A stretch of 62,877 nt of DNA, the filler included. It is 8 parts of 8 records of this genome, joined end to end, with 100 filler letters (N's around TTAATTAATTAA, not from the genome) between each part and the next. Parts side by side here need not be neighbours in the genome. Positions count along the whole stretch, not along the records: positions 43,702 to 51,780 come from SRR7504441_651; 7 more parts are not named here. The stretch is one strand, 5' to 3'. Within the stretch, counting starts at the first letter, position 1; every line of letters begins with the position of its first letter. The notes below the pieces were generated by a model. That model did no database searches and had not been told where the DNA came from. It was given only the letters and a program-made list of their open reading frames with translations. Shown piece by piece: positions 1 through 62,877 of this stretch. A program made the translations under genes and the position numbers.

Positions 1-3000
1 TCCTCGGGGACCGAGAGGTAGTCCGCGCTGCCTACATTCCGAGGCGACCCGTCCCCTCGAGTGCCCTCCGCTCGGGTGGCGCTCCCGGTGGGCCAATCTG
101 CCGCTCTACGCTGACTCGGTTGTGTGCAGACCCGGGAAAAACAGGACCCGGCCGAGTTGATCGAGGAGACGGTCCCGGCAGAGCGGGAACAGTGGGTGAA
201 TGGCGGCCAGGCGACGAACAGCTCCTCCGGCGATGCGGAGCTCGATTTCGAAACGCTGATGGCGCTGGGGAAACAGGAATTCAAGAAGGTGATCGAGGAG
301 GCGTTCAGCATCCTCGATCACGGCGTGATCAACCACCTGCTCAAGCTGGAGGATCAAAAGGGTGTGGACGAGGCGGCCCAGGCTGACAATTCGAGCACGG
401 CCGTGCTAAACGCAATCAACCCGAATAGTGCGCGCCCCCTGCGGTCGGGTGCCAGCCAGGGGACAGTGCTGGGCGACGCCGCCAGCCAGTACGACAATCC
501 GCAGCCGGTGGGCGGCTAGGTCTGCGAGTCGTGTGACCCGCCCAACAGGTGGGCCTGGCTACAATAGCAGAGTTTGGCACCGGCATCATTAAGGATCTGG
601 CCGAGAAAGCTGTCGAGAGCGTCAAGGTCATCCATGCGCTACCGGGCTGTGCCGACCTAGATTAACTATTCGTAGGGTCTCGCCCCCAAGCTTGTCAAGC
701 TTGATGGAATCAAGAATACCCTCAAACAGATCACAAAGAGGGGTAGCCAGTCCTGCCTACGCACCTTGCCCTGATGGGAAGGGAGGAACAGGGTTGCCCA
801 AGATCGACAAGCGCAGTGCTGACTTTGCCAAGAAAGTCGTGCTAACCGCCTTCGATGGCATTGCTGATGCCATCACTGAGCTGGGAGAGATCTTGGAACC
901 TATTGTCCAACCGCTTCTTGATAAGATCAAGGTCTTATTCGAGCAAGGCGCGGCACTCCCCGACAGGCAGTTCAAACTAGCTGAGGTAGGCGTCTCGCGC
1001 AGCCACATCTGACTGCAACATTTCGGGAGCAGGTGGTGAGTCCGAAACTGATCAAGAAAGTGATGGATACTGCAAAGCGCTTGCTTGGAGGGGACAAACT
1101 GGATGAGCTAATGATGATGCAAAAGAGTGCCTCTGGCCACCACATGCATGAGACCCAAAATGAGACCCAAAAGGATTGGCAAACAGCTTGGGGAATTGTG
1201 CGAGCTAGCGGACTAGACATCAATTTAGGCCGGGGGCAGGTTCTTGATCTGCCACTTGTAAGTTCAGGAGTTGCAGTTGCACTTCCAGGACTTGGTAAGG
1301 AGGACTTCCAGGCCTGGACGTCGCAACTCGGGACATCGTTCTCTGTCTCGCTTGTAATTCCGTTGTGCTTCGTCGATCCATCTGTGGAGTGCACCCCATA
1401 CTTCTTGTTGAACTTTGGTACGACTCGCTAGGCTAAAGCAGGGCTGATCAATCATTAGGTGGAGGAATACAATTTTCTGCTGGGTCAACAGGACCACTGA
1501 AGCCACCATGGGACAAACAGAGGCAAGGCGCGAAAGAAGATTGTGATATGGAGTACAAGTGGCGGTGTCTTGATCACCCTGTGTGGATATCACCTGAAGG
1601 ACTGGTAGGTGCGCTCACAGTGTAGATCGTGACGCTGTCGTCACGGCCATCTTAGAAGCTTTCGATGCAGAAGCTGAAAGAGATCAGCTGGACGGCAGGA
1701 AGTGCCCAGCGTGCCCAAAGTGTGTACAACCAGCTGCAAGGCCCCGTGGTGCCTCCTACCAGGAACCAGCCGCAAGGGCTCGTGGCGCCTCTTACCAGGG
1801 GCCACAAGAGCAACAACCAGCAGGGCAGCACAAGGTGTGCGAGCAAGCTGCTGCAAGGCCCCGTGGTGTCTCCTACCAGGAAAACGACTGCCAACGATCC
1901 CTGGTAAGGCAATACTTGGTGCTGCTGCAGTGATTGGTGCGACAGGCCAAAATTTACTGGGCACAGGAACATTGGTGTCGGAATGCTTTCGTCGAAGAGG
2001 GGAAATGTGGGTTCGACAGGGCTATGCTAGCGGCCTGCTTGAACCGAAAAAAACGAGAGCCCGACTTTCTGACCAAAGGCATTCCAGACATTGTATGGGA
2101 GTTGGTGTTCATGAACGATTGCATGAGTTTGGCTCCGCAGTGCATCTGGAAACAAGAAGCGAACAAGGGCAGGGACTGGTGCCAGCAAAACCCGGCATTC
2201 TTCGAGATCTCTCTCCTTGGCCAGGTACGTCTCTTTGTCTGAGGTAGAATCTTTTTTCTGTATCAAATGTGTCTTGGATTGCAGTTTTCCTTGGGGCTGG
2301 CCTTTGGGGGTGGCAAGCAGTATTACCCTGATAGCACCATTCTCTATGCGGATCGGTCGCATGCATCTTCGATTGGAAGGCACTTCTGCGCACACCTGCT
2401 TGGATTGACCAAAGCGGTGGCAGGGGGTTTGGTATCTCTACAACATGGCCGAATCAGCCTGATCCAGACGCTGTGACGACCAAAAGTTTGCAATCGCGCG
2501 TCACGGACGGTGCGTTGACTGGCGCTGTCGTCGGGGCAGTCGCTGGCGGGATGATATCTGGCTCGCCTTTCGCGGGGGCTGCTGGTGCTGCTGCTGGTGC
2601 TGGTGCTGCTGGTATTGCTGCTGGTGCTGCTGGTGCTCTTGGTAGAATTCCCGGGGTTGACAAAGCGCTGTATGTTGTTGACAAAGCGCTGTATGCTTTT
2701 GACCGACTTTTGAAGACGAGAGGGCTTGACGGCATTACATTTGTAAGTCAGCACTGGCAATTTTGAAGGTCTCACCTCTGTGTCCACAGAACGTCGGCGA
2801 CCTTTTTCCGTGTCAACCAGACGACGGTGCACCCTAAATGCTGTCATCCCTCGCCACATCTGACTGTGGCGACAACCAGGGGAATACGAGATACCGCTCA
2901 TTGGTCTCACAGGTATTAGCTTGGATTTCACCTTGCCGCAGGGGAGTGGTCTAATCGAGAAGGCGATCAGAGGGGAAAAGCTAGATGCAAAGACATGGTT

Positions 3001-6000
3001 GCTTGATAATCCATTGTTAAATCCGCTGGCTATGCTTGGGCCGCTGTCAACCAGATACTGGATGTCTATCTCATCGAAAGCGGGCGGGCTACAGCCAGGA
3101 GTCTTTGCAACCGGCTTACTTGGAGATGATAGCATAATCAAAACAGAAGGGAGGAAGCTCCTCCCGAGGTGCCCAGCTTTCCCCTCGTGAGGCCGTATTT
3201 CTGACTCTGGGCAGTTCACCATATCTTGAATGGAGCCATTGCAATTTTATTGCCCGCAATCAGGGAGACGCAATTATTAAGCAAAAGGGAGAATACAAGT
3301 GTTCCCAAACTGGTGGAGAAGCACCTGGACGCCCGTATTGGCCTCCTCTCTTACAAGGAGGGAAGACGTGCGAGAAACAGTTCCCATTGGCACAAAATCT
3401 ATACCAGCAGTGGCTGACGGCATATCGCGCACATGGTGCCAGAGCATGGACTCATTCTAACCTTTTGTTGTGGACATTGGACCAAAAAGCAGCATTCCTA
3501 ACAGAGCTGGTAGCACGACAGCCCAGAAACGTCAGAATCGACGTATTGCAACACTGGGAGCACGCAGAAAGGAGTGACGATTTTAAAGATTTTTTCCCCA
3601 AAGGATCTACAGCTGCTGTAGTAGCAAGAATGAGTAACTGTTACCACACTATGTTATACGAAGATTTTCGGTCCAAGAAGGAGATGCCACTCTACTGCGC
3701 AGCTGTGGCAACCAAAGAGGAAATCGAGGCGGCGGCCAATCCCACAGGGGAAGGGCTCCAAGAGAGGCTGCTCCATGATAACAGGCTGCTCCATCGCGAT
3801 GCCGAACGAAACTCGGTTCATGTAGCAAGGTTGGTGGAAACAGAGGCTTCTGAGGTGAGATCTGACTATCTTGGCCATATGAGAGGGTATTGTCAGGCAA
3901 GCCAGACACAGTACCGGGTGACAAGCCAACTCGATCGCGGGTGATGCTCCTTACGATATTGAGCAACTGATGTCATGTACGCATTTCTCAGGTGGTCGAT
4001 TGGAGTTTCGTACGGCATCGCGATTGCAATTCCTTTCGAGAGCAGCATTGGCGAGAGCAAGCAGTGGGAAACAAATGGTGGCTTCATTCCGGATTCTGGT
4101 GAGCAGTGGGCCAATGCTATAGCAGTGCTAGGTGCCATGACCCCCCAGCCCCTCGTCGGTGGCATCATTGGTGGCGCAATTGGTGAGGCGATCGTGCCAA
4201 ACTCGACGGCCTCTGGGTGTTTTTTCAATCCATTCGATCCATTGGCCTATCAGAAGACGACAGCAATTCAGAACAAAGTCTACAACGACGAACTGGTGCA
4301 ATCAAGTGCTGCTGTGAAGTTCACGAAGCCTGATGCGACTATGTTCCTCAAATTCCTCAGCAACTACATGATTCAAGGCAGGCGAGTGGCTTGGTATGGT
4401 CGGACCGCTTTACAATTCCCGGTGTGCTCAGGCTTGCAGGCGACTTTTGCATCGGCAGCAGCAAGAATTGCGACTCTAAGGACTCGCTGCGGGCATTGAT
4501 AGGCACGGTTGAGCTCCCAACTGACCTTTCGAGGCTCACGCTCAGCGTTGAGGCCGCGAGTGTCACTCTCGGTTCACTGCTCTTTCTTGGCGCTGAAGGC
4601 ATTCATCACATCGCAGGCACAGCTGACTATAGTATATGCGGAGACTCTGCCTAGGCGGGACTGATGCTGGTCCTCTGGACAGGTATAGGCGAACACTGGG
4701 CTGAGAAGATACTCCAGGCTTGTAGGTGCGTACGTGTGGCATAGCAAGACATATAACCTAATGCACGGTGTGCAGCACGATTGGCGTAGCGAAAATGGGT
4801 TTGAAGGACCTCAAGCTGGCGCTGACTATTGCGCCTGAAAGTAAGACGATCGAGATAACTGCAAGAACCAGCACGTTTCTTCCGCCGGCAATGAAAGGGC
4901 TGGACGGCTTTGCCAAGTTCATGGTGGATGGGATTGCACAGGCAACGAACAGTCTCACATACAATACTAACATCATGATGAATCTGGAGGCAAAGACTCT
5001 GGATCTGGAGTTCGGGGCAAGCCTTACATGCACGAGCCTGAATGAGACCGTGCTGCGCAGGTGAGTCTGCCGCAGCTGGAAGTCTCGGACACAGTCCGGA
5101 TTGAAAACAACGGGCTGGTGACTGCTGGACCACCACAGACAAACTGATAAAATGGGCCAGGGCTTGGCGCTGGTGGTCGGGCTCAAAGGGACCAAAGCTG
5201 CAGTACCACCCCCGAAGCAGGGTTTGTAGTTCTGATCTTTATCTGTCAGGCCACTCCTTTCTTTGGAACTGATCTTGGGATTCGCATTTGTGTTGCGGTC
5301 AAGGCTGGTTTACCGGATAAACAAAAGTGCAAACAGCAGGTGTCTAGCGTAATGTGGCCTTGCTGACTGCGACTTTAGGTGGATAACAAAGACGTGCATA
5401 CTAACGATGCATGGATCGCTTTCAAAGGCAGGCTGGAGCTGGCAACCGGAGCGGCAGGCAGCGCTCTCGGCTGAAGCATTCCTTGATTGACTGTGGTTCA
5501 CACACGCAGGTCCCGAGTTGATAGGAGACCTGGCCCTGACCTCTCCGTGGTACAACGCTCTTGGGCTGCCTTTTGCGCATCTTAAAGGCGTTAGTGTAAA
5601 GACCGGATTCATTGTGGCGTGGCCGCCAGTCCCATCAAAATTCGTTTTTGCCGGTGTCCGGCCTCAAAGAGTGTTGTCACTGACCCATTAGTAGGCACTC
5701 TCTGCCTTGGCAGCAAGCCAACCTGTATGGGCAAGAGCGCAACGAAGAAGCCCAACACTCCTGGCAACTTCATGGTGCCTGCTTTCTGGTTGCAGCAGGT
5801 TGAGTTCTTGCTCTCAGATACAAGGCTCCGCATTTGTTGGGCTCGACTTTGTTGACGCCACACAGAATGCTTTCATGGGCATGTGCTCAGAGTTAACCTT
5901 AGGCAAGATTCTGGGCACTCTGGGCGACTCGATCGACGCAGCTGCTGGTGTGCTCCCGCCGGATGGCTTTGGGGGGATCTCTGGAAGCAAGTTTCACCAA

Positions 6001-9000
6001 TGGCGCGAAGATTTACCTGAGGAGGTGCCTTCTATTGGGCGTGCAAGCCATTCACTGTTTGTTGGCAGGTGAGAAATTCTGGAATCTACCCTCGGAAGCA
6101 GTGTCATGGCACTGATAAGGTCAATCCAACCAAGCTCGAGTGCTTTGCACGGTTCTCATTCGCAAGTGGTGGACGCGGCTTTAGCACTCCTTATGGAACG
6201 GTGATGCCAACGCTCTCTAAGCAGTGTTCGACAATGGGTTGCAGGTGACAGTGCCAGCTGGTTTGGTGGTGTCAGGGAGGATGAAGCTTCACGACTGGTC
6301 GCTCGATCTGGAATTTGTCATTGGACACACAGGCAATCACACTTGATCATCATTCGCTAGTTAATGTATCTTGGTTGGTGCAGGCTTCAAGGTCGACTCT
6401 GAGATGTCTCCAATCATCATCAAGGACGGTCCTACTGAGCTCGTCTCGATTACACGAGCGCGGGATAACCGTCGTGAAGGGCCCAAGTTCTATCTGATGG
6501 CCGACTTGGTCTCAGGCGTCGCTGTCGATATCAAAGGGTGCCTCAATTCTCTTGACTGATGTGCTAGATTATGGCCTGGTGCGGTGTAGGCTTATGGATA
6601 TTCCGCACCTGAAGACAGCTGCTCCAGTGGACATCCGAATTGGCTCCAAAGGGTTCAAAACCGTGCTGTAATTCACACAAATCTGCGTTAGTTGAGCTGA
6701 CTGGAATGGACAGATACAGCAAGGTGGCCGATCTGACTGATGCCGAGGTCGAAGTGAGCTGGACATGGGACCGGTACATGATGGCACTTGCGGGCGCTTG
6801 ATTGAGTGATGATGGCAGCAAAAACTTCCTGGTGAAGGGCGACTTCGAACCGCTCGACATTAAGTTGAATGGGTCCCTCATCGCTAATTGCTCAGGCTGA
6901 TGCCATTTGATGCATGCAGGTACCACTTGCTGGAAGTAAAGCGGGACAAGTATTCAATGAATCAGCTGCTTCTGCAGATCCACCAGGAGTTGCTCCAGCT
7001 TAACCAGCCGCACGATCCTTACACAGCAGTGGTGCTAGAGAGGAATAAGCCGTTCAGTGACCAAGAAATTGAGCTTATACAATCAATTCCAACCGAACCC
7101 GCTGACGAGACGGAGCTACTTGATATCCCAAGCTTTAGCATCCCAAGTGTGTCCGGCATCAATCCCGAGATGGACGATTTTAATTTCCCAATGCCAACTC
7201 TGCCGAGCATCACAATGCCGAAACTACCGAGCATCACACCGCCAACTATGCCCTGGGACTCTCTGGACACGGAGGAAGAGGATATACCAGCTCTCAACAA
7301 GTTCACACGCAAGGCTAGTGGTTGTCAATGCTATTGGGACCTCACGCGATACGACTGCGCGTGTTGCGACGAATCTGTGAAAGCATGCCAGTGTGGCAAG
7401 AAACGCAAGGACAGCTGCACCGAATGTGGGAATCCAAAGTTCTGCCGCCGTCCTAATGGTCCCAAGATTCACTTCGAGGTGAAGGATGGCGATCCCGTGA
7501 TAGACATTCGAGGATACGCGGCTCTCCCATTTCTGCAGACTTATGGAACCGTGACTCTGATGAATGACGAGAACCTGTTTAAGTTCCAAATGGAGGCACA
7601 GGTTGTTTCCAGTGTTGCATCTCTAAGCCGATGTGGTATTTAGGTACTTGGAATCGCCAGGGCCAGCCTGGGGCTGACACACGTGAAATCGCACAACAGG
7701 CAGCCGCAGAGACTGACAGTGGAAGGAGACTTTCAGCTTACAGGTGTGCCATATCTATTGTTGCTGGGTCCCGCTCACAGATGGGCAGGCATAGATGGGA
7801 TTGAGGTTCAGATCATCGCGCAAGCTGCACGTGATGTCGAAACAGTGCTAAAAGGGATCGATCAGGCTATCGTCTGGGTGTGTTCCTTACTCTGGTTACG
7901 CCATGCCCGTGAGTGGTGCCGTTGCGCAGGCGGTAGGTCAGCTGGATTGGCACATTACAAATGTCGAAAACATCTACAAGGGCGTACAAGCCCTCGACGT
8001 TTTTAAGGCAGCAAAGGCGCTTCGAGACGGTACGCAGCTGGAAGTGTGCAACCTAAGCGACTTTCAGAGATAATTGATGGACCACTGGGGCTCGAAAAAG
8101 CGAAAGAAAGGGTGAAGAACATTCCTGACGATTTTCTGAAACTTCACCAAACCTTGACCACTGGCCCTGCTATCAAGTACAGCACCGTTAAGTGAGTCTC
8201 GATCCCTTGCCAGGGAGCTGCATCTTGGCCAGTTGCACTTGATGGCATTGCCAGGGAGCTGATCCGCATGTTCAAGGATTCCCCTGGAAAAGCCGCACAG
8301 TTGTTTGATGAAGCTGCTGGCCCGGTGAATGCACCGTCTGCCGTCAGCAATCGTGCGCAGGTTGCAGAGCTTTTGCGCATTAAGCACGCTAGCTTCAACG
8401 TTCAAGTGGACTCTAGCGGCTTGGACTGGGAGACGTCCGTGCAAGCGAGTTCCCAATCTGTGCTTCTGCCAGTACTCGCAACAAGTGGTCACCTTACACA
8501 CGGTGCACTAACTGACATCATAGCTGATGATGGGCGAACTGAACAGGTGAGCTGAATGATCTCAAGGACGCGCTCAGTCCAGAGAAGCTGGCAAAGGTGG
8601 CTGGCCTTATTCAGAGCGGGTCGTGTTCAACCTCCTTGGGGTGGTACAGAAACTGGTGGACGAAGCGCTTGGAGCTCTCACCCAGCTTGGCGAAGAGATC
8701 AGCAAGTGAGCAGCTCGACGTCACCATCCTGCATGCTGAGCATGAGGATGCAGATTGACCGAGGATTTTGTCGAGACAATGGCAGCAGAGGCCGACAAGA
8801 TTTTGAAGGTCGGTTATTGGTCTCCACCCGTATAGTACAGTAAGGATGCCCGTATAGTAAGGATTTTATCCAGTTTATCCTGTTTATGCGTTAGTTTAGC
8901 AAGGCTTTTGATGCAGGAAATCACCGGGCTTTTTGACAATGTGGGGAAAACGCTTGAAAAGGGAGCCAACGATGTGGGGAAAGCGCTTGAAAAGGGAGCC

Positions 9001-9054
9001 AACGATGTAGGCGAAGTGCTTGGGATACATCGTCGCAGAAGAAGGTGGTGGTGA
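1..9054 (+). CDS. Very large multi-exon uncharacterised protein (5'-partial) with glycine-zipper-like segments, a beta-rich region, a Cys-rich module and C-terminal amphipathic repeats ending HRRRRRWW
   Basis: Successive + strand ORF fragments join in frame after removing 41-60 nt introns, e.g. 508-548, 627-675, 743-791, 986-1032, 1418-1458, 1609-1655, 2225-2284, 2380-2423, 2743-2789, 3169-3214, 3941-3991, 4382-4431, 4632-4682, 4726-4775 and 5017-5060. The stop TGA is at 9052-9054. Junctions after about 5600 were not all traced. Confidence 0.7.
1732..1880 (+). repeat. Three coding repeats AAR(P/A)RG(A/V)SYQ
   Basis: A gctgcaaggccccgtggtgcctcctaccagg-like unit occurs three times. The frame is fixed by the flanking splice junctions. 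Confidence 0.7.
8938..9009 (+). repeat. 33-bp coding tandem repeat (DVGKxLEKGAN)
   Basis: gtggggaaa(a/g)cgcttgaaaagggagccaacgat occurs twice, plus a partial third copy, just before the stop. Confidence 0.8.
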
Positions 9055-9691
9055 TTGCGTGCTGGTGTGGTTCATCCTTAGTTCTTCCCGGGAGGGTTCG
9101 CGGGTGCGAACAAATGTAATTTAACCAGGAACAAGCGGTTGCTATGGTGCTAGGACCGCCGCGCTTGCAGAATTAGATACTGTAGCAAGATGAGTGATTA
9201 TAGACGCACTATGCGATAGGATGCCCTGAGCATGCAGATTTTTGCTATAGGCCACTAAAGATCCATAGAATCTGCATCGAATCGAGTTAGAATCGAGTCC
9301 TATCCTTGTATTCCAGCCTACCCACCGCCCGCCACCGCCACATTTTTTACATCTCTCCGTCCACGAGCCGAGCTCTACTTGTATTATAAATAATTAATTG
9401 TAATAACGAAAACGCCTCGAATTGAATGAGCAGTGAACAAGGGAGGGCCAGCGGCTAGCCAGCGGCTGGGTTCGGAGAGAGCTATTAAGCTCGAGTCTTA
9501 ATTAGACTAAAGAAGCGCAAGCAGATCTAGAGAAGGCGCTGGAATGGAGTGAGAGCAAAGACACGAGAGAGCTACTCAAGGTGACCCTAGAGAGAGGCTA
9601 GGCCTCTGCACAAAGCAGTGGCGCCGGCTACAGTTGTACACGTACTGTCGCCTCTTTTTTCGCTTTATTTTAGACCGAGCTGCTGCACGGG

Positions 9692-11497
9692 ATGCCACGC
9701 CGCAGGCCGGCGTCGGAGCTCGAGCGGCTGGGCTCAGATCTACTCTGCAACCACGGCGGCACCGGCTTGGCCACTCGCCGCCGGCCGGCCACTGCGTCCG
9801 GCCGCCGCTCGACCAGCGCCGCCCGCCGTCGCCCGCGAAGCAGCACTGGCCGGCGCCCCAGCAAACCCAGCGGACCACCAGGGCGGATCGAGTCGCACCC
9901 GTGGCTGCGGCAGCCCCAGAGCACCACCAGACCGGCGCAGGCCCGGGCCCGCCGCCCGTCGAAGAGCGACGGGCCGATCGAGCCGCCAGAGGTGCGGATC
10001 GATGCAGTGACACTGCTGATTGCAGAGGCCAAAGGTGCAGCGGCCGGCCCGGGGCTAGGCCAATGGCTGGTGGGGACAGTGCGCGGGGAGCCAGATCGGG
10101 TGGTGGCGCTCACTGTCGAGCTGGTGGCTTTGTCGCACATGGTCTATGGGGCCCGGACTGTGCAGATTGCCAGGGCCTACTGGTCGCTGGCCGATGCATA
10201 TTTGCGGTAGCAGTGCATGGCCATCCAGCCGGGTGATGGTCGGGCTGGCAGTAAACGGCTGCCCGACCAGGCGCTGGAGCATTGCCAGCGGTCACATCAA
10301 ATTGTGCCTGTGCGACAGTCCAGCCCTAGCTTAGACTGGCCAGGTGGTGGCACTCGTTTCGAGTGAAGAGGCGGCGGCTAAATTCGAGCCTACCGTCTTG
10401 CTTACGATGGGCATGTAGCGGATCCGGCTGGGGGCGTTTGCTCATTCCGCCGCAGGTGCTGCACTATGCTATCACGATACAGCGAGGCCAGCAAGTCAGT
10501 TCTAGCTGCCTACTGCAACTGAGCCGGCTGGACTGCAGGGCGCTGAAGCGGGCGCTGCAACTTGTGCAGAATATGTACGGAGAGGACCACCCTGGCACAG
10601 TGTTAGTACATATGGGGCTAGCTAATATGTTCCAGGCCCAGCAGAGGTGACTTGTTATGGCTGTCGACTTCTCATGGCTATTTTGAACGGCAGGTGGACC
10701 GATGCACGGGACCATCTGGTCCGAGCCTGGGAGGTGAAGGAGGACGAATGCAGGCAGTTGAACAATAGCCCAGACGACGACACCAGTGAGCTTGCAGAGA
10801 TCTACTTGGAGCTGGGCAAGGTCTTGCGTGCGCTGAGCTGTGTCACGCAATTGGGTCTGTCCAGGTCTATGGCAAGCTGGAAGAGGAGAGCACAGCTCTA
10901 GATATGTATCAGCGAGCATTGCGCATATTTTCTGCAAAGTCGGCCGGGACTCTGCTCGAGGGCAAGGCCTCCGTGCAGGTTGCAACCCTGCAGAGCAAGC
11001 TCGGGCAGTTCGACCAGGCCTTGCTCAGTTTCCAGCTGGCCTCATCTGTTTACCAAGCCAGATACGGGGAGCAGCACAAAAAGACACTTGATGTCTGGCG
11101 GAAGATCTGTTTGCTCTTGGTCAAGCTCAAGCGCTTTGACGAGGCAGAGGCGCAGCTGCTTCAAGTGCTCAAAAGCGAGAAGGCCGAATTCGGCCCTATG
11201 AGCCCTAGCATTGTGGAGACGTACAAACTGCTGGCGATGGTTTACAAAGTAAATGGCAAGCATCCGATGATGGTGGAGGTACAGCTATCAAGCCCCCCAA
11301 CCAGCGACAAGTACTGGGGCTTGTAGGTATATGAGACAATGAGGTGCGCTTCGAAAATTTATGCAATTACCAAAGATGCACGCATGACTTCTTGGTACAG
11401 GTACGACACAGATATGGACGGAGCCATCAACGAAAGTGAATTGCGCAGAGCCTGCTTAGACTTTTTAAGGGAGCATATGGACCAAGCACCAAGTTAG
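9692..11497 (+). CDS. TTC23/kinesin-light-chain-like TPR protein with a C-terminal EF-hand (multi-exon)
   Basis: The spliced product has VALSHMVYG...ARAYWSLADAYL...PDQALEHCQR, TPR-like YGEDHP/YGEQHKKT motifs and the EF-hand loop YDTDMDGAINESEL. The stop TAG is at 11495-11497. Confidence 0.7.
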
Positions 11498-11968
11498 TGG
11501 GACCGTAGCATACGTACACGCAAGTGTGGCAGCTGATTGCTGGCCGATCGTTTAAAACCACAATCATAATCAATTACGTCAATTATTGTTTGAGAATCTG
11601 ATCATTCTAATTGATACGAGTATCGATACGGCCTTGGTGCTCGGGTGCTCTAAGCGCCCAAGCGCCCAAGCGCCTTAGAGGAGTTCGGAAAGAAAGCTTG
11701 ACTTTACGCTATAAGTCGAGAGAAAATGTTTTGCATTTAATAAGCTTCGTAAGTGTTAATCGTCTCTAGATCACTCTACGGCCATGCTACAGGCTCCACG
11801 CAATGCAGCCACGTGCGTTACACGTGCGTGTACTGTACCGTTACTACCGTAGCAGTTCATTTCGCAGGTCTTTTCTTTTTTCTTTTCTCTCAACGTCATC
11901 AGCGCTCGCGGTTTGGGTCATCGAAACGCGGGAGCACATCATGTGCGGTGAGTGACAGACAGGCGGAG

Positions 11969-13213
11969 ATGGAGGACGAGCTCCCTACCAGCTCCTGCAG
12001 TCGGGTCCAGCCTGCTAAGCTTGCCAATGGAGTCCCGCCTATCACCTTCGGCAAAGCGAACGGGGTCGGTAAAGCGAACGGGGCGCCGCCAGCGCTATCG
12101 AGTCAGGCCTCAAAGCGCGCAAAGCGGCCGCGGGGGACCGGGTCAGGACTGGAAGCTCGATTGTGCGGGGCCCGGCCGCGCCAGCTCCGTAGGCTGTTGC
12201 GCCTCCGTGCCACTGATCCCGCGGTCGGTCGGCTGCTCACCCAGCACGAGCTCTACCCCCGGCTGCGCGGGGACCGGGCCGGCAAGCCGCGATGTGTGCT
12301 CCAGTTTTTTCAAAGTGTGCCGTACAAGCCGGCCCGGCCGAGTCCAGCGAGGAAGCTCACGCTGACGAAGCGCGAGCTGCTGGCCAAGCGAGCGAGAGAC
12401 TATCTCGAGCAGGTGCGGTATACCACAGGAGACATCGCAGCTTTCGTTCAGCTACTGCAGAGTGGGCAGCTGTCGCGCCAGCTCTCGGCAGGAGTAACGC
12501 AGCTGTTTGAGGATAAGCATCCCGAACTCGTGAAGCAGTTTGCCGAGTTTGTCAACAGCAACCGGGGGAACCAGGTGTGCAATGGCTTTAGCCAATCCTC
12601 GCCGCGGCCTGAGGAGCGAGATGTGGTGATATCACGAGGTAGGGCGTTTGGGCTGCGGCGGCTCGACTGTGTCAACCACGAGATGCTCCTCCAATTCCGA
12701 AGCTTGGCTGAACTTTCCTTTGAGCAGAGCGATTTCGATGAGGACATGGACGCTTACCAGCAGAATATCGCGGCTCAGGAGAGGAGCTTGATCAGCGCAA
12801 CGCTGGACGAGAAGGACGTGTTTCACGCATCATGCATGTGTCCGATGCACCCTTCAGAGATACATATAGACAGTGAGGACGATATGAATGAGAGCTGGAT
12901 CGAAGAGCAAGACGCAAAACTTCTCGATCTTTTTGAAGATGTCACCGATGCGGACAAAGACTTCATGCGATTATGGAACGCATTCAGACGAAATAATCCG
13001 TCCCTGATATCTGACAATCGGCTATGCCAGGGCCTCAGCAAATTTGTTGAGCAGCATCGTGACGAGATCGCCGGCCCATTGAATTCAGCGTATTCCATGC
13101 ATTTGCTAACTTGCTGGGAGATGGGCTTGTTGCTATCATCCGAGATCGAAAAACTGTCCAGAGCTGCCTGTACTGGGCCGCCGGCTATGCATGCAAAACC
13201 ATCGTCCAAATAA
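11969..13213 (+). CDS. SUZ12: Polycomb PRC2 SUZ12/EMF2-family VEFS-box protein with an internal PAH-like domain
   Basis: The C-terminus FHAS..PM...IDSEDD...W...LLDLFEDVTDADKDFMRLWNAF...HLLTCWEMGLL follows the VEFS-box consensus. ARDYLEQVR...FVQLL...VTQLFEDKHPELVKQFAEFV resembles a Sin3 PAH repeat. The likely start is ATG 11969 (MEDEL). Confidence 0.8.
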   Translation: MEDELPTSSCSRVQPAKLANGVPPITFGKANGVGKANGAPPALSSQASKRAKRPRGTGSGLEARLCGARPRQLRRLLRLRATDPAVGRLLTQHELYPRLRGDRAGKPRCVLQFFQSVPYKPARPSPARKLTLTKRELLAKRARDYLEQVRYTTGDIAAFVQLLQSGQLSRQLSAGVTQLFEDKHPELVKQFAEFVNSNRGNQVCNGFSQSSPRPEERDVVISRGRAFGLRRLDCVNHEMLLQFRSLAELSFEQSDFDEDMDAYQQNIAAQERSLISATLDEKDVFHASCMCPMHPSEIHIDSEDDMNESWIEEQDAKLLDLFEDVTDADKDFMRLWNAFRRNNPSLISDNRLCQGLSKFVEQHRDEIAGPLNSAYSMHLLTCWEMGLLLSSEIEKLSRAACTGPPAMHAKPSSK

Positions 13214-13440
13214 GTTTTAATTAGTGATGATCCTTTAGTGGAGTTGGTTGAACGACCGTACACGTAGACTTCGTAGCTTATTGCACTGTTTTAATTTGAG
13301 CAAGTGCTGGTACGATACCAATAGCTAGCTAGCTACAAGTTTCTAACTATAAGCTTGCATTTGTACACGTACATGTATACTATAATGTTATTTGTTGAAC
13401 TGATCTACGTATATCGAGAGGTAAACACAGCTATTCACTG

Positions 13441-15117
13441 CTATTGATTCGATTGCCATTGAATAAGAGCACCGGCAACCGCCAAGTGGCCACGCTTTCG
13501 GGCCGCATCAGTGGGAGTGTCGCCGTCCGCATTAGGCTGGTCGACGTCCCCCCCTGCTTGGTAGAGCTGCCGCGCAATAGGCAGGTTTCCGGAGGCACTG
13601 GCCACCCAAAGCGGGCTGCAGCCTTTGCAGTCTGCTTTGTTCACATCTGCACCAGAGCCAAGGAGTGCTGTCAACACGGAAGCGCGCTCAGCTGTGCGGT
13701 CGCGACTGCCCTGAAACACGGCCACCCACAGCGGCGTGCGGCCTTTCGAATTTGGTGCATCGATCAAAGCTCCAGCATTCAGAAGCGTGGTGACAGTTGC
13801 TGCATGGCCATTGGCTGCACTGGCCCAAAGAGGGGTGCATCCACTATTTGCATGGCTGTCCATCAAATCCAGATCCGCTCCTACAGCAGCCAGCATTGCC
13901 ACAATCTCAGCTCGACCCTCGCTAGCCGCGATCCAGAGCGGTGTGCATCCATTGTCAGCGGTGTCTGGGCTCGCATTGGAGGCAAGCAATGAGCAAACAA
14001 CTGATCGGTGGCCCTTGTGCGCCGCCCAGTATAATGGCGTCCACCCGTTCTTATCTGCCTGTTCAGGCTCTGCACCGGCGTCTAGGAGTGCCTTCACTGC
14101 ATCGTCGTGTCCATTGGCCGCAGCCCAATACAAAGGGGTCTGCCCGTAGCTGTCGGCTTTGTTGACATCAGCACGAGCAGCGAGCAGGTTCTTGAGCCGG
14201 CCTAGCTTGCCATGCTGTGCTGCCGCCCAAAGCCGGGTGGCACCATTCTTGTCGACAAAGTCTACAGAAGCATCCAGGAGACCGAGACTCGATAGGTCGG
14301 CTAGCGAGCCGTCAGGGCCATATCGCTCCGTTTCTGACGAGTCGCTGATTGAAGAGCGACTGCTCAAGGGAGGGGTGGGGGACTGAAGAGTACCTTTACC
14401 CTCACTACCAAAGCTCAATTCATGCGGTGTGCTTCCCCAAGCAGCAGCAGCTGTGAGTGACACAGACGACGGTGAGCCACCCACGCGCTGGGGGCTCTTT
14501 GGAGAGTTGCTGCGGCTACGAATCGAAAGTTTGTTCATCAAGGCCTTTGCCTCACCGCGCATTTTTTCACGCGAGGGAGGTCGGCCACGGGACCGAGGAG
14601 ATCCATCTCGAGATCTCAGTGTGGGCGACGAGCGGCTCTTTGGCGACGAGGGACTCTTTGGTGATGAGGGACTCTTTGGCGATGAGGGACTCTTTGGCGA
14701 TTTTGGTGAAGTCGGGACTCTTGAAGGCGGTGATTTGCTACGAAGTTCCTTGATTTGCGCTTCCTTTTGGTTGGCTAGGTCGTACAATCCAAGACTCTGC
14801 GCATACTGCCGCTTGGCTTCCAACTTAGTAAGTTTTTTCTTCATCGCACCAGGCGATTCAGGACTAGGCGGCGCCTCGGCCACATCTGTCACTTTCTTGC
14901 CACTCTTTATCGCCTGTATATCACCCTCTACTTCCTTGGCCTTTTCATACAAACCAAGAGAGATCGCATACCGCCGCTTGTTTTCCAAATCAGCCAGCTC
15001 TTCCTTGAACATGTCAGCAGGAGCAGCCCCTGCCTTGGCCTCAAGTGGATCCGGCGATGAGAGGGTGGGCTGCTGCATGTCCACCTCGCCTTTCTTCCCC
15101 AGATGCTTGAACAGCAC
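13441..15117 (-). CDS. Ankyrin-repeat protein with two UVR-like helical motifs and an SP-rich linker (5' end at contig edge)
   Basis: There are about eight G.TPLW.AA..GH ankyrin repeats, duplicated LE.KR.YA.SLGLY..A......I..(I/L) motifs and SPKSPS repeats. Confidence 0.85.
   Translation of the reverse strand: MLFKHLGKKGEVDMQQPTLSSPDPLEAKAGAAPADMFKEELADLENKRRYAISLGLYEKAKEVEGDIQAIKSGKKVTDVAEAPPSPESPGAMKKKLTKLEAKRQYAQSLGLYDLANQKEAQIKELRSKSPPSRVPTSPKSPKSPSSPKSPSSPKSPSSPKSRSSPTLRSRDGSPRSRGRPPSREKMRGEAKALMNKLSIRSRSNSPKSPQRVGGSPSSVSLTAAAAWGSTPHELSFGSEGKGTLQSPTPPLSSRSSISDSSETERYGPDGSLADLSSLGLLDASVDFVDKNGATRLWAAAQHGKLGRLKNLLAARADVNKADSYGQTPLYWAAANGHDDAVKALLDAGAEPEQADKNGWTPLYWAAHKGHRSVVCSLLASNASPDTADNGCTPLWIAASEGRAEIVAMLAAVGADLDLMDSHANSGCTPLWASAANGHAATVTTLLNAGALIDAPNSKGRTPLWVAVFQGSRDRTAERASVLTALLGSGADVNKADCKGCSPLWVASASGNLPIARQLYQAGGDVDQPNADGDTPTDAARKRGHLAVAGALIQWQSNQ
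14630..14706 (-). repeat. 18-bp coding tandem repeat (SPKSPS)n
   Basis: gagggactctttggcga(t/c)-like units are repeated about four times. Confidence 0.8.
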
Positions 15118-15217
15118 NNNNNNNNNNNNNNNNNNNNNNNNNNNNNNNNNNNNNNNNNNNNTTAATTAATTAANNNNNNNNNNNNNNNNNNNNNNNNNNN
15201 NNNNNNNNNNNNNNNNN
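15118..15217. other. Artificial contig spacer
   Basis: 44 N + TTAATTAATTAA (stops in all six frames) + 44 N. Confidence 0.97.
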
Positions 15218-15436
15218 TCTTGATTATTAATAATACTGATTTAATATAAGAACATTACTACGTAACATCAATGCACATTGAATCAATGCATACTTCTAGA
15301 TAAGTAAATGGAGAACTACGGTGTAGATAAACTCATTGAGACTTGAATAAGCCGCGCAACTGCACGTAGATATTCCCTCAGTTCTTCTACTAGTGTTGCC
15401 TGGCTTGTCAGTCCATTTGTGCACAAGCCTGCTGCT

Positions 15437-17626
15437 CTAGAATTCGCAGCCATAGTATGGTGCACCCCATTCCATTGATTTGTAGTCGATCGGTACTTCG
15501 GCGTCCGGCAGCTGCATCACATCGTCGATGTGCTCGTGGAATCCATCACCGCAGTCCACAGTGCCATCGTCCCCACCGTGCGGCCCAACCATAAAGATTC
15601 GTTCCTTGGGGAAGCCGACTTCGCTATATGCCCTGATATCGGTGGCGGTGTTGCCATACGCGGCATACATGGTGCAGCCCTTGGCCTTGAGCTCGTTCAT
15701 GTATTCGCACTTGAACACGCCCACTGAAGGGTAGATGGGCAGCGTCGGGATCATCGTCCTGGTCAGGTGGATTGGCCCAGGTGGGAACCGGTGCTTGAGA
15801 AGCCAGTCCAGTGTGATCCTGTAGAAGGAGCCTTGCCGGCCACTGAGGTAGATCGGCTGGTATCCTTTGGCCACCCATGCACGGACGAGGTTGACAGCGC
15901 CGTCACGCTCCATAGGGTCCCATATGCTCCCAAGGCAGACACACGACTCAAGCATGAACTGGGTGACCACCTCTTGGTCGCCCACAGTCAGGGTGCCGTC
16001 CATGTCGAACACCACACATGGAGTTCCCTTCCTGAGTACAAACAGCGAGCCAGTGCTGTCAGAGTTGGTGTCAACGCAGACCTGCCGGATTGTGAAGTGT
16101 CCAAACCCGAGGATGCTGCGCGGGATTTCAACAGACATCCGGCCTTCATTATCAGTCTGCTGCTTGCCTGTGTAGAACTTCTCGAGCTTGTGCCACAGCT
16201 TATTCCGCTTGTTCTCGTCGGCATCTTCGGCCGCGTCATTCATCTCAGGGCTGTACCATTCCTCCACTGGGACAATGAACGTAGCCACCTTGCCCCTGCT
16301 GATGGGCCCGAACCGGTGCTCCAGCTTGCAGAAGGCTGCCGGGCGAGTAAAGTCCACCGCTCCGCCCTGCATGTCGCGACGCATCTGCTGCATTTCATAT
16401 TCGAGCTCGTCTGTCCTTGAGGCGAGGAACCGGATGATGGACGCCTGGTCGCACAGCACTTTCTTGGTCACCGCGTGCATTTCCTCGGGCGATTCGTTCA
16501 TGGCCTCCACCCACGAGTCGCGGAACGAAGTCAGGCGTGGGAGTGTGTTTGTCCTCGCCATCCCGCCTGCTGTTGCTGCGAGCAGATCTTGCGCCTCGTC
16601 TGATGTGGCGTTCTCGATTCGCTCGGCGCTTCTGACGCCGACCTCCTTCTGGCTGAGATCAGCGCGGTTGACGTAGTCGGTGAGCTGAGCATGCGGGTCC
16701 ACCTCTTCACCGCCAACGTCCGAGTGCTCAAACGCTACGTCACCGTGGTGCGTGCACTCAAAGTGCTGCTTGATGGTGTCGGTGACGGTGTTGGCCACCT
16801 CGATCTGGGCCTGGAGCACTTTGCCGTCCGACCGCTCGGCCAGGCAGTAAACGTTGTCGTGCGCGCAGCACCAGTGGTTGGGGTCACTGTTGGCTGTCAT
16901 CTCGCCGAGCTTTAGGTACCCGGGCCCGAAGTTGCCGCCCTCATCGTACGTGCCGCGCAGGAACTCATACGTGAACTTGACCTTGATCGTCCCGCCTGTC
17001 TTGCGCCCGTTGGGCTCCTCGCAGTCGAGCTCCCATTCACGCTCCTCGTTGTCAGCATACTGTGGGCGAGCCCCACGGAATTTGGCCACAACTCCGCCAA
17101 CCAAGATCTTGACGTACGAGAAGGACCGGCCGACGAAGAAGTGCCACGGTTTCTCGCAAGGGTTGTCGGAGTGCTGCCAGTCTACCGGCTGGTCAACGAA
17201 GGCCATGGGGGGCTCATAGTGTTGCATCTCCCAGAGGGCGTTCCCCGCATCGGTGATGGACACGCCGTGCCGCTTCTGGCCCGGCACCACGCGGATCGTG
17301 AGGTGGCCAATGAACACTGGCGAGCTGATGGAAGGGGTAGTCTCGGGGGCGTACGGGTCGTGCAAGGATCCGGCGTACGGCAGCTTGTTGGGCACGAGCC
17401 GGACCATGGTGGCGTCCGCGAAGAGTTCGGCGAGCAGCCGGTACGGCGACATGCTCAGATCGACCTCGCGGAAGCAGAGGGTGGCCAACTGCCGGCCGTC
17501 GATGTCGCTGAAGTGGTAGTCGTCTTCATTGCTCTCAGCGCAGCATCGGCAGGCGCGGCCGCAACGGACCCGGCGGGTGCAGCAGCAGATCCGGCACGCG
17601 AAGGCTTTGCTACAGGCACAGCCCAT
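15437..17626 (-). CDS. LNS2 (lipin/Nir-rdgB type HAD) domain protein with a Cys-rich, probably acylated N-terminus
   Basis: VVFDMDGT (DxDGT), GYQPIYLSGR, WLLKHRFPPG and AAYGNTATDIRAY are present. The N-terminus is MGCACS...CCC. The 729 aa ORF is uninterrupted. Confidence 0.8.
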   Translation of the reverse strand: MGCACSKAFACRICCCTRRVRCGRACRCCAESNEDDYHFSDIDGRQLATLCFREVDLSMSPYRLLAELFADATMVRLVPNKLPYAGSLHDPYAPETTPSISSPVFIGHLTIRVVPGQKRHGVSITDAGNALWEMQHYEPPMAFVDQPVDWQHSDNPCEKPWHFFVGRSFSYVKILVGGVVAKFRGARPQYADNEEREWELDCEEPNGRKTGGTIKVKFTYEFLRGTYDEGGNFGPGYLKLGEMTANSDPNHWCCAHDNVYCLAERSDGKVLQAQIEVANTVTDTIKQHFECTHHGDVAFEHSDVGGEEVDPHAQLTDYVNRADLSQKEVGVRSAERIENATSDEAQDLLAATAGGMARTNTLPRLTSFRDSWVEAMNESPEEMHAVTKKVLCDQASIIRFLASRTDELEYEMQQMRRDMQGGAVDFTRPAAFCKLEHRFGPISRGKVATFIVPVEEWYSPEMNDAAEDADENKRNKLWHKLEKFYTGKQQTDNEGRMSVEIPRSILGFGHFTIRQVCVDTNSDSTGSLFVLRKGTPCVVFDMDGTLTVGDQEVVTQFMLESCVCLGSIWDPMERDGAVNLVRAWVAKGYQPIYLSGRQGSFYRITLDWLLKHRFPPGPIHLTRTMIPTLPIYPSVGVFKCEYMNELKAKGCTMYAAYGNTATDIRAYSEVGFPKERIFMVGPHGGDDGTVDCGDGFHEHIDDVMQLPDAEVPIDYKSMEWGAPYYGCEF

Positions 17627-17888
17627 GATCGATCAACCTGCCCGACGCTCAGCCCGGCCGGCTCTCGAGTAGACGCACCCTCGCTTGTCTCGAGGTGGTG
17701 CTCTCCGTCGCTCGTAACCGACCCCAGATTGCTTGGCAACGGCCAACTTGGTCAACGGCATTCGGGACCCCCCTCGTCAAGCCCTTGTCACCCACCTGGA
17801 TGTCCGCGCCGCCTGCACCGCCGACTTGGCCTCGCCAAACGCGGTGACGTCATCCACCTGCGCGCCGCCGCCGCAGTGATCCTACCCG

Positions 17889-19790
17889 ATGGCTGCGGCG
17901 CCCGGCCCGCTCCTGCCGTCGGCGCTGGACACGATCCGGCGCGCCAGGTACCTTTCGCTATTGCTGCTCGGAATGGCCGCCGGTCGCGTCCGCTGGCGGC
18001 ACGCTCGGCTGGTGGTGGCGCCAGCCAAGTGGCTCGGGCCGTTCGTGATTCAGTTGCTCCGGCCGCTGCTGCTACTCAAGGCGCTTGCCGGGGTGGTGCT
18101 GGCCGAGCTGCTGGTCCGGGGGCTAGCGGTGGTCTGGGTGGCCGGCTCCCCGCTGCTATGGCCGGACCGGGAACCGATCTTGGCCGCCCGACACCGGCTG
18201 CACAGCGCGGGCAACTACCGGCAGTGGCTGGCCGCGGCGGTAGGCTTGGACAGCGCGATGGGGCACGACCGGTGGAAGGAGGACACGGCGGACGGGGCGG
18301 TACCGGCGGTGGCGCTGGAGGAGCAGGCCGGCAGGCTGGAGCGGCTGGCTGCTGCCGGGGAGCCCGGCCGGCTGATGCAGGAGCTGCACAGCTGCCTGCC
18401 GCGGAGCTGCTTCCGTCAGGGGGATGAGGCCATGTGGGCGCAGTGCCATGTGGGTACCAAGCGCGCGCTGGAGCTCTGGCAGCATGCAGTGATAAGGGCA
18501 ATCACGACTCTGCAGAACGACCCGAGCCTGCCGGCTAGTGCCAAGCTGGAGTGGGCTCAGACAGCCCAAGTGGCGCACGGCCGGACTGCGCTGGTGCTAT
18601 CGGGCGGGGCCTCCCTGGGTTGGTATCATCTCGGGGTGATTAAAGCTCTCGATGCCCAGCAGCTGCTGCCAGACACGATTGCAGGATCATCGGCAGGAGC
18701 TGTGATTGCAGCCAAGTTGGGCGCATGCCGGCCCGAAGATTCTGATCAGCTGTTCTTCAGCCCGGAACACTGGTCGCGTCCGTTCCTGGCCCTAGCGACG
18801 AAATGGGGCGGAAACCTCTGGGCTCGCAGGCTGACCCGGCTGGCCACGCAGGGTGTGGTGTTGGATGGCGAGCAGTTCGCAGATGAGCTGCGGGAGGCGG
18901 TTGGGGATATCACATTTGCTGAGGCCTATCGCATCTCCAAGCTGACAATCTGTATCACAGTCAGTGGCGTGTCCAGGTTCCAGAAACCACTGTTACTGTC
19001 GCGGTTCACCGCACCCGATGTGCTGCTATGGTCGGCAGCAGCAGCCTCATGTGCCATCCCAGGTATTTTCGCCCCGGTCCAGCTCCGTGCCCGCGGGTCG
19101 AATGGCGAGGACGTGCCCTTCTGGCCGTCCTCCTCTTGGTTTGATGGCTCATTCACGGTAAACCCTGACCAATCGCCGCTAACTAGGGGGTAGATGGACG
19201 TGCCATCCTTGCACCTGGCGGAGCTTGGAGTGAGCCAGATCGTTGTGAGCCAGGTCAACCCTTTGCTCTTCAACTTTGTCAGTTCACGTGGCCAGAGCGT
19301 CACCGGCTCAACAATGGCCAGCTCGTGGGTACTGTGGGCCCAGTTGGTGCTACAGACACTCCGCTCGGTGGCCATTTCACAGCTGCTTGCTGTACTGAGC
19401 CTAGTAAGACGAGGATCTGCCCTGCTGCCTGGCCGAGGCACCAATGCGAATAGCCTCCTGCTACTGCTTCGATCAATGCTAGCTCAGAACTTTGGGATCC
19501 CTGCGGATCAGCATGGCTTTACAATTGTACCACCTTTCAAGCCGTTTGACCTATTTACATTGCTGAGCAATCCAGACCGTGTGATTGTGGAGGAGCGGAT
19601 GCGGGACGGAGAGCGTTTCTCTTGGCCGTTTACGCCGCGATTGGAGTTCCAGACAGCCGTCGAGAGGGCGTTGAATGGACTTGTCCGGGAAGTGTCAGGA
19701 CAAGAGCCGTGTGGACCAGGACCGGCATGCAAACCCGCCGAACAATTCAAAGTAAAAGACATCGAGGCACCCACCGCATCACGGTTATAA
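17889..19790 (+). CDS. Patatin-like triacylglycerol lipase (SDP1/TGL3-5 type); one 36-nt intron at 19158-19193
   Basis: GRTALVLSGGASLG, GSSAG nucleophile and ASCAIPG motifs are present. WFDGSFT|MDVP...IVVSQVNP is restored by removing the GT..AG intron. Confidence 0.9.
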
Positions 19791-19960
19791 AAATGAAAAA
19801 ATGATATCGATGTATCGATGTATTAATTAACAATTGCTCTGAATAGTTCTAAAAAGCACAATCAAAGTGTTGCATCATAGACCCGGATCGCACAACTGCA
19901 TGTACAATCATGACTTTATAATTGTAACTGCCACCCTACTGCCACCCTGTCCTATAGGTA

Positions 19961-22900
19961 CTACCAAGTCCCTCGCCTTTCTAGCTCTTCGTCGCTTATC
20001 ACCGAGACTTGATCGCTACCTACCCGACGATGCCGGGCTTGCGTCAAGACGGAGTGCACGTGAGTACGGGCAAGTACAGCCTCGCGTGAATCATCAGGCA
20101 GCATCTTGTGTAACTGAAGATCGCGCACTCTATTCACTCTGATGATGTCAGCCGCGCGTGGGTAGTAACACTGAACAACGGCGGCTCGCAGATATGCAGG
20201 AAGCAATCCGATCGCAGAAGAAATCAGGACGAGCAACCAAGCGCTAGCCTCCGAGAACGTCCGTGAAAATGCACCATACATCGAGCCGTTTGTGACGATC
20301 CCTTGCGGGAATAAATTCTCTATGTACACGAACAGAAACCAGAGCCCAAGCGAGCCCCAATAACATAGATGGGTCGGCCAAGTCCAATTGGGTGTCTCCA
20401 GGCCAAGACGAAGAGTGACCAGGACGAGCAAATTCGTGTAAATCATAATCCCGAGCGGGACCTGGTCGAGTGGCTCTCCAGTGCTGAATATGTTGGCGTT
20501 ATGGTGGAGCCCTGCGACTGCGAAGCACACCAGGCTCGCATAGATGGACTCAACAATCCAGAATAAAAATCTGGTTGTGTTGAGAAAGGCATTGCGTTGG
20601 CCAGTGTGATAAATCTCTGGGTATTGCTGGCACTCATCGTATTTGATGTCTTGTGACAGCATACCAAAGATGATCACTGGCCAGCTCGTGAATGCAAAAT
20701 TGTAAGCTGAGGTGCTCATGTCATCGTACAGGCCATTCCCAGAGAATCCTGCAAGTAGAGTGTAAAACACCAGTGTCATGGCAAAAGAGACGTTCTTATA
20801 GAAAAAATAGCATATCGTGTCGCAAAGCCTTTTGTATGTCCAATGTCCATGCACCAGAAGCAAGCTCGATAGGTCTTTGAACTGGGCGAGTGCAAAGTCA
20901 GAGTTATTGACTGCTTGCGACCCCTCAACTCCAGCGATCCCCACCCCGACATGGGCTTCATTGATCATCCCGACGTCATTGGCACCATCGCCAATGGCAA
21001 GCGTCACTTCTGAAGTCGACGCCTTTACCAGCTTTGTCAAGTCAGCTTTCTGGGCTGGCGACACTCTGCAACACAACACAGCCGCACAATCCATTGTCAG
21101 CGCTATCAATTGCTCCTGAGCTTGCTTTTGTTCATCCCTTTGCTCATCCTGAATCTCGAGTCGACTCTTGGCGTCCCAACCTATCCCCATCGACATCAAT
21201 GCTGATCCACTCACGATCAACGCTCCAACCCCGGGCGTCACCACATGCTGCAGCTGCCTCATCCGCGCTCGCAGTTGGCCAAGACAGGCTGTGTGCCGCT
21301 GCGTGGCCCCGGGAGAGGCTGGCTCGAGCGTCATAACTTGCATCGACGGCTCGAGCAGCTTGCAGGCATACCCGATCTTTTCGGCTGTCTCTGGCTTATC
21401 GCCAGTCAGCACCCACGTCCGGATGTTGGCTGCCCGAAGCTTCTCAAGGGTCGCTGCCACAGCTTCCTGCAATTGGTCCTCGATTGCAGTGGCACCAACA
21501 ACAGCCAGTCCTGCCTCAAGCTCCGCCTCTAAAGGGGACAGCGCTGCGTTCTTTGCTTTAGCCTGCTTATATCTAGCACGCCAAGAAGTAAAGAAGTCTG
21601 CATCGAGAGTCTTCTGCGCAACTAAGAGCGTGCGGAGCCCCTGGCTTGCAAACGCATCAATGTCACGTTGAGTGTCTAACATATCGTTTCCGTCCGGTTC
21701 AGCAAGAAGCCCACGGACCACAGTGTCAGCACCCTTGGTGATGAGCAACAGCTTGGAGCCCTCAGGGTGAGGCGTTCTGACCACTACTGACATTCGCTTC
21801 CTATCCGACGTGAAGTCTAGTGTTTCTAGCAGAGTGTACTCTACCACCTGTGAGCCTTGGCAAGGTTTACACTCTTCCTGCTCAACCACCTCCAGAGCAA
21901 TCCGTTCCGACCCGTTACTCGTCAGCCGCCGGCCCTGCAGCCTCACCCCGAGATCAGCGGCCGCGGCTACCAGCGCGCCATCATCTGGGCTTGCTGCATT
22001 GTACTGAATTCCGGTAGGCGTGTCGCAGGGTATAACAGTGTGGCACAGCGCCAGCCCAGTCAGCAATGTCCGGAACTGGCTCTCGGCCGGGCTGTCTAGC
22101 CAAGCGTGTCCGTTGACACGGCCGTCATAAAACAGCAGACCCGGATCTTCCCATTCAAACCTCTCCCTGGGCGGTTGCACCGCGACACGCCCACACAGCA
22201 CGGCCTCAGACCGTTCTATCTCCGAGATACCGTGCCCATACACCTCACCAGCCAGCGACAGCCGTAGTAGACTCATCTTGTTCCGAGTGAGCGTGCCAGT
22301 CTTGTCTGATAGGATGCATCGGACCTGGCCAAGCTCCTCGGGGATTGACATGTTCCTGCACTGCGCGCGCTTGCCACTCTCTGCGCAGTGCAGCCGGAGA
22401 TCCCACTTGATGAACAGGGCGTAGAAGAGCTTGAGAAACTCGGTGGTCACATACAGCGACACCGGGACCATATTGGAGAAGAGCATTGTGAATGTGAGGA
22501 AAGAGAGCACCCCGATCAAGACTGTGTTGGTGGTCCCATACCAGTTGATCGCGTACGACTTGCTAAACTCCGGCTGCAGCCCGAGGTACCAGGCCGAGTC
22601 GTGGAACCTGGCCATATAGCAGGCCGATCCGATCGCAGCCCCGGCGCACGCTAGAAACAGCCCGGCAAATATGAACAGCAGCTGGCGGTTCATCGCATGC
22701 TCGACCTTGCTCACCTTGTTCAGCAGCTCCCGCTCGTTGTTCTTCATGATCTTGGTCTCGTGCCCCGTGTACACCACCACCCCCCACACGAATGCAGTGT
22801 TGCGCAGGCTCTGCCCGCGAAGCAGCAAGTTCGCAGCATCCAAGTTGAGGCAACTCGACCCTCCAACGCTCATCCAGCCATGCACCTCGTACAGGTCGCC

Positions 22901-23620
22901 GTTTGGGGGGTCCAGTTCCACTTGCACCGGCAGCTCCGCCAGCTGCTCCGGCGCGCTGAGCCCACTGGTCTCTGGGAAGCATCTGAGCAGCTTTAGGTTG
23001 GTTTCGCCGTCCAGGCTCGACGAATCCACATAGCATACCTGGGACAGCTGGGAGCCTGGCGACATCGGCGAGGCTGTTGACCAGCTCTCGTCCAGCCCCT
23101 CGGTCCGCCGGTCTCCACGAGCGGCCCCCACGGACAGCAGCACCATGTCTGCAGGCACCGGCTCGTCTTGGTCCACTCTTAACAGATCACCCACCGCCAC
23201 CTCGGCCCAGCTGAGCTGCTCCGCCGCCCACACCCCCGAGCTCAGCCGGCGCATCACCCGCGTGCCCCGTCTGTTAGTCCGGCGGTCGTCCAGCGTCCGC
23301 TTCCAGTCCGCGTATCCGTCTTTGAGGGCGGCCAGGGCGAGCACGATCGAGACCGGGGCGATGGTGCTGTAGATGTTGGTCCAGGGAGAGATGGCCGGGA
23401 AGCACACCATCACCGCCAGCAGCAGGAAGTAGACGTTGGCCACCCTGTGGAACTGCTCGAACAGGTTCTTGGGAATAAAGTTGAGCCAGGTGTATTTGGC
23501 GGTCACCACCGAGTTGGTGCAGTACCGATCCTCCTTGGAGGCCGCCCCGGCCACAGTCCGGCGGGGCGGCGAGCGGGGCGGGGCCGCAGCTGCCTCCGCG
23601 CCGAGCAGCCCCTCATTCAT
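19961..23620 (-). CDS. P4-type ATPase (phospholipid flippase, ALA/DRS2 family)
   Basis: TAKYTWLNFIPKNLFEQF, LDGETNLK, VPVSLYV, SDKTGTLT, TGDK, AIGDGANDV and YFFYKN motifs; 1219 aa, intronless. Confidence 0.97.
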   Translation of the reverse strand: MNEGLLGAEAAAAPPRSPPRRTVAGAASKEDRYCTNSVVTAKYTWLNFIPKNLFEQFHRVANVYFLLLAVMVCFPAISPWTNIYSTIAPVSIVLALAALKDGYADWKRTLDDRRTNRRGTRVMRRLSSGVWAAEQLSWAEVAVGDLLRVDQDEPVPADMVLLSVGAARGDRRTEGLDESWSTASPMSPGSQLSQVCYVDSSSLDGETNLKLLRCFPETSGLSAPEQLAELPVQVELDPPNGDLYEVHGWMSVGGSSCLNLDAANLLLRGQSLRNTAFVWGVVVYTGHETKIMKNNERELLNKVSKVEHAMNRQLLFIFAGLFLACAGAAIGSACYMARFHDSAWYLGLQPEFSKSYAINWYGTTNTVLIGVLSFLTFTMLFSNMVPVSLYVTTEFLKLFYALFIKWDLRLHCAESGKRAQCRNMSIPEELGQVRCILSDKTGTLTRNKMSLLRLSLAGEVYGHGISEIERSEAVLCGRVAVQPPRERFEWEDPGLLFYDGRVNGHAWLDSPAESQFRTLLTGLALCHTVIPCDTPTGIQYNAASPDDGALVAAAADLGVRLQGRRLTSNGSERIALEVVEQEECKPCQGSQVVEYTLLETLDFTSDRKRMSVVVRTPHPEGSKLLLITKGADTVVRGLLAEPDGNDMLDTQRDIDAFASQGLRTLLVAQKTLDADFFTSWRARYKQAKAKNAALSPLEAELEAGLAVVGATAIEDQLQEAVAATLEKLRAANIRTWVLTGDKPETAEKIGYACKLLEPSMQVMTLEPASPGATQRHTACLGQLRARMRQLQHVVTPGVGALIVSGSALMSMGIGWDAKSRLEIQDEQRDEQKQAQEQLIALTMDCAAVLCCRVSPAQKADLTKLVKASTSEVTLAIGDGANDVGMINEAHVGVGIAGVEGSQAVNNSDFALAQFKDLSSLLLVHGHWTYKRLCDTICYFFYKNVSFAMTLVFYTLLAGFSGNGLYDDMSTSAYNFAFTSWPVIIFGMLSQDIKYDECQQYPEIYHTGQRNAFLNTTRFLFWIVESIYASLVCFAVAGLHHNANIFSTGEPLDQVPLGIMIYTNLLVLVTLRLGLETPNWTWPTHLCYWGSLGLWFLFVYIENLFPQGIVTNGSMYGAFSRTFSEASAWLLVLISSAIGLLPAYLRAAVVQCYYPRAADIIRVNRVRDLQLHKMLPDDSREAVLARTHVHSVLTQARHRRVGSDQVSVISDEELERRGTW

Positions 23621-23960
23621 CGGTCGCTCAGCGTCGCCGCCCTGGGAAGGGTATTAGCAACCGGCGGGTCCCGGCGGGCGGCTCGAAAGCTTACGTTGAA
23701 GGGTCGCCGCGGAGCTGGATCAAAAGTTTAAGATGGGTTGGGTCCGAGTTTGCAAGGATTTTAAGACAACCAGCTAACATTGTTTACTAATCAATAATCA
23801 ACACCAGCCGCCTGCAAGTTCAACTCGACTATACTTTATTTTGAATCGATTGTCACGGCACCAGGTCCCCCGCAACAAGACATGCACAAATATTCTACTA
23901 CCGGAATTGTTATATTGTCTAACCCTCTCAAGGTCATCAGGACTTGCACTTTTTGAAGTT

Positions 23961-24060
23961 NNNNNNNNNNNNNNNNNNNNNNNNNNNNNNNNNNNNNNNN
24001 NNNNTTAATTAATTAANNNNNNNNNNNNNNNNNNNNNNNNNNNNNNNNNNNNNNNNNNNN
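23961..24060. other. Artificial contig spacer
   Basis: N44-TTAATTAATTAA-N44. Confidence 0.97.
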
Positions 24061-24871
24061 CACACGACCTCCAGCTGGCTGCCGGCCAGCACCAGCGCCT
24101 CGACGATCTCGGACCGGCCTTGGGACGCGGCCCAGTGCAGGGCGGTCCGGCCGGCCTGGTCCTGGCTGTTGGGGTCCGCATTCAGCTCCAGAAGCCGGTC
24201 CACCAACTGCTTGTTGCCTGCGCCCCGCCTGGCACCGCCAGCCCGGCCCGAGCCACCTTTGTCGGCCGCCCACATGAGTGCAGTCCGCCCGCATTGCTGC
24301 GCCCGGCTCGCCCGGGCCGGCCGGCTTGTCTGACCGTGTCTTTGGCATCAATCTCTGCGCCTAGCAGCCGGAGCTCCTCCACCTGCTCACCCGGTCCAGC
24401 CACCAACCGACTCCCATCGGCACCGCCGCCAGATGGTTGTGCCAGGCCGCTTCCATCAGAGGCGTCTTCCCGAGCGCCTGTAGCCGATGAGCACAGAGCG
24501 GCCTGGGCCTCACCCGCTCTCGGGCTTCAAGCTCACACCCACACTCGACCAACATGGCTATGATGTCGACCTCGCCGCGCATCGCAGCCGCGTGCATCGC
24601 GGTCCCGCCGCCCAGCTGCGGCCCGTCAGCCCCGTCCGGCCTGGCCAGGGACCTCAGAGACCCCACGCCAGTCGAGTTGAGCCCCGCGGCAGATAGCCGC
24701 CTGCGCAGCTAGCCGGTCCCCCTTGAAGATAGCCTGGCGGGCGGCTGGGGTGTGCCGAGCGAGGAGGGCGACCTGCATCAGCTGCTCGGTCGGGGTGCGG
24801 ACCGTGTAGTCAAAGCGGCTGGACTTGTGCTTGTGCTCTGGGATCCCCGGCGCACCCAGCTTGTTCCCCAT
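24061..24871 (-). CDS. Ankyrin-repeat protein with a possible N-myristoylation site (3'-truncated, multi-exon)
   Basis: It starts MGNKLG. The repeats GTAMHAAAMRG, GKTPLMEAAWHNH, GRTALMWAADKG and GRTALHWAASQG are separated by short introns. Confidence 0.8.
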
Positions 24872-25080
24872 TGGCTGTGGGTTGGTGAGTATGGGAGCAC
24901 TCCACCTGTGACCGCCCGGCATCATGCACCAAACTCAGCCAAGGGCCATACTAGACGACGGCAGACGTCTACAGCAGGTGTTGCTGTGGTGCAACTGATC
25001 TGCGCAGCTGCAGCCAGTTGAGACCGTTGAGCGACACGCTACGCTCGCAGGGGCGGGCCGTAGAGCGTCTTGTGCCAGGG

Positions 25081-28000
25081 ATGGCCAGCTCAGGGCTTTT
25101 CCTGGAGGAGCTCGAGCCGGCTAGCGAGCCTAGCCCGGCCGACCGCTGGCCAGCGCTGGCGGCCGGGGCCGGGGCTCCCGCCGTGGTCCGAGGGATGCTC
25201 GTGTTGCAGGCGAGTCGAGTCAGGCAGGCACGCGAGACCGAGCGGCGCATGTCCGCCAGCCTGGCCGCCAAAGATCTGGAGGTGCAAGCAGCCAAGGCGC
25301 TGGCCACCGCCGCCGTGGCCGAGGCCAAGAAGCGATGGTCTGCCGAGCAGGCCGGGCCGAAGGTGCAAGCCGAGATCAAGGCGCTGACCAAGGCAAACCA
25401 GGCGCTCAAGGCCGAGCTGCAGGCGGCCCGGGAGCAGACCCGGGGGGCGGTCCGGCCGCTCCTGGCCGAGCTGGAGGGAGGGGCGATGGAGGTCTGTGTA
25501 GAGGTGGCAGCCCAGTTGCAGCACAGCGCCCTCGGCCGGCAGCAGGCCGAAGCCCAGACCACCAGCGTCATGCTCCAGCAGCAGGCCGACCAGGAGGCCC
25601 AGAAGCAGCTCACCACCGAGCTGGATGAGCAGAAGGCCCACGCCGCCCAGCTTGAGAGCGAGTTGGAAGAGCTGAAGGCCCACGCGGCCCAGCTCGAGAC
25701 AGCCCTCGGCTCGGTCCAGCGAACCGACAGGTCTCAATTCGAAGCAGAGCGGCGCGAGTTCGAGCTGCAGATCAACGAGCTTTGCGGGGAGGTGGCCGAC
25801 CTCAAGGCGCAGAAGCTGGAGCTGGAGCAGATGGCGGCCGCGTCCGAGGAGGCCTCGCGACAGGCCGAAGACGAGCTCGCGGCGCAGTGGCAGGCCGAGC
25901 GGCAGGCGGCGCAGGAGAAGATCGAGCAACTGTGCGATGAGCTGGTCCAACTGCGGGAGGATCCGGCCACTCCGTCCGGCTCTGACGAGGGCGGCTGGGT
26001 GGACACGGGTCTGCCTGGCTCATCGCCAGTGTGGACGCCTAGCAAATCTCAATCGAGGTCTACTCTGCTCGCCTCGAGGCTCGACGGGATGTGGCAGTCG
26101 CCGCAGCGGAAGAGCCGGGAGGAGCTGCTGGAGGAGAAGGTGGCCGAGCTGAGCAAAGAGCTGGCCGGACTGGAGAAGCAGCTTGATGAGCAGTCTGCAG
26201 TCGCAGCTGGGCATCCGGGCAGCAGAGTGAAGGAGCTCACCGCCAAAGTCGCCTCGTTAGAGGCCCAGAACAGGGCGCTGGCCGAGGGCAGGGATGAAGC
26301 AGCCCGGACGGCGACAGCAGGCTTCTTCAGAGGGAGTGTTCAGTCTGCCGAGGGCGGGAGTGCCCCGTCTCAGGAGGGCACAGCGGGCTTCTTCCGAGGC
26401 ACGAAGAGCCAGGCGCCCGAAGAGAGTTCGCAATGGGATGCCGACTTGTGGGACGCGGAGAGGCAGGAGCTGCTCGCCCAGATCGAGGACGGGCACAAGC
26501 TGCAGGAGGCTGTGGCTGTCCAGTGGCATGCAGAGCGGCAGGGCTTTGAGGCCCAGATACACCAGCTGACCGGCCAGATCGCCGACGAGAAGGCCAAGTC
26601 TTCCTCGGGCAACGAGCTCACTGCGGAGGTCTCTGTGCTGCTCACGGCCAAGGCCGAGGCCGAGGCGACCATTCGCGAGCTCGAGGGCCAGCTGGCCGAT
26701 TCTAGTGAGAAAGCCGGCCAGTGCGTCCACTCTGAGAGCAAGGCAGCGAGGCTGGAGACGGAGCTTGCGATGATGCGGGGCGAGGTGCGTGGGGCGTCTG
26801 AGGCCCGGAAAGCGATGCAGCAGAGCGCCGAGCAGCGCTGGCAGGCTGAGCGGAAGTCGCTACAGCTCAAGCTGGAGCAGCTGTCCAAAGAGCTGGCCGA
26901 GTCGCGAGCTGCAGCGGACGAGCTGCAGCGGCTGAGGCCGGAGCTGGATGACGTGACCAACCAGCTGCTGGAGGCGCAGAAGGCGGAGCAGCAGGAGCTT
27001 ATGAAGGAGCGGTCGTACACGCTGCTCCGGGAGGACCTGGCCGCCACCAGGGCACAGCTCACCAAGCTGGCGGCTGCCACCAAGGCCACGGCGCCGGCTG
27101 CCGTGATCAAGATGATTTCAGACGGGAGCCTGGCGTCCAAGATCAGCATCCAACAGACTGAGATCGGTGAGCTGACGAATCAGCTCAAGGAGGCGGAGCA
27201 GGCCTGTCAGAACGTGCAGGTCGAGCGCGAGCTCGAGGTGGCGAGGCTGAAGGATCAGCTGACCGAGAGTGTTCAGAGCCACGCGGCCCAGCTAAGGCAC
27301 GCGGAGCGGCCTCAGCTGACCATCGGATCGCAGCTGGAGAAATGGACATCGAATGCTCAGCTGCTCCGGGAGGCAAACGACCTGCGGAGTGAGAAAGCCG
27401 ACAGAGCAGGCAGTGTGAATCTGAGCTCAGAGGAGCTTTTCCAGCTGCGGAAACAGATTATAGAGGCGACCACGCTGAATGAGGATCTTGAGGAGGAAAA
27501 CGAGAGCTTGAGGGAGCAGCTAGATGCGCAGTCATCCCGTCGGAACAAGATTCACAACATTGAGAAAACATTGAAAGAGCTGCAGACACAACTCGAGAGT
27601 GAGATCGAAGAGAACAAACGGCTCCGCTCAGAGCTGCAGGAGGTGACCGCCTCGCGAGATCGGGACCGCGCACGGTTGCATGTATTTGAGGGGCACAAGC
27701 GTGCGATTGAAGTTCGACAGAAGAGACTGGAGTCTATGAGCGCCCAGCTGGAGGTGACAAGCGAGTCTGTGTGGGGCGAGCTTGGGAGTGGGCTAATGGA
27801 CTTTATTGAACGTCACCGGAACGAATGTTCAGCCCAGCACAATGAGATTGTGGCCCTGATTGAAGAGAACAACCTGATTGTGGCCCAGCAAGAGGAGCGT
27901 GAGGCAAGTTATCGAGCCGAGCTGGACATGCTACGCCAGCGGCCGGCCGAAGACAACACAGACAAGGCGGCGCTGCTGGCTGAGAAAGCTGTTACTGATC

Positions 28001-29217
28001 AGAGGCTTCAGGCTGCTCAGGGAGAGCTCAGCACCCAGGCGCACGTGACAGACGCTCTGGAGCAGCAGCACACCAGGATGCTGCAGGCGTTTGAGCGGCA
28101 GCTGACACAGTTCCAGAGCTCAATAACCTCACTGGCCAATGCAGGCCTCAGCCCCAGTAGCAGAGGATCCAGCCCAATCTCAGTTAACTTGGAGATTACA
28201 AGCTCAGGCGAGGCGTCGGAGTCCGTCCAAGTGGTGCAGTTGCTTCAGAGCACGCTGAGTGCGGCCAGCAGCGTGATCGAAGAACTGTCCTCCCGGCTGG
28301 CCCGCAGCGAGGCTGGCTTGAAGAACGAGATGCTAGCCACACTCGAAGTGGCGCAAGAAGCCGAGCAGACACGCGAAGCGCTCAAGACCCAGCAGAGGGA
28401 GGCCATGGAGTCGAGTAGGGGTGCCAAGGAGGAGTCAGCAGCTCTGAGGAAGGAGCTGAAGCAGCGTGAGATCGAGATAGAAACGCTGGTGGAGGAGCGG
28501 GCCGACAACGCGGAGCGCATGCACCAGCTTGATGCGACGATCGCACGAGGGTCGGCGGAGGTCGAGGAGCTGCGTGTCCAGCTGGCCGGGCAACTGGGGG
28601 AGGACAGCCAGCTGATGGAGGTGTTTACGCGGCAGATCAGCGTGCTACAGGAGGAGCTCAAGGAGAAGGACCGCGTGGCACTTGAGACGCAAGCGCTGCT
28701 CAGTGCGGCCCGGTCGGAGCTCCGCGAGACCAAGCAGGGCTCGCGTGCTGTGAGCGAGCTGCAGATGCAGATTGAAAAGCTGGAGCGGGTGGTGTTGCAG
28801 CAGGAGGAGGCCAAGGCGGAGGTTGAGAGCAACTTCGACATGGCGTGCAGGGACAGGGTGCGGCTGCAGCAAAAAGTAGATCAGCTGGCCGAGACGATTG
28901 ACAGCATGGAGGTGTCGGAAAAGCGTCTGGTCGGGATGCTGCACAGGATGGAGCAAGAACTACACAAGAGCAGCGACCCCGCCAGTGACCGATTAGTAGA
29001 CCGAGTAGCGCCCACTGGCCTACTGGCGGGCCAGCCCGCTTACTCCAAGGATGTGCTTCTGCCCAAGCTGCGAGCCGAGTGGGCGACTGCGAGTCCAGAT
29101 AGGCCCACAGTGGCTCCACTGGCGTACACTGAGAGTGCCCTCAGTTTCAAGGATGATTTCAGTTCCGCTACGACGAGACAACAGCCGGAGGGCCTGAGGG
29201 AGCCGTGGCGGCCGTAG
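25081..29217 (+). CDS. Long coiled-coil protein of unknown function
   Basis: About 1380 aa uninterrupted ORF, rich in E/L/A/Q heptads; first ATG at 25081. Confidence 0.8.
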   Translation: MASSGLFLEELEPASEPSPADRWPALAAGAGAPAVVRGMLVLQASRVRQARETERRMSASLAAKDLEVQAAKALATAAVAEAKKRWSAEQAGPKVQAEIKALTKANQALKAELQAAREQTRGAVRPLLAELEGGAMEVCVEVAAQLQHSALGRQQAEAQTTSVMLQQQADQEAQKQLTTELDEQKAHAAQLESELEELKAHAAQLETALGSVQRTDRSQFEAERREFELQINELCGEVADLKAQKLELEQMAAASEEASRQAEDELAAQWQAERQAAQEKIEQLCDELVQLREDPATPSGSDEGGWVDTGLPGSSPVWTPSKSQSRSTLLASRLDGMWQSPQRKSREELLEEKVAELSKELAGLEKQLDEQSAVAAGHPGSRVKELTAKVASLEAQNRALAEGRDEAARTATAGFFRGSVQSAEGGSAPSQEGTAGFFRGTKSQAPEESSQWDADLWDAERQELLAQIEDGHKLQEAVAVQWHAERQGFEAQIHQLTGQIADEKAKSSSGNELTAEVSVLLTAKAEAEATIRELEGQLADSSEKAGQCVHSESKAARLETELAMMRGEVRGASEARKAMQQSAEQRWQAERKSLQLKLEQLSKELAESRAAADELQRLRPELDDVTNQLLEAQKAEQQELMKERSYTLLREDLAATRAQLTKLAAATKATAPAAVIKMISDGSLASKISIQQTEIGELTNQLKEAEQACQNVQVERELEVARLKDQLTESVQSHAAQLRHAERPQLTIGSQLEKWTSNAQLLREANDLRSEKADRAGSVNLSSEELFQLRKQIIEATTLNEDLEEENESLREQLDAQSSRRNKIHNIEKTLKELQTQLESEIEENKRLRSELQEVTASRDRDRARLHVFEGHKRAIEVRQKRLESMSAQLEVTSESVWGELGSGLMDFIERHRNECSAQHNEIVALIEENNLIVAQQEEREASYRAELDMLRQRPAEDNTDKAALLAEKAVTDQRLQAAQGELSTQAHVTDALEQQHTRMLQAFERQLTQFQSSITSLANAGLSPSSRGSSPISVNLEITSSGEASESVQVVQLLQSTLSAASSVIEELSSRLARSEAGLKNEMLATLEVAQEAEQTREALKTQQREAMESSRGAKEESAALRKELKQREIEIETLVEERADNAERMHQLDATIARGSAEVEELRVQLAGQLGEDSQLMEVFTRQISVLQEELKEKDRVALETQALLSAARSELRETKQGSRAVSELQMQIEKLERVVLQQEEAKAEVESNFDMACRDRVRLQQKVDQLAETIDSMEVSEKRLVGMLHRMEQELHKSSDPASDRLVDRVAPTGLLAGQPAYSKDVLLPKLRAEWATASPDRPTVAPLAYTESALSFKDDFSSATTRQQPEGLREPWRP

Positions 29218-29257
29218 GGTGAAGGTATTGTGAAAGCTTAGGTGGGGTGTATAGGCG

Positions 29258-29301
29258 CTAGGCGTGGCCTAGGCGTGGCCTAGGCATGACCTAGGCATGA
29301 C
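29258..29301. repeat. 11-bp tandem repeat (CTAGGCRTGRC)x4 in a 3' intergenic region
   Basis: ctaggcgtggc twice, followed by ctaggcatgac twice. Confidence 0.85.
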
Positions 29302-29526
29302 CTTATTAGTGAATCAAACCCGAACAACAATATAAACTACTACAGGTATCGAATTTGAAGTGCATGTAGGTCTACGGGCATTGACTACGCAAATTTTAAT
29401 AGTACAAACAGTTACGATCAATTATGCAAGCGCCAGCAATACGCCAGCAATGAGACACGCGCCGTGAGATCAGATTTGATCCAACCACCAAATGGAACTA
29501 AGCAGTGGAACTGCGAGCTGGCCCGG

Positions 29527-30770
29527 CTAGTTTGCCAGTAGACCCTCCCACTGGCTGCCCGCGCTCGCCTTGGCCATGGTCAGACTGAGCACTCGCCCTG
29601 ATGGGCAGTCCTCTATACTCCAGTTGACATCATCAGAGTCGACCTGGCCTCGCTCGCCAGCCGGCCGGCAACCAGCCTGCACCTGCTTGCTCAGTGCCCC
29701 GTCAACCACAGCCCCGTCGCCGTCCAGCGTGCGCACAACCAGCCGGAGCCGGCCGGGCTTGACGACACAATCCACGTCCCTGCCGGGACTCAGCTCGTGC
29801 GGTCGCAGCCGGCTACTTGGATTTGGTGCAGCTGGGGCAGAGCACCCTCACTTGCACCTCTTCCTCGTCCTGGCTCCAGTTCCAGCCACCTGGCCCCCGA
29901 TCGCCGGCTCGGCACCGGGCTCTACCGAGCTCGGAGGGCGTCTCCTCGCTCAGCTGCGAAGGCGCCGCAGCCTGCATCTGGCCCGGGGTGACCACAGTCG
30001 CCCCCGGCCCGGCCAGCTGCTTCATCTGGTCTATCTCCTTGTCTGCCCCCGGATCGATTCATAAACAGCCGGCCCGCACCAGCACTCCGGCTCTGGTTGC
30101 GTTCCCTCGCCCGCTGCATCCACTCGGTGTCCGAACTCAGCTCCTCCAACCGGAAATCCAGCCTGCGCCAGCCCTCGGCCCGAGCCGCCCAGCCGCGCAC
30201 CGCTCAAACAGGTCGTTCCCGTCGTCCACCAGCCGGCTCACAAAGGCATCACCGCAGACGTTCCGTGGGAGCCCACAGCTGCCGGTCTGGTTGCCGGGTG
30301 GGGGAGGGGCGTGGGATACCGTTCCGAGATGGCGCTGGCCCGAGGGTTAGGGGGCGAGCCCTTGGCGGTGCCGCTGTCGTCGCAGTACATGTTCACATGC
30401 TCGTATCCGTTGGCCTGTCCGAGGCCGCTGGCCGGGCCGGCTCGGGTCGGCGGCCGCCTTGACGCCGTTCTGAAGCGGAAGCGACTCGACAAGCTGCATC
30501 CCGGCCACCATGCTGAGCATTTCGTCCGTTACCACCGTCCCTGGCCCCGATCGCCCGGCTCCCGGGCGGGGCGGCACCGGCCGGCAGCTGGGTCTGGAGC
30601 TGCTGCCGGAGCGCGGCCTGTGAGCTGGCCGAGGAGGTGGTGGTCTCGCGGTAGTGCTGCTGGAGCCGCTGGGTGAGGCACTCCACCTCCTGGCCCGGCG
30701 GCTGCTCCTGCTCCCACTGCTCCAGTGGCCCCTCCACCGGCACTGACACGAAAGAGAACACCGGCGCCAT
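29527..30770 (-). CDS. CS (p23/NudC-like) domain co-chaperone, multi-exon
   Basis: The C-terminus reads WNWSQDEEEVQVRV...VDSDDVNWSIED...LSLTMAK...WEGLL. An N-terminal VNMYCDD.G..K..P.NPRA motif is also present. Confidence 0.7.
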
Positions 30771-31009
30771 GTGTTCGGGCGGCGCTCGCCTCGCTGCGCG
30801 GTCAGTTTTCTGCCGCGTTCATGCTCCAGGGACTGACGGTAGATCAAGATGAGTAGACTGACGGTAAGGCGGCGCAACAAGGCTGGTGGGCGACGACCCT
30901 AGTTGATACATTGGTGGAAGTACTAGTATTATCTAGTACAACTGTATTCTACTTAATTTTATAATTATGATTGTGGTGGGGCTGACCCACTCCGCTTTAA
31001 TGAATGTAA

Positions 31010-31656
31010 TCAAACCCCAATTGCAGGAGGAGGAAAGCCGGCAAGGGAAAGCGGCAGGCGCCTTGAGGCAGATTCGATATCGCTCCGATTGGCCGACAGC
31101 ACCCGCGGTTGGCTGGCCGTCTGATTGGCCGGCGACTTGATCGACCGTCCCTGCTTCTCTGACGATTCTTTTTCTTTGTCCTTCTTCTTCTTCTTCCTCC
31201 TCCTCCTCTGTTCCGAGGGACACTCGAAGATCTTCTCTTCGCTGAGCGTGGCGTTCTCGTTCTTGAGGCGCTCGAGATGAACAGCCAGCTCTGCAAGGGT
31301 GGTCTCGGCGAGTTTGCTCGCGAGCAAATCCCTGATTGCCACGTCTGACAGCTTTAAAACGTGCTGGATGGCATTCTCGTTCGTCCACTTCCTGAAACTG
31401 CGACTTTGGAGCAGCTTTGCGCACTGCGGGAGGCGCGGCAGGGTCCTCCCTTTTTCTTTGGGCTACGGTTACACTTGACACCAGCACTGCCCGTGTCAGC
31501 ACAATACTTGCTGTGCTTACTGCCCTTTAATAAAACCACGTCGCCACCCTTGAACGTGGCTTGAAAGTGGACCCATGGACCAATCGTAGCACGGTTACAC
31601 TTGATTCCAGCGCTGCCCGTGTCGGCGCAATACTTGCCGTCCTTGCCACCGGCCAA
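31010..31656 (-). pseudogene. Fragmentary gene with two 42-aa fascin/beta-trefoil-like repeats
   Basis: KYCADTGSAG(I/V)KCNR is repeated at 126-bp spacing. The second repeat breaks off, and no clean start or splice model was found. Confidence 0.4.
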
Positions 31657-32125
31657 AGAAGCGAAAAGCAGATAGGAAGGCTATCAAACTTTTGAAAACC
31701 AAAGCGAAAGCGTTGCCAAAGAAACTAGTGTGGGGACAGGGAGTGACGCCATGGGTGGGTTCTCTGTATAGACCGTTGACAAAACAGATCTTCTGCCGGA
31801 TAGAGAATGGTATCCAGAAATGTGAAGTCGAAAAGGTGCTAGCTTGTAGGACACGCGCATGCCAAAAGGCCCCTGGTGGATGTGACAAGGATTGCCAAGA
31901 TACGCTATTGCACTTTTGATTCAAACCCAATTTCAAGCAGCTACTACCATTACAGGTGTAGCCATTTCGTCATTCATATCGTCATTCATGTCACATTTAA
32001 TCTTTGGTTAGTTTATCGGTATTGAAACTCAGTTTTACTCAATTGATTGTTAATTAATTACGAGTTAATTACAACTATTCTGTAGTACTCGTATTATTGA
32101 TTTCTAGTTTTAGCTTGTTACTAAA

Positions 32126-32225
32126 NNNNNNNNNNNNNNNNNNNNNNNNNNNNNNNNNNNNNNNNNNNNTTAATTAATTAANNNNNNNNNNNNNNNNNNN
32201 NNNNNNNNNNNNNNNNNNNNNNNNN
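32126..32225. other. Artificial contig spacer
   Basis: N44-TTAATTAATTAA-N44. Confidence 0.97.
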
Positions 32226-32226
32226 G

Positions 32227-32964
32227 GTGGGTGTGGTTTGGGACTGCTCGTACGGTGCAGTTGAGTGGTACGAATGGACCGATGACGGGCCGACGCAGCT
32301 CACGATAGTCGAGCCGGAGACAGTAGCCATGTCCACGAGCGCCGTGAGCGAGACCACCTTGCTGCCCACCCTCTCGGCCTTGGCGCTACTCAGACGACAC
32401 GGCGGTAACCTCGAAGCGTCGCTTGCAGGTTTCTTTGACGGCTCACAGGACGATCTTTCTGCGAGCCTGGCAGACGAGGTCAGGCCTGTGAGCCTCCACT
32501 TCAGAGCGGCCGTGTCACCTGTGGAGCGCGAGGTGCGGGCGGCTGTGGAAGCCCACCCCGGGCTGGAATGGTCGACTGTGCGGGCGCGGCACCTGGGTCG
32601 TGAGGGCTGGGTGCTGCGGATTGATGAGTCGGACGACACAGTGCAGCTCGAGCACTATGACCGGGCCCGGAGCTGGTACCCAAGGAGCGTGCTGGCCCGG
32701 GTGGCCGACCCGGCGATGGAGGGGGCCCAGCTGCAGTTCGGGCTGGGTGCCCGCGTGTTGTGCAACATGGGTGACGAGGAGGGTTGGGTGGGTGGCACGG
32801 TCAACGGCCTGTGGCACAGAGCGCAGGGCTGGGGCGCGCGGGCTTCGGTGCCGTACTCCATCGAGACGGTTGACGGGAGGGGGATTTATGCGCCAACGGA
32901 CTCGGATGAGTGCATACGGGCCGACACCGAGCCGAATCGTCACCTCGTTAACATGACTTCTTGA
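32227..32964 (+). CDS. 5'-truncated protein with a Mib-SH3-like segment and a C-terminal LxFxxGxRVxC...APxDxDxCIR module
   Basis: H.GLEW...LGREGWVLRIDESDDTV and LQFGLGARVLCNMG...PYSIE...IYAPTDSDECIR are present; the ORF is open to the contig edge. Confidence 0.6.
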   Translation: MGVVWDCSYGAVEWYEWTDDGPTQLTIVEPETVAMSTSAVSETTLLPTLSALALLRRHGGNLEASLAGFFDGSQDDLSASLADEVRPVSLHFRAAVSPVEREVRAAVEAHPGLEWSTVRARHLGREGWVLRIDESDDTVQLEHYDRARSWYPRSVLARVADPAMEGAQLQFGLGARVLCNMGDEEGWVGGTVNGLWHRAQGWGARASVPYSIETVDGRGIYAPTDSDECIRADTEPNRHLVNMTS

Positions 32965-33667
32965 TTACATGACTTGTATTCTTGAGGTGATCTTGTTTTT
33001 AACTTCAGCTTTCAATAATTCATGGCCTTCCTCGGAGTTCTCGTCCCGTCGTCCGATCGGGCTGTTCACACACTGTGTGATTCCAGGTGTTGGCGTTGAA
33101 GAACTTTGTGGAGGATAAAGCCGTGCAGAAAAGTAGTGGAGGTTCTCGGGCAATCTCTAAATCTCGGCGTCGCAACAACAAGCGCGAGAAAAAGGCTCGC
33201 CAGTCCGAATAGGACTCGGGGGTACTCTATATTGGTGATAAAGCTTCCTATTGTAAGTCCGTTGAATGAGTGAAGATAGTGACTACAGTGTATCAAGTAC
33301 CGTAACAAAAAACTAACTTCCACACTAACTAATAATAACTACATTTCTTGATAACTGCATGATCGGCCAGTAGTGCCATGGGCCAGGGGCGAGCCTGGTG
33401 TACTCTGGTAAGGATGATGCCCTCTCGCTCGACCTACTGCCCACCAACTTGATGGGGCGGTGCCTGCTGATTGGGGCGCCCGCCAGAGCGGGCGCCCGAG
33501 GACGAGGGGTTTGTGTTCATCTCCATGCCCCGGCCCGCTCTGGCGTTAGGAAGAGCTCTCCAAGGGTGCAGGGGTGTGGAGAGCTCTCCACGTCTGGCGT
33601 TAGGCCCTTGCGGGTGTGGAGAGGGCTTCCCAACGCCAGAGCGGGCGCTGCGCCGGGCGCTGGGCTA

Positions 33668-36193
33668 ATGGCTGTGCTGGCGCTGGGGTTGCTCGGGCGG
33701 CTTGCCGGGAGCGCTTCGGCGGCCTGTCCAGACCCGTTCGCCGACTGCTCCGCCCACCGTTCCGGCGGCGACCAGACGGCAGCCATTGACCCGAGCTCGT
33801 GCATAACATATACGCTGCCAACCGCCACGACGCTCAAAGACCTGTTCACCTCCACCGAGATCGGCACGAGGCCCACGGCCCCAAATACCTTGGCAGGCGG
33901 GGCACCGTGCGCGGAGCCGGTGCCTGCGTGGGAAAGACTGGTGTCTCCGCTGCCTGGAGCTGAGTACCCATTGCGGGGCTGGTGTGCAGCTGGAATCAAT
34001 ATTGCGGACCTTAATGGCGAAGCGCGAGCCCGGTTTGGTGCGCTTTTCAACAACGAGAATGTAGCCGCCACTTCTGACCAGTCCGTGGGCTTCGGGCTGG
34101 AAGGATATGGAAGTGGGGTGGCACTAGGCGCCGGACTTGCTCGCTATGGATATCAGCGTACGGTTCTCAAGGGCACCATCTGGGTCAAATCTGCTGACCC
34201 TGGCGATCCGTTCGAGCTGGCGATGCGGTTCGGGTCCACGAGCAGCTTCATCTGGGACAGTCCGTACTGGACCAACGCTGCACTTTTGGACGCTGGCGAT
34301 AACGATCCAACCAAGGACGCGGATGGCAAATTTGCGGCCTTCACCGGATATGTCGCCAAAGAGATCAGAGGCTGCCTTGAACCGACTGACGCGCCGACTA
34401 GCCCACCAACTGATGGGCCGACTGGCTCACCGACGAGCGCTCCAACCACCAAAGCTCCGACCAATGCGCCCACCTGCATGCTACCTGGGCAGCACATGGC
34501 GCTGATGGCGCTGTATGAGGCTGCCAACGGCACCACCTGGCGCAACAATACTGGCTGGGCCGCTGCCAGGGACCTGTGTGCACAAATCTAGGGTTGCCTC
34601 TAATCATATCAGTATCTTACCAAAAGTGCTCGGGATGCTGCCCGAGATCGAGTTGGTTTGCAGAAGCAACTGCTCCAGGCTGGTGAGGCTACCTAGCCTG
34701 GGCCGGGGCAAGGACCCAGAGATCAAGTTCATACAAACGTTCAAACTTTGCAGCCAACCTAGCCGGCCAAAGGCACAGGGAATGGTGCCCGTGTGCCAGT
34801 TGCTACTGGACGAGAACTCTGACAGCCCGGCTATGCTGCCCAAGGAGCTAGGCAGGGACCCAGAGAGATCATTCACGTCCGTTTTGAGTCGCACCAGACC
34901 AGTTAGGCTGCCGAGCGTGTGAGGCAGAGAGCCGGAGAGCGAATTCCAGACCAACGTCATCGCTTGAAGATTGGTCATGCTGCCAAAAGCGCGCGGTATT
35001 GTGCCGCTCAGCCGTTGCTTATACACAGTCCAGTACGGCGTCAACCTAAATGTGCGGGGCTGCTCCAGCGGTATGTCCTCTCGAAGGCGGTCTTCCTCTC
35101 TGACCTTTTTTTCTCCAGGCAACTTTACGAGCCTGTTGAACCTCTTTGCCTTTGAGAACGCGCTCACAGGAAGCTTGCCTGACACCCTCGAAAGCTTGTC
35201 CGCTATGAAGCAGTTGATCATTCACAAAAACCTGTTGCAGGAATCCAGCGTTGCACTTGCTAAGTGGCCACCTGGGCAGGTCAACAAACCCTGATTGTAA
35301 ACCCCCAGCCGATTGCTGACCGGATCTGGGCAGACGGCGATGCAATTCACAGCCATAAACAACCCTCAAGATTTTACACAAGTCGTATTCTTTGGTACAA
35401 TCATGACCGCGCCTGGGGCGTATATCCTTATATTCAATGGAATTTTCTACAACCCATTCGCTGCCATTGTCCCAAAGGTTTTCACCAATATCGCCCTCGT
35501 CTTCAGTGGTAATCAGCAACTCGTCACAAACGCCTCCACGCTACCAGCCACACTACCTAGCAACCTTTTAAAGTCAGACCGCATCAAGCAGGTTTAAAGC
35601 AAACCCTGGCCACCAAGAAAACATGAAGAAACATAGATCACTGCGCACAATAAGGCGGATTCTCTACCAGCTGGCGCACATCCCGGTCTTGGTCATACTT
35701 TCGTTGCCAATTTGCCTCTTTGTGCTCTGCACAAATGTAGCAAAAGGCCAATTGCCCGCGATAGTGGAGTTCTTGTTTGGTAACGCTCTCTTGGTGGCAC
35801 TGATGGGCTCGTTGCTCGAAGCGTCGCTCGTTCCCACTGCCACTACTTGGCTTGCAAAGATGAAACATGGAGCTGTGGCTGCGGATTCCCCAGAGGTCAT
35901 AGCAGCTGCAGTTTGTAGATGTTTACAGCAAGCATTCCAACAAACATTTGGTGCAGCATGGCCAATTTGAATCAAATCTTGACCAAAATATCGGAATACT
36001 GGTCCCGATGGAGTCCTGCACCATACACGACGATCTTAATGGGGTTTCGTCGTCTAAGATAGAAGAGGCTAGGCAAGCACTGGTAATTCTTCGAAGTCGT
36101 CGGGATGATGGTCATATCACGAAAGCCGAATACAAGAAGCAAAAGAAAGAGCTTTATAAAAGTTACAAAAGCTTGGAGACCGTCAATATATAG
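33668..36193 (+). pseudogene. Rearranged or degenerate LRR receptor-like gene (signal peptide, extracellular domain, PT linker, LRR N-cap, LRRs, TM segments, SHOCT-like tail)
   Basis: It has a MAVLALGLL signal, PTxAPT repeats and the ALMALYEAANG..W....GW N-cap. LRRs lie on the minus strand at 34621-35028 and on the plus strand from 35119. Frame-broken hydrophobic segments and DGHITKAEYKKQKKEL follow. Confidence 0.65.
34574..35028 (-). other. Inverted LRR exon plus its downstream 47-nt intron
   Basis: The minus strand encodes about 5.5 plant-type LRRs (NxLSGSLP..LG.L) ending STFG|GTAAGA...CACACAG (34620-34574). The block is bounded by CTGTGT/ACACAG. Confidence 0.75.
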
Positions 36194-36520
36194 CGGCAGG
36201 TGAAGGGGTTATAGACATTCAATTCTACATATATACTTGCATTAAAAAACTCGAGTGATGAGAGTCCCACCATAATTGTATACCGGGCCTACTTTAAGTC
36301 TTTTAGGGCATACGTTCTATCCCTAAACTAACCTATCGCCTAGGCCGTATAGGTTAGTTGCTATTAGTTGCTCCGGCCGTTCTTGGGGGCCGCCACCGCC
36401 TGTTCGCGAAGCAGGAAGCCATACGAGAGCTTCAAGCTCAACAAGGCCAGCACGAGGTTGCTGATCCGCCAACGGCACGGATGATGGTACGCGGGTGTTT
36501 CTCACCGCCAGCTCGCAGCC

Positions 36521-37969
36521 ATGTCCGGGGGGAGGCGGCAGCGGCGCGAGACTCGCCACCCGGCGCACGTGCAGGCACTAGTCAACTCCGGCGCAGAGCT
36601 GCCGTCCTGCTCGACCGTCCCCAGGCCGGTGGCTTTCCAGGTGCACAGCCAGGGCGATCGCGGCTCGTGCTGTGCGCACGGAGTGACCGCGGCGCACGAG
36701 ATCGTCACCGGCCAGCGCTACTGTGCCGAGGACGTGTTTGAGGAGGCTTGGGACGACGAGGGCCGGCGGACGGTCGGCGACCGTTTCAGCGGGGCGCTGG
36801 TCCGCGATTGCGTGCAGCTCTTAGCCTGCCGCGGTCAGCGGCCGGTCGGGCGGGGCGAGGGATACGCGAGACGCCGGTTCGTGCCGGTGAATCCCGGCGA
36901 CGTTCGGGAGACGAAGCTCCGGTTGCTGGGCGGGGCGCCGGTGGTGGCCGGGTTGAACCGTTTTGGAGACTTCTACGAAACCCGGAGCGGCGATCTCACC
37001 CTGGCCTCCACGGCCCTGGATCAGGATCCCGAATGGCACTGCGTAGTGTTGGTCGGGTACACGGACTGCCCGGGGGCGGAGGGCGGTGGCTGGTTCGATT
37101 TGGTTAACTCTTGGGGCACTGGCTGGGGTCGGGAAGGATTCGGCCGGATGTCGTTCAGGCTTTACCAGCAGCATTGCTACGAGGCCTTCGCCCCAGTGAT
37201 GCTGGCCGATACCCCACAAACAAGCGTGTCTGCAGTCCGTCCGATCAAGAGGCTGAAACGTGCAGATTCCAACGCAGCCGTGACACCAGCCAACCATGTG
37301 CGGCGCTCCTGGCGCAATCGCGCGCCGTCGCTGCCAGCTGGTGCTCTCTCGTGGACTTCTGTAAGCCCTCCGCCGTTTGATGACTTCAATGCATGCTGGT
37401 CCTTCCTCGCAGGCCAGTCTGGAGTGCTCCCTGGGCCTAGGGTGCAGACAACGCAAAGCAACTGCGTGCATTTCTCGTGCTGGACTGCCATCGAGTGCCT
37501 GCGCGGCCAGCCGATCCAGAAACCGGCAGCAATCTTCCGGGTGGCTCAGAAGGACGATGGGCTTGCCTTGATCAGCTTCTATGAACAAGACCGCGTGGTT
37601 CGAGCACTCGCAGCACACGGCGTGGCTAAGACAGTCTTAGATGTACGGACAAAGGGCCCGGAAGTGGCGCAGTCGGCGCTTGCTGGCGGGGGGAGAGTGC
37701 TGCTTTTGGGCCTGACGATCAACATGTTCGACCACGACGTGACACATGTGCGTGACCGTCGGGCGAAGCGGGGCGGGCAGTTGTGCATGCTGGCCCACTG
37801 TGTGGCCTGTGTGGGGTACGTGACAGTTGCGTCCAAGTGCTACTTTGTGCTCCGCGACACTCAGCCGGTTGATCTGCTTGGGTTTGGAGATTCAGGCTTA
37901 TCGCTGGTGGCTGTAGAGGCGCTTAGTGGGGAGGGTGCAGAATTGGTGCAGCTAACAGCATGCGAATAG
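36521..37969 (+). CDS. Papain-like (C1A) cysteine peptidase with two tandem catalytic-like domains
   Basis: Domain 1 has SQGDRGSC, WHCVVLVGY and VNSWGTGWGREG. Domain 2 has QTTQSNC, AHCVACVGY and LRDTQ..GFGDSG. Confidence 0.8.
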   Translation: MSGGRRQRRETRHPAHVQALVNSGAELPSCSTVPRPVAFQVHSQGDRGSCCAHGVTAAHEIVTGQRYCAEDVFEEAWDDEGRRTVGDRFSGALVRDCVQLLACRGQRPVGRGEGYARRRFVPVNPGDVRETKLRLLGGAPVVAGLNRFGDFYETRSGDLTLASTALDQDPEWHCVVLVGYTDCPGAEGGGWFDLVNSWGTGWGREGFGRMSFRLYQQHCYEAFAPVMLADTPQTSVSAVRPIKRLKRADSNAAVTPANHVRRSWRNRAPSLPAGALSWTSVSPPPFDDFNACWSFLAGQSGVLPGPRVQTTQSNCVHFSCWTAIECLRGQPIQKPAAIFRVAQKDDGLALISFYEQDRVVRALAAHGVAKTVLDVRTKGPEVAQSALAGGGRVLLLGLTINMFDHDVTHVRDRRAKRGGQLCMLAHCVACVGYVTVASKCYFVLRDTQPVDLLGFGDSGLSLVAVEALSGEGAELVQLTACE

Positions 37970-38256
37970 TCCTCCCCTGCTCTGATTGTATAGGGGCGCG
38001 TCTAGCTATGAATTGTGCGGAAAACTTTAGGCATGTTGGGTAACGTTGGGGTACGTGTACACGAGTTGACGAGTGCTCATGTCGATGAGTACTTACATCT
38101 CACATTCATAGTTACTCAATGCTGAGATGATAATATTTATCTACATGTAGTCATAATTTCATACAGGTACCTACAACTAAGTACTTGATAGTAATTCACT
38201 AACTTACGTACAACAACTAAGCTACCTCAGTACGTCCCTTGAGCATCAAACCCTAA

Positions 38257-39137
38257 TCAAGTCCTACGCTTCTTCTTCTTGGGCGTGTCGCTCTCGCTAT
38301 CCGAGATCTTGGGCTTCCTCAGCTCCAGCTCTTGCATGCGCCGTAGCCTTTTCTTTGACTTCACCGCAGCCTTCGCCCCAGCATCCTCAGCAGCCTCCTC
38401 CGCAGCCTTTGCCACAGCCGCGGCCTCCTTGGCAGCCTCCTCCTTTGCCGCGGCGTCCAGTGCAGCCTTTGCCTTCGCCACCGCGGCAGCCTTTGCCTTC
38501 AGCGCATACTCCTTTGTGGCCTTTGCCATAGTCGCAGCCTCCTCGGCAGCCTTCGCCTTCGCCTCATCAGCCTCTACTTCTTCTGCAACTCTCCTTCGCT
38601 CTGCTTTGGCCCGAACAATCTGTGCACACAACGTGTCAGAGTATCAATTGGGTCAGAGCAGCTTGCACGTCGCACCTTCTTCTTTGCCTGAGCTACCAGC
38701 TCTTCCGCGTCCTTCAAGCACTGCCGCATGCGGTCTCGATCGCCGTCTGCCTTCTCCATATCGTCGAGCAGATCCGCCACCGTCGAGCCCTTGACGATAG
38801 GAATGACATCGTCAGGGTGTGAGGCCTCGCCTGTGGGCCCGGGTCAGTGCTGCAGATGATCACGATGAGCGGATGAGGGATATAGCTGTGCCTACAGGCC
38901 TCTACTGGCGGATTGTGACTGTATGGCGCAGCACACGGGATGAAGCAGATCCGGCATCTGACTGGCGACCAGGGGGTCGGAGGGCCGGAGGGTACCAGCA
39001 GGGGGTGCAGGGAGCGGGACCAGCAACAATAGAGGAGCAGTGGCGCTACCATCCGCGAGGCCATGGAGTTGCTCGATCTTGCGGTCGAACATCTTCCGGA
39101 TGAGTTCGCGTTGGTCCAACTTGCTCACACTGACCAT
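38257..39137 (-). CDS. Hypothetical multi-exon protein with an Ala/Lys/Glu-rich helical C-terminus and basic NLS-like tail
   Basis: ORF fragments can be joined through short introns, e.g. AKKK|IVRAKAE; the protein ends PKKKKRRT. Confidence 0.55.
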
Positions 39138-39275
39138 GTTGCTTCAATTTGTATGTGCTTCCCAGGCAGTTGTGCGCGCCCAGCATCGGAATGTGTCCGA
39201 CTTCACACTTACAACGGAATTGCAACGGTCGAACACAGATCGGACATCAGAGTGGTCCGAGTCCGATGTTGGTCC

Positions 39276-39375
39276 NNNNNNNNNNNNNNNNNNNNNNNNN
39301 NNNNNNNNNNNNNNNNNNNTTAATTAATTAANNNNNNNNNNNNNNNNNNNNNNNNNNNNNNNNNNNNNNNNNNNN
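39276..39375. other. Artificial contig spacer
   Basis: N44-TTAATTAATTAA-N44. Confidence 0.97.
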
Positions 39376-39386
39376 CTACCCTGCCG

Positions 39387-40883
39387 ATGGGGCTGCTCGA
39401 GGAGCTGCTGGCTGACTGCCCGTGGCTGGAGGCGCCCCCGGAGGCGGCGGGCTGGTCGGAGGCCGAAATCCGCCGGTACATTGACTCGGACGGCGCCGCG
39501 CGCCCGGGCGATTGGCTGGAGGCGGCCGGGCGGCTGGCCGAGCTAATGTGCCAGATGCGGGCCGAGGGCCGGCCGGGCTGGCTGGACGGGATGGCCGAGC
39601 TGATGGGCGGTCCGGGGTACGCCGCCGGCTCGCCGTACGCTGGGGCGTGCAGCCCTAGCTACCCGGAACTGGCGCTGGATCTGCAGATGGACGTGAGTGC
39701 GGTGTTCCGGGGGTGGGGAGAGCGCTCGGAGGCGGAGCAGGCGCTGGAGCCGCTGCGGGGCTGCTTCCGGGCGCTGGAGGGCGTGTGCGTGCGGGTAGCC
39801 GGCGGGGGCGAATGGGGGTGGATGGACCGAGTGGACGTGGCGCGGGAGGAGCAGCCCCGCCCGGCCCCGGGGGCCGACTGGCGCTGGCAGCAGAGGATGG
39901 TAGCGCTCCAGAGCCAGGCGGCTCCGAGCGCGGTGCCGGCTGTGATCAAGCTTGTGAGCCTCCCGCTGGCGCTGTACGTCCGGAACACGACACAGCTTTA
40001 TGCTCTACTCGCCACCATGCACGGGCTTCGGCACTGGCGGCCTCACGACGGTGGCCTGCGCGAGAGGCTAGACACAGCCGACGGGCCTAACGGACGTCCG
40101 TGCGCCTGGCTGCTGTTCAGCATCCTTGCCGCGCTGCAGCTGATGAGCAAAGCCCGTGATTCATCCACGCTCGAGCCGCTCTGCTGCAGCCCGCCTCTGT
40201 TCCTGCCAGGCAGAGCCCCGGTATACCAGCCGGCGCCTGCACTCGGTCCCGGGGAAAGGAGCTTCATGTATCGCGGGGTGTGGCTCCCGCGGCACATCGA
40301 CGAGCACCGGCTGGCTCATTCCACCTCGTTTGCCTCTTTCTCACGCCACGTCCGTGGAGTTAGACACGTTCTCGAGTTCTACGCCAACGCCAACGGATCG
40401 GAGCACTCGGCCTGCGCCCAGAGCCATGCGCATGTGCTGCTGCTGGTGTCTCGGGATTGGCACCGCTCGCCCTGGGTGTTCCCTGTGGAGGCTTTCAACA
40501 ACGGGTGTCTTGGCGGGATAGAGCAAGAGCTTCTGGTCCCGCCATTCACCGAATTGCAGTTTGAGACAAGCCTAGAGCTGAGGGTGGAGCGCGGCAAGAC
40601 CGACCGGGCAGAGGTTGAGGGGCGGCTGGCGCAGCTGGCGCTTCCGGAGGAGGAGGGAGGCTGGGGCTGGGCGCCGGATCAGATGATGACCCAGTTGCTG
40701 CAAGCTCAGCCGGTGATTAGGATGGAGGGGCTGAGCGCGGAAGCGCGGCCGCTTGAGCTGCTCACTGTCCGGTTTATCAAGTCATTGGAGCTCGCGGCCC
40801 CCATCGAGGAGTTGCTCTTGGACGAGAGCTCGCCGTTATACGGCTTCGATAGAGGGTCGCATGCCGAAGATGTCACGGCCTAG
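39387..40883 (+). CDS. Putative mono-ADP-ribosyltransferase (R-S-E clade)
   Basis: A helical LALYV....LY...AAL segment is followed by YRG, FASFS and EQELLVPP in the canonical order. Confidence 0.7.
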   Translation: MGLLEELLADCPWLEAPPEAAGWSEAEIRRYIDSDGAARPGDWLEAAGRLAELMCQMRAEGRPGWLDGMAELMGGPGYAAGSPYAGACSPSYPELALDLQMDVSAVFRGWGERSEAEQALEPLRGCFRALEGVCVRVAGGGEWGWMDRVDVAREEQPRPAPGADWRWQQRMVALQSQAAPSAVPAVIKLVSLPLALYVRNTTQLYALLATMHGLRHWRPHDGGLRERLDTADGPNGRPCAWLLFSILAALQLMSKARDSSTLEPLCCSPPLFLPGRAPVYQPAPALGPGERSFMYRGVWLPRHIDEHRLAHSTSFASFSRHVRGVRHVLEFYANANGSEHSACAQSHAHVLLLVSRDWHRSPWVFPVEAFNNGCLGGIEQELLVPPFTELQFETSLELRVERGKTDRAEVEGRLAQLALPEEEGGWGWAPDQMMTQLLQAQPVIRMEGLSAEARPLELLTVRFIKSLELAAPIEELLLDESSPLYGFDRGSHAEDVTA

Positions 40884-41011
40884 TGCTCACACGTGCACGT
40901 GTATACACGTGTATGCTCCGACGTACGTAGTCGTGTACAATCATGATTGTACGTACGTTGTCGCTGGTGTGTCTTCATAAATAATTTTACTAATGAACTC
41001 TTTTGAGTCTC

Positions 41012-42567
41012 TCACTCGGATTTTGTATGTGCACGCTCTTGCATTTGGATCGAACATCGTAGTCCAAAAGCAAGTAACGCCAATGACGCGGTCAGAAGTG
41101 CGATAGTCGCCAAAGAGGTCTCGTGACCCGAGAAGTCGTTGATTCCGTACACCAAGCACCACTTGGTCGCAAGTAGCAAGCCTGCCAATGACAACACGAG
41201 CACCTCCCTCGCGCGCAGCCACCCATTCATCCAATCGATTGGCACTCTGGCACTGGTGTTCACAAAACCCACGCCAAAGTAGCGGATTGCCAGCAGTGTG
41301 ACGAAATGGACTGCATAGGCCCAGAGAATGGTCAGGGCGCGCTGGAAATAAATCATTCTGGTGATGCTGCTCTTCTCCTTGTCCATCATCTGCTTCATTG
41401 TGACGTGGCCCTCGTCCATCAAAGCGAGTTTGAAGCCACGGCTAGTCTCATACGCAGCCAGTGTGCCGTTCGCATCGGCAATGCCTGCAAGCACTGGCAC
41501 ACAGCGGTGAGCCCAGGAAGACATGAGGTCGCACCTGTAACTTGGGAGGGAGCAGACGCTTCAAACCACCCGCGAATGTCACCCGGCTTGCAAGCCTTGA
41601 ACGCCCTGTCCAGCAGATCGCCCAACTGCCAGTCAAACAATGAGCCCTCCAGATACTGCCCGAGCCAGTTGAACGCTGTGCCCTCCATGCTCGGCACGTA
41701 GTCGGAGTAAAAATAGCCGTCTCCCATGTACCGAAAATAACTGTCTCCGCCTTGCCATCCGACCGGCGGCTTCCCGTCCACAGACAGATGCACACCAAGC
41801 GCCGACAACTTCTCCGTTCGCGTAGAGTCTTGCCATCCGAACACGGCCCGCCTGAACGCTCTCCACCACCGTTCCAGGAACCAGTACTCACTCTCAGGCT
41901 TAGGCACGCCGCCATAGGTCCAGCTGAGCGGCCTGAACCCTGTATCAAGGTGGTCCATTACGCTGCCGGTCAGGGTGAAAGCCCCAGCGGAGTACCGCTC
42001 GGCGGTGTCGGTGCGAGCAGGGCGAGGGTCGCGTTGAGGGTTGTAGTGGGCTGCCGGCTGATCGAACAGCAACGAATTGACTCGATGGTACCGCCAGCCC
42101 TTGACGTAGCTGTACTCGCAGATAGTAGAGCAGCTCTGCTCCTCGCCATCCCCACCCCCGCCCGAGCACTCCTGGTGGCAGTTCTCGACCTCCTTCCACT
42201 GGCAGTACTGCGGAGTCCACCGGAGCCTCATCGCGTCAGCAACCTCGAACTCGAACCCGGCAGGCGACAGCGGCCGCCAGGGCCGCAGGTTGTCGCTGTG
42301 GAGTAAGACCAACTTGCCTACGTCCCGCTGGTCCGGTCGAGGTATGGCCGGCGGCCCGTCCCCCGCGAGCGGCACGGCCAGCTCCTCGGCCTCCGCGAAG
42401 GCCTCGAACGTGTCCCTACGGAGGGCCTCGGTTTGGTACAACCAGAAGGGGAAGTAGCACACGCCCGCCACGAGCACAGCGCTGACGAGCACCAGCCCGA
42501 TCAGGTGCCGCCCTCGCACGTCCCAGTCCGACGCGTCTCGCCGCCGGCCCCGCCTCACGACAACCAT
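41012..42567 (-). CDS. TMEM43: TMEM43/LUMA (DUF1625)-like membrane protein; one 41-nt intron at 41494-41534
   Basis: It has an N-terminal TM, YCQWKE, YSYVKGW...VNSLLF....HYNP and PGDIR motifs, and C-terminal TMs that join in frame after splicing (QVT|VLAG). Confidence 0.75.
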
Positions 42568-42667
42568 CGCTGCTCAGTAGGGGCGAGGCGGAGCGCCGCT
42601 TCCGTTGGCCAACAACGAAAACGGCCTGGCTGCACAGCTGGCCTGGCTGGCGGCACCCGGTGGATCT

Positions 42668-43601
42668 ATGCGGCGGCTCTGGGGGCTAACCTGGGCTTTG
42701 TCGCTCTCTATTATGCTGGGCACCGACGGCGCCACGGTCACCACCGGCCTGGGGCGGGTACGCGGCACGCTGCTCCCTGGCGGAGTGGGCCAGTTCCTCG
42801 GGATTCCGTACGCAGAGCCGGCGCGTGCTGCCTCCGCCCCCGAGACTCACAGGGGGTGTGCCAGCCCACCCTCCACCGGCGCTTCAGACCGGCAGCCGCA
42901 GCCAGGCCGTGGCACCCGCGGGAGCTGGATGCCCGGTGGTACGGCGCCCCGTGCGTCCAACCCGGGGATTGGTGGATTCCGTTCTCGGCCAATGCCACCA
43001 AAGAGGACTGCGTATGCCCACCCCCTCAGCACCTGCCTGATACGGATTGGCAGCTCACACTCAACGTCTGGACACCTCACTGGGCCGCCTCAAATCGAAC
43101 TGGCGGCTTGCCCACAGTGCGCGCGCTCGACGTGCCCGGGGTCTCAGCGGTTTAGGTAGATGGTATACGTCCACGGCGGAGCCAATCTGCACGGCACCGG
43201 CTCTCTCCCCCAATAGTGCGCTCTATTCCCCAATACTCCGATCCCAGTGCGTGGGGACAGCAATGGTACCAACTTTGCTCGGCTGGGCGTTGTGCTCGTG
43301 ACTCTCAACTATCGGTGAGCCACCGTCAGACCCGAGTGACCAGTGTACGCAGCCTAGGGCCCTTCGGGCAGCTGGCCCTATCAGAGCTCGCCGACGAAGA
43401 CCCAGAGTTCCCGTCGACCGGAGGGAGCAACTTCCTCACCGATATAATCCAGGCATTGAGCTTCGTTAGAGAGAACGCAGCTTCGTTTGGGGGCGATCCA
43501 CAGAGAGTCACGCTATTCGGTGCGCCTTGCTCAATTGGCCGTGCTGTGAGTGGAATTTCTGCAGGTGAGAGCGCGGGTGGGCTTGCTGTTTGCAGCTTGA
43601 T
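42668..43601 (+). CDS. Type-B carboxylesterase (3'-truncated, multi-exon)
   Basis: Signal peptide, FLGIPYAEP|P, EDC|LTLNVWTP, VYVHGG, NYR|LG and FGGDPQRVTLFG|ESAGG. Confidence 0.92.
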
Positions 43602-43701
43602 NNNNNNNNNNNNNNNNNNNNNNNNNNNNNNNNNNNNNNNNNNNNTTAATTAATTAANNNNNNNNNNNNNNNNNNNNNNNNNNNNNNNNNNNNNNNNNNN
43701 N
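43602..43701. other. Artificial contig spacer
   Basis: N44-TTAATTAATTAA-N44. Confidence 0.97.
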
Positions 43702-43716
43702 CCCTTCCTAATTTAA

Positions 43717-46700
43717 TTAGGGGAAAACCCAGCGTCCGGAGGCCACCTGCGAGTTCCTGTCGAGCAATATCACACCACTGCTGCTCAGCTCCTCCTGCGA
43801 CAGCTGCGGCGGCACCCCCGGTGCGGATGACAAGGATGACCTTCGATCTGACTGGATCGAAGCTCGCGAGCCAGCCAGCTGCTCCGTATCCGTATCCGAC
43901 CGGTTAGAGTTGATGTAAAGCACGTCACTTGCGTTCCGGATCTGCTCCTCTTCGTAGGTATCATTCCCGAGCGCCCCTCCGAGGTGGTGATCTATGCACT
44001 GCCGAAGCCGGTTGTGCGCCTGCTGCTCCCTGGTCTTGCTCGAGCTCGACAAGTTTCCGTCTTGTATAGACATGTCTATTACCCGCTGGCATCTGTACAT
44101 TGCAGCCCAGTCCCGTCGTATCTCTCTTGGTGCCCTGAACACCATACACAGCGATATCAAGTAACGCTCGCCGCCAAACAAGAGCTTCTGCTCGTGAGCC
44201 TTGGCCATTGTGCTCCCGGCCCGCCACGCAAACTCGACCGCCACGCTGCCATCAGGGCTGGAGCTCTCAGTGAAGGTACCGTCCAGCAGCCGCTTGGACA
44301 ATTCGACTCCGAACTCGTGGAAGAGAGAATCGTGCGGCTGGCCATCGAGCGCGTTCCGCGAGAGCGAAAAGTGGTGCAGATAGCTCTGGTTTTTGAAGTA
44401 GAAACAGTTATTGAACATGTCTTCCACACGACCCAGCAGCCCGTCAAACCAGCGCAGCATCGGCTCATGCTCTGTCGAGGCCAGAGCTGCCTCGAATCGG
44501 CCCTCGGCGATACTGCGCTCGCTTTCGAGCAAACCGGCCGCCAGCATCATTTGTTCGATGCAGTCGTCGCGCACATCATCCAGCATCTGCTCGTACAACT
44601 CCCAGCCTTTCACAGAATCGCAGCACAGACTTCCGAGCAGGTTCACACTTGTGTCCTTCCGCTTGCGAGTGTCCGTCTCTGCGAGCCGCTGGTGTGCCTG
44701 CAGCAACTTCCAGTCAGCACACTCAGGCCTGTAGCCACCGTGCAAAACTGACTATACGGCACAGGGTTGCCGGGCTGCCAGAACTCAGCTCGGTTGTCCC
44801 AACGCTCAGGGTCGAGGAGCTCGCCCTGCTGCGGGTCATTGCACTTGGTTAGATGTGCCTCGCGCAGCCGTTCAAGCCTGCCCCCGTCTTGAGCGCATCC
44901 CGGGCCGCACGCACCAGTCTTGGACGGCCTCGGAACTGAGCTCACCCGATTTGTCGCCGGCTTTGTTGCCGACGGCCTGGGGGCCTTCAGAGATGCAAGT
45001 GTACACTACCTCGTAGAACGCACGGCCCTGCACCGGTCTCAATCAAAGATCGGATTGATCGGGTCACCTTGAGAAGCAGATAGGCCTCTCTGAGCACAGC
45101 AGCTCCGAGGTGCGGCTCACAGTCTTTGCCCTTGAACGCCCGCACTCCGTTCCTCTCCTCCCACTTTCCAACCGGCCCAAACACGATCTTGCCGCTCGAG
45201 TCGCGCTCAACAAACTGGTCGACCGGCTCAAAGATGATCGTGCAGCCAGTCTTGAGCCCTTCAATGATCTTCATGCAGCTTTGCAACAGCTGCAGGAACG
45301 CCTTGTTCGCATTCGCCGCTGTGAGCGGATCTTCGCGTGCCGCCTCAAGCATGGTATCCAGGAAGAGCCGGAAGGCGATGGTATCGCTCTGCGCTTCTTT
45401 GAACTTGTCAAACCTACATAAACTCAGCCAAAACCGGCCGCTCGGCTGGTCTATACTGTACTATACTGTACTGTGCACCGGGTCTTGCACGAGGCAAACC
45501 AGTTGGCGAACAGCTCACGGTCGTAGAATTCGAGCAGTACAGCCATCCCATACACGACCTGGCCTCACTCAGCACTAGCTAGCTCCGACCAGACCGGCGC
45601 ATTGAGCTGATCATAAAAGCAGCTGGCCTTCTTCTGGCTGGCGTCTTCGTCGTTGACGTGCCACGCGTCCGGGTCGCACAGCTGCTGCCACGCGTTGTAC
45701 ATCTGCTTCACTGTCCGGTGCAGCTCGTACACTGACTTGCCGGGCGCGATTTCTCCGAATATCTCAATCCACTGTGCCTCGCTTATGATCTCCACCACGC
45801 TCACCACATTCCGACTCTCGACGTACTGACCGGACTGGAAGGTCTGGCCGGCCGGGGCGCACGGCAGCGCATGGTACTGAAATATCAGTTTGAACCCCTG
45901 GTGCAACTCCCTGATCCCTTCGGCGATCATGTGCCGAAAGACCTGCTCCTTGATCCGGTCGACTGTCTTTTTGTACCCCGGCTCGCGCGGCTGCCTGAGC
46001 AACGGGCTTGCCTCGTTGGGCAAGTGCCGCGTCTCCCAGAGAGCTTTGGCGTCCGGCACCAGGAACGTCGAGCATGGGAGAGCCTGAAGCAGCCACTCCT
46101 CTCCGGCCTGGTCCTGCGCGCCCACCCCGATCTCGTGCAGCTGCTTGCCGCCCTCCTCCAGCACCAGCTCCATCCCCGTCACCCCGTGCAGCGCGAAAGA
46201 GGCCAGTTCGTCCATCCGAGCAGACGTGTACGCCGAGAACGTAACCGCCAGGCAGAAATGCCCCTCGAACGCCTCCCTCTCAAGGTTGAGCAGCACACTG
46301 ATAGCCTCCTCCTCGAAGATCGACGCAAACAGCGGCCTCCGGTCAGAGCTGATCGGGCCGTTGCTGTCCTCTTTCGCTGAAGGCTCGACACAGCAGCCGT
46401 TTGGCGCCCACATACAGCCAATCAGGCACTGGGTCCTGAGCGCCTTTGGGTACAAGTCCGAATCGAGCAAATGTTCCAGCTGGTGCGCCACGAACATCCT
46501 CTTGGCTGTGAGCGGCGAGTTTGAGTCTGCTTGCATAGTGAGTAGCGCTCTGCAGGTGGTAAGCTCCTTGATGGCGCCGTTGCGCTTCTCCTTCAGAAAG
46601 TTCTGCTCCCAACGCAGCACGCCGTACTCGAGCACGTGCCTCTTAAAAAACGCGATCAGCTCCCAGGTGCTGTAAAGCCGGTCAGGTCCGGCACCAAACT

Positions 46701-49700
46701 GAAGCTGCAGTTTCTCAAAAAAGATATTATGGTCCCACACCGGGCCGTTGCCCTTTTTGTTGTGGCTTCTCTTGTACTGCTTGGGTCCGGTCCAGCCGTT
46801 CTCGGGGATATTAGGGCTGAAACATCCAGGGAAACCATCCCAGCAGATCTCGTACAACTCGTCCTGGGTGAGCCGCCTCTGCTCGTGATTGAGCATCTGA
46901 TCGTCAGGCTCCTCCTGCTCCAGCTCGGCTGCCCCACGCGCCCAGTCTGCAGTGCCGCGCTCTTTAATTTTAGTGAGCAGCACCCGCTCGACTACCGCAA
47001 TTGGTGACATGCACACCGGCTTTTCGCAGACGTATCGGCAGTTATTGGAGAGCGTGTACTGGAGCCACAGCTTGAGCTGGAGTGGGACCGCCGCCACAAA
47101 CACGAAGAGCACCGTAGCGCAGGTGATCACACCAGTACACATCTGGGCGGACCCAAACAAGAAGTCGTTGTCGGGCAGAATGGTGGCCGCAACTCCCCAG
47201 ATCAGGAGCACGAACGCTGCGAGCAAGACGCAGCCACCTGCCGAATTGGACGAGACGATACCTTTATGGAAGTCGAAGGCGCCCGAGTCGTTGTGATGAA
47301 AGACAAACACTGGCAGCAGGAAGACGCTGGTATAAGACCAGCCGGAGAAGTTGCGCGACATCGTGAGAGCAAGGCAGAGCAAGATCACTGTAAAACTCCA
47401 GCAGACGGCGGTGAGGTAAAACATGACGCGATGCGCACGGCTGTGATTGCCCTTAGACTCGGCCCAAAAATGCATTGAAAGCACCGCGCCACCGATTAGA
47501 GCTACCACCAAGAGGATTCCCACTATCAACCCCCAGTTGTGATCCCAGAACTCGCCAAGCCAGCTGGAGCACCCGTTCTCCTGCTCCTCTTCCTCCTGCG
47601 TAATCAGACTGTCCACCTCGATCTCTTCATCCTCTGGCTGCGGATCGCTTTTGGGCGCTGCCAGTGTAAGCTGTCTCTTGAGCTGCTTAGCCGGCTGTGG
47701 CTGGGCCGCCAGATCGACCTCCGACCCCGGCGTGTCAAGCAGCTCGCCAAGTTGCAAGTAAGCCATCCGCTTGCGCCGCCGTTCGCTGTTCTGATGGCGC
47801 TTGTGCAGCCGAGTCAGTTGTTCAGTCGAGCGAGACACCACTAGCAGCAGCAGCCCGAGCACAGCAAGCCAGCCAGTCGCTCCGGACATGATAATCACGG
47901 TGGTCGTCCTCACCGTGTCGCCGTTACCATACACTTGCTTGCTCCACATGTAAACTCCCACGAGCATGCCCACAAACGGGATCAGCCAGACCTTGCTCGC
48001 GTTGGCCAAGACAGTGTTGTCCTTCCAGCCTGGCATGCGCGGCCGGAGTAGCATCAGCACGACGCACAGAACCAGGTACCAGAGCGACGTGATCGTAGGC
48101 ATCCCCCACAAGCCTTCATCTATCCAAAGCGCGAGGTTGAGGATGATTGCCAGCACAAGCCCTTGCACCAAAAGGTCGTCCAGGAAGGAGTTGGCTTGCT
48201 TGTGGGCCAGCGCCCGCACAATTGGCAGCACCGAGCTCAGCACTACAATCATCGTGGTGCCTGTCCACATAGCCTCGGCCGCGTCCATGAACACAAATGT
48301 AGCTGCAACCCAGGCCACAAACGCGCCCGCCCCTACCAGCGTGAGCACCATATTCTGCTTGTCTCGTGTGCGCATGCTTCCGCTCCGATAGGCGACAAAT
48401 CTGGCGTTGTAGCTGGCGTCGGCCAATCCGGGCGTGTTCCAGAAGTAGTACTTGTTCCTGGCCCACGAACCAAGCACCGCCAGCAGGCAGAGCAGCACCA
48501 CTGGCACGAAGGTGGCCAGCAGCAGGTGCCGCTTGTTGCCCTGGAAGCTGCGACCAAACAATGCGTTGTTGTAGTGTTTATCGTGCCAAACAATATACCC
48601 AAACAGCCCGTCCACCAGCAGCCCGCCCAGCGACCCAATCAACACCCCAAACTTGCTCCGCCTAATAGCTTCTCTGTACCCCGCTACCGCCTTGAGCTTC
48701 TTGTCGCCCTCGGCCAGCCTAGGCCAGCGCCGCTCGGCCTGCGTAATTTTCGCGATCTCGCGGACCCTCTCCGGCCCGAGCAGCTGGTGCTCGGTCAGCG
48801 TGCCCTGCAGCGGGCCCAACTTGACCTTGCCCTGCTGGCCGCACCGCCTGCCGGCGGCCCTGGCCAGCTTATGGCTAGTCAGCTTGGCCGACTTGAGATT
48901 CCGGCCCACACCGGACTGCGAGAAGAAGCTGTGCGCCATCGAGCCAGCCAGCAGTGCCGCGGCCACCTGCTGCCGGGGGCTGCCTCCGTACTGGCTGGCC
49001 GCGTGCTGCGCTCGGAGCGCGATGTAGTCGACGGCCCAGTAGGCCATCAGGTAGAGAGTCGACTTGACTGCCTTGTCAATCATCTTAGGCATGTCGGCAT
49101 CCTCGGGCTCGGCCTCCGCTCTGGCCATCTTGCGCGAGTAGTGCGCTTCTATCCGGTCGCGCACGTTGTACTTGGTCACGTACTCCTGGTCAAACCCCTC
49201 AAAGGCAAACGTGACCAGCTCCTCCAGCCCGGCCTCCTGGCCCTTGACCCTCTTGAGCACCCGCCGCACAAACTCGGCCCAGAGCCGCACAATCGTGAGC
49301 CCCATCAGCTCGGCTGCCACTCGCGGCCGCTCGGACCGCAGCATGTGCCTGCTGTGCTCGAGTGGCATCGCCTGCTCCACCAGCTGGTCCGGCGAGGAGT
49401 CCGGCTGGTCGCGGGCCAGCTCCCTGAGCTTAAGCCGGGCGACGTACTGCTGGTAGGAGAGCGCGTACCTGGGCTGCTTGAGCTCGCCGCGGCTGTTGAG
49501 CTCAGGAGGCCTCTCGCTCCGCCGGGTGAGGTCCTCGCGGATGGCTTGCTCGGCTTGATCGAGCTGCTCGGTTTTGACTGTCCAGCCAATCAGCCCTCCA
49601 TACGACATGGCCTATTACTATTACTGTACTATTGCTGTACTATTCATATTACCTGTCCAGCCAATCAGCCCTCCATACGCCATCGCCCACGAGAACAGCC

Positions 49701-51605
49701 CGAACGCGTACACTAGCACCAGCCAGCCGAGCTGCTCGCGACTAAAGGTCTCGGGCACCGGCCACACCTGGCGCTGGACCTTGGACGGCTCGTATTGATC
49801 CATTAGCGCCGAGTAGAGCACGTGCACCATTGTGGCCATCAGCAGCTGGCGGGCATTGATCAGCAGCTTCCAGTAGAGCAACATTCTGGTCTTCTGCTGC
49901 AGCTCCAGCCGCTGACTGCAGTGCAGCTCGCGCTGCTCAATCGCCTGCTCCAGCTGAGTTGGGTTTAGCCTTTCGTCCATTCGGATCCCTTTGCTCACCA
50001 CCCGCAGTCCGCTCTCGATCTCCTGCGCGTACCCTGCCATCAAGACCATGTGCTCGCGGCACTGAAGCTCTAGAGAGTAGATCCGCGCCTGGAGCAGCTC
50101 CGTGAGCACCATACTGTTACAGTTACTGTTACTATTACATAGTACTATACCTGGAGCAGCTCGGTGGACGTCTGGCTCAGCAGTGATTTGCCCCCGTAGC
50201 AGCACTCCCCCAGGCAGCGCCATAGCCCGAACAGAGCCTCCTGGCACATCCGGCAGCACCAGGCGCCCCCGGCCCCGCGCCTGGCTCGCAGCTCAGCCAC
50301 TATACTATTACTATGACTATGACTATGACTATGACTAATACTATACCTGGCTCGGATCAGCTCACGCTCGCAGCTCAGCCACTCCAAATACCGCTCGTCG
50401 GCCACCAGCTCGGCGATGCTCTGCTCCTTCTGGTAACCGGACCAGAACCCGGCAGACAGCTGGAACGAGAGCCCCCCTGCGAGTAGCAAGTACCAAACCG
50501 GCTCCACCAACTGCCAGCCGCCAATTTCATCGCCACGTGCGTTGAGCCCCAGGTAGATAACAATCATACGGAAGCCTATGACGGTCCAGAACGAGTGGAT
50601 CACCTCGGCGAAGCTGCGGCCGGTGTGGCTCGAAAGGTTGAGTAGCACAAGCAGGTCTGTGACCTGCAGCCACGGATAGACATACATCGCGGACTGCTGA
50701 TGCGAGCTGAGCCACTGGCCGCTTAGCCCGTAGATCAGCAGCGATAGCCCACTCAGGCACCAGGTGGCAAGATAGGCAGAGAATCCCCAACGGCGCTCAC
50801 CGCGCGAGTTGAACGAGCCCCGGCAGTGCAGGCTGTGCGTGTGGTGGTACAGGTAGTCGTTCAGGTCTATTCCGAGGTCGTGGTGGTACTGGAACAAGAT
50901 GACCAGCATCAGCAGCCCCGAGACCAAGAAGAAGAAGATGGCCGTGATGATATCGTCGTACTCATCCACTACCAACGACAGCATCAAGATATAAAGGCAA
51001 AACACCAGCGCTGCGCTCCCCACCCACGCAGCTGTAGTGCTATACACTATCCACTCCCGGAAGTACCACATGAACAGCCCCAGCTTGAACAGCTCGAACG
51101 AGCACAAAAGCGAGAACGAGGCCATCGCCAGCACGTAGCAATGGTCGTACTGCCCGTAATACTCTGACGTCCCATTCCAGCTGAACTCCTGCGGCCCCGC
51201 TTAACACTGACGTTCCGGGGGGCACCCAGTAGTAGGTGTACACCGAGAGCATCATCAGCGCAGCGAACGGGCAGACGGCCATGCTGAACAGGAGCCAGGC
51301 GGACAGCTCCATCCTGCGGCCCAACACTCAGCCAGGCCCAGCCCGGCGATGGCACAGGCAGGTCTCGAACATGCGGCCAAACCAGTCCCAGGTGGCCAGC
51401 CAGGTATACATCCGCCACGGCCTCAGCGAGCCCGAGTAGTAGAGAATCACGGTGGACAGGCAGGACAACCCGACGAAGCATCCGATGTAGGGCGCCGCGA
51501 ACTGGGCCACCGCCTGAGCCACGCGCCAGGGGGGGGGCGGCCCACCTCCCAGTACTCCTGGTACACCAGGTTGCGCGCCGTGTAGAAGCATTGGCTGAGC
51601 GGCAT
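43717..51605 (-). CDS. Very large multi-pass membrane protein of unknown function (multi-exon, >2000 aa)
   Basis: It starts at ATG 51605 (MPLSQCF). ORF fragments join in frame across introns including 51502-51545, 50281-50346, 50089-50150, 49578-49652, 45559-45594 and 45414-45478. There are many hydrophobic helices. Confidence 0.75.
49578..49652 (-). other. 75-nt intron = 40-nt AT-rich filler + 35-nt duplicate of the upstream exon end
   Basis: 49578-49604 is identical to 49653-49679 (27 nt; 33/35 when extended). It has GT..AG ends and an in-frame stop, and splicing gives WT|VKTEQ. Confidence 0.85.
50089..50150 (-). other. 62-nt intron = 46-nt AT-rich filler + 16-nt exon duplicate
   Basis: 50089-50104 matches 50151-50166 at 15/16. 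Splicing gives ELLQ|ARIY and repairs the frame. Confidence 0.85.
50281..50346 (-). other. 66-nt intron = 45-nt AT-rich filler + 21-nt exon duplicate with an internal deletion
   Basis: 50281-50301 equals 50347-50354 + 50371-50383. It has GT..AG ends and is in frame with no stop. Confidence 0.75.
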
Positions 51606-51780
51606 GTTGGGCCGGCCGACGGGTTAGCCTTGGCCTGTGTTACCCCACAGCACCAGTTGCATCTGCTGCGGCAACGGATGCCGCTCAGAAAAAAAGTCAG
51701 TTGCAGCTGACATGTACAGTGTATTCCTGGCTCAGAGATAGACCAGTCATACGTTTTGACTCGGCAAATGTTGAAGAAAT

Positions 51781-51880
51781 NNNNNNNNNNNNNNNNNNNN
51801 NNNNNNNNNNNNNNNNNNNNNNNNTTAATTAATTAANNNNNNNNNNNNNNNNNNNNNNNNNNNNNNNNNNNNNNNNNNNN
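51781..51880. other. Artificial contig spacer
   Basis: N44-TTAATTAATTAA-N44. Confidence 0.97.
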
Positions 51881-52059
51881 TGCGAATGTTACGATGATCA
51901 AGCCCAGCTGCCAGTCGATAGAGGGTCCAGATGGGCCGAGCGTTCACGGCACGGCACGCTTAACGCGTACGAATGATTACAGCACTGCACAATAGGGGCT
52001 AGTAAATCTATTAATTCGCGCACGTGCGGCCCGTAGCCGCTACCAGCTCCCCCTGCCGG

Positions 52060-52731
52060 TCAGCTCGCATCGGCTGGGCCAGCGAGCTCGCTTGACTGCA
52101 GCTCGACTGCGCGGGCCACCTGCGTGTGCCACACGGGGTTGCCAGGCCCGGCCGGGCAGAGCAGCCGGCGCTTGGGCACCACCCCGGAGCTCGAGACGCA
52201 ATCGTCAGCCCGGACGGTGGTGCCGAGCCGGGTGTAGAATTTGAGCAGCAACGGGTCGGTGACGTCCACAGTCCCGCAAAGGGACGTCAGCCCGGCCGCG
52301 TGCGCGTGGTCCGACAGGAAGCGCATCATGCTCGAGCCCAGCCCGCGCCCCTGCAGCCCGGGGCTAACGCAGAGCGAGTTCACATAGAGCGATGCCCCGA
52401 GCTCCACTGTCATTCCCATACCGACCAGCTGGCCCTCCTCGGTGGCGCACAGCAGCCAGCGGCAGTCCTGCCGGTGGATTAGTCGGCCCGGGGGTGCGGG
52501 CGGCGCCTCCAGCTCGTGGAATCCGCAGATCTCTCCCAGCACGCCCTCCGGGGCCTCGGCCTCCGGCTCCACCCCAAAGCAAGCCCCGACCAGCCGACGG
52601 ATCTGAGCGTCCCACCGGCCGGCCGCCGAGCTGCCCAGCAGCGCCGCCCGCAGCCGCAGCCGCCGGCCCAACCGGAAGCGCCAGCCCAGCACGGCCACGG
52701 CCCACGAAGCTGTCAGCCACCCGCTCAGCAT
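52060..52731 (-). CDS. GNAT-family N-acetyltransferase
   Basis: LYVNSLCVSPGLQGRGLGSSMM (motif A) and LLKFYTRLG. The likely start is ATG 52731, because the longer ORF overlaps SCAPER. Confidence 0.8.
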   Translation of the reverse strand: MLSGWLTASWAVAVLGWRFRLGRRLRLRAALLGSSAAGRWDAQIRRLVGACFGVEPEAEAPEGVLGEICGFHELEAPPAPPGRLIHRQDCRWLLCATEEGQLVGMGMTVELGASLYVNSLCVSPGLQGRGLGSSMMRFLSDHAHAAGLTSLCGTVDVTDPLLLKFYTRLGTTVRADDCVSSSGVVPKRRLLCPAGPGNPVWHTQVARAVELQSSELAGPADAS

Positions 52732-52819
52732 GCCGTGATTGGAATCAAGTTTGAGTGGCACTGCAGCGCGCAGTGGTGGGCGCGGCGCTACTAGTGCGGT
52801 CCTGCGCGCAGCGGGGAGG

Positions 52820-55800
52820 ATGGCGAAGAAGCCACGCGGGGACACGGCGAAGAAGCCGCGCGGGCACAAAAAGCCCAACAACCATAGCAACAACAACCCC
52901 AAGCCAGCCGAGCCGCAGCAGGCGCCTGCAGCGCAGCGGTGCGAGCCCGAGGAGGCGGCCAAGCCAGCGTTGGTGGTGGACAACGGGCGTGGTATGGTCA
53001 AGGCAGGGCAGCAGGTGGCCGACAGCACCAGCCCGGGCGGGCTCGCCAACCCGGCGGCCGATCAATTCTACAGCTGCCCTGCCCCGGGCGAGCACAAGGA
53101 GCCCGGGGTGGAGATCAGCCCGGAGGAGAGGGACCGGATCCGCGAGATGCTCGAGTCGCAGGTGCGACTGGACGGGCGCGACGCCAAGATCCTGCTCCGC
53201 TGGGTGATCCCCAACACTCAGTTCTCAGTGTCGCCGCTCCCGTCACCCACCTTTCCAGTCAAACCGGCCCGCGGGAGCGCCGAGGATCCCGCCGCGCCGC
53301 AGACGCCGCCGTCGCCCTCTGGCAAGGCCCGCGTGTCGCGCAAGGTGCCGGACGACGCCCACTCGGAAGTCAAGCACACGCTTTGGAACTGCCTGTTCCA
53401 CGCAGTCCACCGGGCTGTCGACGAGCTGTACTGCATGTGTGAGGCCGAGGAAAACATTGCCGAGAGCGCCGAGGCGATCCGGCTGCTGGACCGGTGCTCC
53501 GACGACTTCCAGGCGCTGATCCGCCGGTTCCACGTGGAGCGGCGGCACTCGACTCCTGCAGGCACCCAGCTGGCAGGCGTCGCGTGGGAAGTGCGCAAGA
53601 CCTCTCCAGCAACTAGCACCGACCCTCGGAAGCGCGGGATACCCATCAGTCCGAGCAAGTCGCGCGACGCCGTGGACGAGGCGGCGGCCAGCTCAGGCTC
53701 GGATGAGGGCTGGGTGCTGGCTACTGGCCGGAATCGCCGCAGAGCGACCGCCCATCGGCCACCCTCCCCCCATCCTAGCCTGAGTCCGCCGGCCTGCCCG
53801 CCCGCGGCCGACCGATCGGCCCGTGAGCCGCCTAGAATCGATACGACCCGCAAGCCGGAGCCAGTCACGGCTCTGGATCTGTCTGACGAGTCTCAACCGA
53901 GGAGGCACTCTGGCTCGTCGGACTCGATCGAGCCGGCGGACCGGTCCACATCACCCGAGCCGCGGACCTGGGCGGAGGTATGCAACCTGCGGCAATCGGG
54001 GGCGCTCCGCAGCCGGCAGATCCACCAGCGGCTGAGCTCGAATGAGCGGCGGACCCCAACCAAGCGGAGCACTCTCGAAGAGAGGCATGCCAAGGTGCGC
54101 AGCCGGGGCGACAGTTGTGAGCGGCCGGGCAGGCTGAGGAGCGGCGGCAGCAGCAACAGAGCGAACGGGAGCTCAAGCTGCGCCAGCAGAATCTGCATGC
54201 GATGCAGGTGTGGCGCAAGCTAGTCGATGAGCTGACCACACGACAGGTTGCGGAGGCGAACAAACAGCGGAGGAAGATCCAAAAAGCTGAGAGGGATCGG
54301 CGGCATGCGGACGCGGCAGCCCGGCACGAGGCGCACGTGCAGGATCGGGTGCACAAGGCGGTGAGTGAGAATAAGAAAGTGGACCAAGTGATGGAGGAGA
54401 TAGCTGCGTCGCAGAAGGAGCGACGAGAGCACTTGAAGATGCGGCACGCGTCGGCTGCCGCCCAGCGGGCCGCTCACCTACAGGACCGGGTGCACAAGGC
54501 GGTGAACGAGAACAAGAAAGTGGACGAGATTCAGTTTATTGAAACGCTCAATCAGAAGAACGACGAGATCGAGCGCGAGCAAGCGCTTCAGAGGCGGATC
54601 AAGGAGTCCGAGGCTCGCAGGGCCGAGTACCTCAAGTCGATACGGAAGAAGGCGAGTCGGTCGATGACCAACGAGGAGAAGGTGGCCGAGAGGAAGCGGA
54701 TGCTTGAGTTGGAACGAACAAGGAAGATCGAGCAGGCTGAGCAGCGCAGGCTAGCGGCCCGCGAGCGTAAGGCGAGCATGACTCCGCCTGTGACTGTCCC
54801 GTCGGCCCGGTCTAGCCCGCGGGAAGTGCTCGAGCGCCGGCGGGCGATAGAGGGGATGCACGAGGAGAAGCTGATGGAGAAGAGCAAGCGGCGGGAGCAG
54901 GCTGAGGAGCGACGCAACATCCGTCTGGCCGAGGTGGAGGAGAAGGCAGCGCGGGTCGGGGCAAAGGTCGAGGCTGTGCGGGTGAGGCAGCACCGGCGGG
55001 CGGCCTCGTTGGACAGCACCGCCGGGGAAGCGACCCCGGCTGCCAGTCCCACGAAGGAGCAAACCAGCCCGGATGGAGGAGCAAAGCGGCTCAGCCGGCC
55101 CATCCCGCAGCTCAACCTGGTGGAGACTAGTCCTGAGATGAACAAGGCCAAGGCCAAGAAAACCAAGCGGTCGAGGGCCGCGTTGATGTCGGCTTTGAAG
55201 AATGCAGGGGCGCTGCCAGAGGCTGAGCGGTCCAGGAGCTGTCCCAGACTGGACTTGTGCCTGAAGGAGCTTGACCAGATGCTGGCCAAGCTGTCGATCG
55301 ATGGACTCGAGCACTGCCTGGTGCGCATCCAGGAGCTCGAGGGCGAGGAGAACAGCAGCGGGGAGGCCGACTCGGTCTTCTCGTCTGCTGAGTTCAGATC
55401 GCCTGCAGGGTTTGCCAAGGTGCTCTCACTGTGCAGCAGGGAGGTGGTTAAGTTCCCGACTCAAGTGCTGGTCCACCGGTCGGTCGACATTCTAAATCTT
55501 GCCGTTGAGCGCTGTCCGGTCAACGCCTACTGCCTGCTGCGCAGCATGAACGCGGACGTGCTGGTGCTCTTCCAGCTGCTTGCTCACCACAAGGCAACCG
55601 ATGCAGATTCTCAGATCTTCAGGGGCAAGCTGTGCAGTATCCTATCGAGTGCGCTGCTCAGTTCGGAAGACTCTGGCAGCACAGTGCAGATTAAAGACTG
55701 CATCGCTAACTGGACTGTGCATAGCGGGGCGCTTGCTGCGGTGGTGAACATTATGATCAATGTGTCCATAGAATACTCACAAGAGGGCATTGTCGAGAAG

Positions 55801-56689
55801 CCCAGTGCGGCGGCCACCTGTCTGCTTCAGGCACTATGCCTCCTGGAGGCAATCACCTCATACAATGGCCATCCTCCCAACCCAGTATGGAAGCCTTGCA
55901 CATGGGGCAATGCCGTCGCGGAGTGGTTTGAGGCGCAGGGCTACATGGCCATACTTCGGGTGCTCGGTGTGCTGATCCTGGAGCGCAAGCCCCCTTCCAA
56001 CAGCACAGCAGAAGCTAGCGCTGCGAGCAAGCCTCAGAGGCCGGCGGGTGGCGCTCCCGAGGGCCTGCTGGAGATGCTGGCGCTGCTGATTCGCTCGCTC
56101 AACAACTTGGCCTCGTTGGACCTGAAGGGGCTCCAGAGCTCACTCGGCTCAGAGGGGTCCAAGGGCGAGTTGCTGCACTTGCTCTCAGCACTGCTGGATT
56201 TGACTTTGGGCAGCATGCCGGCCCCAGTGGCCACTGTGCTGCTCAACGAGCTGCTGCTGTTCATCGGCCACTACGTGCTCGAGTGCACGCCCACGCAGGA
56301 GACACTGCACTACGGGCACAGGCCGGTTTCACTGATCCTCACTAAGGAGCTGCCGTCTGAGTACTTGTTTGAGCCACGGTTGCAGCAGTTCCTGTTCCCA
56401 ACGCTGATTGCGGTGACAGCTGCTTGAGGGCTGTATCTGACGGGCGGGCCTCTCGGCAGGTGACCTACAACTCGTTGCGGAACAAGCAGATAATAGGGGA
56501 CCACCTGTCGCTTTCAAGTATAACGAGCTATGTCTGCAGTGACGCCACCGGTGAGCTTTGCACTGTGCTTGTGCGATTGACAGTGCGGTGGTCTCAGAGC
56601 AAGAAGATACCACTAGAGAGTCGCTCTACCTGCGCTTCCCGCCCAACCGTGTACAGCAAGCGATCGACTTTCTACAATGTGAAGACTAA
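52820..56689 (+). CDS. SCAPER: SCAPER (S-phase cyclin A-associated ER protein) homologue, multi-exon
   Basis: It has LF.AVHRAVDELYCMCE...DFQALI...AWEVRKTSP, a coiled-coil middle, and a C-terminal LLNELLLFIGHY...LPSEYLFEPRLQQFLFPTLIA|VTYN...LRFP. The stop TAA is at 56687-56689. Confidence 0.88.
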
Positions 56690-56886
56690 TGGAGCTCGTT
56701 GCTTTCCGTACGCTTTCAATGTTCAACGTTATTCAAACGTGCACCGTCTCTTGATTGTGTAATAATGCAGCAATGCTGCGTCGTGTAATATTAAGTGAAT
56801 TCAATCACACCATTTAAAGTCTTAAAACGCACAAGTACATGTAAGATTTCGAAGTCATGTTCATTTACAAGTATATATTTAATTCT

Positions 56887-58712
56887 TCAAGACTTCACTA
56901 GCAACGGAGGCCCTGTTGCTTGGTTTGGCTTATCCGCTGGCTGTGCGTGCCCGTGCGACCCCTCGAACGGTTCGATGGTCGCCTTAACAGTGGCCGGATG
57001 CCCCGCGATGATCGAATATGGTGGGAAATTACCACTTACCACCGACCCGGCCGCCACCAGCGAACCTCGCCCGATCCGCGTCCCGGGGAGGAGAATGCTC
57101 ATCGCAGAGATCCAGACCTGTCAGTCACGACTCAATCATAGGAAGTGCGTTTACAAGCCTGATCTTCGATGATAATGGGTCCGGGCTCGTGGCCGTCTAT
57201 TTCTGTCACTAGCAGCACGCGCCAGGACATGATCATGTTGCGACCTGGACATCCTCAGCTCTATCTGCGCGCTTTGGGCACCGAGTGTGATTGATCCTCC
57301 GGTTGCGAAGAGCTGGGACGAGTTATGTACAAACGAGTCCTGGGACATTCTAATGGTGTGCGGCGCAGTACCTGCCCAACTGAGGTCATCTTGGGGCTCG
57401 TGGCGAGGGCCTAGCTGTGGCCAGATGCCGTGTATATAGCACGACATGTTGACCAGGCAGGCCATGGAACAGGCTTTGCCTGGCTCAAAGAACGTGCATC
57501 AGGCGTCTAACTAGGCTACCCACAGCAGAAGAGCGGCGGGCCCCACGGAACTCTGTAGAATCCTATCTCAGGCGGCAGCAAGATCCTGCGGCCGCTTGCC
57601 CGCAGAGCAGCCCGGCACGCACCTGTCGAGCGCCCCCAGCGCCAGCAGCGAGTGCAGGTGGATCGGAGTGGCTGTTGGGGAAGCTGAGTCCAGTTGCAGC
57701 GGCCGGTTGTGCGCTAGTAGCTCTCTGCTACCAAATCACAGGCCAGGCCAGCCCAGCAGTGACCGTATCCTGGCCTCCAGCTGCGGTGGGATCAGCGGAC
57801 ACGTCTCCCTGCGCAATCAGTGAGCGCACAGTGGCCGCTGCGGCTGCCTCTCTGCCCGGTCCACGGGGCCGGCTTTGCTCACTACAGAGTAGTCAGCCAG
57901 CTGACAGTGGCTCAGGCAGGCCAGCGGCGCTGGGCGCCTGCTCTCTGCTCAGCACGTTTGCCCCAGCCAGCAGCACGGAATAGTCGCCCACGCTGGCGTG
58001 CTCGCCCACAGTGATTGGCTCCATCACCTCCGGCTCGCCCCCGATCCCGTGATGGTTCCGATCCATCACAAGACACGCCTTGCCCAGCACCGCGCCGGCC
58101 GAGATCACCACCTGGCCAGGCAAGCTCGCACTGGCCGCGGGACCGGCCCACCTGCACGCCTGACTGGACGATGCACCTGTCGCCCAGCACCGCCCCCTCC
58201 CCAATCACGATCCTGCCCCGGCGCTATGCCCCCCTTCCCCTCTCGGGCGCACCGCGAGCCTTCGGTGGTCCGGAATTCCAAATGTTCCCCGAGCACCTAT
58301 TCCCGATACCGCCCGGCCCAGCCGCAGACCCACCGCGGACGGGGCCACCACAAGGTTCTCGTCCCCTCCGCCGTAGCACCAGACCCGGGCCTGGTTGATG
58401 CAGCGCAGCCGCCAGGCCTCTTGCTTGTGCGGCTTGCGGTCAAACCTGCCGGGCCGATCGCCCAGGCCCGGGCGCGCCGCACCGGCCGAGCCGCATCTCC
58501 CCGACCAGGTCGGTCAACGGACTGGCCGCCTGGGGCGGGTCTGGGACTAGGAAGCGCATCAGCCGCTCCAGCCGGTGCATCTCAGTCGAGCCGCGCCGCC
58601 GGGAGCTGCCGGTGAGCGCCGGCCACTGGTGCAGCCTGGGCCAGGCCCGCGTCCGACCCCCGGCCCGCGGCGGCTGCGGATCCCCGAGGTAGTGTGTCCG
58701 CTCCTCCGGCAT
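56887..58712 (-). CDS. Left-handed beta-helix (hexapeptide-repeat) acyltransferase with repeated LbH modules, multi-exon
   Basis: IGEGAVLGDRCIV, MDRNHH...PITVGEHASVGDYSVLLAGANV and ILLPGTRIGRGSLVAAGSVVSGNFPPYSIIAGHPATV. Confidence 0.75.
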
Positions 58713-58812
58713 CGCTCACACAGTGACGCCTCCACCCGTGACGTCTCTCAGAGTTCCTGAAGGCTGCCGTTGTCAATCAAGGGCGGTAGGTTGCCTTAGA
58801 AGGTTGGGGCGC

Positions 58813-59079
58813 ATGGGTAACGCCCCGGAGCCTGCCAGCGCGGCGCCCGAGCCGACCAGCCCAACACCACCCATTGCTAGGACAGTAGCGTCGGGTCGAG
58901 AGGAAGACGAGGTTGAGATTCGGCTCGAGCTAGGCGCTGGGCCGGTCGGGCTGCGGCTGGATCGATCGCTGCGAGTTGCCACGGTGCACGATGGTGGGCA
59001 GGCCAGCCGTGGTGGGGTGCAGCCGGGCTGGCGGCTGACGCGTGTGGAAGTGAGCTCCGTCAGCAGTCGTTCCTCCCTT
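58813..59079 (+). CDS. PDZ-domain protein with a possible N-myristoylation site (3'-truncated)
   Basis: It starts MGNA and contains GPVGLRL...VATVHDGGQASRGGVQPGWRL. Confidence 0.65.
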
Positions 59080-59179
59080 NNNNNNNNNNNNNNNNNNNNN
59101 NNNNNNNNNNNNNNNNNNNNNNNTTAATTAATTAANNNNNNNNNNNNNNNNNNNNNNNNNNNNNNNNNNNNNNNNNNNN
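59080..59179. other. Artificial contig spacer
   Basis: N44-TTAATTAATTAA-N44. Confidence 0.97.
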
Positions 59180-59208
59180 GGGGGGGGGGGGGGGGGGGGG
59201 GGGGTTAC

Positions 59209-59555
59209 CAGATCATCTCCTGGATCAGCACTCCGGCCAGGTAGACCGACGCGGCATGTTCCGGATGTTCCGGTCCAAACACCGGCAGCTTGTACCTTCA
59301 CCCCCCACCCCTCTCAGCCCCCTCAAAGGGGGGGGGGGGTCTCATACCGGCCGCAGCCGTCGGCCCGCACTAAGGCCCACTCAAGCGCGGCCTCGCAGTC
59401 CGTTGCGGCGGCCAGGTAGGCGCGTTTGCCGAGCACGAGCGGCGCAAACCCGTGGTCTAGGGGGGCGGCCACCTGCGGGTGGGTTGGCTGGTCATGAAGG
59501 GGGGAGGGGGCGCCTGGGGCTTCTGGATGAGGAGGGCGGGGACGGCGGGGTCCAT
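59209..59555 (-). CDS. 5' part of a bacterial-type ROK-family protein (three exons, truncated at contig edge)
   Basis: The spliced peptide MDPAVPALLIQKPQ|VAAPLDHGFAPLVLGKRAY...LEWALVRADGCG|RYKLPVFGPEHP...YLAGVLIQEMIW resembles, from memory, the N-terminus of long bacterial ROK proteins. The catalytic part is not visible. Confidence 0.5.
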
Positions 59556-59998
59556 GGCGGCGGTCTAGATGTCTGCGGCCCCGGTCGGCCGGCCGCCGGC
59601 TGGGGCTTGCTACGTGTTGGCGCGAGCGAGTTAACTCCACTGAACGCGCTGTTTCTTTTTCTCTTTGTTTACGGTTGTGCAACTGGTGTGCAGACATGCT
59701 CGCATGCATGCTTGCGCAGTGCTTGCACTGTTTATTGTGCTCGATGGCGTAACGGTCGCCAGTCGTAGGTACCGGACGAGTCACAGTTAATAGTAGGTCA
59801 ATAGGTGACTCGTGCTGAGAAAGACTAATTGATAGATAGATACTGTAAGTATTAATATTATCGATTGAGTCTCTCTCTAGCTTTGGATCAACGCCGCCAC
59901 TGCACCTCCGCATCTGCGAGATTGATTTCATGGCTTAATTTATTTACCGCAACGGTTAAAACAGGCCCTATCCACAAGCCTTGCGGCCCTATGAACCG

Positions 59999-62877
59999 TC
60001 AGTAGTCGTCTTCCAGCTCTGACTCCATCCAGACTCCCCCACTCTCCAGGATGTTCAGCCCGCCCTCCAACTTCTTTATCAAACTCTCTCGCAGAGGCGT
60101 GTGCTTCCTCAAATTGCACTGCCCCCCCAAAGTCAGGCCATAGACTAATTATATATATTGCTACCATACTACTGCTATTAATACTCTAGTGTATATTAAT
60201 AACTGTCGAGTAGGCACCTCTTTGAGTGTTTTAATTCTCCCGGCCAGCTCCTGCACCGTAGGCGGCGGCTGCCCCCCGCTGTCAGCTGAGTCGTGCTGAC
60301 CGCGAGACGCAGACGCTGCCTCCGATGCACTGTGCGGAGTTCGCACCTTGGCCGTGGCAGGAAGCGATATCGGCGACCTGCCAGTTACTGTCACAGCAGG
60401 CAGCGACAATGGGGCAGTCACAGCGGAGAAGAGCCGAACGATTCGCGCGGGGATGAGCCAACGGAAGGCGTCCTGCCCGCAGTTAGTCAGTTAGCACCGA
60501 ACATCGGGCACAGCATCGCAGACGCAAACGATTCTCGTGGTGAGCTGCCGATGATCGGAGTCCTGCCAGTCAGTTGGTTGATTACACCCAGATTAGTCAG
60601 CTACAGCGGCGATGAGCCGAAAGAGCCTCGTGGCGAGGAGCCGAATGACGAGCCAAAAGACTCGCGGGCCGATCGGTTGCTCCGCGGGTTTAGTCGGTCC
60701 GGCATCTGCCATCGGGTTGGCAATTATTAAAAGTGACGGCCAGGCCGCACCGGGATGAAGGTCCCAGGCCGGGCGTCGGGGATCTCATCGAATCCGGCAA
60801 ACTGTGTTAACATACAGCGTTAACATATGTTAACATACAGAGTCAACGCGTGTTAACATATGCCACCTGGAGAGGGGTCGAGCTCATGTCGAAAGCCTCG
60901 TGCTGCTGCCTCGCAATCATCCGCCTGCCCAACCCTCACCACACACCCCATATGGGGGGGACGCACGCAGCGACTGACGGCGGGGTCGTGTATTCTGTCG
61001 TTGGTGGGTTTGAGACTGCGCAGCTGAAGAAAGAATGGCTGGCGGCCTCAGTCGGCGACATCCTGCGCCGGTGGTTACTACTGCGCAGCACGACTGTACC
61101 GAGTGTTGGCTGATGCAGCGAGCACTTTAAGCAGCAGCCCGGTCGCTGCAGCAGCCACACGGCTCAGCGCTGCGTGCGACCTTGAGAAGAGACCTCCGAG
61201 TTCCTCGAGCACGTAGCTCAGCACCGGCAAGAACAGCTGCAGGTCGTCACATCGTTCAATCATCACCTGTGACTCTTCCGTTAAATGTCCGTTAACGTTC
61301 GGTTGACCTCTTTCAGGTTTTTGCCGGCTTCCTCCTCCCCAAGAGTCTCTATGTCTAGAGAAGCCACAACTGACTCCTTCACCTGCAATTAATATTATTA
61401 ATTGAGCCTGGCTAAATTCAAATCGTCCAAGAGGCGCTGGCGACTAATCAATCAATCAGTGTTAAGGGCCGCACCGTTGCAGGCGAGAGCGAAGTCGGGA
61501 ACAAGAGATTCTCCCACTGCCAGTTAATTAATTAAAAGTCGGTTGTCAGTTAAAAGTCTGTTAAGACCTGGCGAAAGCCGTCGAAGCTCTTCTGATGCAC
61601 TCCGTAAAGCATTTCTACCAACAACACACCTGACCCACCATCATCTCCTATACGAATCGTCGTGATTATCATTACGTGCAGCAGCTAGTTAGTCACTATT
61701 GATGTGATTAGTATTAATCAAAGCGCTTACCGACGCCGAAAGTGTCGCAGCTGCCTCTTGGCTCATCATAGCGCATCTCCGCCCCTCCTCTCACCTGCCG
61801 CGCCTACCCAATCCTCACCGCACAGCCGTTATCGTTATTATTAATATAACGATTGTCCGTTACTTCTTGCCCGTACATGTCTGTCAAAGGGTCTGTGAAT
61901 TCCTCCAGCCATGACACTGCCTCCGCTCCCAGTACCTGCCTTGGCTCCCCCCCGTGGCTGGGTTTAACGGCACCCGAGACGGGTTCTCTATGTGCACTTC
62001 CCTCGGGTGGTAGTTATGCGTTCCATACACCGAGTCTGGCACCGCAAGACAAGGGTAACACCTGGTTAACGCTCATTAATCGGATCGGATTAAATCGAAA
62101 TTCACGTCCCAAAGTCGATCAACATCGCGTGCGGCAGCTCGCCGGTCGAATCCACCGCCACGTTCGCGAATTTTCTGCCGTTGATCAGTCCGTTAAATGC
62201 CGTTGGAACGCACATGTCGTGGTGACACATATGCGCCACCTCTGCCAGAAATCCGACCGCGCGAAACAGGTCCAAAGCCACCTAACTGAAATCTAACGGC
62301 AGGCAACGGCAGCGCCCCGCCTTCCGGCACCCCACGATGTACCCTGCTGCTGACAGCTGCCCGCCTGTCCACCGCAGTGATGAATGGGTGTCGGGGGCTG
62401 CAGCAGGGCTAGGCTACCCTTAAGATCGTCTACTCGCTTCATCTGATAATCAGCCAAGTCGTCGCCTGCCCCAACCGCAATCCCAACCGCCACCTCCCCG
62501 GCCCACCGCCGTGCGACATGACCAGCAACGGGCCTATCGAAGGCTGGTGGAACCCCAGAAGCTGCGGCAGGTGCGCCCGTCCGGCCCCGCCTGTCGACCA
62601 ACGGCAATCCCAACGGCAATTCAACGGCAATGCACCGTGCTGCCGATGCTCTCGATCAACGATCTGGAGCACATGCGCTTCGTGGATTATCTGAAACGAC
62701 ACTTTCCGCACAATAGCCTTCAGCCCGCCGCCCTGGCACCGGCCCACCCGGCGGCCGCACCTGCTTCATCACCGCCAACTCGCCCTGGCACCCAACGGAT
62801 CAACGGTTGCCGTTGGGATGCGGTTACCTCCGGCGTCCGCACCCGCAGCACCAGCCCTGCCGTTGGCGCGGTCAGAG
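59999..62877 (-). CDS. Intron-rich hypothetical protein (5'-partial) with Ser/Pro-rich GSSPRESF repeats
   Basis: The 3' exons join in frame across introns 60802-60866, 60563-60604, 60473-60511, 60378-60421 and 60119-60217, ending ...ELEDDY-stop at 59999-60001. Upstream exons are only partly traced. Confidence 0.6.

Follow-up and report, generated by a model that had tools for sequence, protein, structure and literature searches.

Host gene and its putative introns

The analysed window of 62.9 kb is made up of eight contigs joined via N44-TTAATTAATTAA-N44 linkers and does not represent one stretch of a chromosome. The contig at 43702-51780 is occupied by the host gene, for which a single open reading frame of 2459 codons (51639..43723) was obtained once three inserts, designated I1, I2 and I3, and six other inferred introns were removed. 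Many hydrophobic stretches read in the sequence suggest that the product is a membrane protein. Pfam gave no family for three pieces of the gene and Rfam no match on its contig at E up to 1. The source genome is GC-rich, the exons of the host gene contain 39.6% AT, and all three stop codons function as stops. A flippase is encoded on a neighbouring contig, its best match being 53% identical. The features of the host gene are as follows.

43723..51639, minus strand: host gene, at least 2459 codons after removal of nine introns
51314..51355, minus strand: ordinary GC-rich mini-intron Na (GTGCC...GGCCGCAG), 42 nt, 26% AT, colinear with the homologue L001 once removed
51189..51225, minus strand: ordinary GC-rich mini-intron Nb, 37 nt, 30% AT, homology-supported
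50347..50383, minus strand: exon end upstream of I1 and source of its copy; the 18-mer 50366-50383 recurs exactly at 50284-50301
50281..50346, minus strand: putative intron I1, 66 nt, phase 2, in frame, stop-free
50151..50171, minus strand: exon end upstream of I2 (..CACCGAGCTGCTCCAG) and source of its copy, 17 nt, 94%
50089..50150, minus strand: putative intron I2, 62 nt, phase 0, frameshift if retained
49653..49687, minus strand: exon end upstream of I3 and source of its 35-nt copy, 94%
49578..49652, minus strand: putative intron I3, 75 nt, phase 1, in-frame stop
45454..45473, minus strand: fourth filler-like repeat, (GTACAGTATA)x2, within a probable 155-nt intron

Anatomy of the three inserts

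An earlier note on this DNA had proposed three minus-strand GT...AG inserts here, each built from a filler and an exon copy. The inserts were found in place and the layout was borne out in 3/3 cases: a filler of 40-45 nt beginning with GT is followed by a copy of 21-35 nt of the upstream exon end, which closes in CAG. The ends are of the U2 type in all three, with GT at the 5' and AG at the 3' end. The fillers consist of TAATAG-like units with 71-75% AT and are unrelated to the starts of the downstream exons (GCGCGG.. and TCAAAAC..). Na and Nb measure 37-42 nt with 26-30% AT, compared with 58-61% AT for I1-I3 overall, which sets I1-I3 apart as a distinct class.

In I1, the filler (50346..50302, 45 nt, 73% AT) reads GTATAG and TATTAG, four times TCATAG, then TAATAG and TAT. 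The exon copy (50301..50281) is the exact 18-mer plus CAG. Missing from it are 16 nt (50350-50365) that lie between two CGAGC words in the exon, so that the duplication amounts to 21 nt, or 37 before the 16-nt loss. The filler of I2 (50150..50110) has 41 nt and 71% AT and is followed by the copy at 50109..50089; the repeat covers 17 nt at 94% (50088-50104 vs 50150-50166), or about 21 nt with a looser stretch included. I3 combines a filler of 40 nt (49652..49613, 75% AT) with a copy of 35 nt (49612..49578) that matches 49653-49687 at 94%, 27 nt of it exactly. The copies are thus imperfect, with two mismatches in 35 nt (I3), one in 17 nt (I2) and the 16-nt gap (I1).

Each copy carries a branch-like motif (CTGAG, CTCAC or CTGAT) whose A lies 12-14 nt before the junction. 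The pattern YTSA, a motif defined post hoc and placed so that its A falls 12-18 nt short of the junction, occurs at 3/3 target sites but at only 16/148 coding-strand CAG sites. A similar branch motif was seen in three of five inferred mini-introns. Terminal inverted repeats were absent from the intron ends of I1-I3, and their folding was no better than that of shuffles (z 0.15, -0.45 and 0.62), which together rule out a hairpin or MITE-like structure. An alternative donor GTGAGC upstream of I1, giving an 85-nt intron, was dropped because it breaks the frame.

With a frameshift in I2 and an in-frame stop in I3, the frame stays open only without these two inserts. The reading frame does not demand the removal of I1, which is in frame and stop-free and would add 22 residues if retained. 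The duplicated peptides YGGLIGWT and TELLQ described before are visible in the list of open reading frames.

Homologues and sequence coverage

Homologues of the host gene (P0121-P0124 and L001) are all distant. The alignment of the spliced conceptual product with P0124, P0122 and P0123 is gap-free across the I2 and I3 junctions; next to I1 it shows only an indel of three residues. The 22 residues of a retained I1 are absent in these three proteins. Scar-free restoration of the protein on removal, also claimed in the earlier note, agrees with the 2459-codon frame and with the colinearity of the homologues at each junction. L001 is colinear with the host gene, although it contains a frameshift and a TGA; the ordinary introns are likewise missing from it. 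Like the other homologues it may be derived from cDNA, and it cannot date the introns. A query with a 1336-aa open reading frame found no protein of 734-2338 aa, and exon 3 matched no locus in metagenome_contigs. Among 1.84 billion representatives, the hits of exon 3 were limited to two distant clusters (E 1.7e-6 and 4.3e-6). No intron-less allele or close relative appeared among the protein, metagenome_contigs and representative searches.

Four of 24 listed sequencing runs were compared with the region, X1 (DNA) and X12, X15 and X18 (RNA). Contigs from the marine metagenome DNA run X1, which may be the sample from which the window was assembled, cover parts of the region. One (49991-50297) bridges the whole of I2 with both repeat copies and reaches over the I1 copy; another (49466-49650) covers the copy and filler of I3. 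The spanning of both copies by sequenced DNA, put forward earlier as a check, was therefore obtained for I2 alone among the three inserts, whereas I1 and I3 are partly covered. One X1 contig carries three substitutions, indicating a slightly different allele, and no DNA contig without an insert was seen in this run. Four contigs from RNA libraries fall on exon parts only (48935-49218, 49177-49424 and 50689-50895) with at least 99% match to the exons; they could be DNA carry-over. None of the contigs of runs X12, X15 and X18, which cover the gene partially, crosses a junction, and the comparison gave no joint among them.

Taken as a whole, the GT-AG ends, the one long frame on removal and the colinearity at the junctions support the view that the inserts behave as introns.

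Chance controls and sequence shared between the inserts

For exact direct repeats of at least 12 nt with a spacing of 40-120, the window contains 17 runs, whereas 50 third-order Markov simulations averaged 0.62, with 13 nt as the longest repeat. The exact repeats of the introns measure 27, 18 and 13 nt. The pattern (TAATAG)3 with up to 3 mismatches gave six overlapping matches, every one within I1-I3, and none in 100 shuffles. The repeats of I1-I3 are far beyond chance. Seven other short-range repeats in the window were inspected and none shows the filler-plus-copy architecture.

Clusters of at least three YAGTA words occur at three places in the window, all on the minus strand of the host gene: in I2, in I3 and at 45473..45454. 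The last is the fourth filler-like repeat; it lies in the probable intron 45568..45414, which comes after a TGA at 45565, and no exon copy was seen there. All four filler-like repeats are on one strand and within a 5-kb part of the host gene, and no TAATAG-like array was present outside this gene in the eight contigs of the window.

I1 and I2 are 196 nt apart and resemble each other most at their edges. Their first 11 nt (CAGGTATAGTA) are the same (2 matches vs 0.24 expected), the last 9 nt of their fillers are similar, and their acceptor context is identical over 10 nt, CCAG|GCGCGG (3 in the window vs 0.42 expected). The termini of I3 differ from these, and the filler interiors vary, with (TCATAG)4 as opposed to TAACAG/TAACTG units. 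A scan of viral_contigs with a 15-mer common to I1 and I2 returned 106 stretches, of which 81 were listed. Those screened show no such architecture; they are AT-rich chance matches with at most three YAGTA words and no exon copy above 10 nt.

Comparison with known routes to new introns

Neointrons of Daphnia pulex, the subject of work by Li et al. in 2009, reportedly arose from the repair of staggered double-strand breaks. One account describes 120 new introns in 85 genes, about 78 bp long with 78% AT vs 55% in exons and flanked by exon repeats of 4-12 bp, and ascribes them to staggered-break repair (PMC4202315). I1-I3 are similar in being short (62-75 nt), having GT-AG ends and occurring several per gene. 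Their AT content likewise lies far above that of the exons (fillers 71-75%, whole introns 58-61%, exons 39.6%), and they too show many short internal repeats and motifs common to several new introns. In contrast to the Daphnia introns, the exon repeats of I1-I3 are 21-37 nt long and take in a branch-like motif, and the filler is a microsatellite of reiterated, related hexamers instead of A/T runs. Daphnia also differs in having presence/absence alleles and cDNA proof.

Introners duplicate 3-9 bp of the target, with a fixed length per family (PMC9860276; bioRxiv 10.1101/2020.10.14.339549). A family comprises tens to thousands of similar copies, many families, of the DNA-transposon kind, have terminal inverted repeats, and introners are common in aquatic protists; in a Chrysochromulina introner the 5' site lies in the element and the 3' site comes from the duplication (PMC9860276; bioRxiv 10.1101/2020.10.14.339549; PMC12130899). 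I1-I3 share with introners an insert that provides one splice site, a duplicated target that provides the other, and a message that would be unchanged after splicing. They differ in the length of the duplications, which is 21 (37), 17-21 and 35 nt here, in having no inverted repeats, and in that all copies within the 62.9 kb lie in one gene.

In the tandem-duplication model of Rogers, an exon segment holding AGGT is duplicated (PMC3296678). The 3' part of I1-I3 fits this model in copying the upstream exon end and using the AG of the exon itself as acceptor. The 5' part, which the model derives from the start of the downstream exon, is here an unrelated AT-rich filler. Breaks made by paired nicks, with overhangs of 43 nt, mostly end up as small tandem duplications after fill-in and end joining (PMC8355091). 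As proposed here for I1-I3, nicks tens of bases apart lead in that report to duplication of the stretch between them, sometimes with extra changes. Those duplications are, however, an experimental mutation class in mammalian cells, with no link to introns and no need for a filler of 40-45 nt. Our literature search found no description of an exon-end copy of 20-37 nt combined with a hexamer filler, which is weak evidence of absence, as subscription journals and supplements lay outside the search.

The earlier note had considered the architecture unlike described systems. In that form the view is not supported, since Daphnia neointrons (PMC4202315) and introners that co-opt splice sites share the same logic.

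Proposed origin of the inserts

The footprint of an insert together with a duplicated target that ends in the acceptor supports an insertion event for I1-I3. With a probability of about one half, we consider I1-I3 to be young U2-type spliceosomal introns, each formed by an inserted AT-rich, TAATAG-like filler and a duplication of 21-37 nt upstream. The reiterated filler would have entered the coding strand at a ..CAG|G/T site, and the 21-37 nt directly upstream would have been duplicated. As the filler opens with GTA, it would supply the donor. The duplicated exon end would bring the branch-like CTGAG, CTCAC or CTGAT, and its CAG would become the acceptor. Splicing would then remove the filler and the second copy, so that the original message is restored exactly. 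Staggered-break repair is the likeliest route: opposite-strand nicks 21-37 nt apart would be followed by filling of the overhangs and joining of the ends with filler. The enzymes that the earlier note suggested for the filler (an RT tail, telomerase-like or Pol theta-like synthesis) are hypothetical candidates. This would be the Daphnia neointron type with much longer overhangs. Selection may have kept only duplications long enough for a usable branch site and acceptor, which would explain their unusual length. Splicing itself, the recency of the introns, the geometry of the breaks and the source of the filler are all inferred. The imperfection of the copies counts against this reading, as do the small number of cases, three in one gene, and the restriction of the RNA-library contigs to exon parts.

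In place of the candidate new mechanism of intron creation proposed earlier, the inserts would thus clearly exemplify an established way of gaining introns. What differs is a matter of degree: the duplications of 21-37 nt are long enough for a branch-like motif and an acceptor, and hexamer units are reiterated in the filler. How new spliceosomal introns arise is still debated, and clean footprints are rare beyond Daphnia and introner families. If splicing is confirmed, I1-I3 would show that a long target duplication can turn ordinary coding sequence into the whole 3' half of an intron, with branch site and acceptor, and that the inserted part need bring only GT and some AT-rich length. The Daphnia break-repair model would then reach a distant lineage, an unsampled and uncultured marine protist whose usual introns measure 37-42 nt.

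It is possible, though we doubt it, that a tiny non-autonomous mobile element, or else the 3' repeat tail of a non-LTR retroelement, makes up the filler and that the three introns belong to an introner-like family. A nick at CAG|G would prime GTATAGTA... by target-primed reverse transcription, and a second nick 21-37 nt away would give a long duplication of variable length. Target-primed insertions produce target duplications of variable length. The duplications of I1-I3, at 21-37 nt, vary in length likewise. The agreement of the I1 and I2 fillers over their first 11 nt and their likeness over the last 9 nt, with both introns in CCAG|GCGCGG, favour an element too, as does the one unit family on one strand. 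These shared sequences are not expected from random breaks but are expected from a site-preferring element or local templating. Introners are on record that bring their own donor and take the acceptor from the duplicated target (PMC9860276), and introners derived from non-LTR elements make up about 5% of classified families in one survey (PMC12130899). Yet the eight contigs (62.9 kb) hold no copies beyond the host gene, and neither a reverse-transcriptase gene nor a longer element was seen in the window. The termini of I3 and the filler interiors differ among the copies, the viral_contigs matches screened among the 81 of 106 listed lack the architecture, and described introner duplications are fixed at 3-9 bp (PMC9860276; bioRxiv 10.1101/2020.10.14.339549). 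Spread within the gene from one seed intron, whose filler served for the repair of later nearby breaks through templated insertion or template switching, appears distinctly improbable. It would accommodate four filler-like repeats on one strand within a 5-kb part of one gene, the proximity of I1 and I2 (196 nt) with both filler ends in common, and the local exon duplication that every copy nonetheless has. The unlike interiors, (TCATAG)4 against TAACAG/TAACTG units, speak against it, and a single genome sample cannot separate such spread from break repair or a mobile element.

We give little credence to the inserts being assembly or amplification artefacts, or insertions kept in the transcripts of a decaying gene. 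The window is a linker-joined draft, junction-spanning RNA was lacking among the contigs of X12, X15 and X18, and I1 is in frame and stop-free. However, an X1 metagenome contig with three substitutions has the whole of I2 and parts of I1 and I3 are covered, GT and AG stand exactly where removal restores the frame in 3/3 cases, the remainder of the 2459-codon frame is intact, and the RNA-library contigs match the exons at 99% or more. Elimination at the DNA level as in ciliates, with the direct repeats as pointers for excision from somatic DNA, is scarcely conceivable. Short AT-rich inserts between direct repeats of which one copy is retained would yield the same product, but the GT-AG ends would be left without explanation. 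The GC-rich genome, the three working stop codons and the ordinary GT-AG mini-introns in the same gene also argue against it, as does the absence of insert-free DNA contigs in run X1. A dedicated, as yet undescribed intron-making process is unlikely. In it, extension would start from a nick in a proto-splice site (..CAG|G), with a short template copied over and over into (TAATAG)-like repeats that always open with GTA. A second cut on the opposite strand would follow 21-37 nt upstream and duplicate enough of the exon for a branch site and an acceptor. If true, this would amount to a "tail-only" retro-introner or telomerase-like filler that carries only a donor, borrows the 3' intron half from the host and tends to re-insert locally. 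The common filler ends of I1 and I2 and their CCAG|GCGCGG context offer a concrete handle on whether an element or a site-preferring enzyme was involved.

Structure of the three inserts

The contig at positions 43702-51780, which is nearly completely occupied by one minus-strand gene, carries three candidate introns (I1 to I3) that break up long minus-strand reading frames:

50346..50281, minus strand: I1, 66 nt, GT start and AG end
50150..50089, minus strand: I2, 62 nt, GT start and AG end
49652..49578, minus strand: I3, 75 nt, GT start and AG end

The two-part build that an earlier note had described for this cluster was confirmed in all three, where the upstream exon closes with X-CAG and is followed by a filler that opens with GTA, then by X'-CAG and the remaining exon. 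The fillers at the 5' side comprise 45, 41 and 40 nt in I1, I2 and I3 with 71-75% AT (39.6% in the exons of the host gene), and their units include TAATAG, TCATAG, TAACAG and TACAG. The 3' parts are a second copy of the upstream exon end. In I3 this copy has 35 nt with 94% identity (27 exact), in I2 17 nt with 94% identity (approximately 21 nt if the alignment is loosened), and in I1 an exact 18-mer plus CAG, with 16 nt missing that are located between two CGAGC words in the exon. Terminal inverted repeats were not found at the ends of I1-I3, folding gave no structure beyond shuffled controls, and Rfam showed no match on the contig.

Both the exon-end repeats and the filler exceed chance. Exact direct repeats of at least 12 nt with a spacing of 40-120 nt occur 17 times in the window, whereas 50 Markov simulations averaged 0.62; the longest simulated repeat had at most 13 nt, and the exact intron repeats measure 27, 18 and 13 nt. 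A pattern of three TAATAG units, allowing three mismatches at most, gave six matches, all within I1-I3, and none in 100 shuffles. Clusters of YAGTA words are restricted in the window to the coding strand of the host gene, where they lie in I2, I3 and at 45473..45454. None of the seven further short-range repeats inspected in the window shows the I1-I3 build.

Evidence for the intron status

Once I1-I3 and six other GT-AG segments are removed, a single open frame extends over 2459 codons between 51639 and approximately 43723. Four of these six were chosen since they keep the frame open; for the other two, the mini-introns Na and Nb (42 and 37 nt), removal is backed by colinearity with the homologue L001 (tblastn 2e-65). 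Retention of I2 leads to a frameshift, and I3, if retained, introduces a stop in frame. I1 preserves the frame and is free of stops, and the frame alone does not require its removal.

The host gene has no Pfam family, and a full-length relative was not found in the protein search. With exon 3 as query, two distant clusters were identified among 1.84 billion representatives, with P0122, P0123 and P0124 among their members. These three proteins and the homologous contig L001 align without gaps to the conceptual spliced product at the I2 and I3 junctions. Near I1 the alignment shows only a 3-residue indel, and the 22 residues expected from a retained I1 are absent in all four. The claim that splicing restores the protein without a scar is borne out by this alignment across the junctions and by the restored frame. 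L001 is colinear throughout with the spliced form of the gene and may therefore be cDNA. It contains a one-base frameshift (L001:614-617) and a TGA (L001:1880-1882) where the transcript-derived P0122 has Cys; either the contig is of low quality, or it stems from a variant allele.

At the DNA level, a contig of the marine metagenome run X1 (49991-50297) spans the entire I2 with both repeat copies as well as the I1 copy. It differs from the window by substitutions at 50192, 50223 and 50251, which all fall within the Cys-rich exon of 130 nt that separates I1 from I2, with none in I2 or in the covered 98 nt of exon 3. A second X1 contig (49466-49650) covers the I3 copy and almost the entire I3 filler. 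These contigs, which bridge both repeat copies for I2 only, make an artefact of assembly or amplification less likely, with the reservation that the source sample might be X1 itself. No DNA contig without an insert was seen among the contigs of this run. RNA-library contigs match exon parts only and no joint across I1-I3 is reported. The evidence for their intron status is indirect but consistent, and they are real-looking, probably young introns with an insertion footprint.

Other introns of the gene

The ordinary mini-introns Na and Nb, both GC-rich (26-30% AT), and a longer candidate intron lie in the gene as follows:

51355..51314, minus strand: Na, 42 nt, GTGCC...AGTGTT..GGCCGCAG
51225..51189, minus strand: Nb, 37 nt, GTGCC...AGTGTT..GGCCGCAG
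45568..45414, minus strand: candidate 155-nt intron, reopens the frame after a TGA at 45565

The remaining inferred introns have 40, 37 and 29 nt, besides the one of 155 nt. Against this background, I1-I3 stand out by their greater length and a foreign base composition. Very short introns seem to be usual in the organism, and those of the Na/Nb kind possibly form a look-alike family of their own. A 37-nt segment resembling them, GTGCGTGCC...GGCCGCAG, is located on another contig (57622..57586, minus strand).

The segment at 45568..45414 is a probable intron with uncertain borders, as several donor/acceptor pairs keep the frame. Its interior contains two copies of GTACAGTATA (45473..45454), a unit of the I3 type; an exon copy was not seen in it. 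The 29-nt candidate (44757..44729, minus strand) is required for joining two frames, at a length that would be extremely small for a spliceosomal intron. It starts with GTATAGTCAG, the first six bases of I1 and I2.

Possible origin of the inserts

The layout of I1-I3 is the footprint of an insertion with target duplication. The GTA start of the filler would provide the donor and the second copy of the exon end the acceptor and, apparently, also the branch site. In all three inserts a branch-like motif (CTGAG, CTCAC, CTGAT) places its A 12-14 nt ahead of the junction; by a motif definition made post hoc, 16 of 148 CAG sites on the coding strand are preceded by such a motif. Selection may have retained only events with a duplication long enough to hold a usable branch site and acceptor, which could account for the long duplications.

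In our analysis, repair of a staggered break appears as the best-supported initiating event. New introns in Daphnia have approximately 78 bp with 78% AT and many internal repeats; 4-12 bp from the end of the adjoining exon recur at their opposite end, and they were attributed to staggered breaks (PMC4202315). In experiments, paired nicks with 43-nt overhangs mostly gave small tandem duplications via fill-in and end joining (PMC8355091).

A random-break model does not predict the common ends of I1 and I2, their acceptor context or the fillers of a single gene. The first 11 nt are common to both introns (2 matches, 0.24 expected), the last 9 nt are similar, and both acceptors (50275-50284 and 50083-50092) lie in the ten bases CCAG|GCGCGG, found 3 times in the window with 0.42 expected. 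This context may reflect site preference or chance. The fillers belong to a single unit family on a single strand of a single gene. All of these features are predicted if a small element or retroelement tail was put in by target-primed synthesis with long variable duplications, and non-LTR introners exist (PMC12130899); we consider this origin possible but doubtful. A scan of a viral collection for further copies gave chance matches alone among the matches listed. Later repairs templated on a nearby seed intron predict the same common ends, acceptor context and single filler family in one gene, and seem quite improbable to us.

Comparison with known systems

The earlier note did not recognise the architecture from described systems. 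Its reading as intron gain is partly supported, by the real-looking introns and their footprint, and the enzymes it proposed (RT tail, telomerase-like or Pol theta-like) are putative; the architecture itself has precedents in introners and Daphnia neointrons. In introners, as in I1-I3, the insert brings one splice site and the duplicated target the other, and the message is restored (PMC9860276; bioRxiv 10.1101/2020.10.14.339549). Two tested features speak against placing I1-I3 in the introner class, as the fixed short duplications (3-9 bp) and terminal inverted repeats of introners are absent from them. Dispersed copies are a third introner feature; in the window the fillers occur in one gene. 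Daphnia neointrons follow the same logic of one splice site from the insert and one from the duplicated target, and agree on every feature tested except repeat length. Rogers' tandem-duplication model matches only the 3' half. A catalogue that spans intron classes also lists direct repeats of 4-30 bp close to the borders of introns (PMC11782384).

New here are the duplication length (21-37 nt), the filler reiterated in hexamers, the occurrence of three such introns within 770 bp and, likely, the role of the duplication in supplying the branch site. Exactly this build was not found in the freely accessible articles searched, supplements excepted. I1-I3 represent a clear natural example, based on three cases, by which the source of a new intron's 3' half becomes a testable question.

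Composition of the window

The window consists of eight contigs, not of one continuous chromosome piece, separated by N44-TTAATTAATTAA-N44 linkers:

15118-15217, 23961-24060, 32126-32225, 39276-39375, 43602-43701, 51781-51880 and 59080-59179: linkers, six-frame stop spacer

Gene adjacency across linkers or a common genome of the pieces, which have 54-64% GC each, is not implied. An intron-free gene for a phospholipid flippase (P4-ATPase, 1230 aa) is located at 19964-23653 on the minus strand. Even the best match among 5.8 billion proteins shares just 53% identity with it, and the organism therefore has no close sequenced relative. The last contig starts directly after the linker with 25 G in a row (59180-59204), which probably arose as an end artefact during sequencing or assembly.

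Follow-up and report, generated by a model that had tools for sequence, protein, structure and literature searches.

The window (the whole stretch of DNA that was analysed, 62,877 nt) consists of eight metagenome contigs joined by N linkers. One of these contigs, SRR7504441_651 (43702..51780), is filled by a single giant gene on the minus strand, which is open at both ends and was traced by tblastn of its homologue P0003 along the whole contig. P0003 is a 2688-aa protein of Telonema subtile to which no function is assigned; no Pfam family was found in the two large frames of the giant gene, and Rfam gives no match on the contig up to an E value of 1. The source organism is probably an uncultured marine protist, whose link to Telonema is suggested by the target gene family; a flippase encoded on another contig yielded no close named relative. 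Regarding the sequencing runs, the best one contains a fraction of 0.22 of the words and the others 0.06–0.07.

Four RNA contigs match the gene between 43747 and 44766, with at least 99% identity, and an RNA contig joint in run X4 skips the 41 nt of a tiny intron, I6 (44698..44738, minus strand). The RNA cover of the gene is confined to this segment; the introns I1, I2 and I3 lie outside it, and we infer their splicing from the sequence. None of the three is skipped by a contig joint, which reflects the lack of cover over 44767–51780 and does not speak against splicing. When these three are removed, the spliced model is 5430 nt long and codes for 1810 aa with no stop; when Ia, Ib, I5 and I4 are removed as well, it reaches 6081 nt and 2027 aa, again with no stop. 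This stop-free 2027-aa frame is obtained only once the seven predicted introns have been taken out.

Three of these introns, on the minus strand like the others, are tiny and GC-rich. Ia (51314..51355, 42 nt, with an in-frame stop) and Ib (51189..51225, 37 nt) are predicted from their removal in the gene model, and I5 (45559..45594, 36 nt) from the in-frame TGA that ends a 1348-aa frame and from colinearity with the Telonema protein; none of the three shows exon-end similarity in the end-anchored comparison. I4 (45414..45478, minus strand, 65 nt) consists of a 28-nt AT-rich 10-mer repeat, which has ATAGTACAGTA in common with I1, and of a GC-rich part that is a hairpin (fold versus shuffles, z −2.37). 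I4 was considered as a fourth intron containing an exon copy, in a decayed state, and was rejected, its end-anchored score of 1 being reached by 20 of 20 decoys. The introns of the gene are 36–75 nt long.

I1 (49578..49652, minus strand) is a 75-nt phase 1 intron that starts with GT and ends with CAG, and whose removal fuses a 145-aa exon with the 1348-aa frame. In the order of the minus strand, the end of a 436-nt exon (the exon copy, 49653..49687, codons A-M-A-Y-G-G-L-I-G-W-T, ending in CAG) is followed by a 40-nt AT-rich filler (49613..49652, or 41 nt with the ambiguous G at 49612), which begins with the GT donor and contains short tandem units, then by a second, 35-nt copy of the exon end (49578..49612), which carries a CTGAT branch-like motif and the CAG acceptor, and finally by the next exon. 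The initial annotation had described the 3' end of the intron as a near-identical copy of the exon, and the repeat search bears this out: the direct repeat 49578–49612/49653–49687, with a start-to-start spacing of 75, is identical at 33 of 35 positions (94%), with an exact match over the 27 nt closest to the splice site. The two mismatches lie within the outer 8 nt, by the filler junction, and may result from error-prone synthesis at the junction rather than from age. The end-anchored score of the I1 tail against its true upstream exon end is 31, the maximum for decoys (spliced-CDS positions that end in the same three bases as the true exon end) is 9, and none of the 156 decoys reaches 31. A chance match of the I1 tail to the exon end is excluded.

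The filler had also been said to carry an in-frame stop; it does, and translation through I1 ends at a TAA after 10 codons (ORF 49621..50292). This stop, the GT..AG ends and the return, upon removal, to a frame colinear with insert-free homologues all agree with the proposal that the gene depends on the splicing of I1. We also considered that only the filler might be spliced out (41 nt, GT..TAG), and rejected this: the frame would shift and lead to a dead end of 94 aa (ORF 49305..49589), and no YTNA, the branch-site motif of the introns of this gene (see below), is present in the filler. The suggestion that the motifs of the upstream exon are potential competing 3' splice signals is not supported. 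The exon copy cannot compete for I1 because it lies 5' of the donor of I1; the only donor with which it could pair is that of the preceding intron, 498 nt upstream, whereas the other introns of the gene measure 36–75 nt.

An exhaustive HMMER search returned 14 homologues of the gene. A word-based homologue search with the 1348-aa frame gave no match and a first scan of metagenome contigs with the 145-aa exon gave no relative; a four-sequence alignment led to two JGI loci, L001 and L002, an alignment including the window's own exons being too diverged. The exon copy aligns with the single ..VYGG.. motif of the homologues. Three of them (P0003, P0005 and P0009) span the I3, I2 and I1 junctions colinearly with no insert, and a fourth, P0012, which lacks the first junction and begins just after the second, spans the I1 junction without insert. 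On metagenome contigs, P0009 and P0018 were each called as a single reading frame, which runs across the three sites. L001 passes through the I1 site within a frame that is unbroken over 1645 aa, and L002 reads through the sites of I3 and I2 in a single frame; L002 turns into unrelated sequence a few codons ahead of the site equivalent to that of I1, and its contig ends 165 nt further on, which may reflect either an intron or a chimera. That the introns are missing from the DNA of relatives is supported mainly by the ENA contigs, which appear to be genomic, judging from the split of the gene into two frames, the JGI loci being either DNA or cDNA. The homologues are only 23–37% identical, so that they do not date the gain of I1.

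Two other introns of the gene are built in the same way. I2 (50089..50150, minus strand, 62 nt, phase 0) consists of an AT-rich filler of about 41 nt and of an older copy, about 16–21 nt long with 12 nt exact, of the end of the upstream exon; the end-anchored score of I2, 14, is reached by none of 156 decoys. I3 (50281..50346, minus strand, 66 nt, phase 2, in frame and with no stop) consists of a 46-nt filler, which includes four perfect GTCATA units, and of a copy of a 36-nt exon segment from which 16 nt have been lost between two CGAGC repeats. The exact tails measure 27 nt in I1, 12 nt in I2 and, around the 16-nt internal deletion, 17 + 3 nt in I3. I1 is thus the least decayed of the three, in keeping with its earlier description as the youngest-looking member; the accompanying claim of a very recent gain stands as a relative age, ranked against the siblings rather than dated in absolute terms. 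A scan for segments that start with GT and end in a repeat, at least 10 nt long, of what immediately precedes this GT found 26 of them (13 per strand); an AT-rich filler (GC 0.31–0.38) is present in three, all in this gene. The family that had been postulated therefore exists, with three members, and is confined to one gene.

The fillers have a GC content of 0.26–0.29 (0.27 for I1), against 0.60 for the coding sequence. They have short words in common: GTAATAGTA occurs three times in the 62.9-kb window, once in each of the fillers of I1, I2 and I3, when 0.05 occurrences are expected, and 0 of 100 shuffles reach three. I2 and I3 both start with GTATAGTA, and their insertion points have 4 nt before and 6 nt after in common (CCAG and GCGCGG, respectively). 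An 11-mer of I1 is also present in I4 and in an intron of another contig, at 8832 (5 matches versus 0.16 expected). In total, filler words of 9–13 nt are common to five sites on two contigs, all on the sense strand of their genes. In the remaining 54 kb of the window, no copy of the fillers was found outside introns, and the I1 filler has no look-alike in the other sequence windows compared.

Regarding splice signals, a YTNA motif whose A lies 10–16 nt before YAG is present in all eight introns of the gene, from which alone the motif was derived, and it reads CTGA in six of them. The 41-nt I6, whose splicing is seen in an RNA contig, is one of the eight. In I1, I2 and I3, the single YTNA of the intron is located in the exon copy; in I1, the candidate branch A (49590, within CTGAT) is 12 nt before the intron end. 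This supports the earlier observation that the branch-like motif and the CAG acceptor both come from coding sequence, since the copied G-L-I-G-W-T codons contain the two of them. Such a signal precedes 26 of 6041 coding positions (0.43%). It is important to note that the spliced CDS also contains 64 pseudo-introns (25 distinct 3' ends) of 36–75 nt that conform to GT..YTNA-N10-16-YAG, which shows that these minimal signals are insufficient alone and that the real introns are marked by something else.

We consider it reasonably probable that the segment 49652..49578 of the minus strand is a functional U2-type GT–AG intron which was gained recently in this lineage by a single event of insertion plus duplication. 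I1 has GT and AG ends, its removal restores the frame, the insert is absent from the homologues, and the spacing of the branch motif is that of the other introns. The GT donor would be the first two bases of the 40–41-nt AT-rich simple-repeat filler, while the CTGAT branch site and the CAG acceptor would have been supplied by the 34–35-nt direct copy of the end of the preceding exon, so that splicing out filler and copy together would restore the exact coding sequence that existed before the insertion. The origin of the event is less certain. It may be that a break with a long stagger occurred in coding DNA, or that the left flank was copied in an equivalent manner during repair; repair would then have filled in around a captured AT-rich repeat, duplicating 20–36 nt of the target. 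The same process would have made the two older siblings, whose fillers are related. Only about 0.4% of the coding positions have a branch-like motif and a YAG suitably placed, which suggests that the survivors are those insertions whose duplicated target happened to be a ready-made 3' half. The copies of the older siblings have decayed while the frame has stayed intact, which suggests that such insertions are tolerated, that is, spliced out. Staggers of 20–36 nt are, on the contrary, an argument against this reading, since they far exceed the 4–12 bp of Daphnia, and we know of no enzyme that makes them. Staggered-break repair, a mobile element and templated repair are all candidates for the mechanism.

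A first alternative, possible and in our opinion rather unlikely, is that the filler is a small introner-like mobile element (an AT-rich GTA-type repeat) which makes long target-site duplications of variable length, for example by target-primed reverse transcription of a simple-repeat RNA tail. The element would give the donor and the duplication would give the branch site and the acceptor. The 9–10-mers common to the three fillers, the recurrence of the I1 11-mer in I4 and at 8832, always on the sense strand, and the variable length of the duplications (about 20, 35 and 36 nt) are in favor of this hypothesis, variable target duplications being a trait of non-LTR elements. A target preference could account for the flanks common to I2 and I3, which are unexplained by random breaks if these are filtered only through selection on the 3' half. 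Run X3 contains short contigs that match the filler only, one of them at a depth of 103, but these may be an unrelated satellite. Introners derived from non-LTR elements do exist, and the survey that describes them dropped the families driven by simple repeats (PMC12130899). Against a mobile element, the repeat search within I1 found no terminal inverted repeats, and the folds of the introns are no better than those of shuffles (z 0.62, −0.45 and 0.15). Instead of being copies of a single sequence, the fillers have only short words of low-complexity DNA in common; no parent element was seen, and no copy lies outside introns in the rest of the window (54 kb).

An extension of this idea, which we consider improbable as it stands, is that telonemid-like protists have an undescribed mobile element that makes introns, with target duplications of 20–40 nt, and that the AT-rich GTA-type repeats are what can be seen of it. 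Reverse transcription, at staggered nicks, of an RNA made of simple repeats is one way in which such an element could proceed, and the element would need to bring nothing more than GT, since the branch site and the acceptor would be formed by the duplicated target. If this were true, families of this kind would be missed by the introner surveys that discard simple-repeat-driven families (PMC12130899).

A second alternative, which we judge quite unlikely, is error-prone templated end joining, of the polymerase-theta type, at a simple break: copying of the other flank would have produced the duplicate, and copying of pieces of nearby AT-rich introns the filler. It would account for filler words being common to introns of one gene that lie within 0.8–4 kb of each other, for the stutter-like tandem units inside the fillers, for the loss of 16 nt from the I3 copy between two CGAGC microhomologies and for the position of both mismatches of the I1 copy at the filler junction. 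On the other hand, no filler stretch longer than 10 nt matches neighbouring sequence, 35-nt copies with 40-nt fillers may not be typical of templated insertions, and the first AT-rich intron of the gene would still require another origin.

It is very improbable that I1 is not a working intron, being instead either a recent insertion that disrupts a dying gene or an artefact of local assembly. The RNA cover ends short of I1, the window is made of short metagenome contigs with N linkers, and none of the listed contigs links the filler to the upstream exon. However, a DNA contig from run X1, which may be the source sample, covers 49466–49650, thus the intron copy and the filler, with 0 mismatches, which means that a public DNA run contains the downstream exon, the intron copy and the filler joined together. 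A unique filler between the two copies is also unlike what we would expect from the collapse or expansion of a repeat by an assembler. The gene is present in RNA contigs; its 2027-aa stop-free frame appears only after removal of the seven predicted introns, and the three inserts, of differing decay within one intact gene, each start with GT and end with YAG exactly where the frame returns.

The tandem duplication of an exon segment containing an AG/GY proto-splice site, as in the model of Rogers, with an AT-rich part that grew later by repeat expansion, is hardly credible here: tandem duplication is an accepted route (PMC2891723), the I2 and I3 targets read CAG/GC, which is an AGGY site, and the four perfect GTCATA units of I3 could have expanded in place, but the I1 target reads CAG/TC, so that the duplicated DNA holds no donor and GT comes from the filler, a bare duplication of 34–36 nt would shift the frame and, being donorless, be unspliceable, and the downstream exon sequence that the model expects at the intron start is present in 0 of the 3 introns.

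We return to the preferred reading, insertion plus duplication, to compare it with known systems. In Daphnia, new introns whose far end directly repeats the end of the exon are considered to bear the footprint of staggered-break repair (PMC4202315). The neointrons of Daphnia pulex resemble I1 in that the terminal bases of the exon recur beyond the inserted DNA, where the intron ends; the source of this DNA is unknown, and the new introns contain internal direct repeats (PMC4202315). The exon-end repeats of Daphnia measure 4–12 bp, versus 27–36 nt in this gene, or about 20 nt for the sibling that has decayed, and presence/absence polymorphism was demonstrated for the Daphnia gains (PMC4202315). 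For I1, no contig joins 49653 to 49577 within a thin cover that consists of contigs, not reads. Also unlike Daphnia, the repeat described here spans the whole functional 3' half of the intron, branch site and acceptor included, and three cases with related AT-rich fillers are found in one gene.

Introners, or introner-like elements, were reportedly treated by Huff et al. in 2016. They recruit splice dinucleotides from target-site duplications (10.1101/2020.10.14.339549, PMC11282704). The introners of Micromonas, Aureococcus and dinoflagellates are thus similar to I1 in recruiting a splice site from a duplication, which here gives the acceptor together with a branch-like motif, and the places where they survive are shaped by selection on motifs of the coding sequence (10.1101/2020.10.14.339549, PMC11282704), as is proposed for I1. 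Their duplications are 3–8 nt long and of fixed length in each family (10.1101/2020.10.14.339549, PMC11282704), whereas those of this gene are variable, from 20 to 36 nt. According to the same sources, introners mostly have terminal inverted repeats and exist as hundreds to thousands of near-identical copies, unlike the present introns, which have no inverted repeats and only short filler words in common.

In the Rogers model, part of the intron is an exon copy and the acceptor comes from coding DNA, as in I1; the model derives the entire intron, with its two splice sites, from the duplication of an exon segment that includes an AGGT site (PMC2891723), whereas here 40–46 nt of foreign AT-rich DNA give the donor, GT being absent from the I1 target. 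In Drosophila, the cases of tandem duplication have lost their footprint (PMC2891723).

Regarding local spread, the three introns can be set beside those of Oikopleura. Nearly identical pairs of introns are said to exist within Oikopleura genes, and related introns at unrelated positions of one gene would suggest local spread in both cases. Unlike the members of these pairs, the fillers of I1, I2 and I3 have only words of 9–12 nt in common, and each is accompanied by a copy of its own upstream exon. Among the titles returned by the literature searches, none describes an exon-end duplication of at least 20 nt that supplies a branch site; this is not proof of absence, and cases with longer duplications may exist in print. 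The search also listed no paper on nuclear-genome introns for this deep-branching marine lineage.

The origin of new spliceosomal introns is still argued largely from decayed footprints. The footprint of I1 is almost intact and shows a feature absent from the known cases; judging from its structure, I1 still displays how a new intron can arise with its branch site and its acceptor both taken from an exon. The duplication is long enough to turn ordinary codons into a complete 3' half, so that the incoming DNA need only start with GT. With introns of 36–75 nt and very loose signals, the birth of an intron becomes a one-step event, and the presence in one gene of three introns of differing decay points to an ongoing process in this deep-branching marine lineage. 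The gene is also a natural test set for the features that define a tiny intron beyond GT, CTGA and YAG, since it contains 64 unused look-alike segments.

Last, we note that contigs of runs X1 and X2 have loose ends on the gene (at 49691, 50243 and 50418, among others). They were examined and set aside: they belong to long contigs that are unlike the window beyond the match (share 0.71 and 0.53, respectively), and we treat them as chance or conserved-word matches from other organisms.

The AT-rich intron I1 of the giant gene (49652-49578, minus strand, 75 nt) appears to carry a genuine and well-preserved scar of the birth of a spliceosomal intron. Along the minus strand, the exon end is followed by GT, an AT-rich filler, a copy ending in CAG, and the next exon. 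A repeat search returns a 35-nt direct repeat (49578-49612 and 49653-49687, spacing 75 nt) with 33 identical positions out of 35, the 27 nt adjoining the splice site being exact. The exon end that precedes I1 codes for A-M-A-Y-G-G-L-I-G-W-T and its last bases are CAG. In an end-anchored alignment, the tail of I1 scores 31 against its own upstream exon end, versus at most 9 for decoys from the same coding sequence (n = 156), which confirms the initial annotation of this tail as a near-exact exon copy. The filler that follows GT (40-41 nt) consists of AT-rich short tandem units and, as had been claimed, interrupts the frame: on read-through, a TAA is met after ten codons.

The window is divided by seven identical linkers (44 N, TTAATTAATTAA, 44 N; 15118-15217, 23961-24060, 32126-32225, 39276-39375, 43602-43701, 51781-51880 and 59080-59179) into eight separate contigs, so that spacing and adjacency across linkers have no meaning. 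The contig at 43702-51780 is a single minus-strand gene throughout, based on tblastn of a Telonema subtile protein; the gene is open at both ends, with more than 2000 aa seen, and its product has numerous predicted membrane-like hydrophobic stretches. No Pfam family was found for it, nor any relative by word-based search; an exhaustive HMMER search gave 14 homologues. Only one is named, a T. subtile protein of 2688 aa known from the transcriptome; the other relatives are unnamed metagenome proteins, several of them called as frames on metagenome contigs of ENA, and the giant gene therefore belongs to a lineage-restricted orphan family. The remaining contigs carry eukaryotic genes (a P4-ATPase, a VEFS-box protein, an LNS2 protein and TMEM43), and parts of the focal contig are contained in public runs, namely metagenomes of aquatic or marine origin and a single marine metatranscriptome.

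The giant gene is expressed, since RNA contigs from the public run X4 match 43747-44766 with an identity of at least 99%. In one of them, a 41-nt GT..AG segment (I6) is skipped, which shows that tiny introns are really spliced in the source organism. RNA cover is confined to 43747-44766, so that for I1 and its two AT-rich siblings, I2 and I3, splicing is what we infer. The model from which I3, I2 and I1 are removed gives 1810 aa and no stop, and that with seven introns removed gives 2027 aa, again with no stop. Three homologues (P0003, P0005 and P0009) align gap-free over all three junctions; a fourth, P0012, starts just after the I2 junction and is informative for I1 only. The exon upstream and the frame downstream align to one and the same ..VYGG.. 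motif, single in the homologues, just as expected from a redundant copy.

Tblastn of the Telonema protein also uncovers further small minus-strand introns, two of which, Ia (51314-51355, 42 nt) and I5 (45559-45594, 36 nt), are GC-rich, have a length that is a multiple of three and contain an in-frame stop; the GC-rich intron class of this gene spans 36-42 nt. A gene finder blind to Ia and I5 would truncate the gene at 45565. Intron Ib is 37 nt long. I4 (45414-45478, 65 nt) combines a 28-nt AT-rich 10-mer repeat with a GC-rich hairpin, whose fold has a z of -2.37, with 2 of 200 shuffles equally stable. No exon copy was found in I4, which indicates that the AT-rich repeat introns of the giant gene are not all alike in build.

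GT-started segments were scanned for a 3' end that repeats the bases preceding GT, which gave 26 candidates; only three of them, I1, I2 and I3, all within the giant gene, have an AT-rich filler. I2 (50150-50089, minus strand, 62 nt) has an exact tail of 12 nt, or about 16-21 nt with mismatches; I3 (50346-50281, minus strand, 66 nt) has an exact tail of 17+3 nt, whose source is a 36-nt exon segment from which the 16 nt between two CGAGC repeats are missing. The GC content of the fillers is 0.26-0.29, compared to 0.60 for coding sequence. The word GTAATAGTA occurs exactly three times in the 62.9 kb, once in each filler, for 0.05 expected, and I2 and I3 share their start, GTATAGTA. The copies in I2 and I3 have clearly decayed, yet the frame is intact, so such inserts have been tolerated for some time, which further argues that they are introns. 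No inverted termini were found in the three introns, and none of them folds more stably than shuffled sequence.

All eight introns of the giant gene contain a YTNA motif (CTGA in six) with its A 10-16 nt upstream of a terminal YAG. In I1, I2 and I3, the sole YTNA of each intron sits inside the exon copy, which for I1 supports the proposed origin of branch site and acceptor from codons. The proposed role of the upstream exon copy as a rival 3' signal has little in its favour, since this copy lies on the 5' side of the I1 donor. A YTNA-YAG signal of this kind precedes just 26 of 6041 coding positions (0.43%); that all three inserts are at positions so rare implies either strong selection filtering or a targeted process. 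In the spliced coding sequence of the giant gene (51489-45026), 64 apparently unspliced exon segments of 36-75 nt fit the minimal GT..YTNA-N10-16-YAG rule, therefore the tiny introns must be defined by information beyond the visible signals.

The inserts are absent from relatives: on ENA contigs, P0009 and P0018 each run through the I1, I2 and I3 sites as a single frame. P0018 and P0002 are separate frames for which the same longest contig is reported, so this contig looks genomic. Two JGI loci, which are DNA or cDNA, cross the I1 site (L001) or the I3 and I2 sites (L002) in one frame. At 1950-2115 of L002, the frame ends a few codons short of the I1-equivalent site, giving way to unrelated sequence up to the contig end; the P0012 cluster, closely related to L002, is uninterrupted at this point, and an intron, a rearrangement or a chimera could explain the break. 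With identities of only 23-37%, the homologues show that the presence of I1-I3 is lineage-specific, and leave the gain undated. Among the contigs of the public runs, no intron-free allele turned up, at a cover too thin for one to be expected.

The layout of I1, target-filler-target, is the expected product of a staggered break filled in around captured DNA, of the insertion of a mobile element that duplicates its target, or of opposite-flank copying in error-prone end joining. Whichever the enzyme or process, we favour insertion plus duplication in a single event, with selection favouring targets that resembled the 3' half of an intron from the outset. It has the look of a mobile family in that the fillers of I1-I3 are related, are in sense orientation and, for I2 and I3, are inserted at identical flanks, CCAG before (50151-50154 and 50347-50350) and GCGCGG after (50083-50088 and 50275-50280). 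The homologues are colinear, so the exons around I2 and I3 are not paralogous; a preferred target, gene conversion or chance could account for the identical flanks. The deletion in I3, which is bounded by microhomology, and the two mismatches of I1, which cluster at the filler junction, suggest templated repair. Tandem duplication was rejected for I1, since its target sequence is CAG|TC and its donor is supplied by the filler.

The principle behind I1 is already known; what is unusual is how long the duplication is and that it serves as a complete 3' half. In the closest described cases, the repeats are much shorter: 4-12 bp for the neointrons of Daphnia (PMC4202315) and 3-8 nt for introners, which recruit only splice dinucleotides from the duplication (10.1101/2020.10.14.339549, PMC11282704). 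Added here are three cases that lie in a single gene and have AT-rich fillers related to one another, the support of homologues at each junction, and the tie between duplicated segment and branch-site signal.

Last, we note that the word ATAGTACAGTA is common to I1, I4 and an intron-like stretch at 8832 on another contig. There, codon 10 of a small gene for a repeat protein is followed by a probable 117-nt intron (8809-8925, plus strand); this intron contains two CCCGTATAGTA units and a 12-13-nt word common to I1 and I4, and its last 16 nt or so loosely resemble, by eye, the preceding exon end. In run X3, a seawater metagenome, several short contigs, one at depth 103, match the filler repeat only (49612-49643 and 45451-45472), and some link it to the I4-type repeat; these matches represent either a filler relative present in many copies or a satellite with no relation to it.
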